Source: an uncultured cyanobacterium
Lineage (GTDB): Bacteria > Cyanobacteriota > Cyanobacteriia > Cyanobacteriales > CAWCAG01
Reading direction: 5' to 3'
Length of the DNA: 64,000 nt
Assembly: GCA_963793425.1 (NCBI GenBank)
Contig: CAWCAG010000009.1
Location: forward strand, 288,001-352,000
Both the position numbers and the translations under genes were made by a program. Shown here in pieces: positions 1 through 64,000 of the stretch. A model generated the notes under the pieces. The model made no database searches. It saw only the letters and a list, made by a program, of their open reading frames with translations, and was not told the DNA's origin. Position 1 is the stretch's first letter; the number at the start of each line of letters is the position of its first letter.

Positions 1-271
1 TACCTCCCAAATCCACTAATCCTTGAGTCACAGCGACAATGGCACTATCTGACTGACTTTGAGGTAAAAAAGTAATTTCAGCCCCTTCCTTTTGAGCTTC
101 GTAAGCAGCAACTAAACTTTTTAAGGCAGGATAAGTACTACCTGAACCTGTAATTTTAACTTCTTGCTGGGTTGCCACAACTCCTGTGGGTTGACTGGTT
201 TTGGGAGTACAGCTATTGATGGAAGTTGTACTAATTGCCAATAAAATTGTCCAAAAAATGTTTAGTTTCAT
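1..271 (-). CDS. PstS-like periplasmic substrate-binding lipoprotein (5' part only; runs off the window edge)
   Basis: Not in the ORF track. Manual translation from ATG 271 gives MKLNIFWTILLAISTTSINSCTPK...VKITGSGSTYPALKSLVAAYE...AIVAVTQGLVDLGG, with a lipoprotein-like signal and the I-x-GS-x-S/T motif of PstS/PBP proteins. Confidence 0.75.
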   Translation of the reverse strand, partial: MKLNIFWTILLAISTTSINSCTPKTSQPTGVVATQQEVKITGSGSTYPALKSLVAAYEAQKEGAEITFLPQSQSDSAIVAVTQGLVDLGG

Positions 272-412
272 GGTATTCAAATAAGGTTTTGGGTGAAAAT
301 TGCTAACTGACTAGTTGCTAATTGCTAATTGTCTTTGATGAACTAACAATCTCAGAACCTTCCCGCCTAAAATATATAGAGTATGTAGAGTTATGTTGAT
401 GCCACAAAACAG

Positions 413-2866
413 ATGAGCGAAAAGTTAGACTGGGTTGCCTTACAAAAAGCTCTCTCTGTAGAAGCAGAACGAGGTTTTTCTGATTTAATGGGAAATCGCT
501 ATCGCTTTAGTGAATTTCTGTGTTTGAATTTCGGTAAACGCCCTTTGGGTATGAATACAGAACAAAGAAGGCGGTGGCAGGAGCTTAGTGCCGATTTTGC
601 TCGCTATCCTAGCTTAAGCGTCACCCAAAGGCAACACGTAATCGCAGAAGCCAGAAGATTAATCCAGCAATTACAACAGCCTCCCAAAAAAGAAGATCCT
701 CAACCAAAAACTCCCCGTACTAATCCTGTAGTCGCAACTCAACAGGGCTATAGCTACAAAACCTTAACTTTAAATCAGCTTTTAAAAGAAGTTCCTAAAA
801 TTGGCAAACAAAAAAGTGCTTACCTCCAACGCCTCGGCTTAACCACAGTCAGAGACTTACTCTTTTACTACCCCCGTGACTATATTGATTATGCCCGTCA
901 AGTCAAAATAAAGGACCTCGAAGCTGGAGAAACCGTCACTATTCTGGGGGCAGTGAAGCGTTGTAATTGTTTTTCTAGTCCTAAAAATAAGAAGCTAACC
1001 ATTTTTGAATTAGTACTCAAAGATAACACCGGGCAAATTAAACTTAACCGTTTCTATGCCGGAATGCGCTACTCCAACCGAGGCTGGCAACATAAAATGA
1101 AGCGGCAATTTCCCAACGGTGCAATAGTTGCCGCTTCAGGGTTGGTGAAACAAAATAAATACGGATTTAACCTCGACACCCCAGAATTAGAGGTTATTGA
1201 CCACGCTGGGGCGAATATAGACTCTTTAAAAATAGGTAGGGTAGTTCCTGTTTATCCTTTAGCTGAGGGGGTAACAGCCGATGTGGTGAGGCGGGCCATC
1301 ATTGAGGTTTTACCAGCCATTAACCAAATTAAAGATCCTTTGCCCCCAGCTTTAATTAATTCCTATGGTTTCATGGGCTTGAAAGATGCCATTTGCCAAA
1401 TTCATTTCCCTGATAGTCAAGAAAGTCTTGCTTTAGCGAGGAGACGCTTAGTTTTTGATGAGTTTTTCTATCTCCAACTAGGTTTCCTTTCCCGTCGTCA
1501 ACAACAAAAGCAAAATCAAAGCAGTGCGGTTTTTTCCCCCACAGGTAAGCTAATTGAACAGTTTAACCAAATACTGCCCTTTGAATTAACCGATGCCCAA
1601 AAGCGAGTAACTAACGATGTCTTAGAAGAGTTACAATCCTCTACTCCCATGAATCGTTTAGTACAAGGGGATGTGGGTTCAGGAAAAACCGTTGTTTCTG
1701 TATTTGCTATTCTCACTGCCATTCAATCTGGCTATCAAGCAGCATTAATGGCTCCAACAGAAGTATTGGCAGAACAACATTATCGTAAACTAGTAAGCTG
1801 GTTCAACCTGTTGCATTTACCTGTAGAATTGCTGACAGGTTCAACCAAAGTTGCTAAACGTCGGGAAATTCATAACCAACTAGAAACAGGGGAACTTCCT
1901 TTATTAGTAGGAACCCATGCCTTAATTCAAGATCCGGTTAACTTCCAAAAACTCGGTTTAGTCGTCATTGATGAACAACATCGCTTTGGGGTACAACAAA
2001 GGGCGAGGTTATTAGATAAAGGAAAATCTCCCCACGTTCTCACCATGACAGCAACCCCTATTCCTCGTACCTTAGCTTTAACTTTACATGGGGATTTAGA
2101 TGTTTCGCAAATTGATGAACTTCCCCCAGGCAGGCAACCAATTCAAACCACAGTCTTAGCCGGGAAACAACGGCGAGATGCCTATGATTTAATTCGTCGA
2201 GAAATTGCCCAAGGCAGGCAATGTTATGTTATTTTACCCTTAATTGAAGAATCAGAAAAGCTGGATGTACGTTCAGCGGTGGAAGAGCAAGTTAAGTTAC
2301 AAGAAACTATCTTTCCTGAATTTAAAGTTGGTTTACTCCATGGGCGCATGAGTTCCGCCGATAAAGATGAATCCCTCAATGCTTTTCGGGATAATGCAAC
2401 TCAAATAATTGTTTCTACTACAGTTATTGAAGTGGGGGTAGATGTTCCTAACGCTACGGTAATGTTAATTGAAAATGCTGAACGCTTCGGCTTATCGCAG
2501 TTGCATCAATTAAGGGGAAGAGTCGGCCGTGGTTCCCACAAATCCTACTGTTTGTTGATGAGTAGTAGTAAAAATCCTGATGCACGACAGCGTTTGCAAG
2601 TGTTGGAACAATCCCAAGATGGCTTCTTTATTTCCGAGATGGATATGCGTTTTCGTGGTCCCGGAGAGGTTTTGGGGAAACGCCAATCTGGTTTACCAGA
2701 CTTCGCTTTAGCCAGTTTAGTTGAAGATAAAGAGGTTTTAGTTATTGCCAGAGAAGCAGCAGAAAAGTTGATGTTAGCAGATAAAAGTTTGGGGCATTGG
2801 TCTTCTTTACGTCAAGAGTTAAAGGAACGATATGAACGTATGAGTAGTGGTGTAGTTTTAACTTAA
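413..2866 (+). CDS. recG: ATP-dependent DNA helicase RecG
   Basis: 817 aa; wedge domain, QGDVGSGKT, DEQH, MTATPIPRTL and QLRGRVGR motifs; cyanobacterial N-terminal extension. Confidence 0.97.
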   Translation: MSEKLDWVALQKALSVEAERGFSDLMGNRYRFSEFLCLNFGKRPLGMNTEQRRRWQELSADFARYPSLSVTQRQHVIAEARRLIQQLQQPPKKEDPQPKTPRTNPVVATQQGYSYKTLTLNQLLKEVPKIGKQKSAYLQRLGLTTVRDLLFYYPRDYIDYARQVKIKDLEAGETVTILGAVKRCNCFSSPKNKKLTIFELVLKDNTGQIKLNRFYAGMRYSNRGWQHKMKRQFPNGAIVAASGLVKQNKYGFNLDTPELEVIDHAGANIDSLKIGRVVPVYPLAEGVTADVVRRAIIEVLPAINQIKDPLPPALINSYGFMGLKDAICQIHFPDSQESLALARRRLVFDEFFYLQLGFLSRRQQQKQNQSSAVFSPTGKLIEQFNQILPFELTDAQKRVTNDVLEELQSSTPMNRLVQGDVGSGKTVVSVFAILTAIQSGYQAALMAPTEVLAEQHYRKLVSWFNLLHLPVELLTGSTKVAKRREIHNQLETGELPLLVGTHALIQDPVNFQKLGLVVIDEQHRFGVQQRARLLDKGKSPHVLTMTATPIPRTLALTLHGDLDVSQIDELPPGRQPIQTTVLAGKQRRDAYDLIRREIAQGRQCYVILPLIEESEKLDVRSAVEEQVKLQETIFPEFKVGLLHGRMSSADKDESLNAFRDNATQIIVSTTVIEVGVDVPNATVMLIENAERFGLSQLHQLRGRVGRGSHKSYCLLMSSSKNPDARQRLQVLEQSQDGFFISEMDMRFRGPGEVLGKRQSGLPDFALASLVEDKEVLVIAREAAEKLMLADKSLGHWSSLRQELKERYERMSSGVVLT

Positions 2867-3113
2867 TGCTGAATATCTAAATAACTTTAAATATACATTG
2901 AGTAGAGAAATATTGTTTGTTTAAACTAGACTAAAAACCGATTTATTTTAGTGATTAATCCTGATACCTGTTGCTAAATTGTGTATAAATTAATTTGAGT
3001 TATTCTTTCTCTAAAAATAGCAACAGAAAACTAAATAAAAACTCTCGATATTGCTCTAACAATTTAATCTAGTTGGCACTATACTAAGTTAGCTACTTAA
3101 TAACAAGTAACCT

Positions 3114-3458
3114 ATGGATATACCTGTTAAATCAAGCTACCTGCTAATTCAAGATGCGAATATTCATTATCTCGAAGCAGGAAAAATTGATGCTCCTAGT
3201 GTAGTTTTCCTCCATGGAGCCACTTTTAGCGCCAAAACTTGGGAAGAAATTGGTAGTCTAGAAATATTAGCTGAAAAAGGTTATAGAGCGATCGCCGTAG
3301 ATTTGCCTGGTTGTGGTGACTCAGAAAGTTTATCGACAGGGGCTTTACAGGAATTCATTCAGGAATTTATTGCTAAACTCAGTCTTAATTTACCAATTTT
3401 AGTAGCCCCTTCTATGAGCGGAGGGTATAGTCTTCCTTTTATGGTTTGGCGTTATTGA
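3114..3458 (+). pseudogene. Truncated alpha/beta hydrolase (ABHD14-like)
   Basis: FLHGA, AVDLPG and the nucleophile elbow PSMSG are present, but the ORF ends at 114 aa before the catalytic Asp/His region. Confidence 0.6.
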
Positions 3459-3655
3459 TCTTATATCCTAGGAATTAATATCAGATTTTTTTATTAAATA
3501 AATAAGGCAATTACCCCAAACCAACCCAGTAAAGTTGCTATCATAACAGCCATGTAAGCTAGTGTATTCCTGGTCAGAAATTATCTCCAGTTAAGTAAAA
3601 AGCTCCCCTCTTCCCCATCTAGCCTGTCAAACAACCAACTTCAAAAATATATTTT

Positions 3656-5293
3656 ATGAAAGTTTTACTTCTTTATCCTTTATTTCCCAAAAGTTTCTGG
3701 TCTTTTGAAAAAACCATAGGTTTGCTTGGACATAAAGCGATGATTCCTCCTTTAGGATTAATAACCATAGCGGCTATCCTGCCTCAAGAATGGGAATATA
3801 GGTTAGTTGACCGTAACGTGGGGGATATCACTGAAGCTGATTGGGAATGGTGTGATTTAGTCATTCTTTCAGCAATGATTGTGCAAAAAGAAGACTTATT
3901 AAATCAAGTTAAAGAAGCAAAAAGAAGAAATAAGAAAGTAGCAGCCGGGGGACCTTATGTTACGGCTTTATCAGAGGAAGTCAAAGCAGTTGGGACAGAT
4001 TATCTCATTTTGGACGAAGGGGAAATTACCATACCCCTATTTGTTGAAGCCCTAGCTAGGGGAGAAACTTCAGGAACATTTAGTGCCGAAGGAGTAAAAC
4101 CTGATGTTGGTATCACTCCGATTCCTCGCTTTGAACTGTTGGATTTTGATGCCTATGCAGAAATGGCAGTACAGTTTTCTAGGGGTTGCCCTTTTCAGTG
4201 TGAATTTTGCGATATCATTGTTCTCTACGGCCGCAAACCCCGCACCAAAACACCAAAACAGCTAATTGCTGAACTAGAAAGACTCTACGAACTAGGTTGG
4301 CGGCGTAGCATTTTTATGGTGGATGATAACTTCATCGGCAATAAACGCAACGTTAAACTATTGCTGAGGGAGTTGCAACCTTGGATGGAAGAGCGTGGCT
4401 ATCCCTTTTCTATTAGTACAGAAGCCTCTGTAGACTTAGCCAACGATCAAGAATTGATGGATCTTATGACTGCTTGTGGTTTTGGGGCAGTTTTCTTGGG
4501 TATTGAAACTCCCGACGAAGGAAGTTTAGCAATCACTCAGAAATTTCAGAATACGAGAGATCCTCTCAGCGAATCCGTAGAGAAAATTGTCAAATCTGGT
4601 TTGCGAGTTATGGCTGGATTTATTATTGGCTTTGATGGGGAAAAAGCTGGGGCAGGGGAGCGCATTGTTGAATTTGTGGAAAAAACCACCATCCCCACTG
4701 GGGTTTTCAGTATGTTACAAGCCTTGCCTGATACTGCCCTGTGGCATCGCCTCAAAAAAGAAGGTAGGCTGCAAGAAGAGTCAGCCAATATTAACCAAAC
4801 AACCTTAATGAACTTTGTTCCTACCCGCCCTATTGAAGATATTGCCAAGGAATATGTACAAGCATTTTGGGATTTATACGAACCAAAAAACTTTTTAGAG
4901 CGGACTTATCGCCACTACCGCATTTTAGGAGAAGCCCCTTGCCATAAGCAACGTCAGCTCAAAAAGAAGGATAGTACCAAGATTTCTAAGGGGAAAAAGC
5001 AGTCCACAGCGAAGCTACTCAAAGCTATGCTGATTATCTTTTGGCAACAGGGAGTGGTACGGGATACCCGTTGGAAGTTTTGGCCTTATCTGTTTAGTAT
5101 GTGGAAGCATAATCGTGGAGGCATAGGCAGTTATCTAAGTGTTTGCGCCCAGATTGAACATTTTGTTGAGTATCGTCAAGAGGTAAAAGAACAAATTGAA
5201 TCCCAATTAGCAGCGTTTTTAGCCGAAGAAGAGAAATTAAAAATTAAGGTGGTTGAAAAAGAAAAAGAAGAAAGCCTTAAGGCGATCGCTTGA
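3656..5293 (+). CDS. B12-binding radical SAM protein (DUF4070 C-terminus)
   Basis: N-terminal cobalamin-binding region (PPLGL, GGPY), CPFQCEFC radical SAM motif, VDDNFIGN. Confidence 0.9.
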   Translation: MKVLLLYPLFPKSFWSFEKTIGLLGHKAMIPPLGLITIAAILPQEWEYRLVDRNVGDITEADWEWCDLVILSAMIVQKEDLLNQVKEAKRRNKKVAAGGPYVTALSEEVKAVGTDYLILDEGEITIPLFVEALARGETSGTFSAEGVKPDVGITPIPRFELLDFDAYAEMAVQFSRGCPFQCEFCDIIVLYGRKPRTKTPKQLIAELERLYELGWRRSIFMVDDNFIGNKRNVKLLLRELQPWMEERGYPFSISTEASVDLANDQELMDLMTACGFGAVFLGIETPDEGSLAITQKFQNTRDPLSESVEKIVKSGLRVMAGFIIGFDGEKAGAGERIVEFVEKTTIPTGVFSMLQALPDTALWHRLKKEGRLQEESANINQTTLMNFVPTRPIEDIAKEYVQAFWDLYEPKNFLERTYRHYRILGEAPCHKQRQLKKKDSTKISKGKKQSTAKLLKAMLIIFWQQGVVRDTRWKFWPYLFSMWKHNRGGIGSYLSVCAQIEHFVEYRQEVKEQIESQLAAFLAEEEKLKIKVVEKEKEESLKAIA

Positions 5294-5423
5294 TTAAATA
5301 ATGCTAATGGCTAGTGGCTAGTAGCTAGTGGCTAATTGTTTGACTTATTCATCTTCCTGACCCATAAAATTGTTAGGGAGATGTTTTGTTAGAATCGTAC
5401 TGAGTAATTTGGTAAGTTTAGCC

Positions 5424-6092
5424 ATGAAAGAGGGCAATGCAGAAAAAATGAACTTAAAAGAAGTTCATCGGCTGTTGGGATGGCAAAAACACTCAACAAT
5501 GGGCAAATATGAAGATATACTTTCCTTGGAACCATTAACGGAATTTGAACAAGGGGAATTAACCCAGATTGCCAGAGATTTTGAGCGTTACTTAAATGCA
5601 GATAAAGTCTCAGAAGGACTCATTAAAGCCCTAACCACCTTTCCTCTGCTGCGATTAGCTGGATTCTATCGTGTTCCCGTAGAGTTGAAACTTGAAGAAG
5701 CAATTGCGTGTATTGAAGTTGAAGATGAAGAGACAATTATCACAGGACGCTTTGATATTTTAGCAATTAATCCGAACCAAATCCCCGATGAACAAGTCTT
5801 TTGGATGCTTATTATCGAAGCCAAGAATAGTTCTATTGAGCTTAGGGCCGGGTTATCTCAACTTTTAGTCTATACCTATAGTAGCTTGAAGTTTCAATCT
5901 GAAACTTGGGGAATGCTAACTAACGGCATTAATTATCAATTTGTTCATTGCCAAAGTGGTACATATCCTCTGTATCAACTTTTCCCTCCCCTACATTTAT
6001 TTGAGGGCGATCGCGCGGTGCAAATTCTTCAAAGCCTTAAAGCAATTTGTCAGTTACAAAAACCCCTAACTAATGCCATACTTGCTTCCTGA
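5424..6092 (+). CDS. Type I restriction enzyme R N-terminal-like (PD-(D/E)XK) protein
   Basis: GRFDILA...IIEAK...QLLVY...WGMLTNG motif pattern typical of this stand-alone cyanobacterial family; start uncertain. Confidence 0.75.
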   Translation: MKEGNAEKMNLKEVHRLLGWQKHSTMGKYEDILSLEPLTEFEQGELTQIARDFERYLNADKVSEGLIKALTTFPLLRLAGFYRVPVELKLEEAIACIEVEDEETIITGRFDILAINPNQIPDEQVFWMLIIEAKNSSIELRAGLSQLLVYTYSSLKFQSETWGMLTNGINYQFVHCQSGTYPLYQLFPPLHLFEGDRAVQILQSLKAICQLQKPLTNAILAS

Positions 6093-6254
6093 AAGTGAAA
6101 CAGTATTATTAGCCCATACTTCAGTTTTTGGCATCCTCTTTAAGGATAAATAGACAGTTTCTCACAAGTTAATTTACAATCACTAGAGACAGATGTACTA
6201 GGACAAATCATTTAATTAAGCTAACGAAGTATAGTTAAATGCCTTGAACCTATT

Positions 6255-7769
6255 ATGATCTCTTTACCTGGAAAACCAGCCTCTTTTTGGATTGATTCTA
6301 CATTAGAAACTAATTATCCCACTTTAATTAATGATGTTAGCGTTGATGTCGCTATTGTGGGAGGGGGAATTGCTGGTATAACCGCAGCCATGCTGCTAAA
6401 ACAAGCTGGCAAAACCGTTGCAATTGTGGAAGCAGAGAGTATTGCCACAGGAGTTAGCGGACATACGACAGCGAAAGTTACTTCCTTGCATCAACTTATT
6501 TATGCTGACTTAATTAAAGAGTTTGGTGAAGATAAAGCCAGGATTTACGCCGAATCTAACCAAGCCGGGGTTGAACAAGTAGCTGACTTGGTTGCCCAAG
6601 AAGGGATTGATTGTGACTTTAGTCGCCAAAGTACTTATACCTTCGCTGATTCGGCTAAGCATCTTGACAAAATTGAAGCTGAATGTGAAGCTGCTTTGAA
6701 AGTTGGGCTTCCGGCTTCTTTTGTCAAAGAATCTTCCTTGCCTTTTGATATTGTCGGGGCTGTTAAAGTAGACAATCAAGCCCAGTTTCATGTTCGCAAG
6801 TATCTACTGCATCTAGCTGATAAAATTGCTGGTGATGGTAGTTATATTTTTGAGAATTCTAGAGTAGAAAAGGTTGAAGAAGGTGCGCCTTGTGAGGTAA
6901 TGACTAGCCAAGGGAAGGTAAAAGCCCAAGATGTTCTCGTTACAACTAATTTGCCGATTCTCGATCAAGGACTTTTCTTTGCTAAATCCTATCCTAAACG
7001 TTCTTATATTATTGGTGCAGCAATTGACCCAGAGAAAGCACCAGAAGGAATGTTTATTGGCGTAGGGGATAACTACCACTCTATTCGCACTACCCCTTAC
7101 CAAGGAGGTAAACTACTCCTTATTGGTGGCGAAGGACATAAAGTCGGGGCTATTTCTAATACCGAAGAAAAATACCTTGCTTTAGAAGAATATGGACGTT
7201 CTCACTTTGGTATTGACAAATTTGACTATCGTTGGTCTAGTCAGGATATGGTTTCTTTTGATAAGTTACCTTATATTGGCAAACTGACCCCAGCTAACAA
7301 ACATATCTACGTTGCCACAGGGTTTAGTCTTTGGGGCATGAGTAAAGGTACAATGGCAGGAATGTTGCTGAAAGATTTGGTTTTAGGACAAGAAAATTCT
7401 TGGGCTGATCTTTATGAAGCTACCCGCGCAACTCCTTTTGTAACCAAAGAGTCTTTGAAAAACAATGCTGAGGTAGGATTAAATTGGATTGGCGATCGCC
7501 TAAAAGCCCTGAAAAATCCTTCCTTAGCTGATGTGGGTGTTGGAGAAGGTAAAATCGTTCTTGTAGACAAAGAACCTACAGCAGTTTATAAAGATGAACA
7601 AGGGGAAATCCATGCAGTTTCTCCTGTTTGTACTCATTTAGCTTGCATTGTTAACTGGAATAGTGCCGAAAAGAGTTGGGATTGTCCTTGTCATGGTGCG
7701 CGTTTTAGTTGCGAAGGTAAAGTGCTTCAAGGGCCAGCAGTTACAGATTTAGAAAAGAAAGTTATTTAG
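6255..7769 (+). CDS. FAD-dependent oxidoreductase with C-terminal Rieske 2Fe-2S domain
   Basis: GGGIAG FAD-binding motif; CTHLAC and WDCPCHG Rieske motifs. Confidence 0.92.
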   Translation: MISLPGKPASFWIDSTLETNYPTLINDVSVDVAIVGGGIAGITAAMLLKQAGKTVAIVEAESIATGVSGHTTAKVTSLHQLIYADLIKEFGEDKARIYAESNQAGVEQVADLVAQEGIDCDFSRQSTYTFADSAKHLDKIEAECEAALKVGLPASFVKESSLPFDIVGAVKVDNQAQFHVRKYLLHLADKIAGDGSYIFENSRVEKVEEGAPCEVMTSQGKVKAQDVLVTTNLPILDQGLFFAKSYPKRSYIIGAAIDPEKAPEGMFIGVGDNYHSIRTTPYQGGKLLLIGGEGHKVGAISNTEEKYLALEEYGRSHFGIDKFDYRWSSQDMVSFDKLPYIGKLTPANKHIYVATGFSLWGMSKGTMAGMLLKDLVLGQENSWADLYEATRATPFVTKESLKNNAEVGLNWIGDRLKALKNPSLADVGVGEGKIVLVDKEPTAVYKDEQGEIHAVSPVCTHLACIVNWNSAEKSWDCPCHGARFSCEGKVLQGPAVTDLEKKVI

Positions 7770-7805
7770 GTTAATTACCACTGAATTCAGCATAATAAAA
7801 TAATT

Positions 7806-7855
7806 ACCAACATTGCTACTTTAAAACATCAAAAAGCTAGTAATGTTGGTTTTTT
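7806..7855 (+). terminator. Probable intrinsic terminator
   Basis: accaacattgcta...tagtaatgttggt inverted repeat followed by a T run, downstream of the oxidoreductase. Confidence 0.55.
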
Positions 7856-8072
7856 AATAGAAGGCTTGATTTATTTCAGTAGATAGTTGGTCATATCAAG
7901 TAATTAAAACCAACGAAATTTCCCTTCTTTCAAATTATCAAGCAACTCTTACGTAAATATTCTTACATTTATTTTTTTAATGAAGTTGCTTTATTGCTAT
8001 TTACTTTGTGGGGGATATAACCATAACATAATTATGAGGCAAGTGAAAGCAAAAATTTATACAAAAAAAATA

Positions 8073-8960
8073 ATGAGACTACTTAGAAAAACTGTACTCA
8101 ACAAAATTACCCTCGCCACTACTGCTGGCACTTTTTTCTGTATTGGGGCAATAGCTAATTCTGCTGAGGCGGCTAGTTTCAACTTTTCTTACACTTTTCA
8201 GAATAAGGAGGATGTTCTCAGTGGGATCTTAGAAGGGGAAGTTCAAGCAGATAATGATACAGTTATCGTTTCTGAGATCACTATGCCTAGCTTAAATGGT
8301 GATTTAGGCCCCGACTTACCTTTCGTAGATTCTATAGTTGAAATTGTTTCAACACTTGATCTACCTACCTTAATTAGATTACTCAGTTCAGACTCACCTT
8401 CTTTTGGATCTCTAGTTGACCTTACAGCAGCGCCTTTAGGAAATCCAAAGGTTAGCTTCAGTGGTCAGGTTATGGATATTATTACCTGTTCCCTTCCAGA
8501 GTGTGATGACGGCTTTGTGTTTGAAAGTGGCGGCTTAATTGGTGCGCCTTTATTCAGTAGCAGTCCATCTTACGGTAATAGTCCTGCTGAAACCTACGAT
8601 CCAAGCAGATGGCAGCTTACTGCTAACACACCAACTCCAACTCCGACTCCAACTCCAACTCCAACTCCAACTCCAACTCCAACTCCAACTCCAACCCCGA
8701 CTCCAACTCCAACTCCAACTCCAACCCCGACTCCAACTCCAACTCCAACCCCGACTCCAACTCCAACTCCAACCCCGACTCCAACTCCAACTCCAACCCC
8801 GACTCCAACTCCGACTCCAACACCAACACCAACACCAACACCAACACCAACACCTGAACCAACTTCCGTACCTGAACCAGCTTCAATACTAAGTCTTCTG
8901 GCTATGGGTACTTTAGGTGTTGCTTCTAAGTTGAAGGGCAGCAAAAAGAAAAAGCCTTAA
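8073..8960 (+). CDS. PEP-CTERM exosortase-target surface protein with Pro-Thr linker
   Basis: Signal peptide ending AEAAS, (PT)n tract, VPEP + transmembrane helix + basic tail; start uncertain. Confidence 0.9.
8628..8856 (+). repeat. Hexamer tandem repeat (ccaact and variants), about 38 units, encoding (PT)n
   Basis: Directly visible. Confidence 0.95.
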
Positions 8961-9069
8961 TTATTTAGATACTTAGCGGGCAAACATCAGGATGTATATT
9001 TCATTGCGTTGCAAAACTCTTGGGCTGCCTCCAACCGAGAAGTTTGCCCCATCAAAACACAACGGGTAA

Positions 9070-9700
9070 TTGACATCCTCCCCGACCTATTCGCGTAGCG
9101 TTGCCGCAGGCTAAGGTACGGGGATTCCCTATCTACCCAAACAACGACAGTTGCACGGGTTCTAGTTGGGTTGACGTTTCACAGGTTGCTGCTACAGTTG
9201 TAGTATAGCTGCCTACCTCCACGTCCGTTTCTTGCTCCGCGTTCCCTTGGGTCTTTCGGCGGCGCGGGTTCGGTGCGCTTTAGAGTCTCAGGGTGTCCCC
9301 CCGCGACTAAGATATTTACAGCAGCATTTACAGAAGGTCGCCTATCTTAGCTATGTATACTTTGTTTCCCTTGAGTCGGAATCCTGATTTGGTGAAGCTA
9401 GCAGCTTGCTTATTGCTTCGCTTCTTAAACCTGGGAGGCTTGATCTTGGTTCCCTTTCTTTTGCCTTGCAGGGAGTTAAAAAAGTTCTTATATGCTGTAG
9501 AAAGGTTTTTTAATGACTGCTGTAACGAGACTGCTGAGACTTGGTTTAGCCATTTCCTTTCTTCTGTCTTTTTTGTTTGGGTTAATCGTTTACATAAACT
9601 GTTGTAGCTTAAGGCTTTTCTACTACTTTTGCACAAAGCAACTGCATCGTTCCAAACTACACGAGTACAGCCAAACAGTTGAGCAAGTTTTTGTGTTTGG
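9070..9700 (-). mobile_element. Deleted IS200/IS605 (tnpB) remnant retaining right end, omegaRNA region and N-terminal TnpB fragment
   Basis: Right end ttgacatcctcccc and hairpin match 32515. Translation QLFGCTRVVWNDA...KVYIAKIGD is joined at about 9333 to NAAVNILVAGGHPET; RuvC core and left end are missing. Confidence 0.9.
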
Positions 9701-9826
9701 TAAATGTGCTAAAATCAAGGGAGAAAATCAAATAATTTTAAGCAGTTTAGGGCGAAAGTAAAAGCTTTTCGCCGTATTTGTAGTATTTAACTGAATTATT
9801 TTCAATTTAATGGAGTTTTAAACCCT

Positions 9827-12412
9827 ATGACCCTTTCTCAAGAGCGGATTGTACCGACAAATCTGAGAAGTGAAATGTCCCGTTCTTACCTAGAATATGC
9901 CATGAGCGTCATTGTAGGTAGGGCCCTTCCAGATGCTAGGGATGGTTTAAAACCCGTACACCGACGCATTCTTTATGCCATGTATGAACTGGGCTTAACC
10001 CCAGAACGCCCTTTCCGTAAATGCGCCCGTGTAGTGGGGGAAGTTTTAGGTAAGTACCATCCCCACGGCGATACCGCAGTTTATGATGCTTTAGTTCGCA
10101 TGGCTCAGGATTTTTCCATGCGTTCCCCTTTGATAGCTGGTCATGGTAACTTTGGCTCCGTAGATAATGACCCCCCAGCGGCAATGCGTTATACAGAATG
10201 TCGATTGCATTCTTTAACCACCAACGCTTTACTACGAGATATTGAATCGGAAACTGTCGATTTTGCTGACAACTTTGATGGCTCTCAACAAGAACCAGTT
10301 GTCCTCCCGGCCAGAATTCCTCAACTCCTACTTAATGGGTCTTCGGGTATCGCCGTGGGCATGGCTACTAATATTCCCCCCCACAACTTAGGGGAATTAA
10401 TTGATGGGGTTGTGGCCTTAATTCATAACCCGGAAATGAGCGACCTCGACTTGATGCAATATGTTCAGGGTCCTGATTTTCCTACTGGAGGGCAAATTCT
10501 GGGGCGGGAAGGCATTAAGGATACCTTCACTACCGGGCGAGGCTCCATCACCATGCGAGGGGTAGCAGATGTTGAAATAATCGAACAAAAGGGCCGTCCA
10601 GACCGAGATGCCATCATTATTACCCAACTGCCCTACCAAACCAACAAAGCGGCCCTGATCGAAAGAATCGCTGAGATGGTTAATGATAAGCGTTTAGATG
10701 GCATCTCCGATATTCGCGACGAAAGCGATCGCGATGGCATGAGAGTCGTTATTGAACTGAAACGGGATGCCCATCCTAGAGTTACCCTCAACAATTTGTA
10801 TAAGCAAACGCCCGTACAAATGAACTTCGGGGCTAATATGTTAGCCCTAGTAGATGGCGAACCCCAACTTCTATCTCTCAAGAAATTCCTTAGCGTCTTT
10901 ATTGAGTTCCGCGTTGAAGCAATCACCAGACGAACCCAGTACGAACTGCGGAAAGCAGAAGAAAGAGATCACCTCTTACAGGGGTTATTAATCGCTTTAG
11001 ATAACTTAGATGCAGTTATTGCCATCATTCGCGGTGCAGCAGATACAGCCATGGCAAAAGCGGAATTAGCAGAACGTTTTGGACTATCACAAGTGCAAGC
11101 TGATGCTATCTTACAAATGCAACTAAGGCGGTTGACAGCCCTAGAAACAGATAAAATTCAAGCAGAACATCAAGAATTACAAGTCCGCATCGCCGATTTA
11201 CAAGATATTCTGGCTAAGCAAGAGCGTATTGAAGGGATTATTGAAGAAGAAGTTACTCAAATTAAAGAAACCCATGCTACCCCGCGCCAAACCACAATTT
11301 TACAAGGGGAAGGGGAACTTTTAGACATCGACTTAATTGCCAACGAACAGGCAATTATCCTCTTAACAGAACAGGGTTATATCAAGCGAATGCCTGTAGA
11401 CACCTTTGGGCAACAAAGCCGGGCTACTCGTGGTAAAGCAGCCGCCAAAATTAAAGAAAATGATGTTGTAGAACATTTCTTAAGTTGTTGTGACCACAAC
11501 ACGATCCTTTTCTTTAGCGATCGCGGTGTAGTTTATAGTTTACCCGCTTACCAAATTCCTACGGCCTCCCGTACCGCTAGGGGAATTCCCATCGTCCAAA
11601 TGCTACCCATCTCTAGGGAAGAGAAAATTACCTCTATCGTCCCCATTACTGAATTCACTGAAGATGAATATTTAGTAATGCTGACCCAAAACGGTTACAT
11701 CAAAAAAACTGCCCTAGCCGCCTTCGGTAAAATTCGTGCCAATGGCTTAATCGCCATCTCCCTAGAAGAAGGAGATCAACTACGTTGGGTACGTTTAGCC
11801 ACCGAAGAAGACAGCATCATTATTGGTTCCCGCCAGGGCATGGCTATCCACTTCCGCGCCAATCACCAACAACTCCGTCCCTTGGGGCGTTCCACCCGTG
11901 GAGTAAGGGGGATGAAACTGCGCTCAGGAGACACCCTAATTAGCATGGATGTACTTTCTGCCCAAGTAACCGCAGGCATCAGTACCGTAGGGGAAGAAGA
12001 AGAAGAGAACCTGGAAGAAAATAATACTGAAGGTGCAGTAGTCGAACCAGGAAGCGGCCCTTGGATACTTGCCATCACCAGAGGCGGCTACGGTAAAAGA
12101 GTACCTGTGGAGCAATTCCGGCTACAAAACCGGGCCGGCATGGGCTTAAAAGCGATGAAATTCCGCATCTCTGACGATGAATTAGTCGCAACCCACGTGG
12201 TTCATCCCGAAGATGAATTAATGTTAGTAACTAACCGGGGCATTATTATCCGCCAAGCCACAGACTCCATCTCGACCCAATCCCGTATGGCTACAGGAGT
12301 TAGGGTACAAAGACTAGACAGTGATGATGCGATCGCCGCAGTTGCTTTAGTTCCCCCTTTGGAGGAGGAAGAGGAAGAGGGTGAAGATGAGGAGTTGGTT
12401 GATGAGAGCTAG
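9827..12412 (+). CDS. gyrA: DNA gyrase subunit A
   Basis: [29 protein letters not shown] catalytic Tyr, beta-pinwheel C-terminal repeats, GyrA-box-like QSRATRG, acidic tail. Confidence 0.95.
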
Positions 12413-12455
12413 GGAGCTAGGGAGCTGGGGAGCTGGGGAAATGGGGAGCTAGGGA
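12404..12455. repeat. Short tandem repeats (gggagct[a/g]) after gyrA
   Basis: agagctagggagctagggagctggggagctgggg; similar units near 23630 and 25600. Confidence 0.7.
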
Positions 12456-12540
12456 GAAAAATCTTTATTTACCTATCTACGTGTTTTTCCATTCTTCCAT
12501 TCTTCCATTAGCAACTAGCCACTAGCAATTAGCTATATTT

Positions 12541-13227
12541 ATGAATACTACAACCTTCAAAAACCCCCCTCCTTTAGAAAACGGCGATCGCTTGACTCGC
12601 TTGGAATTTGAACGTCGTTACCAAAGGATGGGGAAAGTTAAAAAAGCAGAACTAATTGAAGGCATTGTGTATATGGCATCCCCAGTAAGAATTACTGTTC
12701 ACGGCAGACCTCACGCTATGATTATGGCACTGCTGGGTACTTACTGGGCAGCAACTCCTGGGGTAGATTTAGGAGATAATCCTACCGTACGCTTAGATGC
12801 TGATAATGAACCTCAACCAGATGCTTTGTTACGCAGGGAGGAAGCTAAAGGAGGTAATTCAAGTATTGATGAAGATGGTTATGTGGTTGGTGGGCCGGAA
12901 TTAATTGTTGAGATTGCTGCTAGTAGTTCCTCTTATGACTTAGGAGATAAGCTACAAGCTTATCGTCGTAATGGGGTACAAGAATATTTAGTCTGGCAAG
13001 TTTACGACCGTCGTTTAGATTGGTTTAAGTTACAACAAGGAAGATACATTTCCTTGGAAGCAGATGAAGTAGGAATTGTCCGTAGCGAAATTTTTCCAGG
13101 TTTGTGGTTAGCAATACCAGCTTTAATAGAGGGGAATTTAGCTCAAGCATTAAAGGTATTGCAAGAGGGTATTAATTCACCACAACATAGTACCTTTAAG
13201 GAAGAATTGAACCAGAAAACCCTGTAA
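12541..13227 (+). CDS. Uma2 family (DUF820) putative endonuclease
   Basis: KAELIEGIVYMASP, EPQPD, PELIVEIA, YRRNGVQEYLVW. Confidence 0.93.
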   Translation: MNTTTFKNPPPLENGDRLTRLEFERRYQRMGKVKKAELIEGIVYMASPVRITVHGRPHAMIMALLGTYWAATPGVDLGDNPTVRLDADNEPQPDALLRREEAKGGNSSIDEDGYVVGGPELIVEIAASSSSYDLGDKLQAYRRNGVQEYLVWQVYDRRLDWFKLQQGRYISLEADEVGIVRSEIFPGLWLAIPALIEGNLAQALKVLQEGINSPQHSTFKEELNQKTL

Positions 13228-13355
13228 GAACACTGATGTTTCCACAGGCTGTCTTAGTTCATCGATCATTTTTCGCGTAGACCATTGCCGTTGAGGCTAC
13301 ATTAAACATGTGAACGTGATCGTAGGTATAGGGGAGCAGTGCTTTTGATGCTCAG

Positions 13356-14643
13356 CTAAATAATAAATCTTTCTCTGAGCATTGCCTTTTCTAAAGCAAT
13401 TTTGAGGGAAAATTTTTCTCCTACTAAACCAGACAACTGAATTTGCAAGCAAGTATCTGTACTTCGAGAGTCTATATCCAAAAGACTATCTCCACACTCA
13501 TTTAATAAACTCAGTTGTAAGTGAGGAGGAAGATAGAGATTATCTCCTGTGGGATAAAGTTGGAGGAAGATAAAAACATACTTTTGCTTTTGTAAAATGA
13601 GACTAACTCTCAAAGTGAAACTATAACCTGCTAAAGGTGAGTAGCTTTCTCTTCTCACTCCCAAGGCAGGATGTTCTCGATTAATCTTCGTAACTCTTCT
13701 ACCCCTTGCCAAAGCTTCTCTTCATCTTCGGTTGTTGAGAGCAGGTTAACTAAATCCGTAATAGTTTGAAGCGAATCGCTGGTTGTAGAACTATTCCTAA
13801 AATTGAATCTAGGTGTTAAGAGTTGGGGGCGACAATCTCCTCCACTGCTTGCCATTCTGAACTATAAATACGCTGCCACCATTGACTAAGATTGACAATA
13901 GTTGAAGAGCTGTTGTCTGACAAACTTTGACCAGGGGCATATTCAACTAGAAAATTAGCTCCAGAAATATTATCTTCTAAAGACAAAGCTTCCTCAAACA
14001 GAATCTCTGTCATTTTCATGGTTTTTGAGTAAGTTCGATAAGCTGCCACTGGTAACTCTAAAACTGTTGCCCATTCAGACTCTTGTTTATGGAAAGCAGC
14101 AATTTTCTCTGCTTGGGCTGAAGCTGTCCCCACTTTAATCCCCAAAGATTGAATCTCTTCTGTGCCAGGACATTTTTCGATTAAATCGTAGTAAAAATCT
14201 CCGACATCAAGCAAAAGATCATAAACCTGCCGTGACAAACGCCATCCTGCATAACAAGATAAATTGCAAGTTAGCATAGACACAACCTGCCAAGTTTCCG
14301 CTAGTAAAGGTGGCATAGCAGAAGCAGGAGGCGGAATCATGAGATCAACTTCGCTGAGATATTCTGTCTGTACAGAAAGCAACATCACATCTACCAATTG
14401 CCAAACATCCTCTGCCAATTGAGATGGTTCTGGTTCTCGGACAACCATTACATAACGAGGAGAGGAATTACCTGCCAAAAACTGCCGCACTGCCTCTGGA
14501 TAAAGACTATCTTCTTCCTCCCAATCTAAAATCAAAGGACTCCATACTTGCCGACTAACCTCCCAAATTTCCCCAGGTTTAATCTGATTGGGGGAAATTC
14601 GAGGTAATTCTGAAGTAATCGATTCGCTCAAATTAATTTTCAT
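13356..14643 (-). pseudogene. DUF1822-family protein, split by two frameshifts (pseudogene or sequencing error)
   Basis: Three consecutive overlapping ORFs (13816-14643, 13655-13855, 13356-13712) join into one protein with VNLSQWWQ..WQAVEE, HPALGVRR and LQLYPTG..YLPPHLQL..QIQLSG..GEKFSLKI motifs. Confidence 0.7.
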
Positions 14644-14652
14644 TCTTTATAC

Positions 14653-15348
14653 TCAATAACTATTGGAACGCTTACGTTGCTTCAGCTTACCTTGACGCAT
14701 GGCGTGCAATTCTTGTTTAACTTGTTCCAAATTAACCAGCCCTAACTCCGTAGCAATCAGCTTCAATAATTCCTTTCTACGCTTGGAGATTTCTCCTTGC
14801 TTAACCTGTAACTCTTCGGCAATTTCTCCCTGTTTTCTCTCTTGATACAATGCTTGCCACAGTTGCAGAAATTTCTTCTTGGGCTGTTGGTAATCAATCT
14901 TTTTGACTGCTTGAATTACTTGGGCTACAGTATCAGCAAATTCGACAGCATCTGCTAAGTTAAACTCATCAGCTAAGCTATCCTTTAGTTTGATATTCGT
15001 TCCTGGAAGTGGTTGATCGAGACTTCGCCTTAACCACTTACTTTTCCGGTTTGCTTGGCGCAGTAGGTCTACAATCGTGTTCTCTACAACCTTATTTAAC
15101 CAACTGTAAAATTCCTCTCCACCTCTGCGAAAGCGGCGATCGCCCATCACTTGAGGATGTGAATATGAACTTCTTGAACCGTATCTTCCCAAGGCAACCC
15201 AGTCGAAAGCGTTTTTTGGTGGGTGATAATCTCAACTCGACGACGATAATGTGGGTGCTTTACTACCTGCTTACAAATCTCTACATCCTCTCGCAAATAA
15301 CAGTTCTAACAGTTCTTCAAGGGGACGATCTGGTAAGTCAGACGGCAT
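14653..15348 (-). pseudogene. Sigma-70 ECF-like sigma factor, two frameshifts in the 5' part
   Basis: Manual translation from ATG 15348: MPSDLPDRPLEELL../..WEDTVQEVHIHI/..FYSWLNKVVENTIVDLLR (region 2) ... QGEIAEELQVKQGEISKR (region 4 HTH). Confidence 0.72.
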
Positions 15349-15615
15349 ATTATCAGCAGGGAATAGGTTTTAGGCAACAGGGAATAGGGTTCTATTACAT
15401 TCTGATTTTTATTGCCCCTTCATCTCCTCGTCCCATCGTGCATCATGACTTCATCGGTCGCAAACATTCAAGGATATTTTGTTCGGTAAGGTTACTACAG
15501 CTAGAAAGAAACTTTTTTTCGGGATTTTTGGAATATTCTTTTTAAGCTTGGCGTTAAAGGTATTGAGGCGATCGCACCGATCGCCGCAAATTAACCTTAG
15601 CCAGCTTAATTAACC

Positions 15616-15822
15616 ATGGTAGAACTACCCGCACTGATTGTTTTCACAACCGTTGCTGCACTTTTCATTAAAGATGTGTTTCCCCCTGATAAGAAGAAGA
15701 ATGATGATGAAGATACAGGTAAGGCTTTCAAGAAGATTATTAACGCCGGGGTTAAATCCGCTATGGAAGCAACCAAAGATGCCCCGTTTACTGTCGTGAT
15801 TAAAACTGAGGGTAAAAATTAG
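15616..15822 (+). CDS. Small protein with N-terminal transmembrane helix, divergent from the sigma gene
   Basis: 68-aa ORF with a hydrophobic N-terminus and charged remainder. Confidence 0.6.
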   Translation: MVELPALIVFTTVAALFIKDVFPPDKKKNDDEDTGKAFKKIINAGVKSAMEATKDAPFTVVIKTEGKN

Positions 15823-16088
15823 TCGTTCATAAAATAAGGGGGTAAAAGCTTGCTGATTCAATTTTTTACCCTCTTTTACCTGGTTTTGATATAGAGAAGA
15901 TAGGTTAAGTTATTTTAAAGCTCTAGACTGATTTTCCCTTGACAAGCTAAAATTATTTTAGATAATGGGAATATGAGCAATTTTTTAAACGAAAGTATAT
16001 ATTTCCCATTATTAAATATACCACCAAAGAAAAACAGAGTCAATAGAAACACTGATTAGCAAAAAAATCTCTTAATATTTAGTGATAT

Positions 16089-16752
16089 TCAAGGACACTC
16101 ATCTTTCATTTCTGTCTGTAACCCTCCCAACAGAGTTGTCACCGTAGTACAGCGCTTGGTATTCAAAATTGGTTGAGTAGGATTACCTGGTTCAGGAATA
16201 GCTGCGACGATAGTAAGATTGCTATCTGGAGTTGTTGTTGGGTCGAGATTTCCTTGATAATCAAAAGTGATTGTTTTTGGAGTAGTTAAAATACAACTCG
16301 CCGCCCCAGCATTTTTGTTAACAGCACCAATATTAGAGCAAAGTATCACTTGTCCTTCTCTGATGTCGGCACTTTCCCCTAATGTTTTCCAAGCGGAAGC
16401 AGATAAAGTTGTAGGATCACAGGAGTTCCATTGTTAGAAGTTGGATACTTAACAAATTGAGGTTTTCCTCCAGTTACAAGACGAAAACTAACGCTGTAGT
16501 TGACTTTGGTTTTTTTCGCATCTCGCTGGGCATCTTGTAATGCTATAAAAGTAGCCTCGTTAACTTTATTAACTCGCTGACGATTAATAAAAGCTAGCCA
16601 ACTAGGAGCAGCGATCGCAGATAAAGCTCCAATGATAATTATTACTACTAATAATTCAATGAGAGTAAAACCTCGATTTTTTGAGGGGCTTCACTCTGAG
16701 AGTTTAATAAAACTTTTACAGATAGTGGGATTAAACACTTTTCTCTTCCCAA
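16089..16752 (-). pseudogene. Prepilin-type (pseudopilin, HpsD-like) protein, frameshifted
   Basis: Manual translation RGFTLIELLVVIIIIGALSAIAAPSWLAFINRQR; frameshifts near 16680 and 16422; C-terminus is ORF 16089-16349; start uncertain. Confidence 0.75.
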
Positions 16753-16779
16753 GTTTAATATAGGTGAATTGTTGTTTTT

Positions 16780-17858
16780 CTACCGAGAACCTTTACCCAA
16801 TTGTCCTGTACCCTGTACCTGAATTGCAGCTCTGGGGAATAAGTTTTCCGATTTCTTGTTGTATTCCTTGTCATTGAAACTAACCTTTGCTTTGGCATTA
16901 CCACGAAGATAAACCTTAGCTATTCTTCCTTCTGGTTTTCCTTGGGGGGCGTAAACGCAGGTATAGAAGCTATAGGTTTGGAAATCTGCTCCTACAGCTC
17001 CAACTCCGGTGTAAGGGGGAACTTGTTGCCACTCTATGTTAGTAGGATCTGGGTTAGCAGGACAGTCTTCTTTCGGGATATTAGGATTGACGCTTACGTC
17101 GGTTGGTCAATATAATCTAGCAACACATCAGTTTTAACTTGTCCAGTAACAGCATCAACTTCATAAGAGACGCTAGTTTTTTCCCAGTTATTCATCTTAT
17201 CTTCTAAGGTATCTCCCGGAAGATCGCTAAGTACAAACTGAAAACCAGGATCAGGTTGTAGGTTTGGAATATACTGTATATCGCCACTGCCATCGGGTTC
17301 TATACTCGCTACACCATCTTTAAGCTCAAACCTTTCTATCCGAGCAGTATCAGACCAGCTATTATTAGGGTCAGTGTCTAAAACCAGGTAATAAGCTACC
17401 AAGGAATAACGAAAAGCATCATTACAATCAGCTGCTCCTACGGCGCACTGATTCTTGAGATCCTTAGAAACTGCATCATTAACAAAATCCCGTTTCCAAA
17501 AGACTAAAACCGGCTCCCCATTAGGGACGGTGGGTAATTGGGCTTTGATACCATCAGCACCAGTACCATAGAGTCCTTGAGCATCGTAAATAAAGACAGA
17601 TTGTTGCAAATCTCTAGTAATAAAATCTGCGGCAGCTTGAATATCTTGTTCTGTATTTGTTTTAGCTTGTTCACGACGATCGGTTTGCAGGATATTGAGC
17701 ATGAAACCCAACACAGGAGTAATTACCAAGACAGCAATAATCATCCCTACCAGCAATTCAATTAAGGTAAAACCTGCGGTTTTCTTTTTAGAAGGCGATA
17801 GATTCGCTGCCCCCAGAGGCGATCGCCGCTTTAACAATAAAAATTTTAGTAATTGCAT
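16780..17858 (-). pseudogene. hpsC: Hormogonium polysaccharide secretion pseudopilin HpsC-like, one frameshift near 17104
   Basis: GFTLIELLVGMII prepilin motif, PVLVFWKR, YSLVAYYL; continues in another frame (FYTCV..AKVYLRGNA..FPRAAIQVQG) to TAG at 16780. Confidence 0.75.
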
Positions 17859-17868
17859 ATCTTAGTAC

Positions 17869-18600
17869 TCAGTTACAGCTAAGGGTATTAGTTTTATCAG
17901 TAAGTTCGCACAAGTCAGAAAAGTTAGTATCTTCGTCTACTACTTCTGTAGTCATTTCTACCAAAGGAGCAACATCATCTTTTAATCCTGTCCCCCCAGT
18001 ATTAGCGGCGGCTACCTTTGTCCCTTGTTGAGCAGTTTTCAAAGTTTTACCAGCTACAAAAGCATCTGAGCGATAAACTCGCAGACCCATCAAATAGCCA
18101 TCATCAGAATTAGGTGGTAGCAGAGCAGGATTAGGAGGTTGATAACCAAAGACTTGGACTAACATATCTTTGAAGTTATCGCTAGTACATTGGTTATCTC
18201 CTGTACCATCGACACAGTATAGATAGTAGTCAGTAGAATTGGGGTTGCAATACCCCATATCCCTAGGGTCATTAACGGTGTCTGGAGTTCGAGTAATATT
18301 ATCTTGGGTAGTATCACAGTTCAAGGTGACACTATTGGGAGCGCCTGTTTGATCTGTGGCGGTGGTGGTGACAGGGGGAGGGAGAATTGAGCCGGAGCGA
18401 ACTCCATCTACATAGGATTTCGCTGCCCCCGCAGCTAATTCTACTCGTCTGGCTTGCACTCGGTTAGCTACAGATATAGCCATGACTGGGGCAATGCCGA
18501 TCATTAAAATGCTGACGACAATGATAGCCATCAAGGATTCAATGATCGTGAAGCCGCCTTGGTTGTTTGGTTGTTTCTGGACTTGTTTTAGCTTGAACAT
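17869..18600 (-). CDS. hpsB: Hormogonium polysaccharide secretion pseudopilin HpsB-like
   Basis: GFTIIESLMAIIVV prepilin motif, SVANRVQARRVELA, GLRVYRSDAF, PLVEMTTE; directly follows hpsA. Confidence 0.8.
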   Translation of the reverse strand: MFKLKQVQKQPNNQGGFTIIESLMAIIVVSILMIGIAPVMAISVANRVQARRVELAAGAAKSYVDGVRSGSILPPPVTTTATDQTGAPNSVTLNCDTTQDNITRTPDTVNDPRDMGYCNPNSTDYYLYCVDGTGDNQCTSDNFKDMLVQVFGYQPPNPALLPPNSDDGYLMGLRVYRSDAFVAGKTLKTAQQGTKVAAANTGGTGLKDDVAPLVEMTTEVVDEDTNFSDLCELTDKTNTLSCN

Positions 18601-18641
18601 AGCTGGGCTTTGATTGGGGTTTGTGATGAAGGACTCTGTTT

Positions 18642-21600
18642 CTAGTTTGGGCAATTACCAGGGCGTTGGTTATTACTAACCGCGTCACCTAATACTGTAA
18701 CGTTGGCGATATCAGGAGTCGTAGTATTGATATCAACTGCCTTAGAACATAATAACCTGTCTACCCATTGGTCATTGCGGCTTACTTCTCGGAAGAACTC
18801 ATTAGGATCATCATTGAAGGAAGTGGCGAATTGCCTAGAGAAAAGGTCTGGTTGTTGAGAGAGAAGTCCGACATCAAAACCCCAGTTTCTGGCTGGCGGA
18901 GCGAAGAAGGAACTTTTACCACCTTCGTCATCAGGTTCGTTACTAACACCAGTTTTGTAACGTTGAACATGACCAAAAGGACCGCCAACATCACTGAGTG
19001 CTAGAGGTGGCAAGAGATGCCACCAAGGAGCAGTGGCATATTCACTACGTTTTAGTTGAATGAAAGAACCGCTAATGTTGGTGTCAAGCCTTCTCTCCAG
19101 TTTTCAATAAAGTGGGTTAAGTTAGCTAATCCACCATTAAGAGATGCTTTGACACCAGTACTTGCGGGACGTGAAGGGTTGTCTCCCGTTGCCATAACCA
19201 TGTTGGTGGTTACACTGCCAGTTGCCTTGGTTACCCACTGAGTCTCTTGTTCAGCCATATCTGAATTTATCAAAAGGCTTTCAAAGGTTCTACTATTATT
19301 TCGATCAACTGTCGTAATCTGAATTTGAGGTATGGGAATTAAGATTGGCTGATCAGTTCCTGATACTGCATTAAGGTAATCTAGATGTTTATCTTGACCG
19401 TATTTAGCTTGAGCAGGATCAGGAGGGTTGCTAGCTGTATCGTTGGTTGTTCGATACCACAAAACATTATTGCTCGGTGAGGATGGGCCTAACTAGTGTA
19501 AGGAAATTCGTGAATATTACCAGTACCAGTACCCAAAATCCCCAGAGGTATTGGTTGTCCACCATTAATTCTAAATTATTAGTAGTATCACGCTTGAAAG
19601 CAACTCTACGGGGAAAGTGCAAATAGTTAAGATTAGTAGGCAATTGAGCAGTTGTACCAGACCCAAGATTGGTATTACCCGCAGGTTGTCCAATAGCCTC
19701 GCTGGCTTTATTATCTGGTGCTGCCTTTGGATTAACTATCCAATCATCAGTATTACATTCAGAAACTGGCAACTTCGGCAAACTTCCATCGCATACTCAT
19801 TAAAATTATTTGCCCGCCTTTGGATTGGGGTAACGAAGTTGTTGAAGTAAGAACTGTTTATGGCGTTTGGATCTCGCAGTAGCTGTAGCTGTATAAGTAG
19901 TATCAGTAGGAGTGATTGCTGCTGACGGAAAACCGCTTCTAATTGAGTTGGCAGGAAAGTTAAAGTTAATGTTGTCACCACTACTTAAACCATTAACCAC
20001 AAAGTCATTGGTCAAGAAACCATTCTCCCGCCTTTTTCTAGCTACTTCTGCTGCTGAATCAACTTCGTTGGTAGCATCATCATCTGGGTCGATAATACTA
20101 TCAATGCGATTATTCCGTAAATCGTAATCTCCTTCATTGCGGAATCCGAAGCGGAAACCATCAGAGAGTAGGGTCATAGCATCGGTAATAACCGTCGCCG
20201 CACGCCACCTATCTCCATCAGGACAAGCCGTGACAGGAAGTCGGGGGTCGCCAGGACGACAAGCAAAGTTAGGGTCGAAATCATCACGACTATAAAAGTT
20301 GCCCCAAGTGGCATTCAAAGCATCTGCTGCCAGGAATTCTTGGTAGTCGTGCAAATTGAAGTCCCCTTTCACATACACAGGCAAGTTAGAAGCGAGGATG
20401 AAACCTTTTTCAGCCGCATCATAATTGCGATCACGGTGTAAATGCTCTCCATTAATGAGAACAATACCATTAGGACGACGGGTAGGATCTAAGCTAAAGT
20501 CAGAAGCACTAACCTTAACGCTGGCATTGGTTTTATCCGGTAAGGCATCATCACGACTTGCATAGATAATACCGCTATTGGGAATTAACGCTTCACCACT
20601 AAAGTTCGTGGTACGCAAGTTTTCTAAATCAATTACCGTAGCCCGAACTTCTATGGGTTGACGATCTTCTATCGGTAAGTCATAATTCCCTGTTGTCGTG
20701 CTAACTTGGGTGGCGACATCAAAGGCAGTTGGGTCATAACCTGCATCAATTGATTTAATTTGTCTGGGATTGAGGAAAGCAACTTCTTGGATTGTACCGT
20801 GAGGAATGAGGGCATTGTTTGGGGTTATAGAACCATCCAGAATCCTTAAGGCACAGGAAGTAGAGTCAACCGCAGCTTGTTCTGCTGGGGTCAAGTTTGC
20901 ATATCCTTTGCTGCTAGCTTCTTGAAGCAAAGGATTCACTGGCCGCCCATTAGGGTAAACCAAACTCGCTTGATCATCTAAGTCACCAGGAGCTGCTTGG
21001 GCTGCGGGGCCATAGGTAATACCATTATTGGAATTGGCTATAGCAGCATCTCTTGCTGGAGGAGTAATCGTACTATCGTAGCCCGCCCCCAACAAGCCAC
21101 TGACATCATCTAAAGCTTGACCTTGGTAAGTTAGCTTATTCCTGGCTGTGTTGATATTAGTAGGGTCATAGAAACTGCTTACGCAAGCTATGGGAGTATT
21201 ATCGTTCAAGTAGTGATAAACTACCGAAGCTCGCATTTGTAAGTATGGGCGAGTTGCTGTTCCCGATTGAATATTTTCGCTTGTAGTAGGATTCCCACCT
21301 CCATCATATTCTTGGTAAAAGACATTATTATTATTAGGATGGCTAGTCGCTAAAGTCTGAGGGACAGGAGGTTGAGGCATGGTATCGGGCCAAACCACGT
21401 TAGAAACCTCCAGCAGTTCCATCCCAGGTAAATAAACCCCTGCACCTGTAACAACTCGCAAGCCACCTATACCATCTTCTGGTTTCTGGAAATGTTCAGC
21501 CGCAGCCTGTTCCCAGAAACCGCCCCTTTCTGTCGCATCTAATTCTTTAACCAATTCAGAACGAGTTTGGCGATAACGTTGCCCACTATCATCCCAGGTA

Positions 21601-23326
21601 ATGCCAGAAATGGGTTGCTTTTCTTTTTCTCCTACAAAGCCGCCGTTGTCGTACCAAAGGGCTGGCAAACCGTGACCAACCAAGACGCGATCCCCTACTC
21701 TTTCTTCCCTGTCACTTCTGACGTTATCTGGGTTAGTAGCTGCGGGGTAAAGTTTAGTGCCATTGGTATTCAGGGCCAGAGTACTGAAACCAGTCCCAGT
21801 TTTGCCGTCACCGGGGTTGAAAGGAAACATCAACTGATCTAGCGGACGCATATCGTCCCCTGTCCCTACTACGTCTATAGTTACTGGATCTACTGCCCCC
21901 GCAGGAACCTCAGCAAAAGGAACTCGGCGAGTACGGTTACGGAAATAGACATCCATTGCTTTCCTCCTTGCTTCAGCAGGAGTTAAGCCGTTTTCCTCTT
22001 CTTCTTGTTGTTTATCTTTAACATCTTCAGGATCTGGAGCTTTAGTAAGTCCTATATCCACTAAGTCACTAATGCGGTTTTCATAAGCTTCGGTATTATA
22101 AGCTAATAAGTCTGAAGCCTGTGTGACACTTTTATTGGTAGGACTTAAAGCATCATTTTTTTGAGTAACGTTATTTTTTTTATAAAGGTCAGCTTTAATG
22201 TTATTAGCAGGAGGGCTAGCTGCACCAATTCTGCCGTAACCTAAATTACCCCCAATAACAATCTTGCCGTTTTCTGGCTTATAAAAACAAGAGTCTTCAC
22301 TACTAACTTGATAAAATTCGATAGGAGCGTTTGGATTAGTTCCGTCACCAACATATTACTGTTAGTAAAAATCCGCCCATTAATGCGTAAAGGTGTACCA
22401 GAAACTACATCCAAGTCATCGGTATAAAGGATAGCGTTGTTGGCAGGGGGGATTTCTACCCGATCTTGTTGATACTCCAATACAGAGTAGCTAGGAGTTC
22501 CCCGATAGTCTTCAAAATCCGTAGCGGAAAGACCTAATTCTGCTACATCTGTGATTGGGACAGTAGCCACATAAACAAAAAAGCTTTTCTTTAAATCTCC
22601 ACCAATATCAAACCAATCACTACTGCCCGTTAAACTCGCACTCGTCCCTAAAGCTGCTGCACAAAAGCCCCCCACATCTCCATCATCCATTGGGGCTGTC
22701 CTGGCTTCGATGGGAGTTCTTTCCCTAACATAGTCACCATCAGTACTAGTAGTATCAAAAAGAGGAGTACGAAATACTAAGCTGTAGAGGGTAAAGCTAT
22801 CAAATACGCCGTTATTATCCGTATCTACAGGAAAACGCCAAGCATTGATGGTAGTTTCATCTTCTTTAAGATTGACTGCTGCTTTTCCTATTCCTCCTTC
22901 AATACTTCCCCCACCATCTGCGTCGTAGGCAATTTGTAAGCGAGTCTCATCTTTGAAAGTAAACTTAGACTTCCTAAACTCAGTATTGATAATAATTTCT
23001 GAAGCTGTTCCCCTGGTAGTTGGCGAAGCAAATACCTTTTCCATCTTGGCTTTTGCCCGATCAATAGCAGGCAAAGCAGAGTTGAGGACTACCTGATTAA
23101 CACGGTAGTTACTAGCATTCTTACTCCGATCAAAGGAGCGAATCATAATAGTAGTAGTCAATAAAGCAACTACCAACATCACCATGACAACAGTTGGCAA
23201 AACAAAACCTGCTCTGCTAGAAGAACGACTTCTTGGTGTAGTAAGTCGTAGGCGACGAGCAACCCAGTTGGCAGTTTGTTTAAAGAGTTTTTTGAGAAAG
23301 TTGACTTTCTTTTTCCTACGTGGCAT
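18642..23326 (-). pseudogene. hpsA: Hormogonium polysaccharide biosynthesis protein HpsA-like (about 1550 aa), broken by about 7 frameshifts
   Basis: AGFVLPTVVMVMLVV..IRSFDRSKNASNYR N-terminus, GGLRVVTGAG, SNLPVYVKGDFNLH, NISGSFIQLKRS, RNWGFDVGLLSQ; fragments join by small shifts near 22342, 19875, 19777, 19566, 19490, 19470 and 19089. Confidence 0.8.
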
Positions 23327-23693
23327 AGTAGCGTTCCTGTCAGGCTTAAGAAATTGAGGTAATTAGTAAATAGAAAATTTTAGTAATATAATCCTTTTGC
23401 AAGATGAAAAAGGCAATTGCTTTTCTCTTGCAGAATTTAATTTAGATTGTGAATGAGTTTTTTTTTAGATTAACAAAACTAGTTTGAAATATTGGGTCAG
23501 GGCTATAATTTTTCCTCCCCAAATAATTCAGCTATTTTTTTGCTGCCAATATCTTGCCCAGCTAATCCGGCAAATCTATCATACTTATGTATAAATCTTT
23601 CTCTGGTTGTAAGTGGAGAGGGTGAGATGGGGAAATGGGGAGCTAGGAAGCTAGGGGGAGGTAGAAATTTGCCGACCCTACTCCCTATCCTTA

Positions 23694-23930
23694 TTAATGT
23701 TGATTAAGATTAATTCCTGCTTCTTTAGCCATTGTTTGAATACCTTTTTTCTGTAAGGTTTTGATTGCTTTAGTAGAAAGCTTTAACTTCACCCAACGCT
23801 TACCTTCGGCCCACCATACTCTTTTCCATTGCAGATTAGCATTTTGGAGCTTTTTGGTACGGCGATGGGAGTGGGAGACAGCAAAAGCGTTATTAGCTTT
23901 CTTGCCAGTTAGTTGACATTTGCGAGACAT
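23694..23930 (-). CDS. rpmB: 50S ribosomal protein L28
   Basis: [29 protein letters not shown]. Confidence 0.98.
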
Positions 23931-24056
23931 AGCTTTTTCCTTATGATTTTAGAAGATACAATCTTTTATGATACTGAATTGGGGAGCGGTTATCAGTAAT
24001 ATTGGAAGTAGATTGTTATCTTTTTGGAGAAGAGCCTATTTTTCAGGAGATGTGGT

Positions 24057-24182
24057 ATGACGATCAAGACTAATAATCAAAAAAATAGAGTACTCATAGT
24101 TTTTTATGCAGAGACTGGGGAACCTGGATGGAAAGAACGCTTCAATTCTACTGGAAGCTTAACTAACTACATTGAACATTGA
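24057..24182 (+). pseudogene. 41-codon gene fragment (probable N-terminus of a small hypothetical protein)
   Basis: AGGAGA RBS, then MTIKTNNQKNRVLIVFYAETGEPGWKERFNSTGSLTNYIEH*; ends inside an attgaac heptamer array. Confidence 0.4.
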
Positions 24183-24255
24183 ACATTAAACATCGAACAT
24201 TGTTAGGCTGACGGTTGTCGTAGATATTTATAGATAACTGATAACTAATTTGATA

Positions 24256-25542
24256 ATGGTTGATAAAAGACTTACTCTTGCCCTACTATGCTTCGCGATC
24301 GCCCTGAAAATATCCCCAGCAAAAGCAGAGACAAATTCTGCCTGTCCTCTTCATCCTGCCATTAATTACGAAAGTTCCCAAAGAGCAGATTTACGCCGTT
24401 ATCAAGAAGAAGAAAGAACCGAAGAAGAACTTAATCCCCTGGAAATCACCACCACAGATCCTCTTTTACCTAATCCTGCCATAGAACGTCCCCTTAGCCC
24501 TTTAGAACGTAAACGTATTGCTGCGGCTTTGAATGATTTAGATGCCCAAGCTAGGGCAGAGTTGAAGGCAGGAAATAAGGATGAAGCTTTCACTATTTGG
24601 TACAGAGAATTAAGGGTTTGGCGAGAGTTTGGGCGTTTAGAAGAAATTAATGTTTTAGGAAGAGTAGGAGAAATTGCTTTTCAAGAAAACCGTAAACAGG
24701 ATGTGCAAATAATTACCGAACGCTTAGAAATCATCCAAGCAGAAATAGAAAAAGAAGGGGAACTCAGCCCTGATTTACTTCAGGCTTTGGGTAAAGCTTA
24801 TGAACAAGTTAAAGCCCCCGGACAAGCTTTAAATATTTATGAAAAAATCCTCGCTAATGCTAGACAAGTGGGAGATATTACCACAGAAAAAGCGGCTTTA
24901 AATGTTCTTGGCAAGTTTCATTTAGCTTGGTTTGACTATTGCCAAGCTGCTAATACCTATAACGATTTACTCTTTTTGGCACAACAAGAATCAGATACTA
25001 ATCAAGAAGTAGCTTACTTAGAAGACTTGGCTTATATTTACGAACAAGATAAGTTACCATCTAAAAAAATCACCATTCAAAGGCAATTAGAACAACTCTA
25101 TTTTGCCAATCAGAAATACGAAAAACTAGCAAGCTTGAAAATTTCCCTCGGTGATGCTTATGAAACCCTGGAACAACTTGATTTAGCCAGCCAAAATTAT
25201 CAAGAAGCCTTCCAAGCAGCTTGGACAATTCAACAATTTGCCTTAGCTAGTGAAGCTTTCCAAAAATTAGCTCAACTTTATTATGAAAATGGGCAGCCAG
25301 AAGCTGCTATAGAAATTTATCAAGAACTCCTGAAAATCGATAACTATGGCTATAACGATTACAGCCGTATGGAAACTTTTGACAAAATGGCTAAAATCTA
25401 TTTAGAGCAGGAAAATTATCAAAGCGCGCTACAAGCCTATGAAAATGGTTTAGCGATCGCAACTTCTTTAGGTTATCAACAGACTTATTTTCAAACCCAA
25501 ATTGAGCGCCTCAAAGAAAAAATGCCCTTAGAAATTAACTAA
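24256..25542 (+). CDS. Tetratricopeptide repeat protein with signal peptide
   Basis: Signal peptide ending AKA; repeated TPR-like helices (LGKAYEQ, LGDAYETL, LAQLYYE). Confidence 0.85.
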   Translation: MVDKRLTLALLCFAIALKISPAKAETNSACPLHPAINYESSQRADLRRYQEEERTEEELNPLEITTTDPLLPNPAIERPLSPLERKRIAAALNDLDAQARAELKAGNKDEAFTIWYRELRVWREFGRLEEINVLGRVGEIAFQENRKQDVQIITERLEIIQAEIEKEGELSPDLLQALGKAYEQVKAPGQALNIYEKILANARQVGDITTEKAALNVLGKFHLAWFDYCQAANTYNDLLFLAQQESDTNQEVAYLEDLAYIYEQDKLPSKKITIQRQLEQLYFANQKYEKLASLKISLGDAYETLEQLDLASQNYQEAFQAAWTIQQFALASEAFQKLAQLYYENGQPEAAIEIYQELLKIDNYGYNDYSRMETFDKMAKIYLEQENYQSALQAYENGLAIATSLGYQQTYFQTQIERLKEKMPLEIN

Positions 25543-26122
25543 GAAAAGATTTAGCTAATTGCTAGTTGCTAGTTGCTAATTGCTAATAGTTCTCTCCCCA
25601 GTTCCCTAGCTCCCCACCCAAAACCGATTCGGTATCAGTTTAATCAACCAGCCGTTAAGAAACTTTTGCTGATCTTAAATATTCTTCCTGTATATATACT
25701 TAACTAGAGGAGAAATAGCTTGGTTGAGATTATCTCACCTTAGTTCGTCTTTATGGAAAATAAATAGTAAAAAGGAGAAAACTTTAATAAAACAGGGACA
25801 ATAGCCGATTTATGAATATAAGCTTCCCAGGAAACTCGGAAATTCAAGTTTTGGTTTTTGACATAATTTTTTGTTTCGAGAAATAAAAGCCTGTCTTTCT
25901 TGAAGCTTTCTTATAGTTGCTTGCTTCAGCTAATAATGGCTATATACTGTTTTTAACACTTAACTGAGAACGTAGATTCTTGATTATGGGTTAGCTATTG
26001 AAGCTTTTTTCTTACTCACAAATAATTTTCCATTATATGATTGTTAGTACCTAGGAAGTAACGAAAGCCTGACTTAGAGAAGTTTTTAAATTTTCAATTT
26101 GCTGAAACGGAGGAGAAAAAAA

Positions 26123-26383
26123 ATGAAAATCTTAATCGTTATTCTAATTATTGCCCTTAGTAGTACAACTGCTTTAGCGGCAGGACGACAAAATAAACAG
26201 AACTTGAGCAAGAATGTGGATTTTGCTAATTTAAGCAATACCAATCTTGCTCAACTAGATAACTCTTCTGAGGTTGTAAATGAGCCAGGATCTAGGCCCG
26301 AAAATCTAGAAGAAAAGACTTCAACCGCTTATGGAGAGCCAAGTAGAGGAAGTAATTCCACTAAGGGCGGTAGCTCTAGATAA
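26123..26383 (+). CDS. Small secreted protein
   Basis: GGAGGAG RBS, signal peptide MKILIVILIIALSSTTALA, low-complexity body ending GGSSR. Confidence 0.7.
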   Translation: MKILIVILIIALSSTTALAAGRQNKQNLSKNVDFANLSNTNLAQLDNSSEVVNEPGSRPENLEEKTSTAYGEPSRGSNSTKGGSSR

Positions 26384-26442
26384 GCCATCAGGTTTAATTT
26401 TTTGGTTAGAGGTGACAGGAAGAAACCAGAGATAGTTATTCC

Positions 26443-27579
26443 CTAATGAGTTGAAGCAACCAGGAGCTTATCTACTTCTTCAGTAGTTAAATGATTCAAA
26501 TCTGTTAAGCTCTTAATTTTGTTAGTTAAAGCCTTAATTTGGGCTTGGTTTAACTTTAATCCTAATTGGGCAGCACGCTGGGCAACGGCGTGTTTTCCTG
26601 TGAGAGGATGATTAATTAAAAGCGATCGCTGTAAGCTAAAATCGCGAGGATCAAGAATTTCATAAGTACTAGGATTATTTAATATTGCTTTGGTATGAAC
26701 TCCAGCCTTATGGCTAAAAGCGGTTTTGCCAACAATGCAATGGTTAAAAGGAATTTCTACCCCAACTTTATCCGCTACGAATTCATGCAAGACAGGAATT
26801 TGAGCTAAATTATATTTGCGTCTCAATCTTTGAGGATCAAAGGCATAGAGGCAGGCTATCAGCCCCGCTAAGGGTGTAATCCCATTACGTTCCCCAATAC
26901 CTAACACAGTAGTATCAATATGAGTAGCTCCAGCTTCTAGGGCAGCGTAGCTATTAGCAACAGCACAACCAGTATCATTATGTCCATGAAACTCAATGTC
27001 AGTTGAGGAATAATGGCGTAAGGTTTTGACTAATTGGCATACTTGAGCTGGAGTTGCGACACCCACAGTATCAGCGATGCCAAAGCGTTTGACAATTCCT
27101 AACTTATCTAAGGTTAGGTAAACTTTTAGTAGATCATTTATAGAACTTCGGAAAGAGTCTTCTGTAGAAAAACGTATCTCCGTTTGAGGACTCTGCTTAT
27201 GAATGAAATTAATTACTTCTGTGGCGATCCCAATAATATCTTGGATAGTTTTACCATGACTAAACTGACGCAATAAGTAAGAAGTACCAACAAAAAGATT
27301 GACCCCATCAACTTCTGTATCTAAAGCAACTTTGGCATCTTCTAAGTGGCAGCGAATGTGAGTTAACACCTTCGCTTTCAAGCCTAATTTAGTTATATAT
27401 TGACAACTTTGGCGAGATTGAGGAGAAGCATAAGGAGATGTCAGTTCAATATATTCCACACCAAACCGATCTAAAGCTATAGCAATTTCTATTTTATCTC
27501 TTAAAGAGAAATTAGCTCCAACAAACTGTTCTCCTTCTCTAAGGGTAGTTTCAATAATGGCAAAGTTAGTTAAGGGCAT
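26443..27579 (-). CDS. Homocitrate synthase (LysS/Lys20-type DRE-TIM metallolyase)
   Basis: [54 protein letters not shown]; no LeuA regulatory domain. Confidence 0.85.
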
Positions 27580-28264
27580 GGCTTTATTCATCCCGAAAGA
27601 CACTATTTTTTTGATGCTTAGCTGTACAAGAAATAGCCTCAGAAACTACCAGCTAAAGGTCAATTTTCTGCATGGTATTAACAGAAAATAAGAGCTTTAA
27701 AAGGGTAAGTGTAAATATGGAAAGGCTTGCTAAACTAATAATCACAACAATTAATTTCTCAATAATCATAGACACAACTTTCTGCAACATAGTTTCTCTG
27801 ACTAAATTGATATTCCTGACAACTGAAATCCACAACTATTTTAAGACAATTACAAAAATGTTTTTTACTACGTCGGCAAACAATCTATTTATTATAAGTA
27901 GAAATTCGAGGCCAATTTTGCTGATGTAAAATTAGTTATTTGGTGTCATAAATAAATCTTCTTAAACTCTGCTACTAAACATCTCCTTCGTTTGCTCATA
28001 AATTCCCCGAAAACGCCTTGATTCAATAAAATAGAGAAATCACACCGCAATTAACAAAAACAAAAAATATTAGGTCGTACATTATGCCAAAAGACCTGAT
28101 AGACATACGTGTATACACCGCTAATCTGCCTGTTTGTCACAAGTTTATATACCAAGATTCTCAAATATTTGCTCTAAACCTCTTCATCTGTCACAGGTTG
28201 GATTGCTGTATCCTTAATATTTTGTTACAAAAGAACTAGAACAGATAGCTAAATTTATAGCCTT

Positions 28265-29056
28265 ATGCTTGGTGGCTTTATTGGTTCCAACAACAACAAA
28301 AGTGCAGATTGGGGAGAAAATATCCTTAACAACGTTGCTAGCAATACAATTCGCCACCTGTTCACTCAGAGTGAATCAGTGGAGGTCGAGGTACGCTGTA
28401 ATCCTTCTAGCAAGCTATTACAGGGTAGTATCGACAGCTTTAAGATGAATGGTAGAGGTTTAGTAATTCGCAAAGATTTCCGCACCGAGGAGATGTCCTT
28501 TGAAACTGATGCTGTCTCTATTGATTTTGGCTCTGTCCTTAAGGGGCAGCTTTCTCTTAAACAACCTACTCAGGCGATCGCCTCAGTTAAATTGACTCAA
28601 GAAGATATTAACAAGGCTTTCTGTGCCGATTTAGTTAGGAAACGTTTAGAGAATTTAGATTCCCCTAGTTTTACTGAACTATCAGGAGGCGAACCAGTTT
28701 CCTTTACCGATGTAGAAATACAATTGTTACCCAAAAATAGGCTCAAACTATTTGCTAAAGCCCATTTACCCAACCGGATCGTACCCGTTAGTTTAAGCTG
28801 TACTTTAGCAATTGCGAAACGGCGGCGTATTCTTTTCCAAGATCCTAAATTTGAAACAGAGGCTGTACCAGAAGATTTACAGGATATATCCAAAATATTG
28901 ACGAACAATTTGGCAGATGTTCTCAATAACATGGTGGATCTCGACCGTTTTAACCTAGATGGAGTAAATTTAAGATTAAATCGTCTAGAAACCCAAGGGC
29001 AAAATCTGCTTTTTAGCGGTTATGCTCAAATAGAACGGATACCCCAAACTGGCTAG
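28265..29056 (+). CDS. DUF2993 (LmeA-like) protein
   Basis: PSSKLLQGSIDSFKMNGRGLVIRKDF, DLDRFNLDG motifs of the cyanobacterial family. Confidence 0.8.
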   Translation: MLGGFIGSNNNKSADWGENILNNVASNTIRHLFTQSESVEVEVRCNPSSKLLQGSIDSFKMNGRGLVIRKDFRTEEMSFETDAVSIDFGSVLKGQLSLKQPTQAIASVKLTQEDINKAFCADLVRKRLENLDSPSFTELSGGEPVSFTDVEIQLLPKNRLKLFAKAHLPNRIVPVSLSCTLAIAKRRRILFQDPKFETEAVPEDLQDISKILTNNLADVLNNMVDLDRFNLDGVNLRLNRLETQGQNLLFSGYAQIERIPQTG

Positions 29057-29063
29057 AAATAAT

Positions 29064-29121
29064 GGGCGACCCAGTTAGACTTTATCTTGTTGATAAATGA
29101 GGAAAAACAGGTCGCCCCTAC
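29064..29121 (-). repeat. REP-like palindromic element (GTAG-GGGCGACC...GGTCGCCC)
   Basis: Terminal inverted repeat preceded by GTAG on the minus strand; related copy at 59672-59734. Confidence 0.6.
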
Positions 29122-29136
29122 ATTGATTATTGAATA

Positions 29137-29754
29137 ATGTTATCCCTTGGTGGACTTGTTCTTGTACCTTTAATCGCTTTTTCTTTAATTGGCATCGCCC
29201 TAATTTTGGAGCGGATTATTTTTTGGTTAAAGATTCAACAAAAACAAAATCGTCTCATCGGAGAGTTTCTCTATCTTTACCAAGATAATCCTCAAACTGC
29301 CTTACCAAAACTTAAGCAAAATAGCCATTTACCTATAGCACGTATTTTTTTAGCAGCTTTAGAATTAGAGCGTCCTACAGCAGAGGAATTTGAACTCGCT
29401 TTAGAAACTGCCGTACAAGCTGAAATTCCTATACTCAAGCGCTTTAACACTGCCTTTGAGACAATAATTGCTGTTGCACCTTTGCTCGGTTTATTAGGGA
29501 CAATTTTGGGATTAATTGAAGCTTTTTCCGCTCTTAAAATTGGTGATATTGCTGCTACGAATACCGCAGGGGTAAGCGGGGGGATCAGTGATGCTTTAAT
29601 TACTACGGCTGTAGGGTTATTAGTCGCTATTATTACCCTCTTGTTTGCTAATCTTTTTCGTAGTTTATATCGCCGTCAGTTAAGCTTAATCCAAAAATAT
29701 GGTGGCCGTCTTGAATTACTTTATCGAAGACAAATTAAACAGTCATCTTTTTAA
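29137..29754 (+). CDS. MotA/TolQ/ExbB proton channel family protein
   Basis: APLLGLLGTILGLI and GISDALITTAVGL transmembrane motifs. Confidence 0.9.
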   Translation: MLSLGGLVLVPLIAFSLIGIALILERIIFWLKIQQKQNRLIGEFLYLYQDNPQTALPKLKQNSHLPIARIFLAALELERPTAEEFELALETAVQAEIPILKRFNTAFETIIAVAPLLGLLGTILGLIEAFSALKIGDIAATNTAGVSGGISDALITTAVGLLVAIITLLFANLFRSLYRRQLSLIQKYGGRLELLYRRQIKQSSF

Positions 29755-29798
29755 TTTTTCCTAACGAAGATCAACAAAGACTTGCTACCAAAGCAATA

Positions 29799-30455
29799 TT
29801 AACTGGAAGTTACTGCTAAGATAATCCCTTGGGGTAATATTCTATGCTCTTGAACTTGGATGCGAGCATGAAGAGTTTCCGAGGTATCATTTGGTAAAAC
29901 AGGTACTGCTGCTTGAATCAAAATTGGTCCGCTGTCTACTTCTAAGCGTACTAAATGTACCGTACAACCCGTAACTTTAACTTTCGCTTCTATGGCTTGT
30001 TCTACGGCTTTTAAGCCACGAAAACTGGGTAAGAGACTAGGGTGGATGTTGATTAGTTTATCGGGGAAAGCATTGATCAGAACTTCAGTCACTACACGCA
30101 TCCAACCTGCCATAACCACCCACTCAACTTGGTATTTCTGAAACGTTTCAACAATGGCTTGATCTAAAGCTTCACGACTAGAATATTTTTGGTGGTCGAG
30201 GAGAAGTGCCGGAATATCAAAATGAGCTGCTCTTAGGGCAGCCTTCGCACTAGGCTGATTATAAATCAAGACGGGTACTTGAGCATTTAACTTTCCCCTT
30301 TGAATAGCCTTCATAATAGCAGCAAAGTTGCTACCGCTTCCTGAAGCCATGATACCTAATTTAATCGGCTTTTTGAGATTCAATTCCTCAGAAGGAAGGT
30401 AGGGAGAAATCAAACTAGGAGAAGAGTTTTCTTGAGTAAGATGATTTACACTCAT
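29799..30455 (-). CDS. purN: Phosphoribosylglycinamide formyltransferase
   Basis: MASGSGSNF, MAGWMR, INIHPSLLPSF, GCTVH, DSGPILIQ. Confidence 0.96.
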   Translation of the reverse strand: MSVNHLTQENSSPSLISPYLPSEELNLKKPIKLGIMASGSGSNFAAIMKAIQRGKLNAQVPVLIYNQPSAKAALRAAHFDIPALLLDHQKYSSREALDQAIVETFQKYQVEWVVMAGWMRVVTEVLINAFPDKLINIHPSLLPSFRGLKAVEQAIEAKVKVTGCTVHLVRLEVDSGPILIQAAVPVLPNDTSETLHARIQVQEHRILPQGIILAVTSS

Positions 30456-30542
30456 GCTAAAGATGCACTCAGAATTAAGCAATAAATAACAATTAATAAG
30501 CTTAACCTATAGCAACAGCTTGTTGTACAAAATTATCAATGT

Positions 30543-31202
30543 TCAATGATAAAAGATAGATGAGCTTACTTGCTGGAAAGATACCCTTGTATAATAAACA
30601 AACCAACTGAGAATACCTAAGAATTTTGCCCCATCCTCTAAGAAAGAACGACCATAAAAGTGGGTAGAATTTTGTAGGAGATCAAAAACAAGGGAAGTTG
30701 CAAAGAAGATTAAAGCGCAAATCAAAATTAAAAATTCAGTTTGTAACCAAAACTTCCTGAAAATCAATAAATGAGCAACAACGAGTGTACCGTAACCTAA
30801 ATATATATTCCTAGTTGTCCAACCAAATAAAGCCACAGCTATATTATGAAGAAGGAAAAAGTCATCGGCTAACAATAATAAGGTAATTAAGCCAGAAGCA
30901 AGGAAGAAGAAGGGAACAATTTTTTTGACAGCAGGTTTAGCTAAAACAGAAGCCGCAAACAAGCAAATTCCTGTTGTTAAAGACCAAAACAGAACACCAA
31001 GTTTAGAAATAAAACCATAATAATAGGGGACAGGAAGTAGAGAAATAGGATTATAAGTAAGAGAATTAATAGAAACCCCTGTTTTCAACTTCAAATAAAT
31101 AATCATAAAAATTGCTGGTAGATAAATAGTCAGCAAAACTATCGCTAATAACCTAAACTGTTTTGTCCAGGTATAGCGATGATGCTTTAATCTTAATTTC
31201 AT
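30543..31202 (-). CDS. Multi-pass membrane protein
   Basis: Several hydrophobic helices, DDFFLLH and EDGAKFLG motifs. Confidence 0.75.
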   Translation of the reverse strand: MKLRLKHHRYTWTKQFRLLAIVLLTIYLPAIFMIIYLKLKTGVSINSLTYNPISLLPVPYYYGFISKLGVLFWSLTTGICLFAASVLAKPAVKKIVPFFFLASGLITLLLLADDFFLLHNIAVALFGWTTRNIYLGYGTLVVAHLLIFRKFWLQTEFLILICALIFFATSLVFDLLQNSTHFYGRSFLEDGAKFLGILSWFVYYTRVSFQQVSSSIFYH

Positions 31203-31286
31203 GCTTAATTTATGATTTGTTTACTACCAAGCTGGTAGAGAGGAACCCTAAAAGCTCTTTATTTCTTGGCGTTGTAATAGTTTTTG

Positions 31287-32474
31287 CTATTTCTTAAGTT
31301 GGTGGGAATACTCACTACGCAAGCTTTGAGCAGCCAAATAAATTTTGCTCCATTCTCCCATTACCTGATAGAGTTTCCAGTTGAGACTTTGAGCGATCGC
31401 CTCAAAACTTTGTTCATCTTGTAAAGCCTCAATTAACTTATGCTGAATAGGATTAAGATTTTGAACAAATTCTTCCCATTGTTTCGGAGTTAGTCCTAGG
31501 TTATGTTCTTTTAAAGAAATTTCTAACCAATTTGCAACTAGTTCCGGCTTACCTTTCAGGGCAAAAACTTTGATAGCATGATAACTAACTTTCTCTCGTA
31601 AGCGATAAACCTGTTTGATTGGCAATTCGAGAATCTTAGCGATCGCATCTTGAGAGCGTCCTTGGAGATAAAGTTGTAACCACAGAGCAGCAGTGGAACT
31701 AATATTATCTTCTAGGTATTTTTCAAATTCCCTCTTAATGTTAGAACGCTGAACTTGTTGTTCTTCCCAATCTTGTGTATCTTGCCAATCAGTTATAGCC
31801 TGGGAGTCGAGCAAGCTGACAGGAGAATCAGATGCTTCTAAAGTGAGTTCTTCAGAAATTAAACGTATAATATCTCCTTGGGGAACTTGCGTCATGCCTC
31901 CTTTCTGGGAACGACGGAGAAAGTTGACAAAACGATAGACAAGGAGTGGTTGATTGCGTATGGGGCGTAAACAATATTCCTCTATAGTGGTAAGCAATAA
32001 AGTATCTCGCAAACGTTCTTCTGTGGTACACTCAGCAATCCAAGCAATCTGCTTTTGGACATAGCGATCGCTATTAAGCATTTCTTGAATTACTTCTTGA
32101 ATAACATCAGCTACTGCCCTTTGGCGATCGCGACTTAGGGCAACCCAAGTACGAATTTTGTTACGCAACATAACCAAAGAACCTAAACGAGTAATTAGGT
32201 TACGGTAAGCTTGAGTTGGAGCGACACCAAAGTAACGTTGCTGAAGGATACGGTAACGGTAATCCATCGCTTGCCGGACAATTCTTGTTTGGTTAGGAGC
32301 CAATCCTTCAAAACGTTTTAAGTCTTCGCCAAGTAACCAACGTACAATACTTTGTAATCTCTGGGGGTTTTGTTGAGGATAATCTTCCTGAAGGCGATCG
32401 CGCCAAGTCTCTTCTAGTTGTGAAGCTAGCTTCGTCATGGGATATGGCTCCTCTAATGCTGGCTTCATTTGCAT
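31287..32474 (-). CDS. HetZ-related protein (HetZ-related protein 2 type)
   Basis: IVRWLLGED, YRYRILQQRY, RNKIRTWVALSRDRQR, HTH-like C-terminal region (YRLREKVSYHA); GGAGA RBS before ATG 32474. Confidence 0.8.
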   Translation of the reverse strand: MQMKPALEEPYPMTKLASQLEETWRDRLQEDYPQQNPQRLQSIVRWLLGEDLKRFEGLAPNQTRIVRQAMDYRYRILQQRYFGVAPTQAYRNLITRLGSLVMLRNKIRTWVALSRDRQRAVADVIQEVIQEMLNSDRYVQKQIAWIAECTTEERLRDTLLLTTIEEYCLRPIRNQPLLVYRFVNFLRRSQKGGMTQVPQGDIIRLISEELTLEASDSPVSLLDSQAITDWQDTQDWEEQQVQRSNIKREFEKYLEDNISSTAALWLQLYLQGRSQDAIAKILELPIKQVYRLREKVSYHAIKVFALKGKPELVANWLEISLKEHNLGLTPKQWEEFVQNLNPIQHKLIEALQDEQSFEAIAQSLNWKLYQVMGEWSKIYLAAQSLRSEYSHQLKK

Positions 32475-32514
32475 AACACAATCTCCATTCTTCCCATATG
32501 CTAACAATTTTGAG

Positions 32515-33896
32515 TTGACATCCTCCCCGTCCTAAAGGAGCGGGGATTCCCATCTAATCAAACAACGATAATTGTTTAACTTCTTGGCGGGTTGACGTTT
32601 CCTTGGCTGCTGCTACAGTTGTAGTCTTACGCTTGCCTCCGCGTCCGTTTCTTGCTCCGCGTTCCCTTGGGCCTTTCGGCGGCGCGGGTTCGGTGCGCTT
32701 TAAAGTCTCAGGGTGTCCCCCCGCGACCAAGATATTGACAGCAGCATTGATATCTCTATCATGGACTGCACCGCAGTTTAAGCAAGTCCACTCCCTGACA
32801 GAAAGTTCTTTTTTACCACCCTTGAACCCACAATTAGAGCATTTCTGTGTGGTAGGTTCCCATCTATCTATAACCCTAAACTCTCTACCATATATCAGCG
32901 CTTTAGCTTCTAGCATAGTTCTAAAACTACGCCAGCCTGAATCGCTAATGGCACGAGATAGTTTACGATTCTTGACCATTCCTGAAACATTCAAATCTTC
33001 TAAGACAATTGTTTGGTTTTCACGAATTATCTTAGTTGATAGTTGGTGTAAAAAGTCACCTCTTGTATCTTTTACTTTGGCGTGTAACTTAGCTACTCTT
33101 TTCCTGGCTTTTTCTCTCCTTTTACTTCCCTTGGTTTTCCTGGCTAGGTTACGCTGTAGTTTCCTTAACCTTTTTAATTTGCGTTTTAAAGGCTTGGGAG
33201 CTTTAACCTTGTCTCCATTACTAAATGTGGCAAAGTTTGCTATTCCTAAATCTATGCCAGTTGATTTGTCGTTATCTAGTAGTTTCTCACAGGTTATTTC
33301 AACAACAAAACTAACAAAGTACCTATCGGCACTGTCTTTGATTACTGTTACAGAACTGGGAGCAGATGGCAATTCTCTAGACCAAATTGGCTTGATGTCG
33401 CCTATCTTAGCTAAATAAACTTTATTTCCTTTGAGCTTGAATCCCCAGCGAGTAAACCTAGCAGCTTGCCTGTTGTGCCGTTTTTTGAACTTTGGATAAT
33501 TAACCTTTTTACCTTTTCTTTTGCCCTTGCAAGAATTAAAGAAGTTTTTATAGGCTTGGCTTAAATCTGCTATTGATTGCTGCAAAGGAACGTTAGAAAC
33601 GTCTTTTAACCATTCACGCTCTACAGTTTTCTTTGCTTGGGTTATGCAAGCTTTTTGTAAGTCCCCATTCTTAGGTAGTTTTTCAGATTGTTTGCAAACA
33701 GCTAAAGCATCATTCCACACAACACGGACACAACCAAATAGTTGAGCTAATGAGTGTGCTTGCTCAACTGTTGGATAGAATCTGTATCTGTATCGTGCTT
33801 TCATTCCCGAAGACTGTTCGTTCTTCTCTATTTTATAACGTGAATGCAACGAATCCGTCCTTTTAGGACGAGGCTTGAAACCTTTTGTTATTTTCG
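32515..33896 (-). mobile_element. IS200/IS605-family element, IS1341-like (tnpB only)
   Basis: Left-end hairpin cgtcct-ttt-aggacg (33856-33870) inside a (C)TGAC motif; right-end hairpin ccccgtcctaaaggagcgggg and terminal TCAA; no tnpA. Confidence 0.88.
32554..33804 (-). CDS. tnpB: RNA-guided endonuclease TnpB
   Basis: MKARYRYRFYPT N-terminus; RuvC residues GIDLG, VLEDL and DRDINAA intact; CSNCG/CLNCG zinc finger. Confidence 0.95.
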   Translation of the reverse strand: MKARYRYRFYPTVEQAHSLAQLFGCVRVVWNDALAVCKQSEKLPKNGDLQKACITQAKKTVEREWLKDVSNVPLQQSIADLSQAYKNFFNSCKGKRKGKKVNYPKFKKRHNRQAARFTRWGFKLKGNKVYLAKIGDIKPIWSRELPSAPSSVTVIKDSADRYFVSFVVEITCEKLLDNDKSTGIDLGIANFATFSNGDKVKAPKPLKRKLKRLRKLQRNLARKTKGSKRREKARKRVAKLHAKVKDTRGDFLHQLSTKIIRENQTIVLEDLNVSGMVKNRKLSRAISDSGWRSFRTMLEAKALIYGREFRVIDRWEPTTQKCSNCGFKGGKKELSVREWTCLNCGAVHDRDINAAVNILVAGGHPETLKRTEPAPPKGPRERGARNGRGGKRKTTTVAAAKETSTRQEVKQLSLFD

Positions 33897-34069
33897 GTCA
33901 GCTACATACTATTTGACCATTTTTTCTGAGCTGTGACAGTGATCTGAGACTGAAACCAGATAAACAGCCATCACATTTATCCTTCACTCAATTCAAAGCT
34001 ATTTTTGAAATTTTTATTTTTTCTATGCCAGCAAAAATTATACTCTCCGGAAAAATTCCCTAGCTTTAG

Positions 34070-35569
34070 TTAGGATAATCCTAAATCAACTGCCACCCGA
34101 TGGGCGCAAGCAAAGCCAGAAAAAGCTACAGCATTTAAACCCTGACCAGGAAATGTACTATCTCCGACACAATATAACCCCGGTATGGAAGTACGGTTAA
34201 AAGGCATCCCTAGTAAACCTGGTAATTTGCGCCTAGGAATGGGACCATAAGTCCCATCTTCCCTGCCAAGGAAGCGCCTGTGGGTGCGAGGAGTACCAAC
34301 TTCTTGGTAGTCTATAGCCCCTATAATTCCAGGAAAGATTTTTTCTAAACGAGAGATTAATTTATCTGCTGCTGCTTCTTTTTTCTCCTGGTATTCTTTA
34401 GTGGTTAATCCTTGCCAATCTTCAATGAAGCTAGGAGTGAAAGTATGGATGATATGATGTCCTTTTGGGGCCAAATCCGGGTCAAGTAAGGTAGGAATAG
34501 AAACGAAAATTGTTCCTTCTGCATCTTCCATCTTTTGCCAATCTTCTAAGAAAATATGGTGGCATTCTGTACCAAGGGGAAGCAACTCTGCTTCAACCCC
34601 TAAATGTAAGCTTAAAAAACTAGGGGATTTTTGGTATCTTTGTTGCCAATTTTGTTCTTTTTTAGGCATTACTTGCTGAGGTAATAATTTACCAAAAGTA
34701 TCCCAACGAGTAGCATTAGAAACGATGCGTTGAGCGTGATATTCTTCCCCCGTCGCTAACTTAACCCCGACGGCTTTCCCTTTCTCCAAAATAATTTCTT
34801 TTACCCTTGCTTTATAAAGGATTTTCCCCCCAGCTTTTTCTAACCCTTCAACTAACTTTTGGGCTATTTGTCCTACTCCCCCTTTAGGGTAATTAATGCC
34901 TCCATAATGGCGATCAGAAAAGACCATTCCGGCATTAATCATCGGGGTTTTATCTGCTGGAACCACAGACCAACAGTAACATTCCATATCAATAAACTTA
35001 AGTAATTCAGGGTCTTTAATGTAGCGACGAGCAATATCTCCAGCATTTTGAGGTAAGTATTTCACTAATCCTAAACAAGCTAAAGGATGTTGCAAAAATA
35101 CTTTGGTTAAATACCCTACTTCTTCTAAGGAGAGCAAGTCCATAACATTCAAACAGTTAAATACTTGCCAACATTGATCATAAAACTTACGAATCCCCTC
35201 TTTTTCTTGGGGGAATTTACTAATTAATTCAGCCAAAAATTTTTCATAATTTTTATAAACTTTTAATTCTAATTCATTAGGCAAATGGTAATGAATTTGG
35301 ACAGTATCAGGAATAGTTTCTAAACTAACGTTAACAGCATCTAAAGCGCGAGTTAATAAGTTCGTTGTTCCTTCTGTCCCAAAACCAAAAATCATTGATG
35401 CTCCCACATCAAAGCGATAGCCTTCTCGCTCAAAATACCCGGCACTACCTCCAGGAATTATGTATCTTTCTAAAACTAAAACCTTAGCTCCCTTGGCAGC
35501 AAGTTGAGTGGCAGTTACCAATGCACCAATACCAGAGCCAATAACAATGACATCAAAAGAGTAACTCAA
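34070..35569 (-). CDS. crtH: Carotenoid isomerase CrtH/CRTISO
   Basis: GSGIG FAD motif, [46 protein letters not shown]. Confidence 0.92.
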
Positions 35570-35878
35570 TAGTTCAAATTAAATAATAATTAGCAATTAG
35601 CGATTAGCAAATAACCACTATCCTCAGTTTATCAGCAAAAAAAGCTAAATCTGTCACAATAAATTAGATAGACATTTCAACGGATGCCCTTATGCCCCAA
35701 ACACACATCAGATTTGAATCGATTGCACGTTCGGTAGAAACAACAGAATCAATTCCCTAAGAAAAAGCTCTGTTGAATTTAACCTGATTTTCCGGATTGA
35801 TGCCCAGAAAAAGAGTTAGAGAAAATAGGACTCTGAAAAGGAATTCTGGGAATATCAGTATCTTGGCCAAGGGATTGT

Positions 35879-37063
35879 ATGAATATTAATGCAGGGGTGG
35901 GAATTAGCTACCATCGAAACGTCACAGTAGCCGGACAAGAGGCTGCCCAGCAAGCGCTTACTGAAGCTGGTATAGAAAGACCAGATTTTGTGTTTATGTT
36001 TGCTTCTACAGGCTACAATCAACAAAAGCTGGTGGATATAGTTAGGGAAACTACAGGCTATGCACCCCTTAGTGGTTGTTCTGCTTGGGGGATAATTGGT
36101 AGGGACTGGGTAAGTAATTCTCACTTCGCGGTGGCAGTTATGGTGATTAGTTCTGATGAACTCCGCTGTAGCAATCATTTACAAACAGGCTTAAAAGCAG
36201 ATCCCCACAGTGTCGGGGAAGCGATCGCCCAAGATATTAAACCCCAAATTGCCTCTGATAGCCTAGGAGTATTTTTATTCGCTGATGGGATAACAATTAA
36301 TTTTGACAGCTTTGTGGCTGGTTTAGAAACGAAGCTTAATTTAGATGTATTTTTACCCCTTCTGGGGGGTGCTTCTGGTTACAACCCAAACAGGAAGAAT
36401 ACTTACCAATACTATAATGATCAGGTAGTTTCTGATGGAGTAATCGCAACTTTAATTTCTGGCCCAGTCAACCTTGCTTGGGCAGTTAACCATGGTTGTG
36501 AAACAATTGGCAATGAACGTAAAGTAACTCGCTGTGAAGGAAATATCATTTATGAAATAGATGATCAGCCTGTTTTAGAGGTATTGAAAGAATATCTTGA
36601 TGAGAAAGAAATTGAAGATTGGAATGAAGCGGTAGTTAATCTCTGTCTAGGAATTAAAGCACCAGGGTATATGCAAGATTACGATGAGTATCTCATTCGT
36701 TTTCTCCCTAGCAAAGATGATGCTACGGGTTCAGTTAGTTTACAAACAGAGATATTAGAAGGGACGAGTATTTGGATGACTCGTCGGGATAAAGATAAAA
36801 TTGTTGACGGCCTTGATAAAATGGCTAAACAGATTAATCATCAATTGGGCGATCGCCCCGGTCAACTTGTCTTTCATTTTGATTGTTTTGGTCGTGGGAG
36901 CATCTTTCATGGCGAAGAGAAATTTCAACTTCTAGAAAGACTACAGAAAAAAATTGGTAGTAATATTCCTTGGCTAGGATTTTATACGAATGGGGAAATT
37001 GCTCCTGTAGGAAGCTACAATTGCTTTCATAATTACACTCTAGTTCTGGGGGTAATTTATTAA
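35879..37063 (+). CDS. FIST-N/FIST-C sensory protein (NosP-like)
   Basis: LSGCS, LFADG, LLGGASG, FDCFGRG, GFYTNGEIAP, HNYT motifs. Confidence 0.88.
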   Translation: MNINAGVGISYHRNVTVAGQEAAQQALTEAGIERPDFVFMFASTGYNQQKLVDIVRETTGYAPLSGCSAWGIIGRDWVSNSHFAVAVMVISSDELRCSNHLQTGLKADPHSVGEAIAQDIKPQIASDSLGVFLFADGITINFDSFVAGLETKLNLDVFLPLLGGASGYNPNRKNTYQYYNDQVVSDGVIATLISGPVNLAWAVNHGCETIGNERKVTRCEGNIIYEIDDQPVLEVLKEYLDEKEIEDWNEAVVNLCLGIKAPGYMQDYDEYLIRFLPSKDDATGSVSLQTEILEGTSIWMTRRDKDKIVDGLDKMAKQINHQLGDRPGQLVFHFDCFGRGSIFHGEEKFQLLERLQKKIGSNIPWLGFYTNGEIAPVGSYNCFHNYTLVLGVIY

Positions 37064-37168
37064 AGTAGCCTTGGTTATACTTTAATTTTAGTGTCAGTCT
37101 ACTAAGATGGTTTTTGGTCGGGAAATTATGAAACTTGAAAAGTTAGATGGTCTATTGCTCCGTTACCT

Positions 37169-38743
37169 ATGCAAGATTCAACTAAACAGTCAATCCGGTT
37201 AGAAAACAACTTGCAACAGTTAAGCGAACAAAACCAGCGTTTATCTGCCCAAGTTAAGCAATTAGTGAAAACGGAGAGTGAACTTCATGCTTCTCGAAAT
37301 AAGTTAGATTACCAGATTAGTATTTATCGACAACTTTATGAAATTGGTAAGCAGTTTAATAATACTTTTAATGTTGAAGAAATTCTCGGTTTAATGCCTC
37401 ATTTTGTTCTTTATGAGCTTAACTTTGAGCGTTGTTTAATTCTCAATTATAGTCAGGAGCAAGATTGTTTTACGCCTTTGCTCTGGGATGGTTATTATGA
37501 AGAGCAAGAAACCCAGCATCTCAAAAAATTACAGTTTGATTTAGGAAAATCAGGCATCTTTTCTCTTTTTTCCCTGGCTGAGTATTTGATGTGCGCTCCC
37601 GATTATTATCATAGTCCTAATTTACAGAAACTATGCGCTACTTTCGGTATGGAAGAATACGTTCTTTTTCCGTTAAGTATAGAACAGCAGCAGCCCAAAA
37701 TATTATTATTAGTCGGAAATACTTCAGATAACGCCCAATACCATTCCCGTGTCGAGCCAGAAGGGGATTTTATTCTTGGTTTAGCAAATTTAGTTAGTCA
37801 AGCTTCTATTGCTATTAAACAGTGTCAATTATACAAACAAGTTCACAGCAAAGCCTATGAGTTAGAAGAAACTATTAATAAACTAAGTAATGCTCAATCC
37901 CATTTAATTCAAACTGAGAAAATGTCTAGTTTAGGACAATTGGTTGCTGGCATTGCCCATGAAATTAATAATCCAGTTAATTTTATTTTTGGCAATCTTA
38001 TTTATGCTAGCGAATATACCAAAGATGTCTTGTCACTCCTACATTTATATCAAAGAAAATATCCTCAATACGATGAAGAAATTCAAGCTGAGACAGAAGA
38101 AATAGATTTAAGTTTTATTGAAGAAGACTTAGAGAGACTATTGCAATCTATGCACATGGGCGCTAGTCGCATTCGAGATATTGTGATTTCTTTACGTAAT
38201 TTTTCTCGTCTTGATGAATCTAATCTTAAGCAAGTAGATATTCATTCTGGTATTGATAGTACCTTAATGATTTTGCAAAATCGTTTTAAGGTTCAAGCTG
38301 GTTATCCTGTGATTCAAGTTGTTAAGGAGTATGATTGTTTGCCTTTGGTGGAGTGTTATGCTGGGCAACTTAACCAAGTGTTTATGAATATTCTTAATAA
38401 TGCTATTGATGCTTTAGAAAAAGCTATAGAGAAAGGAGAAATGAAGCACAAAGTTCCCACAATTCGGGTTTATACTCAAGGTATTTTTGACCAGAATGGG
38501 GAGGCAGATCGAGTGGTTATTCGTATTGTTGACAATGGGGTAGGAATGTCACCGGAAGTACAACGGAAAGTTTTCGATCCTTTCTTTACGACAAAGCCTG
38601 TAGGCAAGGGAACAGGTTTAGCTATGTCTATTAGTTTCCAGGTGGTTACGGAAAGGCATGGTGGTTTTTTGAAGTGTTCTTCTTCTGTGGGAGAAGGTAC
38701 AGAATTTACTCTGGAAATTCCTTGTAAGCAAAACTTTATTTAA
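37169..38743 (+). CDS. Sensor histidine kinase (coiled coil, GAF-like region, HisKA, HATPase)
   Basis: LVAGIAHEINNP H-box, NQVFMNILNNAIDA, DNGVG, FDPFFTTKPVGKGTGL. Confidence 0.93.
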   Translation: MQDSTKQSIRLENNLQQLSEQNQRLSAQVKQLVKTESELHASRNKLDYQISIYRQLYEIGKQFNNTFNVEEILGLMPHFVLYELNFERCLILNYSQEQDCFTPLLWDGYYEEQETQHLKKLQFDLGKSGIFSLFSLAEYLMCAPDYYHSPNLQKLCATFGMEEYVLFPLSIEQQQPKILLLVGNTSDNAQYHSRVEPEGDFILGLANLVSQASIAIKQCQLYKQVHSKAYELEETINKLSNAQSHLIQTEKMSSLGQLVAGIAHEINNPVNFIFGNLIYASEYTKDVLSLLHLYQRKYPQYDEEIQAETEEIDLSFIEEDLERLLQSMHMGASRIRDIVISLRNFSRLDESNLKQVDIHSGIDSTLMILQNRFKVQAGYPVIQVVKEYDCLPLVECYAGQLNQVFMNILNNAIDALEKAIEKGEMKHKVPTIRVYTQGIFDQNGEADRVVIRIVDNGVGMSPEVQRKVFDPFFTTKPVGKGTGLAMSISFQVVTERHGGFLKCSSSVGEGTEFTLEIPCKQNFI

Positions 38744-40292
38744 AGCTTTTATAATCTTGCCCTGAACCATAAAACCAACTATCAACGTAACGATGCCAAT
38801 AATATAGTTGCCGGGAACTCAAATTTTTAGCCAATGGCTTTAATACTTGACTCAGGGAATAGAGAAATGTATAAAGTCCTAAATTAAGATAATGAATTAA
38901 CCAATCTAAAAGAGTAACTATTCCTGCTTGAGGAATTACAGGAACTACCAAACCTGGTTTGGTTAAGGAGGTTAATAAAAGAGTTTGAGAAAGGGCAGAA
39001 AACTGTACAACATCTTGTAAAAAAGGCCGCAATACTTCATCCCCTAACTTATCCATATTCTCAAACACCCCACTCAATAATTCGTTGATTTGATTAGGAG
39101 CTAAATTCTGGTTAATGCCGACACTCATGGTACGTTGAAATAACCAAGTAACAGCTATATTTGGTTGGTATGGTTGCAACAAAGCCAAGGATTTATTACT
39201 CAATTGTTCCTCTTGCAAAGCTTCATTAATACCTGAACTCAACCGCTGAAGATGACGTATCATCGCCCCAAAACCACCAAAACTTACCGGAGATTGGGAA
39301 CCACTACTATCCCCAATAGGCAGAATACGATTCCAGGGCAAGCGTAAAGGGCTTTGACGATAGGCAGGGAAGAAACCAAATAAAAACCTTTCAAATTGTA
39401 ATTGCGCTAGTTCTATTCCTTGATATGCTGGTAAAAGTCGCAAATACTCATCCATCAGAAACTCTAAGCTAAAACGTTCTGGATGGGCATCTAGATAGGT
39501 AAACAAATAAGTTGTTCTCCCATCCCTAGCCGGAAAAGCTTCCCAAAAATATTGGCATTGATTAGTAATGGGAGTGAAAGAAGCAATTAAGTCTCCGGTT
39601 TTGTTTTCCGGATAACCTTTCGCACAACTCCCCACCACTAAACAAACTCCTTCTGGTTTTTCTCCCTTTCTAGCTTGTTTAGCAATAAGAGAAAAGTTAC
39701 CCATGCCATCAATAAGTAAACGGGTTTTGAATTCAATTTCTCCTGCTGCTACTAATACCCCATCAGGATGAACGGTAGTTTGGCTGAAAGAAGTTTTTTC
39801 CCATAGTTTTCCCCCATAATCAAGAAACTTTTCTTTTAAGCTTGCTAACAGAAAAACAGGATCAACACCAATATTCAGAACATCTTCTACCCAAACTTCT
39901 TGCCCTTCAAAAAAACTTACCCGCGCCGGATTATATTCTGTGGCGATCGCCTCTATTAATTCCTCTGGGGAAAGCAAATCTAATTCTAAAAATACCTCCA
40001 ATTCCTGACGAGAAATATTCCATTCCTGATCCCTCCCTCGCAAAATTCCTCGTTCAATTACTGCTACCCGCCAACCCATTTTTTGTAAGGCAGCAGCCAG
40101 GAAAATCCCCAAAGTTCCCCCACAAATAACCACATCCCAATCAACCTCTCCCAAAGCTTGATCACTTTCTACTACAACTTGAGGAATAGTAGCATTTCCT
40201 GACTTTAAACTTTGCCAAAGCCCATCTGCCCCTCGCAAGCGTTGCAGAGTATGATCAGATCGTTGGGAAAGTATCTCTTCTGTAAGGTTCAT
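38736..40292 (-). CDS. cruP: CruP-type lycopene cyclase paralogue / FAD-binding oxidoreductase
   Basis: ICGGTLG, GRDQEWNISR, QYFWEAFPARDG, QSPVSFGGFG motifs of the CruA/CruP family; about 518 aa fits CruP. Confidence 0.72.
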   Translation of the reverse strand: MNLTEEILSQRSDHTLQRLRGADGLWQSLKSGNATIPQVVVESDQALGEVDWDVVICGGTLGIFLAAALQKMGWRVAVIERGILRGRDQEWNISRQELEVFLELDLLSPEELIEAIATEYNPARVSFFEGQEVWVEDVLNIGVDPVFLLASLKEKFLDYGGKLWEKTSFSQTTVHPDGVLVAAGEIEFKTRLLIDGMGNFSLIAKQARKGEKPEGVCLVVGSCAKGYPENKTGDLIASFTPITNQCQYFWEAFPARDGRTTYLFTYLDAHPERFSLEFLMDEYLRLLPAYQGIELAQLQFERFLFGFFPAYRQSPLRLPWNRILPIGDSSGSQSPVSFGGFGAMIRHLQRLSSGINEALQEEQLSNKSLALLQPYQPNIAVTWLFQRTMSVGINQNLAPNQINELLSGVFENMDKLGDEVLRPFLQDVVQFSALSQTLLLTSLTKPGLVVPVIPQAGIVTLLDWLIHYLNLGLYTFLYSLSQVLKPLAKNLSSRQLYYWHRYVDSWFYGSGQDYKSFK

Positions 40293-40333
40293 TGGGGGAA
40301 AGTAGGGGAAGTAAAACAACTAGCAATTAGCAA

Positions 40334-40888
40334 CTAGCCATTACCATTATCCCTAATCAAAGCTACTCGAACTTGATTGTCTCCGAGTTCAGTTAAATCT
40401 ACTTTAATTCCTGGACCAAAAAACTTAGTAATTTTCTCTTGCTTACCTTGCCAGGTTTCCATGGAGATAAAAGGAGAATTAAAATCCATCACCAAAGTAT
40501 AAGCGCCATCAATCTCTTTTTCTTGGACACTAGTTAAAACAGGTCTTTCGTCATCAGTAGGGCTTAAACCTAATCTTTCTAAAGATTCGTCAAGATGTGC
40601 CTCTTGCCCATAACGATAGCGAGTTACATCCTTACGGACTTGGTTTTGAGTCGAAGTTGCTTGTTGTTCGCGCAATTCAACTATTTCTGGTGGAGTAGGT
40701 TCAGCATAAGGGGCAGGTTTTAACTCAGCCGCTTTGAGAGCAAGACCTCCTAACAAAATAGGAACACCATAGAAAAAACCTGCTAAGTTTAAAGTAGCAT
40801 TACCTATAGCATAGGCGTAAAATCCCACCAGAGTTAAAATTCCACCGACAATTAAACCCAAAGTACCTAAAGAAGTGCGACCTAACAT
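40334..40888 (-). CDS. DUF2854 thylakoid membrane protein
   Basis: GFFYGVPILLGGLALKAAELKP, QVRKDVTRYRYG, FFGPG. Confidence 0.85.
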   Translation of the reverse strand: MLGRTSLGTLGLIVGGILTLVGFYAYAIGNATLNLAGFFYGVPILLGGLALKAAELKPAPYAEPTPPEIVELREQQATSTQNQVRKDVTRYRYGQEAHLDESLERLGLSPTDDERPVLTSVQEKEIDGAYTLVMDFNSPFISMETWQGKQEKITKFFGPGIKVDLTELGDNQVRVALIRDNGNG

Positions 40889-41062
40889 AATTAAATAAAC
40901 TATCCTAAAAAAAATTGTTACTTCAGCTTAGTTGTCCTCACTGAAATAACAACTTCTAGTATATACATCTGCTGACTCAAAAAAATCCCTGACAAAAAAA
41001 GGCTTTTATTGAGTTAAGATTGCAAATTAGTAAGCTTCTTGAAACAATCTAGGGAAAAATCA

Positions 41063-41248
41063 ATGGATAAAGCCACAATCCAAGCTAAAATTCTCCAAAT
41101 AGAAAGTCGCCGCGAGTTTTTGATTAAACTATTGGAACAACCAGATTTGGGAACCTTGAGAATTGATGTTGATCAGGCTTTAGAAGAATTGGATGAGTTG
41201 ATTGAAGAGTTTCATACAGTGTTTCCTGAAGAAAACTCTTTAAATTAG
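41063..41248 (+). CDS. Conserved small cyanobacterial hypothetical protein
   Basis: LLEQPDLGTLRIDVDQALEELDELIEEF. Confidence 0.75.
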   Translation: MDKATIQAKILQIESRREFLIKLLEQPDLGTLRIDVDQALEELDELIEEFHTVFPEENSLN

Positions 41249-41290
41249 AAGCCCCTGATTAGCATGATTTTTCTTGACGAATTCAGTTGC

Positions 41291-41698
41291 TTATGCAGGC
41301 TTTTTACCGTGACCCTTTTGACCTAGCTGTTTAACTATCTCAATTAGGGTTTCAGTATTAGCATCTTTACGGCAAAAAGCATCAATACAATTGTGCTTAT
41401 TAACTTTCTCTAGTTGTTGTTCTTCACAGGAAGAATAGGCAACAATCTGAGTAGATGGTTTAATCTTTTTGATTTGTACCGAAGCACTGAAACCATCCAT
41501 AACGGGCATTTGGAGATCCAAGACAACTACGTCAGGAAAATGAGCTTTAACTAAAGCAATAGCCTCTTCTCCATTGCTGGCAAGACCAACCAACTGAATA
41601 TTTTTCTGTCTGGCTAGAGCTAGCTTGAGGGAAAAACGAGTCAGTTCATGGTCATCAACAACAAGAATACGTAAGTCTGGCTGCTGATATGACAACAT
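41291..41698 (-). CDS. Single-domain response regulator receiver
   Basis: VVDDH, VLDLQMPVMDG, conserved Lys; no output domain. Confidence 0.9.
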   Translation of the reverse strand: MLSYQQPDLRILVVDDHELTRFSLKLALARQKNIQLVGLASNGEEAIALVKAHFPDVVVLDLQMPVMDGFSASVQIKKIKPSTQIVAYSSCEEQQLEKVNKHNCIDAFCRKDANTETLIEIVKQLGQKGHGKKPA

Positions 41699-41900
41699 AA
41701 TCAGGGAATACTTAAGACAACATGGTTGATAGACATCTGTAGTGTAATACCACTTAAGTAATATTCTCCTCTACCCTTCGATTGAATATTAATAGCTAAG
41801 TAGACCTTGAAACTAAGATTGAGTTGAAATATTGTTTATTTTCTGTCAAAAATAATAAAGATTGATAGCTATGGTAACAAAAAATACTACGGATTAAGTA

Positions 41901-43346
41901 ATGGAAATAGAAACACCAAGTTGGGTAAAAAATGCAGTTTTTTACCAAATTTTCCCCGACCGCTTTGCTAAACGCAAAGAACCGAAGTATAAAATTAAAT
42001 ACGATATTCAATTTGAACTTTGGGATAATGCCCCTACCCTTCAAGGCTACAAGGGAGGAGACTTGTGGGGCATAATCGAAAAGCTTGATTATATTAAAGA
42101 TTTAGGCATTGATGCCATTTATTTTACCCCTATTTTCCAATCTACTAGTAACCATCGTTACCATACCCATGACTATTTTCAGGTTGATCCTCTCTTAGGT
42201 GGCAACGAAGCGTTTTTAAGCTTGTTAGAAGAAGCCCATCTTCGTGGCATTAGAGTAGTTATTGATGGAGTATTTAACCACGCTAGTCGAGGTTTTTTCT
42301 ACTTCAACGATATATTAGAAAATGGCCCCAATTCTCCTTGGGTAGACTGGTTCAAAATTGAAGGCTGGCCTGTATCAGCTTATGATGGCAGTAAACCCGC
42401 TAACTATAAAGGTTGGGCTGATAATCGCGCCCTCCCAGAATTTAACCACGATAACCCGAATGTACGGGAATATATCATGCAAATTGCTGAACATTGGTTA
42501 AAAGCTGGTATAGATGGTTGGCGTTTAGATGTTCCTTTTGAAATCCAAACTCAGGGTTTTTGGCAAGAATTCCGTGATCGCACCAAAGCCATTAACCCAG
42601 AAGCCTATATTGTCGGGGAAGTCTGGGGAGATTCTCGCCAGTGGTTAGATGGTACGCAATTTGATGGAGTAATGAATTACCTGTTCACAGGGCCTACCAT
42701 TGCTTTTGCTGCTGGAGAAAGGGTGATTTTAGACTATGTTAAAAATCAAGATTATGATCCCTATCCTGCCCTAGATGCAGCAGGTTACGGGGAGAAAATG
42801 GAAGCTTTACTAGAACTCTATCCCTGGGAAATTCAATTAACTCAACTAAACCTCCTTGCTAGCCATGACACCGCCAGACTATTATCAATTGCTGGGGGCG
42901 ATCGCGATAGTGTTAAGTTAGCAACCCTATTACTTTTAACCTTCCCTGGCGCACCCAGCATCTACTACGGCGACGAGGTTGGTTTAGCTGGGGCAGTAGA
43001 TCCTGATTCTCGTCGCAGTTTCCCTCAAGAAGAAAACTGGGATAAAGAAATACTGGACTGCCACAAACAACTCATTGCTCTGCGCCACCAATATCCGGCC
43101 TTGCGAACAGGAAAATATCAAGTAGTTTATGGGGCAGGGTTAATTTACGCATTTAAGCGCACTTTGGGGGCAGAAGAGTTAGTAATTGCGGTTAATGCCG
43201 ATACAAACTCTGCTACTATTACCATCAAAAAAACCAACCTACAACCCAACACCAGCAAAATACTTTACGGCACTGGGGATTTAAGTTGGGAGGATGGCTA
43301 TATCAACTTAACTTTGCTACCCAGGAGTGGTTGTATTCTTGGTTAA
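41901..43346 (+). CDS. GH13 neopullulanase/cyclomaltodextrinase-like glycosidase
   Basis: FYQIFPDRF, DGVFNH, DGWRLDV, GEVW, ASHD conserved GH13 regions. Confidence 0.93.
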   Translation: MEIETPSWVKNAVFYQIFPDRFAKRKEPKYKIKYDIQFELWDNAPTLQGYKGGDLWGIIEKLDYIKDLGIDAIYFTPIFQSTSNHRYHTHDYFQVDPLLGGNEAFLSLLEEAHLRGIRVVIDGVFNHASRGFFYFNDILENGPNSPWVDWFKIEGWPVSAYDGSKPANYKGWADNRALPEFNHDNPNVREYIMQIAEHWLKAGIDGWRLDVPFEIQTQGFWQEFRDRTKAINPEAYIVGEVWGDSRQWLDGTQFDGVMNYLFTGPTIAFAAGERVILDYVKNQDYDPYPALDAAGYGEKMEALLELYPWEIQLTQLNLLASHDTARLLSIAGGDRDSVKLATLLLLTFPGAPSIYYGDEVGLAGAVDPDSRRSFPQEENWDKEILDCHKQLIALRHQYPALRTGKYQVVYGAGLIYAFKRTLGAEELVIAVNADTNSATITIKKTNLQPNTSKILYGTGDLSWEDGYINLTLLPRSGCILG

Positions 43347-43377
43347 GGATGCAAACATTTTTTCTTCTTTTGCTCTC

Positions 43378-43929
43378 ATGAGTCAACAAACTTACCAGAA
43401 AATTCCCTTTGTATGGCAAGAACCTCAATCGCTGGTTAAAGTTCCTTCTCGATTAGAGTTTAAAGTTGCCAAAACCCTGGGCTATGAAGTATTGCTTTCA
43501 ACAGTAGCTCAAGTTATGGAATTATCTCTTGATGCTAGGGATCAAAAGCAAGTCTCGAAATATGGTTCTGATCAAGCTGCTGAAAAGTTTATAACTGAGG
43601 CAAAAGACGGATTTTTCTATCAAGACCAGTGGTGGCAAGTTGGGGTTAATAGTGACAGTAAAGTTGTGGGTTTCATCTTTCCTGTCATCTACGAAAACTC
43701 TACAAAAGATGGTCGGGAAGAAGCGACCATTTACTACATTGGGGTTTTGCCGCAATACCGAGGACAGGGTTTCGGCACTGATTTATTGCTAAAAGGAACA
43801 AGTGTATTGCAAGATGTAGGAGTTTGGAGGGTATTCTGTGACACAGATGTTAATAATATCCCCATGATTTCTACTTTCAAAGAAGTTGGGTATCAGCAAC
43901 ATAGTGAGCCTTATCTTCGCCCCCTATAG
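43378..43929 (+). CDS. GNAT family N-acetyltransferase
   Basis: IGVLPQYRGQGFG acetyl-CoA motif A; NIPM..FKEVGY. Confidence 0.88.
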   Translation: MSQQTYQKIPFVWQEPQSLVKVPSRLEFKVAKTLGYEVLLSTVAQVMELSLDARDQKQVSKYGSDQAAEKFITEAKDGFFYQDQWWQVGVNSDSKVVGFIFPVIYENSTKDGREEATIYYIGVLPQYRGQGFGTDLLLKGTSVLQDVGVWRVFCDTDVNNIPMISTFKEVGYQQHSEPYLRPL

Positions 43930-43941
43930 TACCAAAACAAG

Positions 43942-46179
43942 ATGAAATTTCCCTTCGGTTCTAGTTCCAAACCTCAAACTACTTTACCTCCACCTAATAG
44001 TTCTGGTTTAGGTACTTTTGGAGGAGTATACACTCCTTCTATCCTAACCATTTTAGGCGTAATCATGTACTTACGCTTTGGTTGGGTAGTGGGCAATGTT
44101 GGTTTGATTGGAACCTTAATTATTGTCACCCTCTCTACAGGAATCACCTTTCTGACCTCCTTATCGATTTGTGCCATCGCTACTGATCGGGTAGTAAGAG
44201 TTGGGGGGGCTTATTATATGATTAGCCGTTCCTTGGGTATCGAAACTGGGGGGGCTGTGGGTATTCCTCTTTATTTTGCCCAAGTACTTTCTGTCGCCCT
44301 CTACACCATTGGTTTTGCCGAAAGCGTCAACGCAACCTATCCTTTTTTGAATCAGCTTTACGTTGCTTTGGCTGTGACTGTTGGTGTAGCTGTCCTGGCT
44401 ATCACCTCAGCTAGCGTAGCCATTCGCGCCCAATATGTAATTATGGCTGCGATCGTCCTTTCCCTTGTCTCCTTCGCTTTTGGTAAGCCCTTAGAAGCTA
44501 CCCAAGTAGAAATGTGGGGAGTTCCCGAAGCAGCAGCCGAACCTTTTTGGACTGTTTTTGCAGTCTTTTTCCCTGCTGTTACGGGTATCATGGCTGGGGT
44601 TAATATGTCTGGGGACTTGAAAGATCCGATCCGTTCTATTCCTAGAGGTACTTTAGCTGCTGTCGCCACAGGCTATGTCATTTACATGATCTTACCTGTG
44701 GTTTTAGCCATGCGTGCCGATGCCCGTACATTGGTAGAAGAGCCCCTAATCATGCAACAAATTGCTTTTTGGGGCCCAGCTATTCTTTTAGGGGTTTGGG
44801 GGGCAACCCTTTCTAGTGCTTTGGGTAGCATCCTTGGTGCGCCTCGTGTCTTACAGGCACTGGCGAGGGATGGGGTTTTGCCCAAATGGATGGGTTTTTT
44901 AGGTCAAGGCAGTGGCCCTGACGATGAACCTCGCATCGGTACAGCAGTTAGTTTAGGAGTTGCGATCGCAGCGGTATGTATTAATAAGTTGGACTTAATT
45001 GCCCCGGTGTTGACGATGTTTTTCCTCACCACCTACTTTGTCTTAAACATCTCCGCAGGCATTGAAGGTTTCCTGCAAAGTCCTTCTTTCCGTCCTTCTT
45101 TTCGTGTTCACTGGTCTTTATCCTTATTAGGGGCGGTGGGCTGTTTAGTAGTGATGTTTTTGATTAATCCCATTGCTACAGTTGCTGCAGCTATTGTTGT
45201 TCTCGCCATTTATCTTTGGCTACAACAGCGGGAATTGCGGACTGCCTGGGGGGATGTACGCCGGGGCATTTGGATGGCTTTGCTACGCCAAGGCATCTTT
45301 GAAATTGGTAATACTGAAGACCCAAAAAACTGGCGGCCTCACCTCCTTGTCCTTTCTGGCATACCAACCAAACGCTGGCCTCTCATTGAATTAGCAGATG
45401 CCATTACCCATAACCGGGGTTTAATTACTGTCTCTAGCATTTTACCTAGCAATAGCCGAAATGTTGCCCAACAAAGCGATAGTGAAGCGAAAATTCGGGA
45501 TTATTTAGAAAAGCGGGGAGTACAAGCATTAGTGCGTTTAGTTACGGCCCCCGACCCCTTTGTGGGTGTAGAAAAGCTGGTAGAAACCTATGGACTGGGG
45601 CCTTTGGTTCCTAACACAATTCTACTGGGGGATAGCGAGTCTCCTGATAATCGAGAAAGCTATTGCAACACCATTGCTAAAATACATCGTGCCAGACGCA
45701 ATGTGATTATCCTGCGAGAAGCCAAAAATCGCCCCCCTGAAGCACCTTGTTTTGGTCGTCGCCGCCGTATAGATGTTTGGTGGGGAGGTAGCGTTCAATC
45801 TAATGGTGGTTTGATGTTGTTGCTTGCTTACTTGTTGCGTACCAACATTGATTGGAGAGATGCGACTGTTTATCTTAAGCTAGTTGTATCCGATGAAAAT
45901 GCAGCCCAAGCTGCGAAGCAAAATCTTGATACTATGGTGGCAAAGCTAAGAATCGGTGCTAACTCACAAATTTTAGTGGCTGAAGGACGTTCTTTTGAGG
46001 AAATTTTGCATGAGTCCTCCCAATCCGCAGACTTGATTTTTCTTGGGGTTGCAGAACCTAATGAAGATTTTAGCGATTATTATCAAAGCTTGCAAAACAA
46101 AACTAATGATTTACCAACAACAGTTTTTGTCCTTGCTGCCTCCGATTTTGCTTTTGAAGAGGTTTTGAGCGATAGTTGA
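43942..46179 (+). CDS. Cation-chloride (Na-K-Cl) cotransporter family protein
   Basis: GTFGGVYTPSILTILGVIMYLR, GGAYYMISRSLG, FFPAVTGIMAG, KNWRP, IDVWW. Confidence 0.93.
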   Translation: MKFPFGSSSKPQTTLPPPNSSGLGTFGGVYTPSILTILGVIMYLRFGWVVGNVGLIGTLIIVTLSTGITFLTSLSICAIATDRVVRVGGAYYMISRSLGIETGGAVGIPLYFAQVLSVALYTIGFAESVNATYPFLNQLYVALAVTVGVAVLAITSASVAIRAQYVIMAAIVLSLVSFAFGKPLEATQVEMWGVPEAAAEPFWTVFAVFFPAVTGIMAGVNMSGDLKDPIRSIPRGTLAAVATGYVIYMILPVVLAMRADARTLVEEPLIMQQIAFWGPAILLGVWGATLSSALGSILGAPRVLQALARDGVLPKWMGFLGQGSGPDDEPRIGTAVSLGVAIAAVCINKLDLIAPVLTMFFLTTYFVLNISAGIEGFLQSPSFRPSFRVHWSLSLLGAVGCLVVMFLINPIATVAAAIVVLAIYLWLQQRELRTAWGDVRRGIWMALLRQGIFEIGNTEDPKNWRPHLLVLSGIPTKRWPLIELADAITHNRGLITVSSILPSNSRNVAQQSDSEAKIRDYLEKRGVQALVRLVTAPDPFVGVEKLVETYGLGPLVPNTILLGDSESPDNRESYCNTIAKIHRARRNVIILREAKNRPPEAPCFGRRRRIDVWWGGSVQSNGGLMLLLAYLLRTNIDWRDATVYLKLVVSDENAAQAAKQNLDTMVAKLRIGANSQILVAEGRSFEEILHESSQSADLIFLGVAEPNEDFSDYYQSLQNKTNDLPTTVFVLAASDFAFEEVLSDS

Positions 46180-46204
46180 AGTTGCGCTTTGGCGCTTTGG
46201 CTAA

Positions 46205-47128
46205 TTGCTAGTTGTTTTGAAAATGATAAGTGATAAATGTTTGATTGTTTTGATGGCTTGTAGTTTGCACTTTAGTATTTGCCCCCTGGCTAAAGCAGAA
46301 ACGATTGCCACCCAAGATGGTAGTCGTTGTGAAGGAGAATTTAATGCCAATTCACTTACTGGCAAAGGAGTTTGTGAATATGAAAATGGTGATCGCTATG
46401 AGGGAAACTTAGTTGCAGGAAAGCAGGATGGACAAGGAACTTATGTTTTTGCCAATGGGGACAAATATGTAGGGGAATTTGTTGAGGGGGAAATTTCTGG
46501 TCAGGGGGTACGAGAATATGCGAATGGCCATCGCTATGAGGGAGAGTTTCAAGCTGGTTTACCCCAAGGACAAGGAGTTTATGTTTTTCCTTATGGAGGC
46601 GGTTATCAAGGGGAATTTGCGGCCGGGGAACCCACAGGGAAAGGTATTTATATTTATAAAAACGGCGATCGCTGTTTTGGTGAAAAGTTGCCTGGGCTTA
46701 ATGGGTTGGGGCAATGTGAATATAACAACGGGGATAAGTATCAAGGGGCTTTAGTTGCAGGCAAGCCTGATGGGGAAGGGGTTTATCTTTTTGCCAATGG
46801 GGACAGATATGAGGGGGAATTTCAAGCAGGAAAGTTTAGTGGTTCAGGAATTTATATTTTTAGCAACGGCGATCGCTATGCAGGGAATTTTAGCAATGCT
46901 CAATTTAATGGTCAAGGTGATTTTATTTCTCAAAGTGGTGACCGTTGTACAGGGCAGTTTAGAGATGGCAATCTCCAAGGGGAAGGGGTTTGTGAATATG
47001 CTAGTGGAGACAAATATGCAGGAGAATTTCAGGGAGGTAAAAGAAATGGGGCAGGAGTTTATACTTTTGCCGACGGCAAGACTTTAGAGGGGACTTGGCA
47101 AGATGGGTTGGTGATTGATAATAAATAA
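46205..47128 (+). CDS. Secreted MORN-repeat protein
   Basis: Repeated NGDRYEGEF..G...G.G.Y units after a signal peptide; start uncertain. Confidence 0.92.
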   Translation: MLVVLKMISDKCLIVLMACSLHFSICPLAKAETIATQDGSRCEGEFNANSLTGKGVCEYENGDRYEGNLVAGKQDGQGTYVFANGDKYVGEFVEGEISGQGVREYANGHRYEGEFQAGLPQGQGVYVFPYGGGYQGEFAAGEPTGKGIYIYKNGDRCFGEKLPGLNGLGQCEYNNGDKYQGALVAGKPDGEGVYLFANGDRYEGEFQAGKFSGSGIYIFSNGDRYAGNFSNAQFNGQGDFISQSGDRCTGQFRDGNLQGEGVCEYASGDKYAGEFQGGKRNGAGVYTFADGKTLEGTWQDGLVIDNK

Positions 47129-47227
47129 TTGATAATTATTTGATTCGTATTACTTTTGCCGTCATTGCTAATATACTTAGTGGTTTAAGCAGTTCAAGCA
47201 GTTCAAAGACTTGGGAGAATTCAAAAA

Positions 47228-48562
47228 GTGAGTGTCGCCTTAGCCCCAACCCTTTTAGAAAAAGATGAAGCTTTAAACCTCATCGAAACAACCATCAAAA
47301 AATCCCAAGCTGAAGGTATCTTCGTTAAGTTAACTCAGAACGCATCTACCCTCAGTCGCTTTTGTGAAAATCAAATTAGCCAAAATATTAACTGCGATCG
47401 CTTCACCCTAGAAATTACTAGTTATTTTGGTAAGCGTAGTGCTTCTGCTGCCACCACAGAACTTGATGAAGCAGCGATTGCCCAAGCAATTAAACGTTCC
47501 GAAGAGTTAGCAGAATTTGCCCCGGAAGATCCAGAATGGGTTGAGTTACTCCCGCCCCAAACCTACCAACAGCATACCCCAGCTTTCAATGAGAGAACCG
47601 CAACTCTTTCTCCTTTAACTAGAGGAAAAATGGTGAAGCGAGTTTGTGCAATGAGCGCTAAAGTGGGGGTTAATGCTTCTGGAACCCTTAGCACCGATAC
47701 ATATCTTAAAGCAGTGGGAAACTCCCTAGGATTAAGGGCTTGCGATCGCACCACAAAAGCAGATTTTAGTTTCACCGCTAAAAGTGGTGATGGTTCTAGT
47801 TGGGGGCATAATACTGCTTTTGCTATGTCCAATTTACCCATTGAAAAGATTACTGAAGAAGTAATCGAAAGGGCCTTAGCTTCCCGTCATCCCCGCGCTA
47901 TTTCCCCAGGAATCTACCCCGTGGTTTTCAATGGGGCAGCATTCGCCTCTCTGTTGCCTTGGGTGACTTGGAACTTGGATGCTAGGGCAGCAGACGAGGG
48001 GCGTTCCTTTATGGCGGGTAAAGATGGTTCTGGCAACCGCTTAGGAGAACAAATGTTTAGCCCTTTGGTGCAGGTGAAGCGAGATCCTCATCATCCTTTA
48101 ATTCAAGGAAGCACTTTTTTCTCGGATGGTTTGAGTAATAATCCTTTAACTATTATCCAAGATGGCATTCCCAAAACCTTAGCTTACAGTCGTTATTGGG
48201 GGCAGCGTCAAGGGCAACAAGCAACGGGAGGGCTTTACCCCATTGTTATGGCAGGTTCTCACCAAAGTTTAGCAGACTTAATTGCTCAAACTGAGCGAGG
48301 AATTTTTGTTAATCGGGCTTGGTATGTGCGTTATGTTAATCCTCGTACCTTAGAAGTGACAGGTATGACTCGTGACGGTACTTTCTGGATTGAAGATGGT
48401 AAAATCGCCTATCCCATTAAGAATTTGCGCTTCAATCAGCTTTTGCCACAAATGCTAGCCGATGTGGAAGGAGTTAGTCGGGTACAACGTTTTGATAATA
48501 CAGTGGTTCCGGGAGTTAAAGTTAAAGCTTTTAATTTTAGTAGTGTTACTGATAGTGTATAA
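47228..48562 (+). CDS. TldE/PmbA family protein
   Basis: SRFCENQISQN, DARAADEGRSF, TGMTRDGTFWIEDG, NLRFNQ; no HExxxH. Confidence 0.88.
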   Translation: MSVALAPTLLEKDEALNLIETTIKKSQAEGIFVKLTQNASTLSRFCENQISQNINCDRFTLEITSYFGKRSASAATTELDEAAIAQAIKRSEELAEFAPEDPEWVELLPPQTYQQHTPAFNERTATLSPLTRGKMVKRVCAMSAKVGVNASGTLSTDTYLKAVGNSLGLRACDRTTKADFSFTAKSGDGSSWGHNTAFAMSNLPIEKITEEVIERALASRHPRAISPGIYPVVFNGAAFASLLPWVTWNLDARAADEGRSFMAGKDGSGNRLGEQMFSPLVQVKRDPHHPLIQGSTFFSDGLSNNPLTIIQDGIPKTLAYSRYWGQRQGQQATGGLYPIVMAGSHQSLADLIAQTERGIFVNRAWYVRYVNPRTLEVTGMTRDGTFWIEDGKIAYPIKNLRFNQLLPQMLADVEGVSRVQRFDNTVVPGVKVKAFNFSSVTDSV

Positions 48563-48600
48563 AAGGGAGCAGAAGAATAATTTATTTAAAATCTAGATTA

Positions 48601-48960
48601 TTATTCTTCTAATGTCTTTAAATAAGCCCGAATTTGCGGAGATAATTTAATCACAATTTCTCTAACTTGATTGATTTCTGTTGCAGTTAAAAGATTGCGA
48701 GCGTAAGCTATTCTCAACCAATGAATAGTTTCGTATAAAGAACCCTTAGCAAGCTGCACAAAGCGTCTATTTTCTACTAAGTTACTGCGGCCATTCCCTT
48801 CTGCTATCCTCGCCCCAATTCTGTCTGCTGCATTAACTAAGCTTTTCCCCACCGTATCTTGGGCAAAAAAATCCCAATTTTTAACAAGAGTCCAAACCTC
48901 ATTAGCAAGTTGTTCTGCTAGCTGATAGACTGGCAAGTTCTCGAAAGTTTGTTTAGCCAT
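48601..48960 (-). CDS. Four-helix-bundle protein (23S rRNA IVP/bAvd-like)
   Basis: FENLPVYQLA, IAEGNGR, AKGSLYET motifs. Confidence 0.88.
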   Translation of the reverse strand: MAKQTFENLPVYQLAEQLANEVWTLVKNWDFFAQDTVGKSLVNAADRIGARIAEGNGRSNLVENRRFVQLAKGSLYETIHWLRIAYARNLLTATEINQVREIVIKLSPQIRAYLKTLEE

Positions 48961-49235
48961 AAATTAATTCAGTTATCAGTTCCAATGAGTGGTAGTTAGA
49001 CTGGTTGCTTGTCTTGTTCAATTACTTGACAAATGCTACACTATTCTAACTTGTCATCAATGGGTAATAAGCATTTAAACGACAGATCGTTAAATTAGTA
49101 AATAGTAAATAGTTCCGTAAATTCTTGTCTACTCCTTGTAGCCTACAGCAACCCTAGGCGTTTGCGCGTCTGGTGCAAAGGGAACCCTAGCCCGAAATAG
49201 ATAATTCTCAAGGCTAAACGGCTTACTTATCGTTT

Positions 49236-50984
49236 ATGAATAGACCTGTTATTATTTGTGTTGATGATGAACCAATTATCTTAGAGAGCTTGGCAAGAGA
49301 ATTATACCAAGTTTTGGGGGATGATTATCTCATTGAAACTGTAGAAACTGGGGAAGAAGCATTAGAGCTAGTTGAAGAATTTTTAGCAGAAAAGTATCAT
49401 ATTCCCCTAGTTTTGTCTGATTATATTATGCCCAATATTAAGGGGGATGAATTACTCAAACGTATTCATGAAATTGCGCCTCAAACCTTAAAAATTTTAC
49501 TTACAGGGCAAGCTAGTGTTGAAGCAATCGGTAATGGGATTAAGTATGCTAATCTATATCGTTATCTAGCTAAACCTTGGCAACAAGAAGACCTTAGTTT
49601 GACTGTTACTCAAGCGATTCATAGTTATTTCCAAACCCAAAAATTAGCTGAGCAAACCCTCGAACTTCAGCGATTAAATCAGCAGCAAGCAAAACTAATT
49701 ACTCAACTCAATGAAAACAGAAATCGCTTAATTCAATTTTTAGAAGCGATACCTGTGGGAGTGGGGGTAATGGATGCAGAAGGTAAACCTTATTATGTTA
49801 ACCAAAAAGCTCAAGAATTATTAGGTAAAGGTATTTCTCCAGAGGTTAATTATCAGAATTTAGCCCAAACTTATCAGGTTTATAAAGCAGGAACAAACCA
49901 AATTTATCCAGCAGAAGAATTTCCGATTGTTAAAGCCTTGCAGGGAGAAGCGTCTATGGCAGATGATTTAGAAATTCACTTGGATAATAAAGTTATTCCC
50001 ATCGAAACTTGGGCAACACCAATTTATGATCAACAAGGGAATGTTATTTATGGCATTAATGTTATGCAAGATATTAGCGATCGCCAAAAAGCTGAGTTAG
50101 AAAGGGCTAAATTTACTCACGAACTTTTTGAGCTTAATCTTGCTAATGAACGCTTTGTTCCTCGGCAGTTTCTGCAACTATTAAATAAGCAAAGTATTGT
50201 TGATGTGGAATTGGGAGAGTCGGTACAACAGGAAATGTCAGTGCTTTTTGCGGATATTCGTAACTTTACTACCCTAAGTGAAAAGATGACTCCCCAAGAT
50301 AATTTTAAGTTTATTAATTCCTATTTCCTTTGTATGGAACCAGCAATTATTAATAATAATGGTTTCATTGATAAATATATTGGCGATGCGATTATGGCTC
50401 TTTTTGGGGGTAGTGCCGATGAAGCGATGCAAGCTGGTTTAGCAATGTTGAATTTGTTAGCTGAATTTAATGATAACAACCCGCATTTAGATAATTTACC
50501 TGTACAAATTGGTGTTGGCATTAATACAGGTTCTTTAATGTTAGGAGTTGTGGGAGGACAATTTAGAATGGATAGTACTGTAATTAGCGATGCAGTTAAT
50601 TTAGCTTCTCGTATCGAGAAATTAACGAGAGAATATCAGGCATCCTTTTTGATTTCTCACCATACTTTCTCCCGCCTTGAAAATCCAGAAGATTATGCTT
50701 TACGCCGCATTGCGAAAGTAAGGGTTAAGGGTAAGTTAGAAGAGGTGACTGTTTATGAAGTTTGTGCGGCTGATTTACCAGAAGTTAGGGAGAAAAAGTT
50801 AGCGACAAAGGAGTTATTTTCTCAAGCTTTAGGTTTTTATGAATGTCAATCTTTTTTAGCAGCAAAACGCTTGTTTCAAGAATGTTTAAAGCAAAATTCT
50901 CAAGATAAAGTAGCGCAAGTTTATTTAAAAAGTTGCTGGGGACAATCTAATTTTTTAGGGGAAGTTCTTGGCTGCGATCGCTAA
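49236..50984 (+). CDS. REC-PAS-class III adenylate/guanylate cyclase
   Basis: CVDDE/SDYIMP receiver, PAS-like region, VLFADIRNFT, DKYIGDAIM, DAVNLASR, VKGK. Confidence 0.92.
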   Translation: MNRPVIICVDDEPIILESLARELYQVLGDDYLIETVETGEEALELVEEFLAEKYHIPLVLSDYIMPNIKGDELLKRIHEIAPQTLKILLTGQASVEAIGNGIKYANLYRYLAKPWQQEDLSLTVTQAIHSYFQTQKLAEQTLELQRLNQQQAKLITQLNENRNRLIQFLEAIPVGVGVMDAEGKPYYVNQKAQELLGKGISPEVNYQNLAQTYQVYKAGTNQIYPAEEFPIVKALQGEASMADDLEIHLDNKVIPIETWATPIYDQQGNVIYGINVMQDISDRQKAELERAKFTHELFELNLANERFVPRQFLQLLNKQSIVDVELGESVQQEMSVLFADIRNFTTLSEKMTPQDNFKFINSYFLCMEPAIINNNGFIDKYIGDAIMALFGGSADEAMQAGLAMLNLLAEFNDNNPHLDNLPVQIGVGINTGSLMLGVVGGQFRMDSTVISDAVNLASRIEKLTREYQASFLISHHTFSRLENPEDYALRRIAKVRVKGKLEEVTVYEVCAADLPEVREKKLATKELFSQALGFYECQSFLAAKRLFQECLKQNSQDKVAQVYLKSCWGQSNFLGEVLGCDR

Positions 50985-51332
50985 ACAGCCCCAACCAATT
51001 AAAAAAGCCACACCACCTAGAGGAGTAATTGCTCCTAACCACTTAATTCCGGTTAAACTTAAGGCATATAAACTACCAGAAAAAATCACCACTCCAGTAA
51101 TAAAAGCGATTCCAGAAATAGTTAAAGATAAAGAGTTTTCTGTTTGAGTTAATAACAAAGCCACCAACAACAAAGCTAGGGCATGGTACATTTGGTATTT
51201 AGTACCCGTCTCAAAGATTTCTAAGGCGCGATCGCTTAATTGAGTTTTTAAAGCATGGCTAGCAAATGCCCCTCCCGCCACAGATAAGCCACCTAGAATT
51301 GCGGCAATAGTTAAGAATATTTTCGTCATCAA
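50955..51332 (-). CDS. DUF423 membrane protein
   Basis: GAFASHAL, YQMYHAL, FSGSLY, GAITPLGG. Confidence 0.92.
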   Translation of the reverse strand: MMTKIFLTIAAILGGLSVAGGAFASHALKTQLSDRALEIFETGTKYQMYHALALLLVALLLTQTENSLSLTISGIAFITGVVIFSGSLYALSLTGIKWLGAITPLGGVAFLIGWGCLAIAAKNFP

Positions 51333-51361
51333 ATTAGTTTAATCCTTTATTCCTTATAATT

Positions 51362-51387
51362 AAAAAAAAGCCCGTATAACGGACTTT
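51362..51387 (-). terminator. Probable intrinsic terminator of the HCP gene
   Basis: Minus strand aaagtccg-ttata-cgggc followed by a T run. Confidence 0.6.
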
Positions 51388-51465
51388 GCATAGTTTAAAC
51401 TAAAAATTAAATTCAAGTTGAACAGCAAATAGGAGCAAAGACATCTGTAGTATCTTTGATATATC

Positions 51466-51948
51466 CTAAACCTCTGCGCCGGATTTTGGCTCTGCACCAG
51501 CCCCAACTACAGCATCTCTGAGGACAGTAATTTGTTGCTGAAACTCCATTGCTTCAATCTGAGATAGAACTTGATTGACACTACCACTAGGCTTATAATC
51601 ATCCGGTACAGGAACAATTGTTCCTGCATCCATTCCCTGTGCCAAACGATACCAGAAGTATAATTTAGTGTTTTCGCTTAAGGAACCATACTCACGGGAA
51701 ATAAGAGTATCTTGCCCTTCAATAATCTTACGTTGTGCATCCAGTTGTTCTTCAAAAGACAACTCTTTAACTTGATCAAACAATCCTTCAGCAATTTTGT
51801 CTCCGGCTGCCCCAGGTGCGGCGGGGGTTACGGATGTTCCCATCTTCTTGTAAACATACCAAAGAAGAGCTAATTTTTCATCTGTAGATAGGTTACTATA
51901 GCTGCTTAATACGCCATCAACACTTTGTTCTGAACTAGCTGTACCCAT
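51466..51948 (-). CDS. Helical carotenoid protein (orange carotenoid protein N-terminal domain homologue)
   Basis: DEKLALLW, TPAAPG, SREYGSLSENTKLYFWYRLAQGM, FQQQITVLR. Confidence 0.9.
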   Translation of the reverse strand: MGTASSEQSVDGVLSSYSNLSTDEKLALLWYVYKKMGTSVTPAAPGAAGDKIAEGLFDQVKELSFEEQLDAQRKIIEGQDTLISREYGSLSENTKLYFWYRLAQGMDAGTIVPVPDDYKPSGSVNQVLSQIEAMEFQQQITVLRDAVVGAGAEPKSGAEV

Positions 51949-52170
51949 ATTATTAATTAATCTCCGATTTCATATTTTTTTTGAAGCTTTAATTCTTTAA
52001 AGCTATCAACATTCAACCTAATTAATTTTCTAGTTTATAGAGAACTGTATAAAGGTAGAGAACCGTTTGAACTGATATTTAACTTTTGATAGAGACTTTA
52101 AACATTAATTATTTAGCAATCTATTTCTTATTGCTTATAGCCAATTTCTTAACTTGACTTAACCACACTT

Positions 52171-52581
52171 TTATTGTAGACCTAATAATTCCTGTGGTGA
52201 TGCCAGTAACTTAATCTTAATCGTCGTAATTTGCTGATCTGAATTTAAACAGAAATGCCAAGCGACATTAACGCTAAACAAAGGAGTTTTAACCTTTCCT
52301 GTCACCTTAATCGTTTCTAAATCATCTTCATTTAACTCGTATATTCCTTGTTGTGGCAATAACTTCATCCCCTTAGCTTCCTTGCTTAAATAAGATGCGA
52401 TCGCCTCCTTCCCAAGGATAGGTTTTTCAAAGGGTGCTAATAATTCTCCTTCTTCAGCAAATAAAGCGGCAGTTTCAATAAATTTTCCGTGGTTAATGGT
52501 GACAAAGTAGTTGATAATAACTGGCTCTTCTATATTTTCAATTGTGATAAAATCTTCTGTTTGGGTTTCGATAGAACTCAT
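52171..52581 (-). CDS. OCP C-terminal domain homologue (CTDH, NTF2-like)
   Basis: YF..IN..F..TAALF..G.L.APFE.PI.G.EAI..YL..EA; GKVKTPLFSVNVAW; LLASPQELL. Confidence 0.85.
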   Translation of the reverse strand: MSSIETQTEDFITIENIEEPVIINYFVTINHGKFIETAALFAEEGELLAPFEKPILGKEAIASYLSKEAKGMKLLPQQGIYELNEDDLETIKVTGKVKTPLFSVNVAWHFCLNSDQQITTIKIKLLASPQELLGLQ

Positions 52582-52685
52582 ATAACTAATAGTTTTAGTT
52601 TCTTTAGTTATAAATTAAATTGGGTGAAATCGCTTCAAACTTTGACCAAAGATATGACAATAGAGGTACAGATAATTATCGTGAA

Positions 52686-53186
52686 ATGACAGATCCACTA
52701 TCTCTATCAGCAGCAGCGATCGCAGCTTTAGCATTTACCAAAATGCTGGAGAAAACAGTAGAAAAGTTCACAGAAGGCGCACTTTCTAAGATGGATGAAC
52801 TACGTCAAAAGATTTGGCAGAAGTTGCGAGGTAATCCTAAAGCAGAAAAAGCTCTTACGGCAGTAGAAGAGGGTAATAAAGAAGAAATTCAGCGACTAGC
52901 TGTATATTTGCAAGATGCTATGGAAGATGATCCGCAATTTGCCAGTGAAGTTCAAGTAATGGCGCAAGAAATTAATGCAGGTAAGCTACAAGATAACAGC
53001 ATAATGAATCAGAATAACTACGACAATAGTACTGGTTATCAAACTAAAAATGAAGGAGGAACCAACTTTGTTGGTGGAAATCACTATCACGGCAATCCTC
53101 CTCTTGAAGAGTGCAAACTAAAAATGAAGGAGGAACCAACTTTGTTGGTGGAAATCACTATCACGGCAATCCTCCCTCTTGACTAG
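52686..53186 (+). CDS. Bell-like small helical effector with C-terminal amyloid-like signalling motif
   Basis: MTDPLSLSAAAIAALAFTK amphipathic start, helical core, tail MNQNNYDNSTGYQTKNEGGTNFVGGNHYHG. It would end at TGA 53105-53107 if one C were present as in the repeat copy. Confidence 0.7.
   Translation: MTDPLSLSAAAIAALAFTKMLEKTVEKFTEGALSKMDELRQKIWQKLRGNPKAEKALTAVEEGNKEEIQRLAVYLQDAMEDDPQFASEVQVMAQEINAGKLQDNSIMNQNNYDNSTGYQTKNEGGTNFVGGNHYHGNPPLEECKLKMKEEPTLLVEITITAILPLD
53040..53182 (+). repeat. Near-perfect direct repeat, 68 and 69 bp, with a 6-bp spacer
   Basis: caaactaaaaatgaaggaggaacc...ggcaatcctc(c)ctcttga at 53040-53107 and 53114-53182; copies differ by one C. Confidence 0.95.
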
Positions 53187-54122
53187 AGTCGCCTGAGTCG
53201 GAACGGGCAGAGTTAAATCCACAGAGAAAGAATAGGCGAGGGAAAACTTTAAAAGCTAACCTACTCAAGATTATCAAAGAGCAAGTAGAGACATGGCAAG
53301 AGGAAGCTTTACGTAATCGGGTTTATGTTGTCCCAGATAAAGATAAAAACCAAAGCCAAGTTGCACCTACTCTAATTCTTGAGGTTAAATCTGGTTCTAA
53401 ACCAAAAGAAACTCTACCGAAAAGTACTCATATCATTGATGTATTTCAGAGAAAAGGAGTTAATGGCAGGTTGCTTATTTTAGGTGAACCTGGGGCAGGT
53501 AAGACTACTATGCTATTTGAGTTAGCCAAAGTATTAGTGCAACGTGTAGAAACAAACTCAAACCATTGAAGCTTTGGGGTGGTCATGGAGTAGGGTTGTT
53601 GCTCATCTATTCGGTATTTTTATTGGAGGAGCAGTTCTTTGGCTAGCTGGAGGTTACTTTCTAGGAATCATGGAAGGATTAATTTTTGGATTTGTCTCAA
53701 TGGTCATTGCCGCAATCATTATTGGTTTGGGTGAAGATAGAATTGTGACAACTATAAAGGCAAATCAAGGTATCTGGCAGTCTCTGAGAAATGGAATTTT
53801 CTTTGCTTCGATTGGAGTGTTAGGAATAGGACTATTTGCTTTTTTGACAGATGTACCTATCTTTAACGCAGCAGTTATTGGACTTATTTTCGGCTTGTTT
53901 CAGGGATTTCCAGGCTGTCTCCAACACTTTATTCTCCGTCTCATCCTCTACTCCAACAACTACATCCCCTGGAACTACGCCCGCTTCCTCGACTACGCAG
54001 CAGATCGCATCTTCCTCCAAAAAGTAGGAGGCGGCTACATCTTCATCCATCGAATGTTAATGGAACACTTTGCCCAGATGGAAATGAAGCAATTGAAAAT
54101 TAAAACTTATCTGAAGCAATAA
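53111..54122 (+). pseudogene. NACHT-transmembrane NLR-like gene, internally deleted
   Basis: GTG 53111 opens the motif copy; in-frame TGA at 53180; the same frame continues to LLILGEPGAGKTT (Walker A). The sequence then jumps at about 53558 to QTIEALGWSW and the C-terminal TM region ending PWNYARFLDYA..GGGYIFIHRML. Confidence 0.85.
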
Positions 54123-54199
54123 GCCTCTAACATAGCTTCTGTTTTACGAGGATAGGATGAGATAAGCTAAAAGAAAGATTGATAAAACAACGCCTGTTT

Positions 54200-54334
54200 A
54201 TGAGTATTGTTATTTCAGACGAAATCCTACAAGCTTCTCAACTTACACCCCAAGAATTTTGCCAGGAAATTGCTTTATATCTGTTCCAAACAAATCGCTT
54301 AACTTTAAGCTATGCTAGCGTACATCTCAATTAG
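54200..54334 (+). pseudogene. Truncated UPF0175-family protein
   Basis: MSIVISDEILQASQLTPQEFCQEIALYLFQTNRLTLSYAS then an early stop (44 aa). Confidence 0.65.
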
Positions 54335-54429
54335 TAACCGAGCTGCTTTCAGTTCCGTCGCGTACCACAGTTAGCAACTAGCAACTAGCAATTAGCAATT
54401 AGCAAAAACCAGACTATGATCATTTTGCC

Positions 54430-56493
54430 ATGAGTCAGACCAATAAAGATAATAGCGGAAACTGGCAAAACTCTCCCTTAACCCCTAAAGAATATCGGAA
54501 GCGTCAGGACTTACTTACCAAAGTTAAGAACTTTTGGGTTAAAGGAGTTTTAGAAAAATCTTTCCACAACCAAGCATTAATAGAGTTGGGCTTAGAGGAA
54601 AGCCCAGATACAGTGGCTTACCTTGGGAATATTATTTTAGAAACCGAGGATTTCTTACCCCGACCCCTCACTGAAGCTATTAAAGTTATCGATATCTTTA
54701 AGGGAAATAATACAGAGGAAAGTCTCTTAATTTTGGGGGAACCAGGTTTAGGAAAAACCACAACTTTGTTGCAACTCGCCCAAGATTTAATTAGCCGCGC
54801 TGAACAAGATATTAATCTACCAATTCCTGTAGTTTTTAATCTCTCTGCTTGGAACAACAAACCGCAGAAGATAGAAGACTGGTTAATAGAAGAATTGGCT
54901 ACTAAGTATGATGTTCCCCAAGCAATTAGCAAAACTTGGCTTAAGAAACAGCAAATACTACCTTTACTTGATGGTTTAGATGAAGTTGAGGTAGATTATC
55001 GAGATAATTGTATTGCTACATTGAACCAATTTAAGCAAGATTATGTTACAGGGTTAGTGGTGTGTAGTCGCAGTAAGGAATATGAAAATCTTTCTAATCG
55101 TTTAAACTTTCAAACTACAGTCTCTTTACAACCACTTACTTTAGAGAAAATTTGTGGTTATTTAGATAGTTTAGCTGCTGAATTAACAGGATTGAGAAAA
55201 TTAATCGCAGAGAATTTGCTATGGCAAAAATTAGCTCAATCTCCTGCAACTCTCAATATCATGGCTTTAGCTTATCAGGGAGTAAAGTTTGAAGACTTAC
55301 CACAATTTGAAGCTAGAGAAGATTATCTTGATAAGTTACTTGATGACTATGTTGAGCGAAGACTTAAGCATATTCATCCTGCCAAAATTACTCCCAAGTA
55401 TTCAGAATCTCAGACTAAAATTTGGCTAAGCTGGCTGGCAAAAAAGATGATGGTGCAGGAATCTAAAACTGTATTTTTAATTGAGATGATGCAGCCTCGG
55501 TGGTTGAAAACCAGGTGGCAAAAATTACTGTATAAAGCAGGAGTTAAAATAGCCATTGCTTTGGTTTTGTTTGGTACTGCCAAACTGAGTGGTTTGCTAA
55601 TTCCTACTTTTGAAAGTTTTGTCTCTATGACGATGAATTTTGTGGCAATTCTTTGTATTATCGTTCTGAAAAAGAAAGGTAATCTAATTTCCGACTTAAA
55701 AGGAGGATTACTCATCCAAGCAATTTTTTATGCAATTGGTTCTATGCCAATAATGTTGATATTAATATGTATCAATGCATTTTTTATCTTAACTGAAAAC
55801 CTCTCTAACGCAGAAATACAGCCATTAGCAACTTTCAAAATAGAACCCCAACAAATAAATAAAGAGTTGACTTTAGCTTTAATGGGTGGAATAGTCGTAG
55901 GACTGATTGTTTGCTTGGGGATGATAACTTCCTTCCGCCCAATTGTGATCGGAGTAAGTGCAGGTTTAAGTTTGATTAGTGGTTTAGCTGGCACACTGCT
56001 ATTTCTATTAGTATTCGGCCTCATTGGTAGGTTAGTTGCTTCCCACAATAAAATGAGCATCACACCTAATCAAAGCATTAAACAATCAGCCACTAACGCC
56101 ATCGTAGCCACTCTATTTTTAGGACTAGTTAGTAGTTTGGCTATGGGGTTAATATTTGGCCCTTTTTGGGAAGTTATCATGCCCCAAGAACTACCAAATC
56201 TCATGGCTCCAACCCCTAAATTAGAACTATTTTTGAGTAGGTTATCTGTATTTAGTGCTTTCATGTTAGCTATTTTCCTGAGCTTTGGTTCAATCGGAGG
56301 ATTGCTTTATGGAGGAATAACTTGCATACAGCATCTCATCCTTCGCCTTGTCCTCTACTGCAACAACTACATCCCTTGGAACTACGCCCGTTTCCTTGAC
56401 TATGCAGCGGATCGTCTCTTCTTACAAAAAGTCGGGGGAGGCTACATCTTCACCCATCGGATGTTGATGGAACACTTTACCCAAATTAAATAA
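54430..56493 (+). CDS. NACHT NTPase with multi-pass transmembrane C-terminus (NLR-like)
   Basis: GEPGLGKTT Walker A, LLDGLDEV Walker B, VVCSR, several TM helices, PWNYARFLDYA C-terminal motif. Confidence 0.92.
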   Translation: MSQTNKDNSGNWQNSPLTPKEYRKRQDLLTKVKNFWVKGVLEKSFHNQALIELGLEESPDTVAYLGNIILETEDFLPRPLTEAIKVIDIFKGNNTEESLLILGEPGLGKTTTLLQLAQDLISRAEQDINLPIPVVFNLSAWNNKPQKIEDWLIEELATKYDVPQAISKTWLKKQQILPLLDGLDEVEVDYRDNCIATLNQFKQDYVTGLVVCSRSKEYENLSNRLNFQTTVSLQPLTLEKICGYLDSLAAELTGLRKLIAENLLWQKLAQSPATLNIMALAYQGVKFEDLPQFEAREDYLDKLLDDYVERRLKHIHPAKITPKYSESQTKIWLSWLAKKMMVQESKTVFLIEMMQPRWLKTRWQKLLYKAGVKIAIALVLFGTAKLSGLLIPTFESFVSMTMNFVAILCIIVLKKKGNLISDLKGGLLIQAIFYAIGSMPIMLILICINAFFILTENLSNAEIQPLATFKIEPQQINKELTLALMGGIVVGLIVCLGMITSFRPIVIGVSAGLSLISGLAGTLLFLLVFGLIGRLVASHNKMSITPNQSIKQSATNAIVATLFLGLVSSLAMGLIFGPFWEVIMPQELPNLMAPTPKLELFLSRLSVFSAFMLAIFLSFGSIGGLLYGGITCIQHLILRLVLYCNNYIPWNYARFLDYAADRLFLQKVGGGYIFTHRMLMEHFTQIK

Positions 56494-56958
56494 GTAAAAC
56501 TTTTCTTTTTTCTATTTACTCTTTTAATCATTTAAACCTCAGCAATTTTTGAGGCTTTTATGAAGTTATGTCAAGAACGAGGTGATAAGACTTTGTAGGG
56601 GCTTGCTTTTACCTGGAAATTAAGCAAAAATTATTACAAGTGATAAGTTGGTATCTTTTGGTCTTAAAAATCTTCCACTGAGCAAAAGTAACCGGATATC
56701 GAGGTTTGCATCTGGTTAAACAATTTGCACAGAAGACATTCTACACAACAAAGACCTGTAAGATAAACATTTCTTTTTTGACCTCAATTTAATCACCTAT
56801 TGACAAAATGAACATTTTGTGAAACGAACTTGATGAAATAACTTTGTTTATATCGTGGAATCGCAATTTCTTTTAATAATTATTCTGCTGAACAAAAACA
56901 AAGTCTAGCGGAGGCAGCAGCAGAAATTCAGCAACTATCCTAGAAAAGAAACAGGGTG

Positions 56959-59388
56959 TTAATTTTGCTTCTGTTTGATGACATCAATAGGTAACAGCAA
57001 AGTTTCTTCAATTTCTTGGCGAACTTCCGGGCTTACATAACAGTCTTGATGTAAAGATTGAGTTAATAGTTGGTTGGCATAATAATATTGTTTTAGTAAT
57101 TCTTTTTGTTGGTTGCTAAATTGCCAATCATGACCAATATTGCGATATTTAATTATGATTTTTCTTAAATCTTCTCTCCAAGTATTACCGTTAGCTTTCC
57201 ACCACTGCTTCAATTCTTTTTTACTTATCCTAGCAGGAAGCTGATTATTAAGTCTTCGTATTTCTCGATGTAGTTCACGATCAATTTCTTGCGACAGTTT
57301 GAGAATATATGAAAGTTTGAGACTTCGCGAGAAGTAGGAAGCTTGCGAAAAGCCAGGAGGTCGCGGGAAGTTTCTTGAGTCGAGGGTTAAGAAGAGGCTA
57401 ATATTGATATCTATGTTGAAAGAATTAGAAAGGGAGAAGTAAAGAAGTGCATCAAGGTCAACATTGATATCAGTACTAAAGTTTGTATCAATTTTAGACA
57501 ATAAAGATACATAAACAGGTACAGAAAGTGTGCGAGATAAGGAGCTAGGAAGTTTGAGAGCTTGGGATTGACATGAGAGATAGAGGTGAAAGTAAAGGCA
57601 TCGAGAAAGAGACAGTTTCATATCGGGATAGAAATCAATCTTCTCCTGAACTTTTGAAATATCTTCTTGCTTAAAAGTAATATTTTCAGCTACAGTTTTC
57701 TCATTTAACCGCTGTAAAAATCGTTGTATTTTCTCATCCTCCGCCAATAAATAATCAATCTTTTCCTTCATCAATAAAACTAACTTTTCTCCATTGGGAG
57801 ACATAGCCACCGCCAACAAAAACACTTCACGCCAGCGTTTATCAAAAATATGATTAACTAATTCTTCTAATGCTTGATCTGAAGATTGACGAACTTGAAT
57901 GATTTTCCTGGCAGTAAAGTATTCTTGAAAAGTTAAATGAGAGAAAGAATAAATATGTTTTGCCCTTTCTACTAACAAGCCATGTTGTGATTCAATAGAC
58001 TTTAAGACAACTTCACTATCAAGTTTTAAAGCTGCTTCATCAGTATTAGCCCCAGGTAAATTACGAATATATTCCCCAACATATCTTTCTACCTTGTCTT
58101 GTTTAAAGAAATATTCTCCCGGTGCAAAAGTATCCCAAGCAATCTTACTCAACAAGTCTTCTTTCCTTTGTATCCACAGTTTTTGATAAACTTCATCTCG
58201 TTGAATACCTCGCTTAGCATCCCATTTTTTCAACAGTGCATCCAAGCCCTCTTTATACAAACCAGCACGATTGCCAGGAAAATCACCAGACTCTTCAAAT
58301 ACCAAACAAAGTAAAGTAAGCAATAAAGGATTGGTAGCTAATTCTTGAATCGGTTCATCTTTTTCTAAGCGGCTTAAAAAGCTTTCTGGTTTAACTGGTT
58401 TATGCTGAAACCAATTAGTAGCAAAAATAGTTATTTGTTCCCAATCAAAATCAGCGATTTCTACTTCAGTAAATTGCTCAAAAGTGTATTCCCGTGCTGC
58501 AATACGACAAGTTAGTAAATATTGATTGCGAGAAAAGTTGGCGGAGAAATCGCGAATTTCCTTAATAACCCTTTTACTATCTTCTTGTAGTACTTCATCT
58601 AAACCATCAAAACAAATTAAAGCTTTACCTTGTTCTAAAAGCTGCTGTAAATTTTCTCTATCTTGTTTCTCAAGATACCTACCAATATAAGTTAATAATC
58701 TTGGTTGATTTTCTGCTTCGGCAAAGTCTTTGAGAGTAATAAAAAACGGTACTAAATCACCGTGAAATAAACCGCGATTGCATTGAATAACTAAATGCTT
58801 AAGGAAAGTTGTCTTACCAGCCCCTGGCTTACCTAAAATAAGTAGAGTTCGATATTTATTAACAGCTTCTTTACCTGGTATCTTTTCCTTTTCGATTTCT
58901 CCAAAATTGAAACGGTTAAAATTCTCGAAATCACAACTTTCAATCAACTCAGCAATTTCTTTACGCCTACGCCCGCTAATTTTTTCTAGGATATTAACTT
59001 TAGTATAAATATCATTCAAACCCACGGGCTGACTCATATCCAAAATTCGCATTGTGCCGCAGCGAGTTTCGATATCTTCTTTTACTTGTTCGCGAAACTT
59101 GTTAACTAAAAAAGAAATATCTATTGCTGATTTTTCTGACTCTAATTCTATCTGGTTAACAGCACTTTCTTCTAAACCTGTAACTTCTTGCCAATCTACA
59201 TCAAGTATTTCACAAATACGAACAAAAAGTTCACAATCTACTGCCTTGCCGTTAAAGAATTTAGAAATTGGCTGGCGAGTACAACCCAACCTTTCAGCAA
59301 TGGCTTTTTGAGTTATATTTTTACGTATTCTGGCATCTTTAACAACTTCAATATATGCTTCTAAAACTTGATGCGATCGCTTAGCCAT
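56959..59388 (-). CDS. XRE-HTH + NACHT NTPase with C-terminal helical domain
   Basis: ITQKAIAERLGCTRQPISKFFNG HTH; GKPGAGKTT; FDGLDEV; FSHLTFQEYF; YRNIGHDWQFS..YYYANQLL. Confidence 0.92.
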   Translation of the reverse strand: MAKRSHQVLEAYIEVVKDARIRKNITQKAIAERLGCTRQPISKFFNGKAVDCELFVRICEILDVDWQEVTGLEESAVNQIELESEKSAIDISFLVNKFREQVKEDIETRCGTMRILDMSQPVGLNDIYTKVNILEKISGRRRKEIAELIESCDFENFNRFNFGEIEKEKIPGKEAVNKYRTLLILGKPGAGKTTFLKHLVIQCNRGLFHGDLVPFFITLKDFAEAENQPRLLTYIGRYLEKQDRENLQQLLEQGKALICFDGLDEVLQEDSKRVIKEIRDFSANFSRNQYLLTCRIAAREYTFEQFTEVEIADFDWEQITIFATNWFQHKPVKPESFLSRLEKDEPIQELATNPLLLTLLCLVFEESGDFPGNRAGLYKEGLDALLKKWDAKRGIQRDEVYQKLWIQRKEDLLSKIAWDTFAPGEYFFKQDKVERYVGEYIRNLPGANTDEAALKLDSEVVLKSIESQHGLLVERAKHIYSFSHLTFQEYFTARKIIQVRQSSDQALEELVNHIFDKRWREVFLLAVAMSPNGEKLVLLMKEKIDYLLAEDEKIQRFLQRLNEKTVAENITFKQEDISKVQEKIDFYPDMKLSLSRCLYFHLYLSCQSQALKLPSSLSRTLSVPVYVSLLSKIDTNFSTDINVDLDALLYFSLSNSFNIDINISLFLTLDSRNFPRPPGFSQASYFSRSLKLSYILKLSQEIDRELHREIRRLNNQLPARISKKELKQWWKANGNTWREDLRKIIIKYRNIGHDWQFSNQQKELLKQYYYANQLLTQSLHQDCYVSPEVRQEIEETLLLPIDVIKQKQN

Positions 59389-59541
59389 AATTGCTCTAAA
59401 ATCACCTTTACTAATTATCGCGATTCCGAAAACACACCCAAGTCATACCTAGATTATACATAACTCACATCTTCGGCAAGCCCAGCTAAGACAAAGGATG
59501 CAACACCATTAAAGAGTCAAAATTATTCCAACATAAAACCA

Positions 59542-59661
59542 ATGGAAGAAATACTTTTCTTGATTCTCTCAACTCTGTTAACCTGGGCAATAGAACGTTC
59601 TGCGGATACTCTGCTAGATTTAATCATCGAGTGGTTGAAACGCAATATGGGACAAAAATAA
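59542..59661 (+). CDS. 39-aa hydrophobic peptide divergent from the HTH-NACHT gene
   Basis: Manual translation MEEILFLILSTLLTWAIERSADTLLDLIIEWLKRNMGQK; below the ORF-track cutoff. Confidence 0.45.
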   Translation: MEEILFLILSTLLTWAIERSADTLLDLIIEWLKRNMGQK

Positions 59662-59671
59662 TCAGCCAATT

Positions 59672-59734
59672 GTAGAAGCGACCCGTTTACCTGGTATATT
59701 GCCTCATATCAACAAATAAAATTGGGTCGCTTAC
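59672..59734 (+). repeat. REP-like palindromic element related to 29064-29121
   Basis: gtag-aagcgaccc...cctcatatcaacaaataaa...gggtcgctt. Confidence 0.55.
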
Positions 59735-59819
59735 TTCATCAATACCGTGAAAAGGTGACCCCATCTAATAACATTAATGGTTTCCTAACTTATTACTTAT
59801 TACTTATTACTTATTACTT

Positions 59820-61979
59820 ATGTCTTACCATCGCCTCGCCCCTTTTATCCAAGAATATATTTATAACAACGGTTGGCAAGAATTAAGGCAAGTTCAAATT
59901 GAAGCTTGTGAGGTTATTTTTGATAGTAATGCTCATTTACTTTTGGCTACTGGAACTGCTTCCGGGAAAACGGAGGCAGCTTTTCTACCAATTTTAACGG
60001 TATTGCATCATAATCCCGCAAAAACCATTGGCGTGCTTTATATTAGCCCGATTAAAGCCTTAATTGATGACCAATTTGAACGCCTTAATGACTTACTTAA
60101 ACAAACCCATACTTCCGTTTGCGCTTGGCATGGAGATATTGCCCAAAGTAAGAAAAAGAGGTTATTAAAAGAACCCCAAGGGATCTTACAAATCACTCCA
60201 GAATCATTAGAGAGTTTGTTGATTAATCATCACGGGGAATTAAAACGCTTATTTGGTGATTTACGTTTTATCGTTATTGATGAAATTCATGCTTTTATGG
60301 GTTCCCAAAGAGGTAGCCAAATTCTTTGTCAATTAACCAGACTTTCTCGCCAGATAAATCAGCCTCCGCGACGTATTGGTTTATCTGCAACCTTGGGGGA
60401 TTATTCCTTAGCTAAACAATGGTTACAATCGGGAACTGATACACCTGTAATTGCCCCAGAAGTTGAGAGTAGTAAAAGGCAAGTTAGGTTGGCTTTAGAA
60501 CATTTCTTCCTAGCAGAAGCAGAGGAAGATTCTCCTTATTATCAATATATTTATCAACATAGTTTAGGCAGCAAAGCCTTAATTTTTACCAACAATCGTA
60601 CAGAAACAGAAACGGTTATTGCTAAGTTACGAAGCATTGCCCAAACTAAAACCACACCGGATATTTATCATGTTCACCATGGTAGTATTTCCGCCTTTTT
60701 ACGGGAACGGGCAGAAAGGGCAATGCGAACATCTCAACCTGCGGTTACCGCCGCCACAGTCACTTTAGAAATGGGTATTGATATTGGACAATTAGAAAGA
60801 GTAATTCAAGTGAATGCTCCCTTTTCTGTCTCCAGTTTCTTACAAAGATTAGGACGTACAGGAAGACGAGGAAATCCTGCGGATATGCGCTTTGTTTGTA
60901 CAGAAGATGAACTGTTAGGGGAAGAAGCTTTACCAAAGCAAATCCCCTGGCAATTGTTACAATCTATCGCCATTATTCAACTTTATTTAGAAGAACGTTG
61001 GATTGAACCGATTCCCCCTGCAAGTTATCCTTTTAGCCTCCTTTATCATCAAACCTTAAGCACCTTAACTGCAACAGGAGAACTTTCTCCTGCAACCTTG
61101 GCACAAGAAGTATTAAGTTTACCTATTTTTCAAACTATTTCTCCTGAAGATTTTCGCCAATTACTCCACTATTTAATTAGTATTGAACATTTGCAAACCA
61201 CAGAAACCGGAGGATTAATTATTGGTTTAAAAGGAGAGAAAATTGTAGGTAACTTTCATTTTTATGCCATTTTTGATAGCAAAGTTGAATATGTGGTTAA
61301 AGGGGAAGCCGGAGAAATTGGTAGCATTCCTTTACCTCTGCCCCAAGGCGATCGCTTTACTTTAGCGGGGAAAACTTGGCAAATCAAGGAAATTGATCAG
61401 CAAAGAAAGACGGTTTTTGTACAAGAAACAGAAGGTTTTGCTAGTACTTCTTGGCGGGGAGGTAAAGGGACTATTCACAATAAAGTTTTGCAAAAAATGC
61501 GTCAAGTTTTAGGAGAAGATGTGCAGTATGCTTATTTGCAACCAGGGGCGCAAGAAAGGTTAAATCAAGCCAGACAGTTAGCCAAAGTTTATGGCTTAGC
61601 GACGGGTAATTTAATTACTTTAGAAGATGATAGTTGCTGTTTGTTACCTTGGATGGGAACTATGGCTTATGGAACGTTGGAGAGGTATATCAACCTTTTT
61701 ATTCGAGAAAAAATAGATATTAGGAAAGTTAAAAGTTATTCCCCTTATTATTTAATTATTCATTTAGCTAAGGGAAAATTTAATGATTTATGGCAAGAAC
61801 TTATTGCCGCTTCTCAACTATCTTTAAGCAATGAAGATTTAATCGCCCCCGCTGAAGCCCCAAGGTTACATAAATATGATGCTTTTATTCCTAACAATTT
61901 ATTACGCAAAGCCTATGCTAAAGATTGTTTAGACGTGAAGCAAATGCAAGCAATAATTAGTAAGCTGTCAGGTATTTAG
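59820..61979 (+). CDS. Lhr-like DEAD/DEAH-box helicase
   Basis: TASGKTEAA, ITPESLE, DEIH, LSAT, HHGS, TLEMGIDIG, QRLGRTGRR. Confidence 0.92.
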   Translation: MSYHRLAPFIQEYIYNNGWQELRQVQIEACEVIFDSNAHLLLATGTASGKTEAAFLPILTVLHHNPAKTIGVLYISPIKALIDDQFERLNDLLKQTHTSVCAWHGDIAQSKKKRLLKEPQGILQITPESLESLLINHHGELKRLFGDLRFIVIDEIHAFMGSQRGSQILCQLTRLSRQINQPPRRIGLSATLGDYSLAKQWLQSGTDTPVIAPEVESSKRQVRLALEHFFLAEAEEDSPYYQYIYQHSLGSKALIFTNNRTETETVIAKLRSIAQTKTTPDIYHVHHGSISAFLRERAERAMRTSQPAVTAATVTLEMGIDIGQLERVIQVNAPFSVSSFLQRLGRTGRRGNPADMRFVCTEDELLGEEALPKQIPWQLLQSIAIIQLYLEERWIEPIPPASYPFSLLYHQTLSTLTATGELSPATLAQEVLSLPIFQTISPEDFRQLLHYLISIEHLQTTETGGLIIGLKGEKIVGNFHFYAIFDSKVEYVVKGEAGEIGSIPLPLPQGDRFTLAGKTWQIKEIDQQRKTVFVQETEGFASTSWRGGKGTIHNKVLQKMRQVLGEDVQYAYLQPGAQERLNQARQLAKVYGLATGNLITLEDDSCCLLPWMGTMAYGTLERYINLFIREKIDIRKVKSYSPYYLIIHLAKGKFNDLWQELIAASQLSLSNEDLIAPAEAPRLHKYDAFIPNNLLRKAYAKDCLDVKQMQAIISKLSGI

Positions 61980-62136
61980 ATTGTATTGTTAGGTTAGGGG
62001 AGCAGGAATTTAGTACCTCACAAGTAAGAGAATTGCTATAAATATTTATCAGATTTGGTATAACTGATAATCAAATTTGAGATAGACAGATGATAACCTA
62101 AATAGCAACTATCTTTATGGGGCTTATTGATTTGTC

Positions 62137-63123
62137 ATGCAACAAAAATGGCAACTGGTAAAAAACCTCGGCTTGGGTGCTATACCGATTCTGCAACTTC
62201 AAGACTCTTTAATCAAAGACTCTAAACCTACTAAAAACTACGTTGTACTAATTATTAGTTCTTGTTTAATCGCCACTTTTGGCTTATTGATTAATAGTGC
62301 TGCTGTAATCATCGGTGCAATGATCATTGCACCTTTAATGCTACCTTTGCGGGGTTTCTCCTTTGCTGCTTTAGAAGGAGATTTAAAACTACTCCGCTAC
62401 AGTACTATTTCCATTGCCACAGGAACAGGACTTGCTTTAATTTGTTCTGGATTAGTAGGTTTAGTTATTGATCTACCGGAATTTGGTACAGAAGTCCTTT
62501 CTCGCACTCAACCTACCTTAATTGATTTACTCATTGCTGTCACCGCCGGGGGAGTAAGTGCTTATGCAAAGATTCGCCCTGCTATGGGAGATGCTATTCC
62601 TGGGACTGCCATTGCCGTAGCTTTAATGCCTCCTTTATGTGTTGTGGGTTTGTGCTTGTCTCAGGGAAGCTGGAGTGCGGCTGGGGGGGCAACTTTACTT
62701 TACATCACTAACTTAATTGGCATTAACATAGCCTGCATCGCTGTTTATGTACTTAGTGGTTATGCTCGCAGCAATGAGTTAACCAGGACTCTATCTTGGG
62801 GAGTTTCTTTTGTCTTAATTATTATGCTGGTTATTCCTTTAGGCGCAAGTTTTTGGAAGTTAACCAGACAAACCCAAGCTGAAGCTTCGATTCGGCGTAT
62901 CCTCACCACAGATTCTTTGATTAACAGGGCAGATATTATTATTACTGATTCGGAGGTTGTTTGGAGAGATAAACCTCCTTCGTTAACCTTACTTGTTCGG
63001 GCAGAAAAAGGTATTAGTCCAGAGGAAGTTAAGCAAGTAGAAACTCTTTTAGAAAACGAAATTAAGCAACCTTTCAAAGTGATTTTTGATGTTACTCCCT
63101 CTCGGTTAGTTGAATCACAATAA
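62137..63123 (+). CDS. DUF389 family membrane protein
   Basis: SAAVIIGAMIIAPLM, RTQPTLIDL, PGTAIAVALMPPL. Confidence 0.9.
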   Translation: MQQKWQLVKNLGLGAIPILQLQDSLIKDSKPTKNYVVLIISSCLIATFGLLINSAAVIIGAMIIAPLMLPLRGFSFAALEGDLKLLRYSTISIATGTGLALICSGLVGLVIDLPEFGTEVLSRTQPTLIDLLIAVTAGGVSAYAKIRPAMGDAIPGTAIAVALMPPLCVVGLCLSQGSWSAAGGATLLYITNLIGINIACIAVYVLSGYARSNELTRTLSWGVSFVLIIMLVIPLGASFWKLTRQTQAEASIRRILTTDSLINRADIIITDSEVVWRDKPPSLTLLVRAEKGISPEEVKQVETLLENEIKQPFKVIFDVTPSRLVESQ

Positions 63124-63135
63124 TATCTCCTAAAT

Positions 63136-63999
63136 ATGAATTTCTCTCTTCATAGCTTTCTTTTCGCCCAATCTTCCCAAGATGCCGCTAAAGAAACCGC
63201 CGACAATGCCAAAGAATTAATTGCTGAAATCACCACTGGCAAAATTACTCAAGCATTACTGATCCTAATCATTGCCTACGGTTTGCTTTTTATTACTGAT
63301 AAGTTAATTAATTGGTTTTCTGAACAAGTAGATCGTGAATGGCGTTTGCGGATCAAACAGTCTCTTCCCTTCTGGCGAATGGTGATATTTATAGTCGCTA
63401 TTTCGATGCTCATGAACCTATTTTTTAACCTTTCCCGTAGTAACCTTTTAGCCCTCACTGGAACTATCGCCGTAGCTTTGGGTTTTGCTTTTAAAGATTA
63501 TGCTAGTTCAGTAATTGCTGGTTTAATTGGTTTATTTGAAGCCCCTTATCAAGTTGGCGATCGCATTCAAATTGGTGAACATTACGGGGAAGTTATGAGT
63601 TATGGCTTAAGGGGGCTACGCTTAAGAACTCCTGAAGATAATATGGTAACTATTCCCCACAATACAATTTGGACTGAACCTATTTCTAATGCTAATGCAG
63701 GGGAATTAGAGGCACAGGTAGTGACCCATTTTTATTTAGATTATTATGTCGATGTCCAGTTGGTGATGGGGATTTTGTATCGAGTTGCTTATACTAGCAA
63801 ATACACTCAATTAAAATTACCAATCTTAGTTTTAGTAGAAGAAAAACCTTGGGCAACACGCTTTGAACTGAAAAGCTATCCTATGGATGCTAGGGAAGAA
63901 TTCATTTATAAAACAGATTTAATTAAAAGGGCGAAGCAAGCTTTTAAGAAAAATAATCTTAGTTATCCTAAACTGCTTCCTGCTGATGTTGATGTTTAA
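63136..63999 (+). CDS. MscS-family mechanosensitive channel
   Basis: VALGFAFKD, PYQVGDRIQI..YGEV, VTIPH. Confidence 0.9.
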   Translation: MNFSLHSFLFAQSSQDAAKETADNAKELIAEITTGKITQALLILIIAYGLLFITDKLINWFSEQVDREWRLRIKQSLPFWRMVIFIVAISMLMNLFFNLSRSNLLALTGTIAVALGFAFKDYASSVIAGLIGLFEAPYQVGDRIQIGEHYGEVMSYGLRGLRLRTPEDNMVTIPHNTIWTEPISNANAGELEAQVVTHFYLDYYVDVQLVMGILYRVAYTSKYTQLKLPILVLVEEKPWATRFELKSYPMDAREEFIYKTDLIKRAKQAFKKNNLSYPKLLPADVDV

Positions 64000-64000
64000 T

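Follow-up and report, generated by a model that had tools for sequence, protein, structure and literature searches.

The window, the whole 64,000-nt stretch of DNA analysed here, contains on its forward strand a gene for a small helical effector followed by two genes for NACHT proteins with membrane helices (NACHT-TM genes 1 and 2). Feature coordinates are collected in Table 1.

Table 1. Features of the effector/NACHT locus, in window coordinates
Feature	Coordinates	Strand	Remarks
Effector ORF	52686..53186	+	166 aa from ATG 52686; alternative start TTG 52620
Two-part motif, predicted amyloid-type, MNQNNYDNSTGYQ / TKNEGGTNFVGGNHYHGNPP	53004..53102	+	Kept at homologue C-termini
Extra 74-nt segment (repeat copy 1 and 12-nt spacer)	53040..53113	+	Absent from public contigs
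Second 62-nt repeat copy	53114..53175	+	True effector 3' end (...GNPPS) in the unduplicated form
Putative recoding element	53180..53232	+	TGA 53180-53182, CTA, hairpin after 8-nt spacer, H-type pseudoknot
5' remnant of NACHT-TM gene 1	53183..53570	+	Linker, pre-NACHT region, Walker A; in frame with the effector as it would be unduplicated
3' remnant of NACHT-TM gene 1	53574..54122	+	Different frame; membrane helices and conserved C-terminal block
UPF0175-family fragment, 51 aa	54179..54334	+	Pfam PF03683, 30.9 bits (cut-off 27.9)
Intact NACHT-TM gene 2, 687 aa	54430..56493	+	Half motif, NACHT, membrane region, conserved C-terminal block

The effector has a Bell-like helical core (about residues 1–100) followed by a disordered tail rich in Q, N and G. 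The family consensus begins MEPxTLTAxAIATLAFTK and the window copy begins MTDPLSLSAAAIAALAFTK. An AF2 model has helices at residues 9–21, 30–47, 51–61, 66–81 and 83–98 (helix 1 plus four), and the tail, residues 102–139, has pLDDT below 50. Bell/Bab domains are described as having an ‘MEPIS’ N-terminus and four helices that cup helix 1 (10.1101/2024.11.07.622273). We call the effector Bell-like because its MEPxTLTA start and helix-1-plus-four model match this description; by sequence and AF2 model together, the helical domain spans about 100 aa, and its hydrophobic N-terminal helix bears the MEPIS-type start and precedes four further helices. No Pfam family scored over threshold for the effector (DUF7607 reached 16.8 bits against a cut-off of 27), and a PDB profile search matched only a designed repeat protein. 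With the effector model, Foldseek returned nothing at E ≤ 0.001 and VIA-align reached a top Z of 4.7; neither fold search tied the effector to a solved HeLo, Bell or MLKL structure. The protein is best explained as a Bell-like helical domain, about 100 aa long, joined to a predicted C-terminal amyloid-type motif of about 33 aa.

The 230 effector homologues, about 139 aa long, end directly after this motif. The first-pass annotation read the window protein as ending there too. Both halves of the motif are indeed present, but the ORF continues past ...HYHG to a TAG at 53184–53186, with a 27-aa out-of-frame tail that results from a 74-nt duplication. At the DNA level this is an exact 62-nt direct repeat (53040–53101 and 53114–53175, period 74 nt). 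Contigs from four of four public runs, all of one study, join 53039 to 53114 and otherwise show 0 differences, and a 162-aa public protein (cluster representative P0003) ends ...GNPPS, as expected without the duplication. The 74-nt segment stems either from misassembly or from a tandem duplication that is rare or recent. The second half of the motif had also been seen to recur after GTG 53111, in frame with the downstream NACHT Walker A. The copy and the shared frame are there, but the copy is the exact DNA repeat, and after 23 codons the frame meets TGA 53180, which cuts off the Walker A.

Beyond this TGA, NACHT-TM gene 1 persists as two pieces. The 5' remnant carries the Walker A GEPGAGKTT at about 53483–53509, ends at TGA 53568, and has 61% identity to residues 1–126 of an intact 591-aa protein from a Symplocastrum locus (L039). 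In a Pfam search of 53183–53567 all P-loop matches were sub-threshold, so the remnant itself is not recognized as NACHT. The 3' remnant has 47% identity to residues 454–587 of the L039 protein and includes a 158-nt stretch 83% identical to 56329–56486. Only these two ranges of the 591-aa counterpart align: receptor 1 is a remnant and, with about 330 residues gone, is dead in this genome. The first-pass annotation missed this loss.

The product of NACHT-TM gene 2 scores 35.1 bits against Pfam NACHT (PF05729, cut-off 26.7); the L039 NACHT counterparts score 53.3 and 40.5 bits. The window protein has a hydrophobic region, about 270 aa long, that contains 7–9 membrane helices. The hydrophobic segments lie within residues 366–631 and are kept in relatives, in agreement with the membrane-spanning C-terminus first proposed. 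Relatives carry at their N-termini varied modules of effector or adaptor type (kinase, cyclase, CHAT, TIR). The window protein starts with MSQTNKDNSGNWQ, a 13-aa half motif (54430–54468). Its alignment with the first half of the effector motif, already pointed out, is sound: 7 of 13 residues are identical (BLASTP E 0.002, for a single comparison). The L039 counterpart begins with the full motif and the window protein is 20 residues short, so the second motif half has been lost from receptor 2 here. The window's two NACHT genes are separated by the UPF0175-family fragment, whereas in L039 the two genes lie 3 nt apart.

Published C-terminal motifs of the BASS kind have a raised content of Q, N, G, V and I (10.1101/2020.01.06.895854), and a motif of this kind should be about 25 aa long and predicted to be unstructured or beta. 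Effector residues 102–139 agree with this in being conserved, Q/N/G-rich and of low model confidence. At three related loci (L058, L043 and L039) the N-terminus of the adjacent NLR carries the effector's motif, and the N-terminal motif of the second L039 NACHT-TM protein is identical to the window motif at 19 of 31 positions (E 1e-12); of this pairing the window retains only the first 13 residues. The motif also occurs at the C-terminus of alpha/beta-hydrolase and CHAT proteins. By its composition and its pairing with NLR N-termini in relatives, we take the motif to be of amyloid type. The homologues that end after the motif, together with these motif pairs, support the original proposal of a Bell/BASS-like amyloid-signalling module, and its layout of one effector with two NACHT-TM receptors is that of the intact L039 locus.

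The first-pass annotation overlooked an in-frame stop codon and RNA structure that link the effector to NLR 1. We surveyed this junction in 101 unique effector genes, counting as in-frame those in which the reading frame stays open for at least 90 aa beyond the stop. In 58 of the 101 the frame continues in this way into the NLR. The stop is TGA in 49, TAG in 8 and TAA in 1. The base after the stop is C in 50 of the 58, compared with 3 of the 43 other loci, and CTN directly follows the stop in 47 of the 58. ATG, GTG and TTG are absent from the first 20 codons in 49 in-frame loci and from the first 30 in 37; start-codon-free stretches after the stop span 20–75 codons. Two loci, L080 and L090, have GTG immediately after the stop. 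The downstream frames are open for at least 500 aa, and dN/dS of 0.19–0.38 in seven of seven pairs indicates purifying selection.

In 39 of the 58 in-frame loci a hairpin of at least 5 bp begins exactly 8 nt beyond the stop (19 lack one at this position), against 1 of the 43 others; shuffled sequences predict 2.2 of 58, and other in-frame places give 8.6%. Bases of the hairpin loop can pair further downstream to form an H-type pseudoknot. Helix 1 is 99.3% paired in 28 gapless sequences and 97.7% in 54 matches aligned by a covariance model (R1), but these values are inflated because the 28 seed rows were chosen for showing the hairpin and the model itself imposed helix 1 on the 54-row alignment. 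This bias spares only the pseudoknot helix, 85.7% and 84.9% paired in the two alignments, and the position statistic; related genomes are non-independent samples in all element counts. Slid controls reach 55% pairing at most, and shuffles matched the observed pairing in at most 1 of 500 trials on each of five measures (0 of 500 on three). Among the 54 matches, pair 13–38 is CG in 27 and UA in 23, and pair 15–36 is CG in 27, GC in 11, UG in 10, AU in 3 and UA in 2. Single-sequence folding of eight elements was no better than shuffles in all eight (z −0.29 to +0.71), and RNAalifold predicted no structure from an unselected MAFFT alignment of 55 sequences.

All 54 model matches have a stop as their first codon (45 TGA, 8 TAG, 1 TAA). 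Position +4 holds C in 53 of them, and CTN follows the stop in 50 (CTA 25, CTG 22, CTC 3). These junctions combine a conserved in-frame ORF, a leaky stop context and a covarying structure about 8 nt downstream, as expected of a readthrough signal. The window's own element scores 59.8 bits (E 7.5e-9) and is the sole match in its genome. Its hairpin pairs 53191–53195 with 53204–53208, and in its pseudoknot, between loop bases 53199–53202 and 53218–53221, three of four pairs form. With one pseudoknot pair broken and the downstream frame dead, it is a relic. Selenocysteine insertion directed by a bacterial SECIS was rejected as a role for the element, as 9 of the 54 have TAG or TAA and not UGA. 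ARAGORN identifies 50 tRNAs in the window's own genome, none of them a tRNA-Sec or a suppressor.

Our preferred reading, to which we give a probability of about 0.58, is that the locus is a decayed effector/NLR cell-death module with an amyloid motif, whose receptor 1 was reached by programmed stop-codon readthrough. From the sequence evidence, readthrough that yields both free effector and an effector-motif-NLR fusion is the most likely role of the junction. In the intact form represented by L039, receptor 2 is wired classically, with its own full motif at the N-terminus. Receptor 1 has neither a motif nor a start codon of its own and lies in the effector frame beyond a single stop, usually UGA followed by CUN and, 8 nt on, an H-type pseudoknot. 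If some of the ribosomes decode this stop and carry on, as is most likely, the products of the one gene would be abundant effector-motif protein and a rare effector-motif-NLR fusion. Oligomerization of the NLR part could then cluster the motifs and nucleate the amyloid fold, which would template the free effector and lead to membrane damage. What is new here is the stop-plus-pseudoknot junction that joins effector to NLR 1. We know of no readthrough-stimulating RNA structure described in bacteria; the A1 protein of phage Q-beta is made by readthrough in a bacterial host without a known RNA structure.

Four other explanations were weighed. Ribosomes might terminate and then reinitiate at or near the next codon, with the downstream structure perhaps holding them at the stop, so that the NLR is a separate, linker-first protein without effector or motif. 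Initiation is conceivable where GTG (L080, L090) or CTG, a weak bacterial start (22 of 54 elements), follows the stop, and Bell and NLR genes are commonly coupled or overlapping, 57% within 10 bp in the published set (10.1101/2020.01.06.895854). We nevertheless consider reinitiation unlikely: the codon is a non-start CTA in 25 of 54 elements and CTC in 3, the UGA bias and +4 C mark weak termination rather than initiation, and the NLR would be left without a motif for signalling to the effector, whereas clearly separate NLR genes in this effector family carry their own motif copy. The structure could instead act on the RNA, through processing, stability or attenuation, and set the ratio of effector to NLR message, with the NLR made from an internal or unconventional start. 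In favour of this, the structure is conserved, its pairing alone says nothing about function, and single-sequence stability is unremarkable. A role of this kind seems rather improbable to us, as it offers no obvious reason for the fixed 8-nt distance from a codon that is a stop in 54 of 54 elements and leaves the shared frame and the 20–75 start-less codons equally unexplained; an NLR begun inside or after the P-loop would have no activity, which is at odds with the purifying selection on these ORFs.

Two further explanations are very hard to sustain beside programmed readthrough. In the split wiring of the first-pass annotation, each NACHT receptor carries, and templates, one half of the effector motif. 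The sequence as assembled does have a second-half copy behind GTG 53111, and the NACHT at 54430 does begin with the first half. The former, however, is the exact 62-nt repeat copy that contigs of all four public runs lack, followed by a TGA and a gene short by about 330 residues; the latter is a 20-residue truncation of the full motif that the counterpart bears; and none of the 108 related effector genes inspected shows such an arrangement. Nor do we give much credence to the in-frame stops being nonsense mutations in former all-in-one effector-NLR genes with a dead NLR downstream. This does hold for the window's own copy, and a public protein of 428 aa (P0123) is fused without any stop and has a degenerate P-loop, but across dozens of genera the stop sits at one place and is TGA, TAG or TAA, never sense, and is followed by covarying RNA structure and frames of at least 500 aa with dN/dS of 0.19–0.38.

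In HET-S/NWD2 of Podospora anserina, the NLR templates the C-terminal prion-forming motif of a pore-forming helical effector, which is thereby activated, and the motif on the effector is either longer than the one on the NLR or a repeated version of it. That system differs from the window module in being fungal and encoded by two separate genes, with no sequence relation and no recoding. Closer are the Bell/BASS effector and NLR gene pairs that Dyrka et al. described in filamentous bacteria (10.1101/2020.01.06.895854). As far as that source sets them out, the likeness extends to a helical effector, about 100 aa long, whose C-terminus bears a Q/N/G-rich motif of some 25–35 aa, to the recurrence of this motif at the start of an adjacent collinear NB-ARC/NACHT protein (here in relatives), to its presence on alpha/beta-hydrolase, TIR and CHAT effectors, and to cyanobacterial hosts. 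In contrast to those pairs, more than half of the loci here have an NLR without its own motif or start, behind a stop and pseudoknot, and the receptors here end in membrane helices, not TPR or WD repeats. The terms ‘stop codon’, ‘readthrough’ and ‘read-through’ are absent from the available text of 10.1101/2020.01.06.895854; going by its described method, that screen would have missed in-frame readthrough-type loci because it demanded a motif at an annotated NLR N-terminus.

Bab/Agp of E. coli, an antiphage system, has a small Bell-related effector that is activated through an amyloid motif of about 20 aa shared between adjacent genes, and is by its report the sole bacterial case tested by experiment (10.1101/2024.11.07.622273). 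It differs from the window module in its TPR-GreA/B-C-PIN sensor in place of an NLR, its separate genes and its BASS11 motif. Among viral readthrough signals, alphaviruses use UGA-CUA with a 3' stem-loop and MoMLV gag-pol uses UAG with an H-type pseudoknot beginning at +12 (PMC13517186). The elements here share with the signals in that source the leaky UGA-C/CUA context, a first stem at +12 (8 nt after the stop) and an in-frame ORF. From the viral signals come two proteins that share an N-terminus and are made in a fixed proportion, as we propose for our loci; the viral signals work on eukaryotic ribosomes and are experimentally proven, whereas the window-type element is chromosomal, bacterial, about 31 nt long and putative. 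With bNACHT/STAND antiphage proteins the 687-aa protein shares the NACHT NTPase core (PF05729), but its C-terminus is a polytopic membrane region with a conserved block of about 60 aa instead of a soluble repeat sensor.

The predicted effector-stop-pseudoknot-NLR layout recurs in many cyanobacteria. A model search of the order found the element in 29 of 151 genomes, and in all 29 element loci examined an upstream ORF stops at the element while its frame stays open beyond it. The upstream ORFs include alpha/beta-hydrolase and TIR_2 domains, and the downstream ORFs encode NB-ARC with TPR, or NACHT.

An intact counterpart of the window's effector/NACHT locus lies in a Symplocastrum torsivum MAG (L039). 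Its effector has 139 aa, is 73% identical to the window effector, and is followed by TGA-CTAGAG and then, in frame, by a NACHT protein of 591 aa that has membrane helices. The second, a NACHT-TM protein beginning MKQDNRDNSKNWQTTNTGGTNYVGEIHFHGNEQ-NSPLTQQEY, comes 3 nt after the first; both are NACHT by Pfam. The three genes share one reading frame (L039 5001-9203), and the second junction consists of a single stop, two codons and then ATG. The first-pass annotation had proposed one effector and two membrane-anchored NACHT receptors, each receptor carrying one half of the effector's two-part motif. The L039 comparison bears out the layout and attributes the half-motifs to decay. The window effector motif matches the N-terminus of the second L039 NACHT at 19 of 31 positions (E 1e-12), and the window's second NACHT, starting MSQTNKDNSGNWQ-NSPLTPKEY, has the L039 N-terminus minus 20 residues. 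In the window's first NACHT, which seems to have lost roughly 1 kb by deletion, only two pieces can be aligned to the 591-aa protein, over residues 1-126 (61%) and 454-587 (47%), and they lie in different reading frames. A genome of the same genus (G027) fits this reading: its second-NACHT counterpart is interrupted by a TAG and is broken at the N-terminus, and the genome gave no effector match at E<=1e-10. The window locus belongs to a known kind of system and has decayed.

Features of the effector/NACHT locus in the window
Feature	Coordinates	Strand	Remarks
Effector ORF, 166 aa	ATG 52686-53186	+	contains MNQNNYDNSTGYQ-TKNEGGTNFVGGNHYHGNPP, then 27 further residues
Short frame	opens at GTG 53111	+	23 residues, ended by TGA 53180
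Hydrophobic ORF, 182 aa	53574-54122	+	
UPF0175 fragment, 51 aa	54179-54334	+	
NACHT protein, 687 aa	54430-56493	+	Pfam NACHT 35.1 bits, cut-off 26.7

The two-part motif is present in the effector ORF as described, though it is not the end of the protein. Its second half does recur after GTG 53111, but as the second copy of a direct repeat of 62 nt, exact at the DNA level (53040-53101 and 53114-53175; period 74 nt), rather than as a diverged motif. This frame is that of the downstream Walker A, as had been noted, but is interrupted by TGA 53180; beyond the stop it is open for 128 codons, through the Walker A, up to TGA 53568. Public contigs from all four of four runs of one study, which may have fed this genome's assembly and so are not four independent witnesses, join 53039 to 53114 without the 74 nt and are otherwise identical to the window over 52850-53450. 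Each passes straight across the 62-nt repeat, which argues, from how assembly graphs behave, that the looped (duplicated) form is absent or rare in the reads of those runs. The representative of the public protein cluster for this gene (162 aa) ends in ...GNPPS, just as the unduplicated DNA would have it. In the unduplicated form, the effector has 140 aa from ATG 52686 and stops at TGA 53180, in the frame of the NACHT remnant. The apparent split motif is explained by gene decay and a duplication lacking in independent contigs; the first-pass observation holds in part, and its split-motif reading is unsupported.

A word-index search with the effector as query had 433 candidates, of which 230 proteins matched at E<=0.001; among the matches listed (120 of 230), lengths run from about 134 to 154 aa and every named source is a cyanobacterium. 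The 26 aligned homologues end within a few residues of a common motif, M-x-Q-x-N-x-D-N-x-x-G-[WY]-Q-T-K-x-E-G-G-T-x-[YF]-[IV]-G, and the family N-terminus is MEPxTLTAxAIATLAFTK. AlphaFold2 (45 sequences) models an N-terminal helix and four more helices, with mean pLDDT 67, about 80 in the core and below 50 in the tail (102-139). One preprint defines Bell by ~100 helical residues with a ~25-aa motif behind them, enriched in Q, N, G, V and I (10.1101/2020.01.06.895854); another gives Bell and Bab domains a conserved 'MEPIS' start and four helices that cup helix 1 (10.1101/2024.11.07.622273). The window effector fits these two preprints' descriptions in N-terminus, helix layout and tail composition, and is Bell-like by them. 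Profile and fold searches tied no solved structure to it: Foldseek against PDB gave no match of the model at E<=0.001, VIA-align against 48,161 chains gave generic helical matches throughout (best Z 4.7), and a PDB profile search found a designed repeat protein only. Pfam gave DUF7607 and NCAB1 only for the family, both below threshold.

Relatives repeat the effector motif at the N-terminus of the adjacent NLR. This is seen in L039 and in two Nostoc loci: in N. foliaceum (L058) an NB-ARC gene starting MNQSNQDNAKGWQNKVEGG... lies 13 nt past the effector stop, and in N. parmelioides (L043) the NLR bears the motif behind a lead of about 50 aa. The C-terminus of an alpha/beta-hydrolase (P0126) is almost exactly the window motif, and a CHAT protein (P0125) has the helical domain and the motif. 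A search for longer homologues gave four proteins, one of them a stop-less effector-NLR fusion with a degenerate P-loop. Judged by sequence, this is a paired, modular signalling motif of predicted amyloid character, the pattern described for BASS motifs (10.1101/2020.01.06.895854). A public protein call of 1140 aa (P0124) has NB-ARC and TPR followed by a Bell-like domain and the motif at its C-terminus; it may be a genuine reverse-order fusion or a call running over two genes. The own genome also holds a classical effector/NLR gene pair (L004; G000:C1, about 16.5-17.3 kb, minus strand) sharing a motif different from the window's: the effector paralogue ends ...GRDMYVINNPTGNLRLGG (TAG), and the NLR starts MSQRNESHIGDLYVINNPEGELTF... 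about 40 nt on. Relatives of the 687-aa NACHT (L151, L152, L153, L155-L176) have very different N-termini. Some carry other short Q/G/V-rich motifs, e.g. ...VQIGGVAG...LTQIQGGVGSINVFG, and others have long fusions resembling, by eye, Ser/Thr kinase, nucleotide cyclase, CHAT and TIR.

We surveyed the effector stop codon in 108 effector genes (101 unique; 30 loci from a 151-genome order sample and 79 GenBank loci). The frame continues for at least 90 aa past the stop in 58 loci and does not in 43. The continuation is an NLR; examples by Pfam are NB-ARC+TPR and NACHT. Besides L039, intact loci include L101 and L103 of Scytonema and L046 of Fischerella. The two groups differ at the junction. TGA, TAG and TAA number 49, 8 and 1 in the continuing loci against 21, 9 and 13 in the others, and the next base is C in 50/58 against 3/43. 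A hairpin of at least 5 bp starts exactly 8 nt past the stop in 39 continuing loci and in one of the others. The codon after the stop is CTN in 47 of the 58. ATG, GTG and TTG are absent from the first 20 downstream codons in 49/58 loci and from the first 30 in 37/58, and all seven close pairs show purifying selection on the downstream ORFs (dN/dS 0.19-0.38). These ORFs must therefore get translated somehow.

In two pairs (L092/L093 and L109/L110), synonymous divergence is some twofold higher in the NLR part (pS 0.54-0.55) than in the effector part (0.25-0.29), a contrast that suggests that effector and receptor modules swap at the junction. A second, apparently intact in-frame system of the own genome (L002; G000:C1, about 358.4-359.2 kb, minus strand) runs from an effector paralogue ending ...GDANF through TGA-CTG in the same frame into a P-loop NLR (GLGGAGKSS) with no ATG, GTG or TTG over its first 75 codons. 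Its hairpin differs (CUGCG-GGGC-CGCAG), begins 4 nt past the stop and is unmatched by R1, our covariance model of the stop-plus-hairpin element. The own-genome paralogues were read by coordinates; tblastn with the window effector left them unmatched. Six further loci (L014, L017, L020, L023, L024 and L025) have TGA-CTG/CTT and an in-frame NLR of the WxGR...GLGGxGKS type, no hairpin at +8 and a possible AGGG/CCCU stem further downstream; this subclass may carry a different signal.

Mononucleotide shuffles predict 2.2 hairpins at +8 among the 58 continuing loci, where 39 were observed, and the rate at other in-frame places of the same ORFs is 8.6% (n=3826). The stem (helix 1) varies by compensation: GCCCG/CGGGC, GUCCG/CGGAC, GUCAG/CUGAC, GUCGG/CCGAC, GCCUG/CAGGC and CCCAA/UUGGG. 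A second helix joins four bases of the loop to a stretch 9 nt on, giving an H-type pseudoknot whose third loop is A-rich. In the 28 gapless seed sequences, which were chosen for having the hairpin, helix 1 is 99.3% paired and the pseudoknot helix 85.7%, reached in 0/500 shuffles; slid controls give 20-50%. In 54 R1 hits, 26 of them outside the seed, the values are 97.7% and 84.9%; the R1 alignment is biased toward helix 1, and relatives are non-independent. Shuffles reached the 54-hit values in 0/500 on three measures and 1/500 on two, with slid controls at most 55%. The position statistic and the pseudoknot helix are unaffected by seed selection; R1 was built from helix 1 only and does not contain the pseudoknot helix. 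Pairs in the 54-hit alignment covary: 13-38 is CG 27 and UA 23; 15-36 is CG 27, GC 11, UG 10, AU 3 and UA 2; and 20-52 is GC 26, CG 10, GU 6 and AU 1.

Single-sequence folding of eight elements did no better than shuffles in any (z -0.29 to +0.71). RNAalifold predicted no structure from an unselected MAFFT alignment of all 55 post-stop sequences, in which loops of unequal length are misaligned. Rfam (4227 families) gave nothing at E<=1 on 52600-54500. Two other readings of the junction were rejected: a GAC/GUC mini-hairpin across the stop, since the AGYC spacer is unchanged where the stop is TAG, and, by eye, TTGACT at the stop as a -35 box, whose sole -10-like hexamer is about 29 nt away.

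R1 matched 29 of 151 genomes in the order sample (36 matches at E<=0.01) and 10 of 151 in a phylum-wide sample: the own genome, seven others in its order and two from different orders within the class. There was no match in the 106 phylum-wide genomes from 49 other genera. The own genome has a single match, 53180-53232. In all 29 loci read, the match opens at the stop codon of an upstream ORF, beyond which that frame runs on; the first codon of the aligned hits is a stop in 54/54 and a sense codon in none. Among the upstream ORFs are further Bell-like subfamilies, alpha/beta-hydrolases (L122, L146, L137) and a TIR_2 domain (L130), and downstream ORFs are NB-ARC+TPR or NACHT. The stop-plus-pseudoknot element is independent of effector type.

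Alphavirus and gammaretrovirus readthrough signals have a UGA-CUA/CUG context and a first stem from +12, and a 2026 review argues that spacers of at least 8 nt put the structure at the mRNA entry channel (PMC13517186). The junction resembles these signals in its UGA-CUA/CUG context and first stem at +12. Three other decoding routes were rejected. Suppressor-tRNA decoding fails because the own genome has no suppressor tRNA, and selenocysteine because TAG and TAA variants occur and the own genome has no tRNA-Sec. Frameshifting (+1/-1) fails because the downstream ORF keeps to the zero frame, with no slippery heptamer by eye. From the virus-like context and structure and the failure of these routes, we favour programmed stop-codon readthrough, with a probability of roughly 0.5-0.6. 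Termination followed by reinitiation at the next codon would suit the loci with GTG directly past the stop (L080, L090) and the 22 of 54 with CTG there, but the codon is CTA in 25 of 54, and we consider this route improbable. That the conserved structure instead has a role at the RNA level seems to us slightly less probable still.

Programmed readthrough would give two products, a free effector-motif protein and an effector-motif-NLR fusion, in a ratio set by translation. On oligomerising, the NLR part would bring identical motifs together and so seed the free effector pool; the receptor-side and effector-side motifs would always be identical because both products come from one effector-NLR gene. 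We give about even odds to the fuller proposal that filamentous/colonial cyanobacteria use a dedicated recoding signal (stop, CUN, compact H-type pseudoknot 8 nt on) to make a free amyloid-motif death effector and a rare effector-motif-NLR readthrough fusion.

We know of no earlier chromosomal bacterial case of RNA-structure-stimulated stop-codon readthrough; if the proposal is true, this would be one, conserved and with a distinct cis-element. NLRs would then be wired to effectors in a third way, besides gene pairs and all-in-one fusions, and the expression of many cyanobacterial NLR genes that seem start-less or are annotated as fragments would be accounted for. Published amyloid-pair screens would miss a large class of systems, since they require the motif at the annotated NLR N-terminus. 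Amyloid signalling would gain a simple answer to its design problem, a rare nucleator made alongside abundant substrate, with the two motifs kept identical by the same DNA. The covariance model is a ready annotation marker for such split genes, and the junction is directly testable. Full-text literature searches, thin on subscription journals, found no link of NLR/BASS systems with readthrough or an in-frame stop. The terms 'stop codon', 'readthrough' and 'read-through' have 0 occurrences in the available text of the Dyrka preprint (10.1101/2020.01.06.895854), whose Table S2 may include some of the loci described here, in that of the Bab/Agp preprint (10.1101/2024.11.07.622273), and in two eLife conflict-system papers and a 2025 motif-detection paper. 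As far as we can tell, the conserved stop-plus-pseudoknot junction is undescribed.

The surroundings of the window locus hold further features. About five heptamer repeats (TAGCAAC/TAGCAAT, 54371-54410) lie immediately upstream of the 687-aa NACHT gene start. An 809-aa HTH_3-NACHT-NCH2 protein (56959-59388, minus strand) is convergent toward the effector/NACHT locus, which makes the locus a small NLR cluster. On the other side, on the minus strand, are a 160-aa protein with an orange carotenoid protein N-terminal domain (51466-51948; Carot_N, 198 bits) and, beside it, a 136-aa ORF without a Pfam match (52171-52581), which may be the matching C-terminal-domain homologue.
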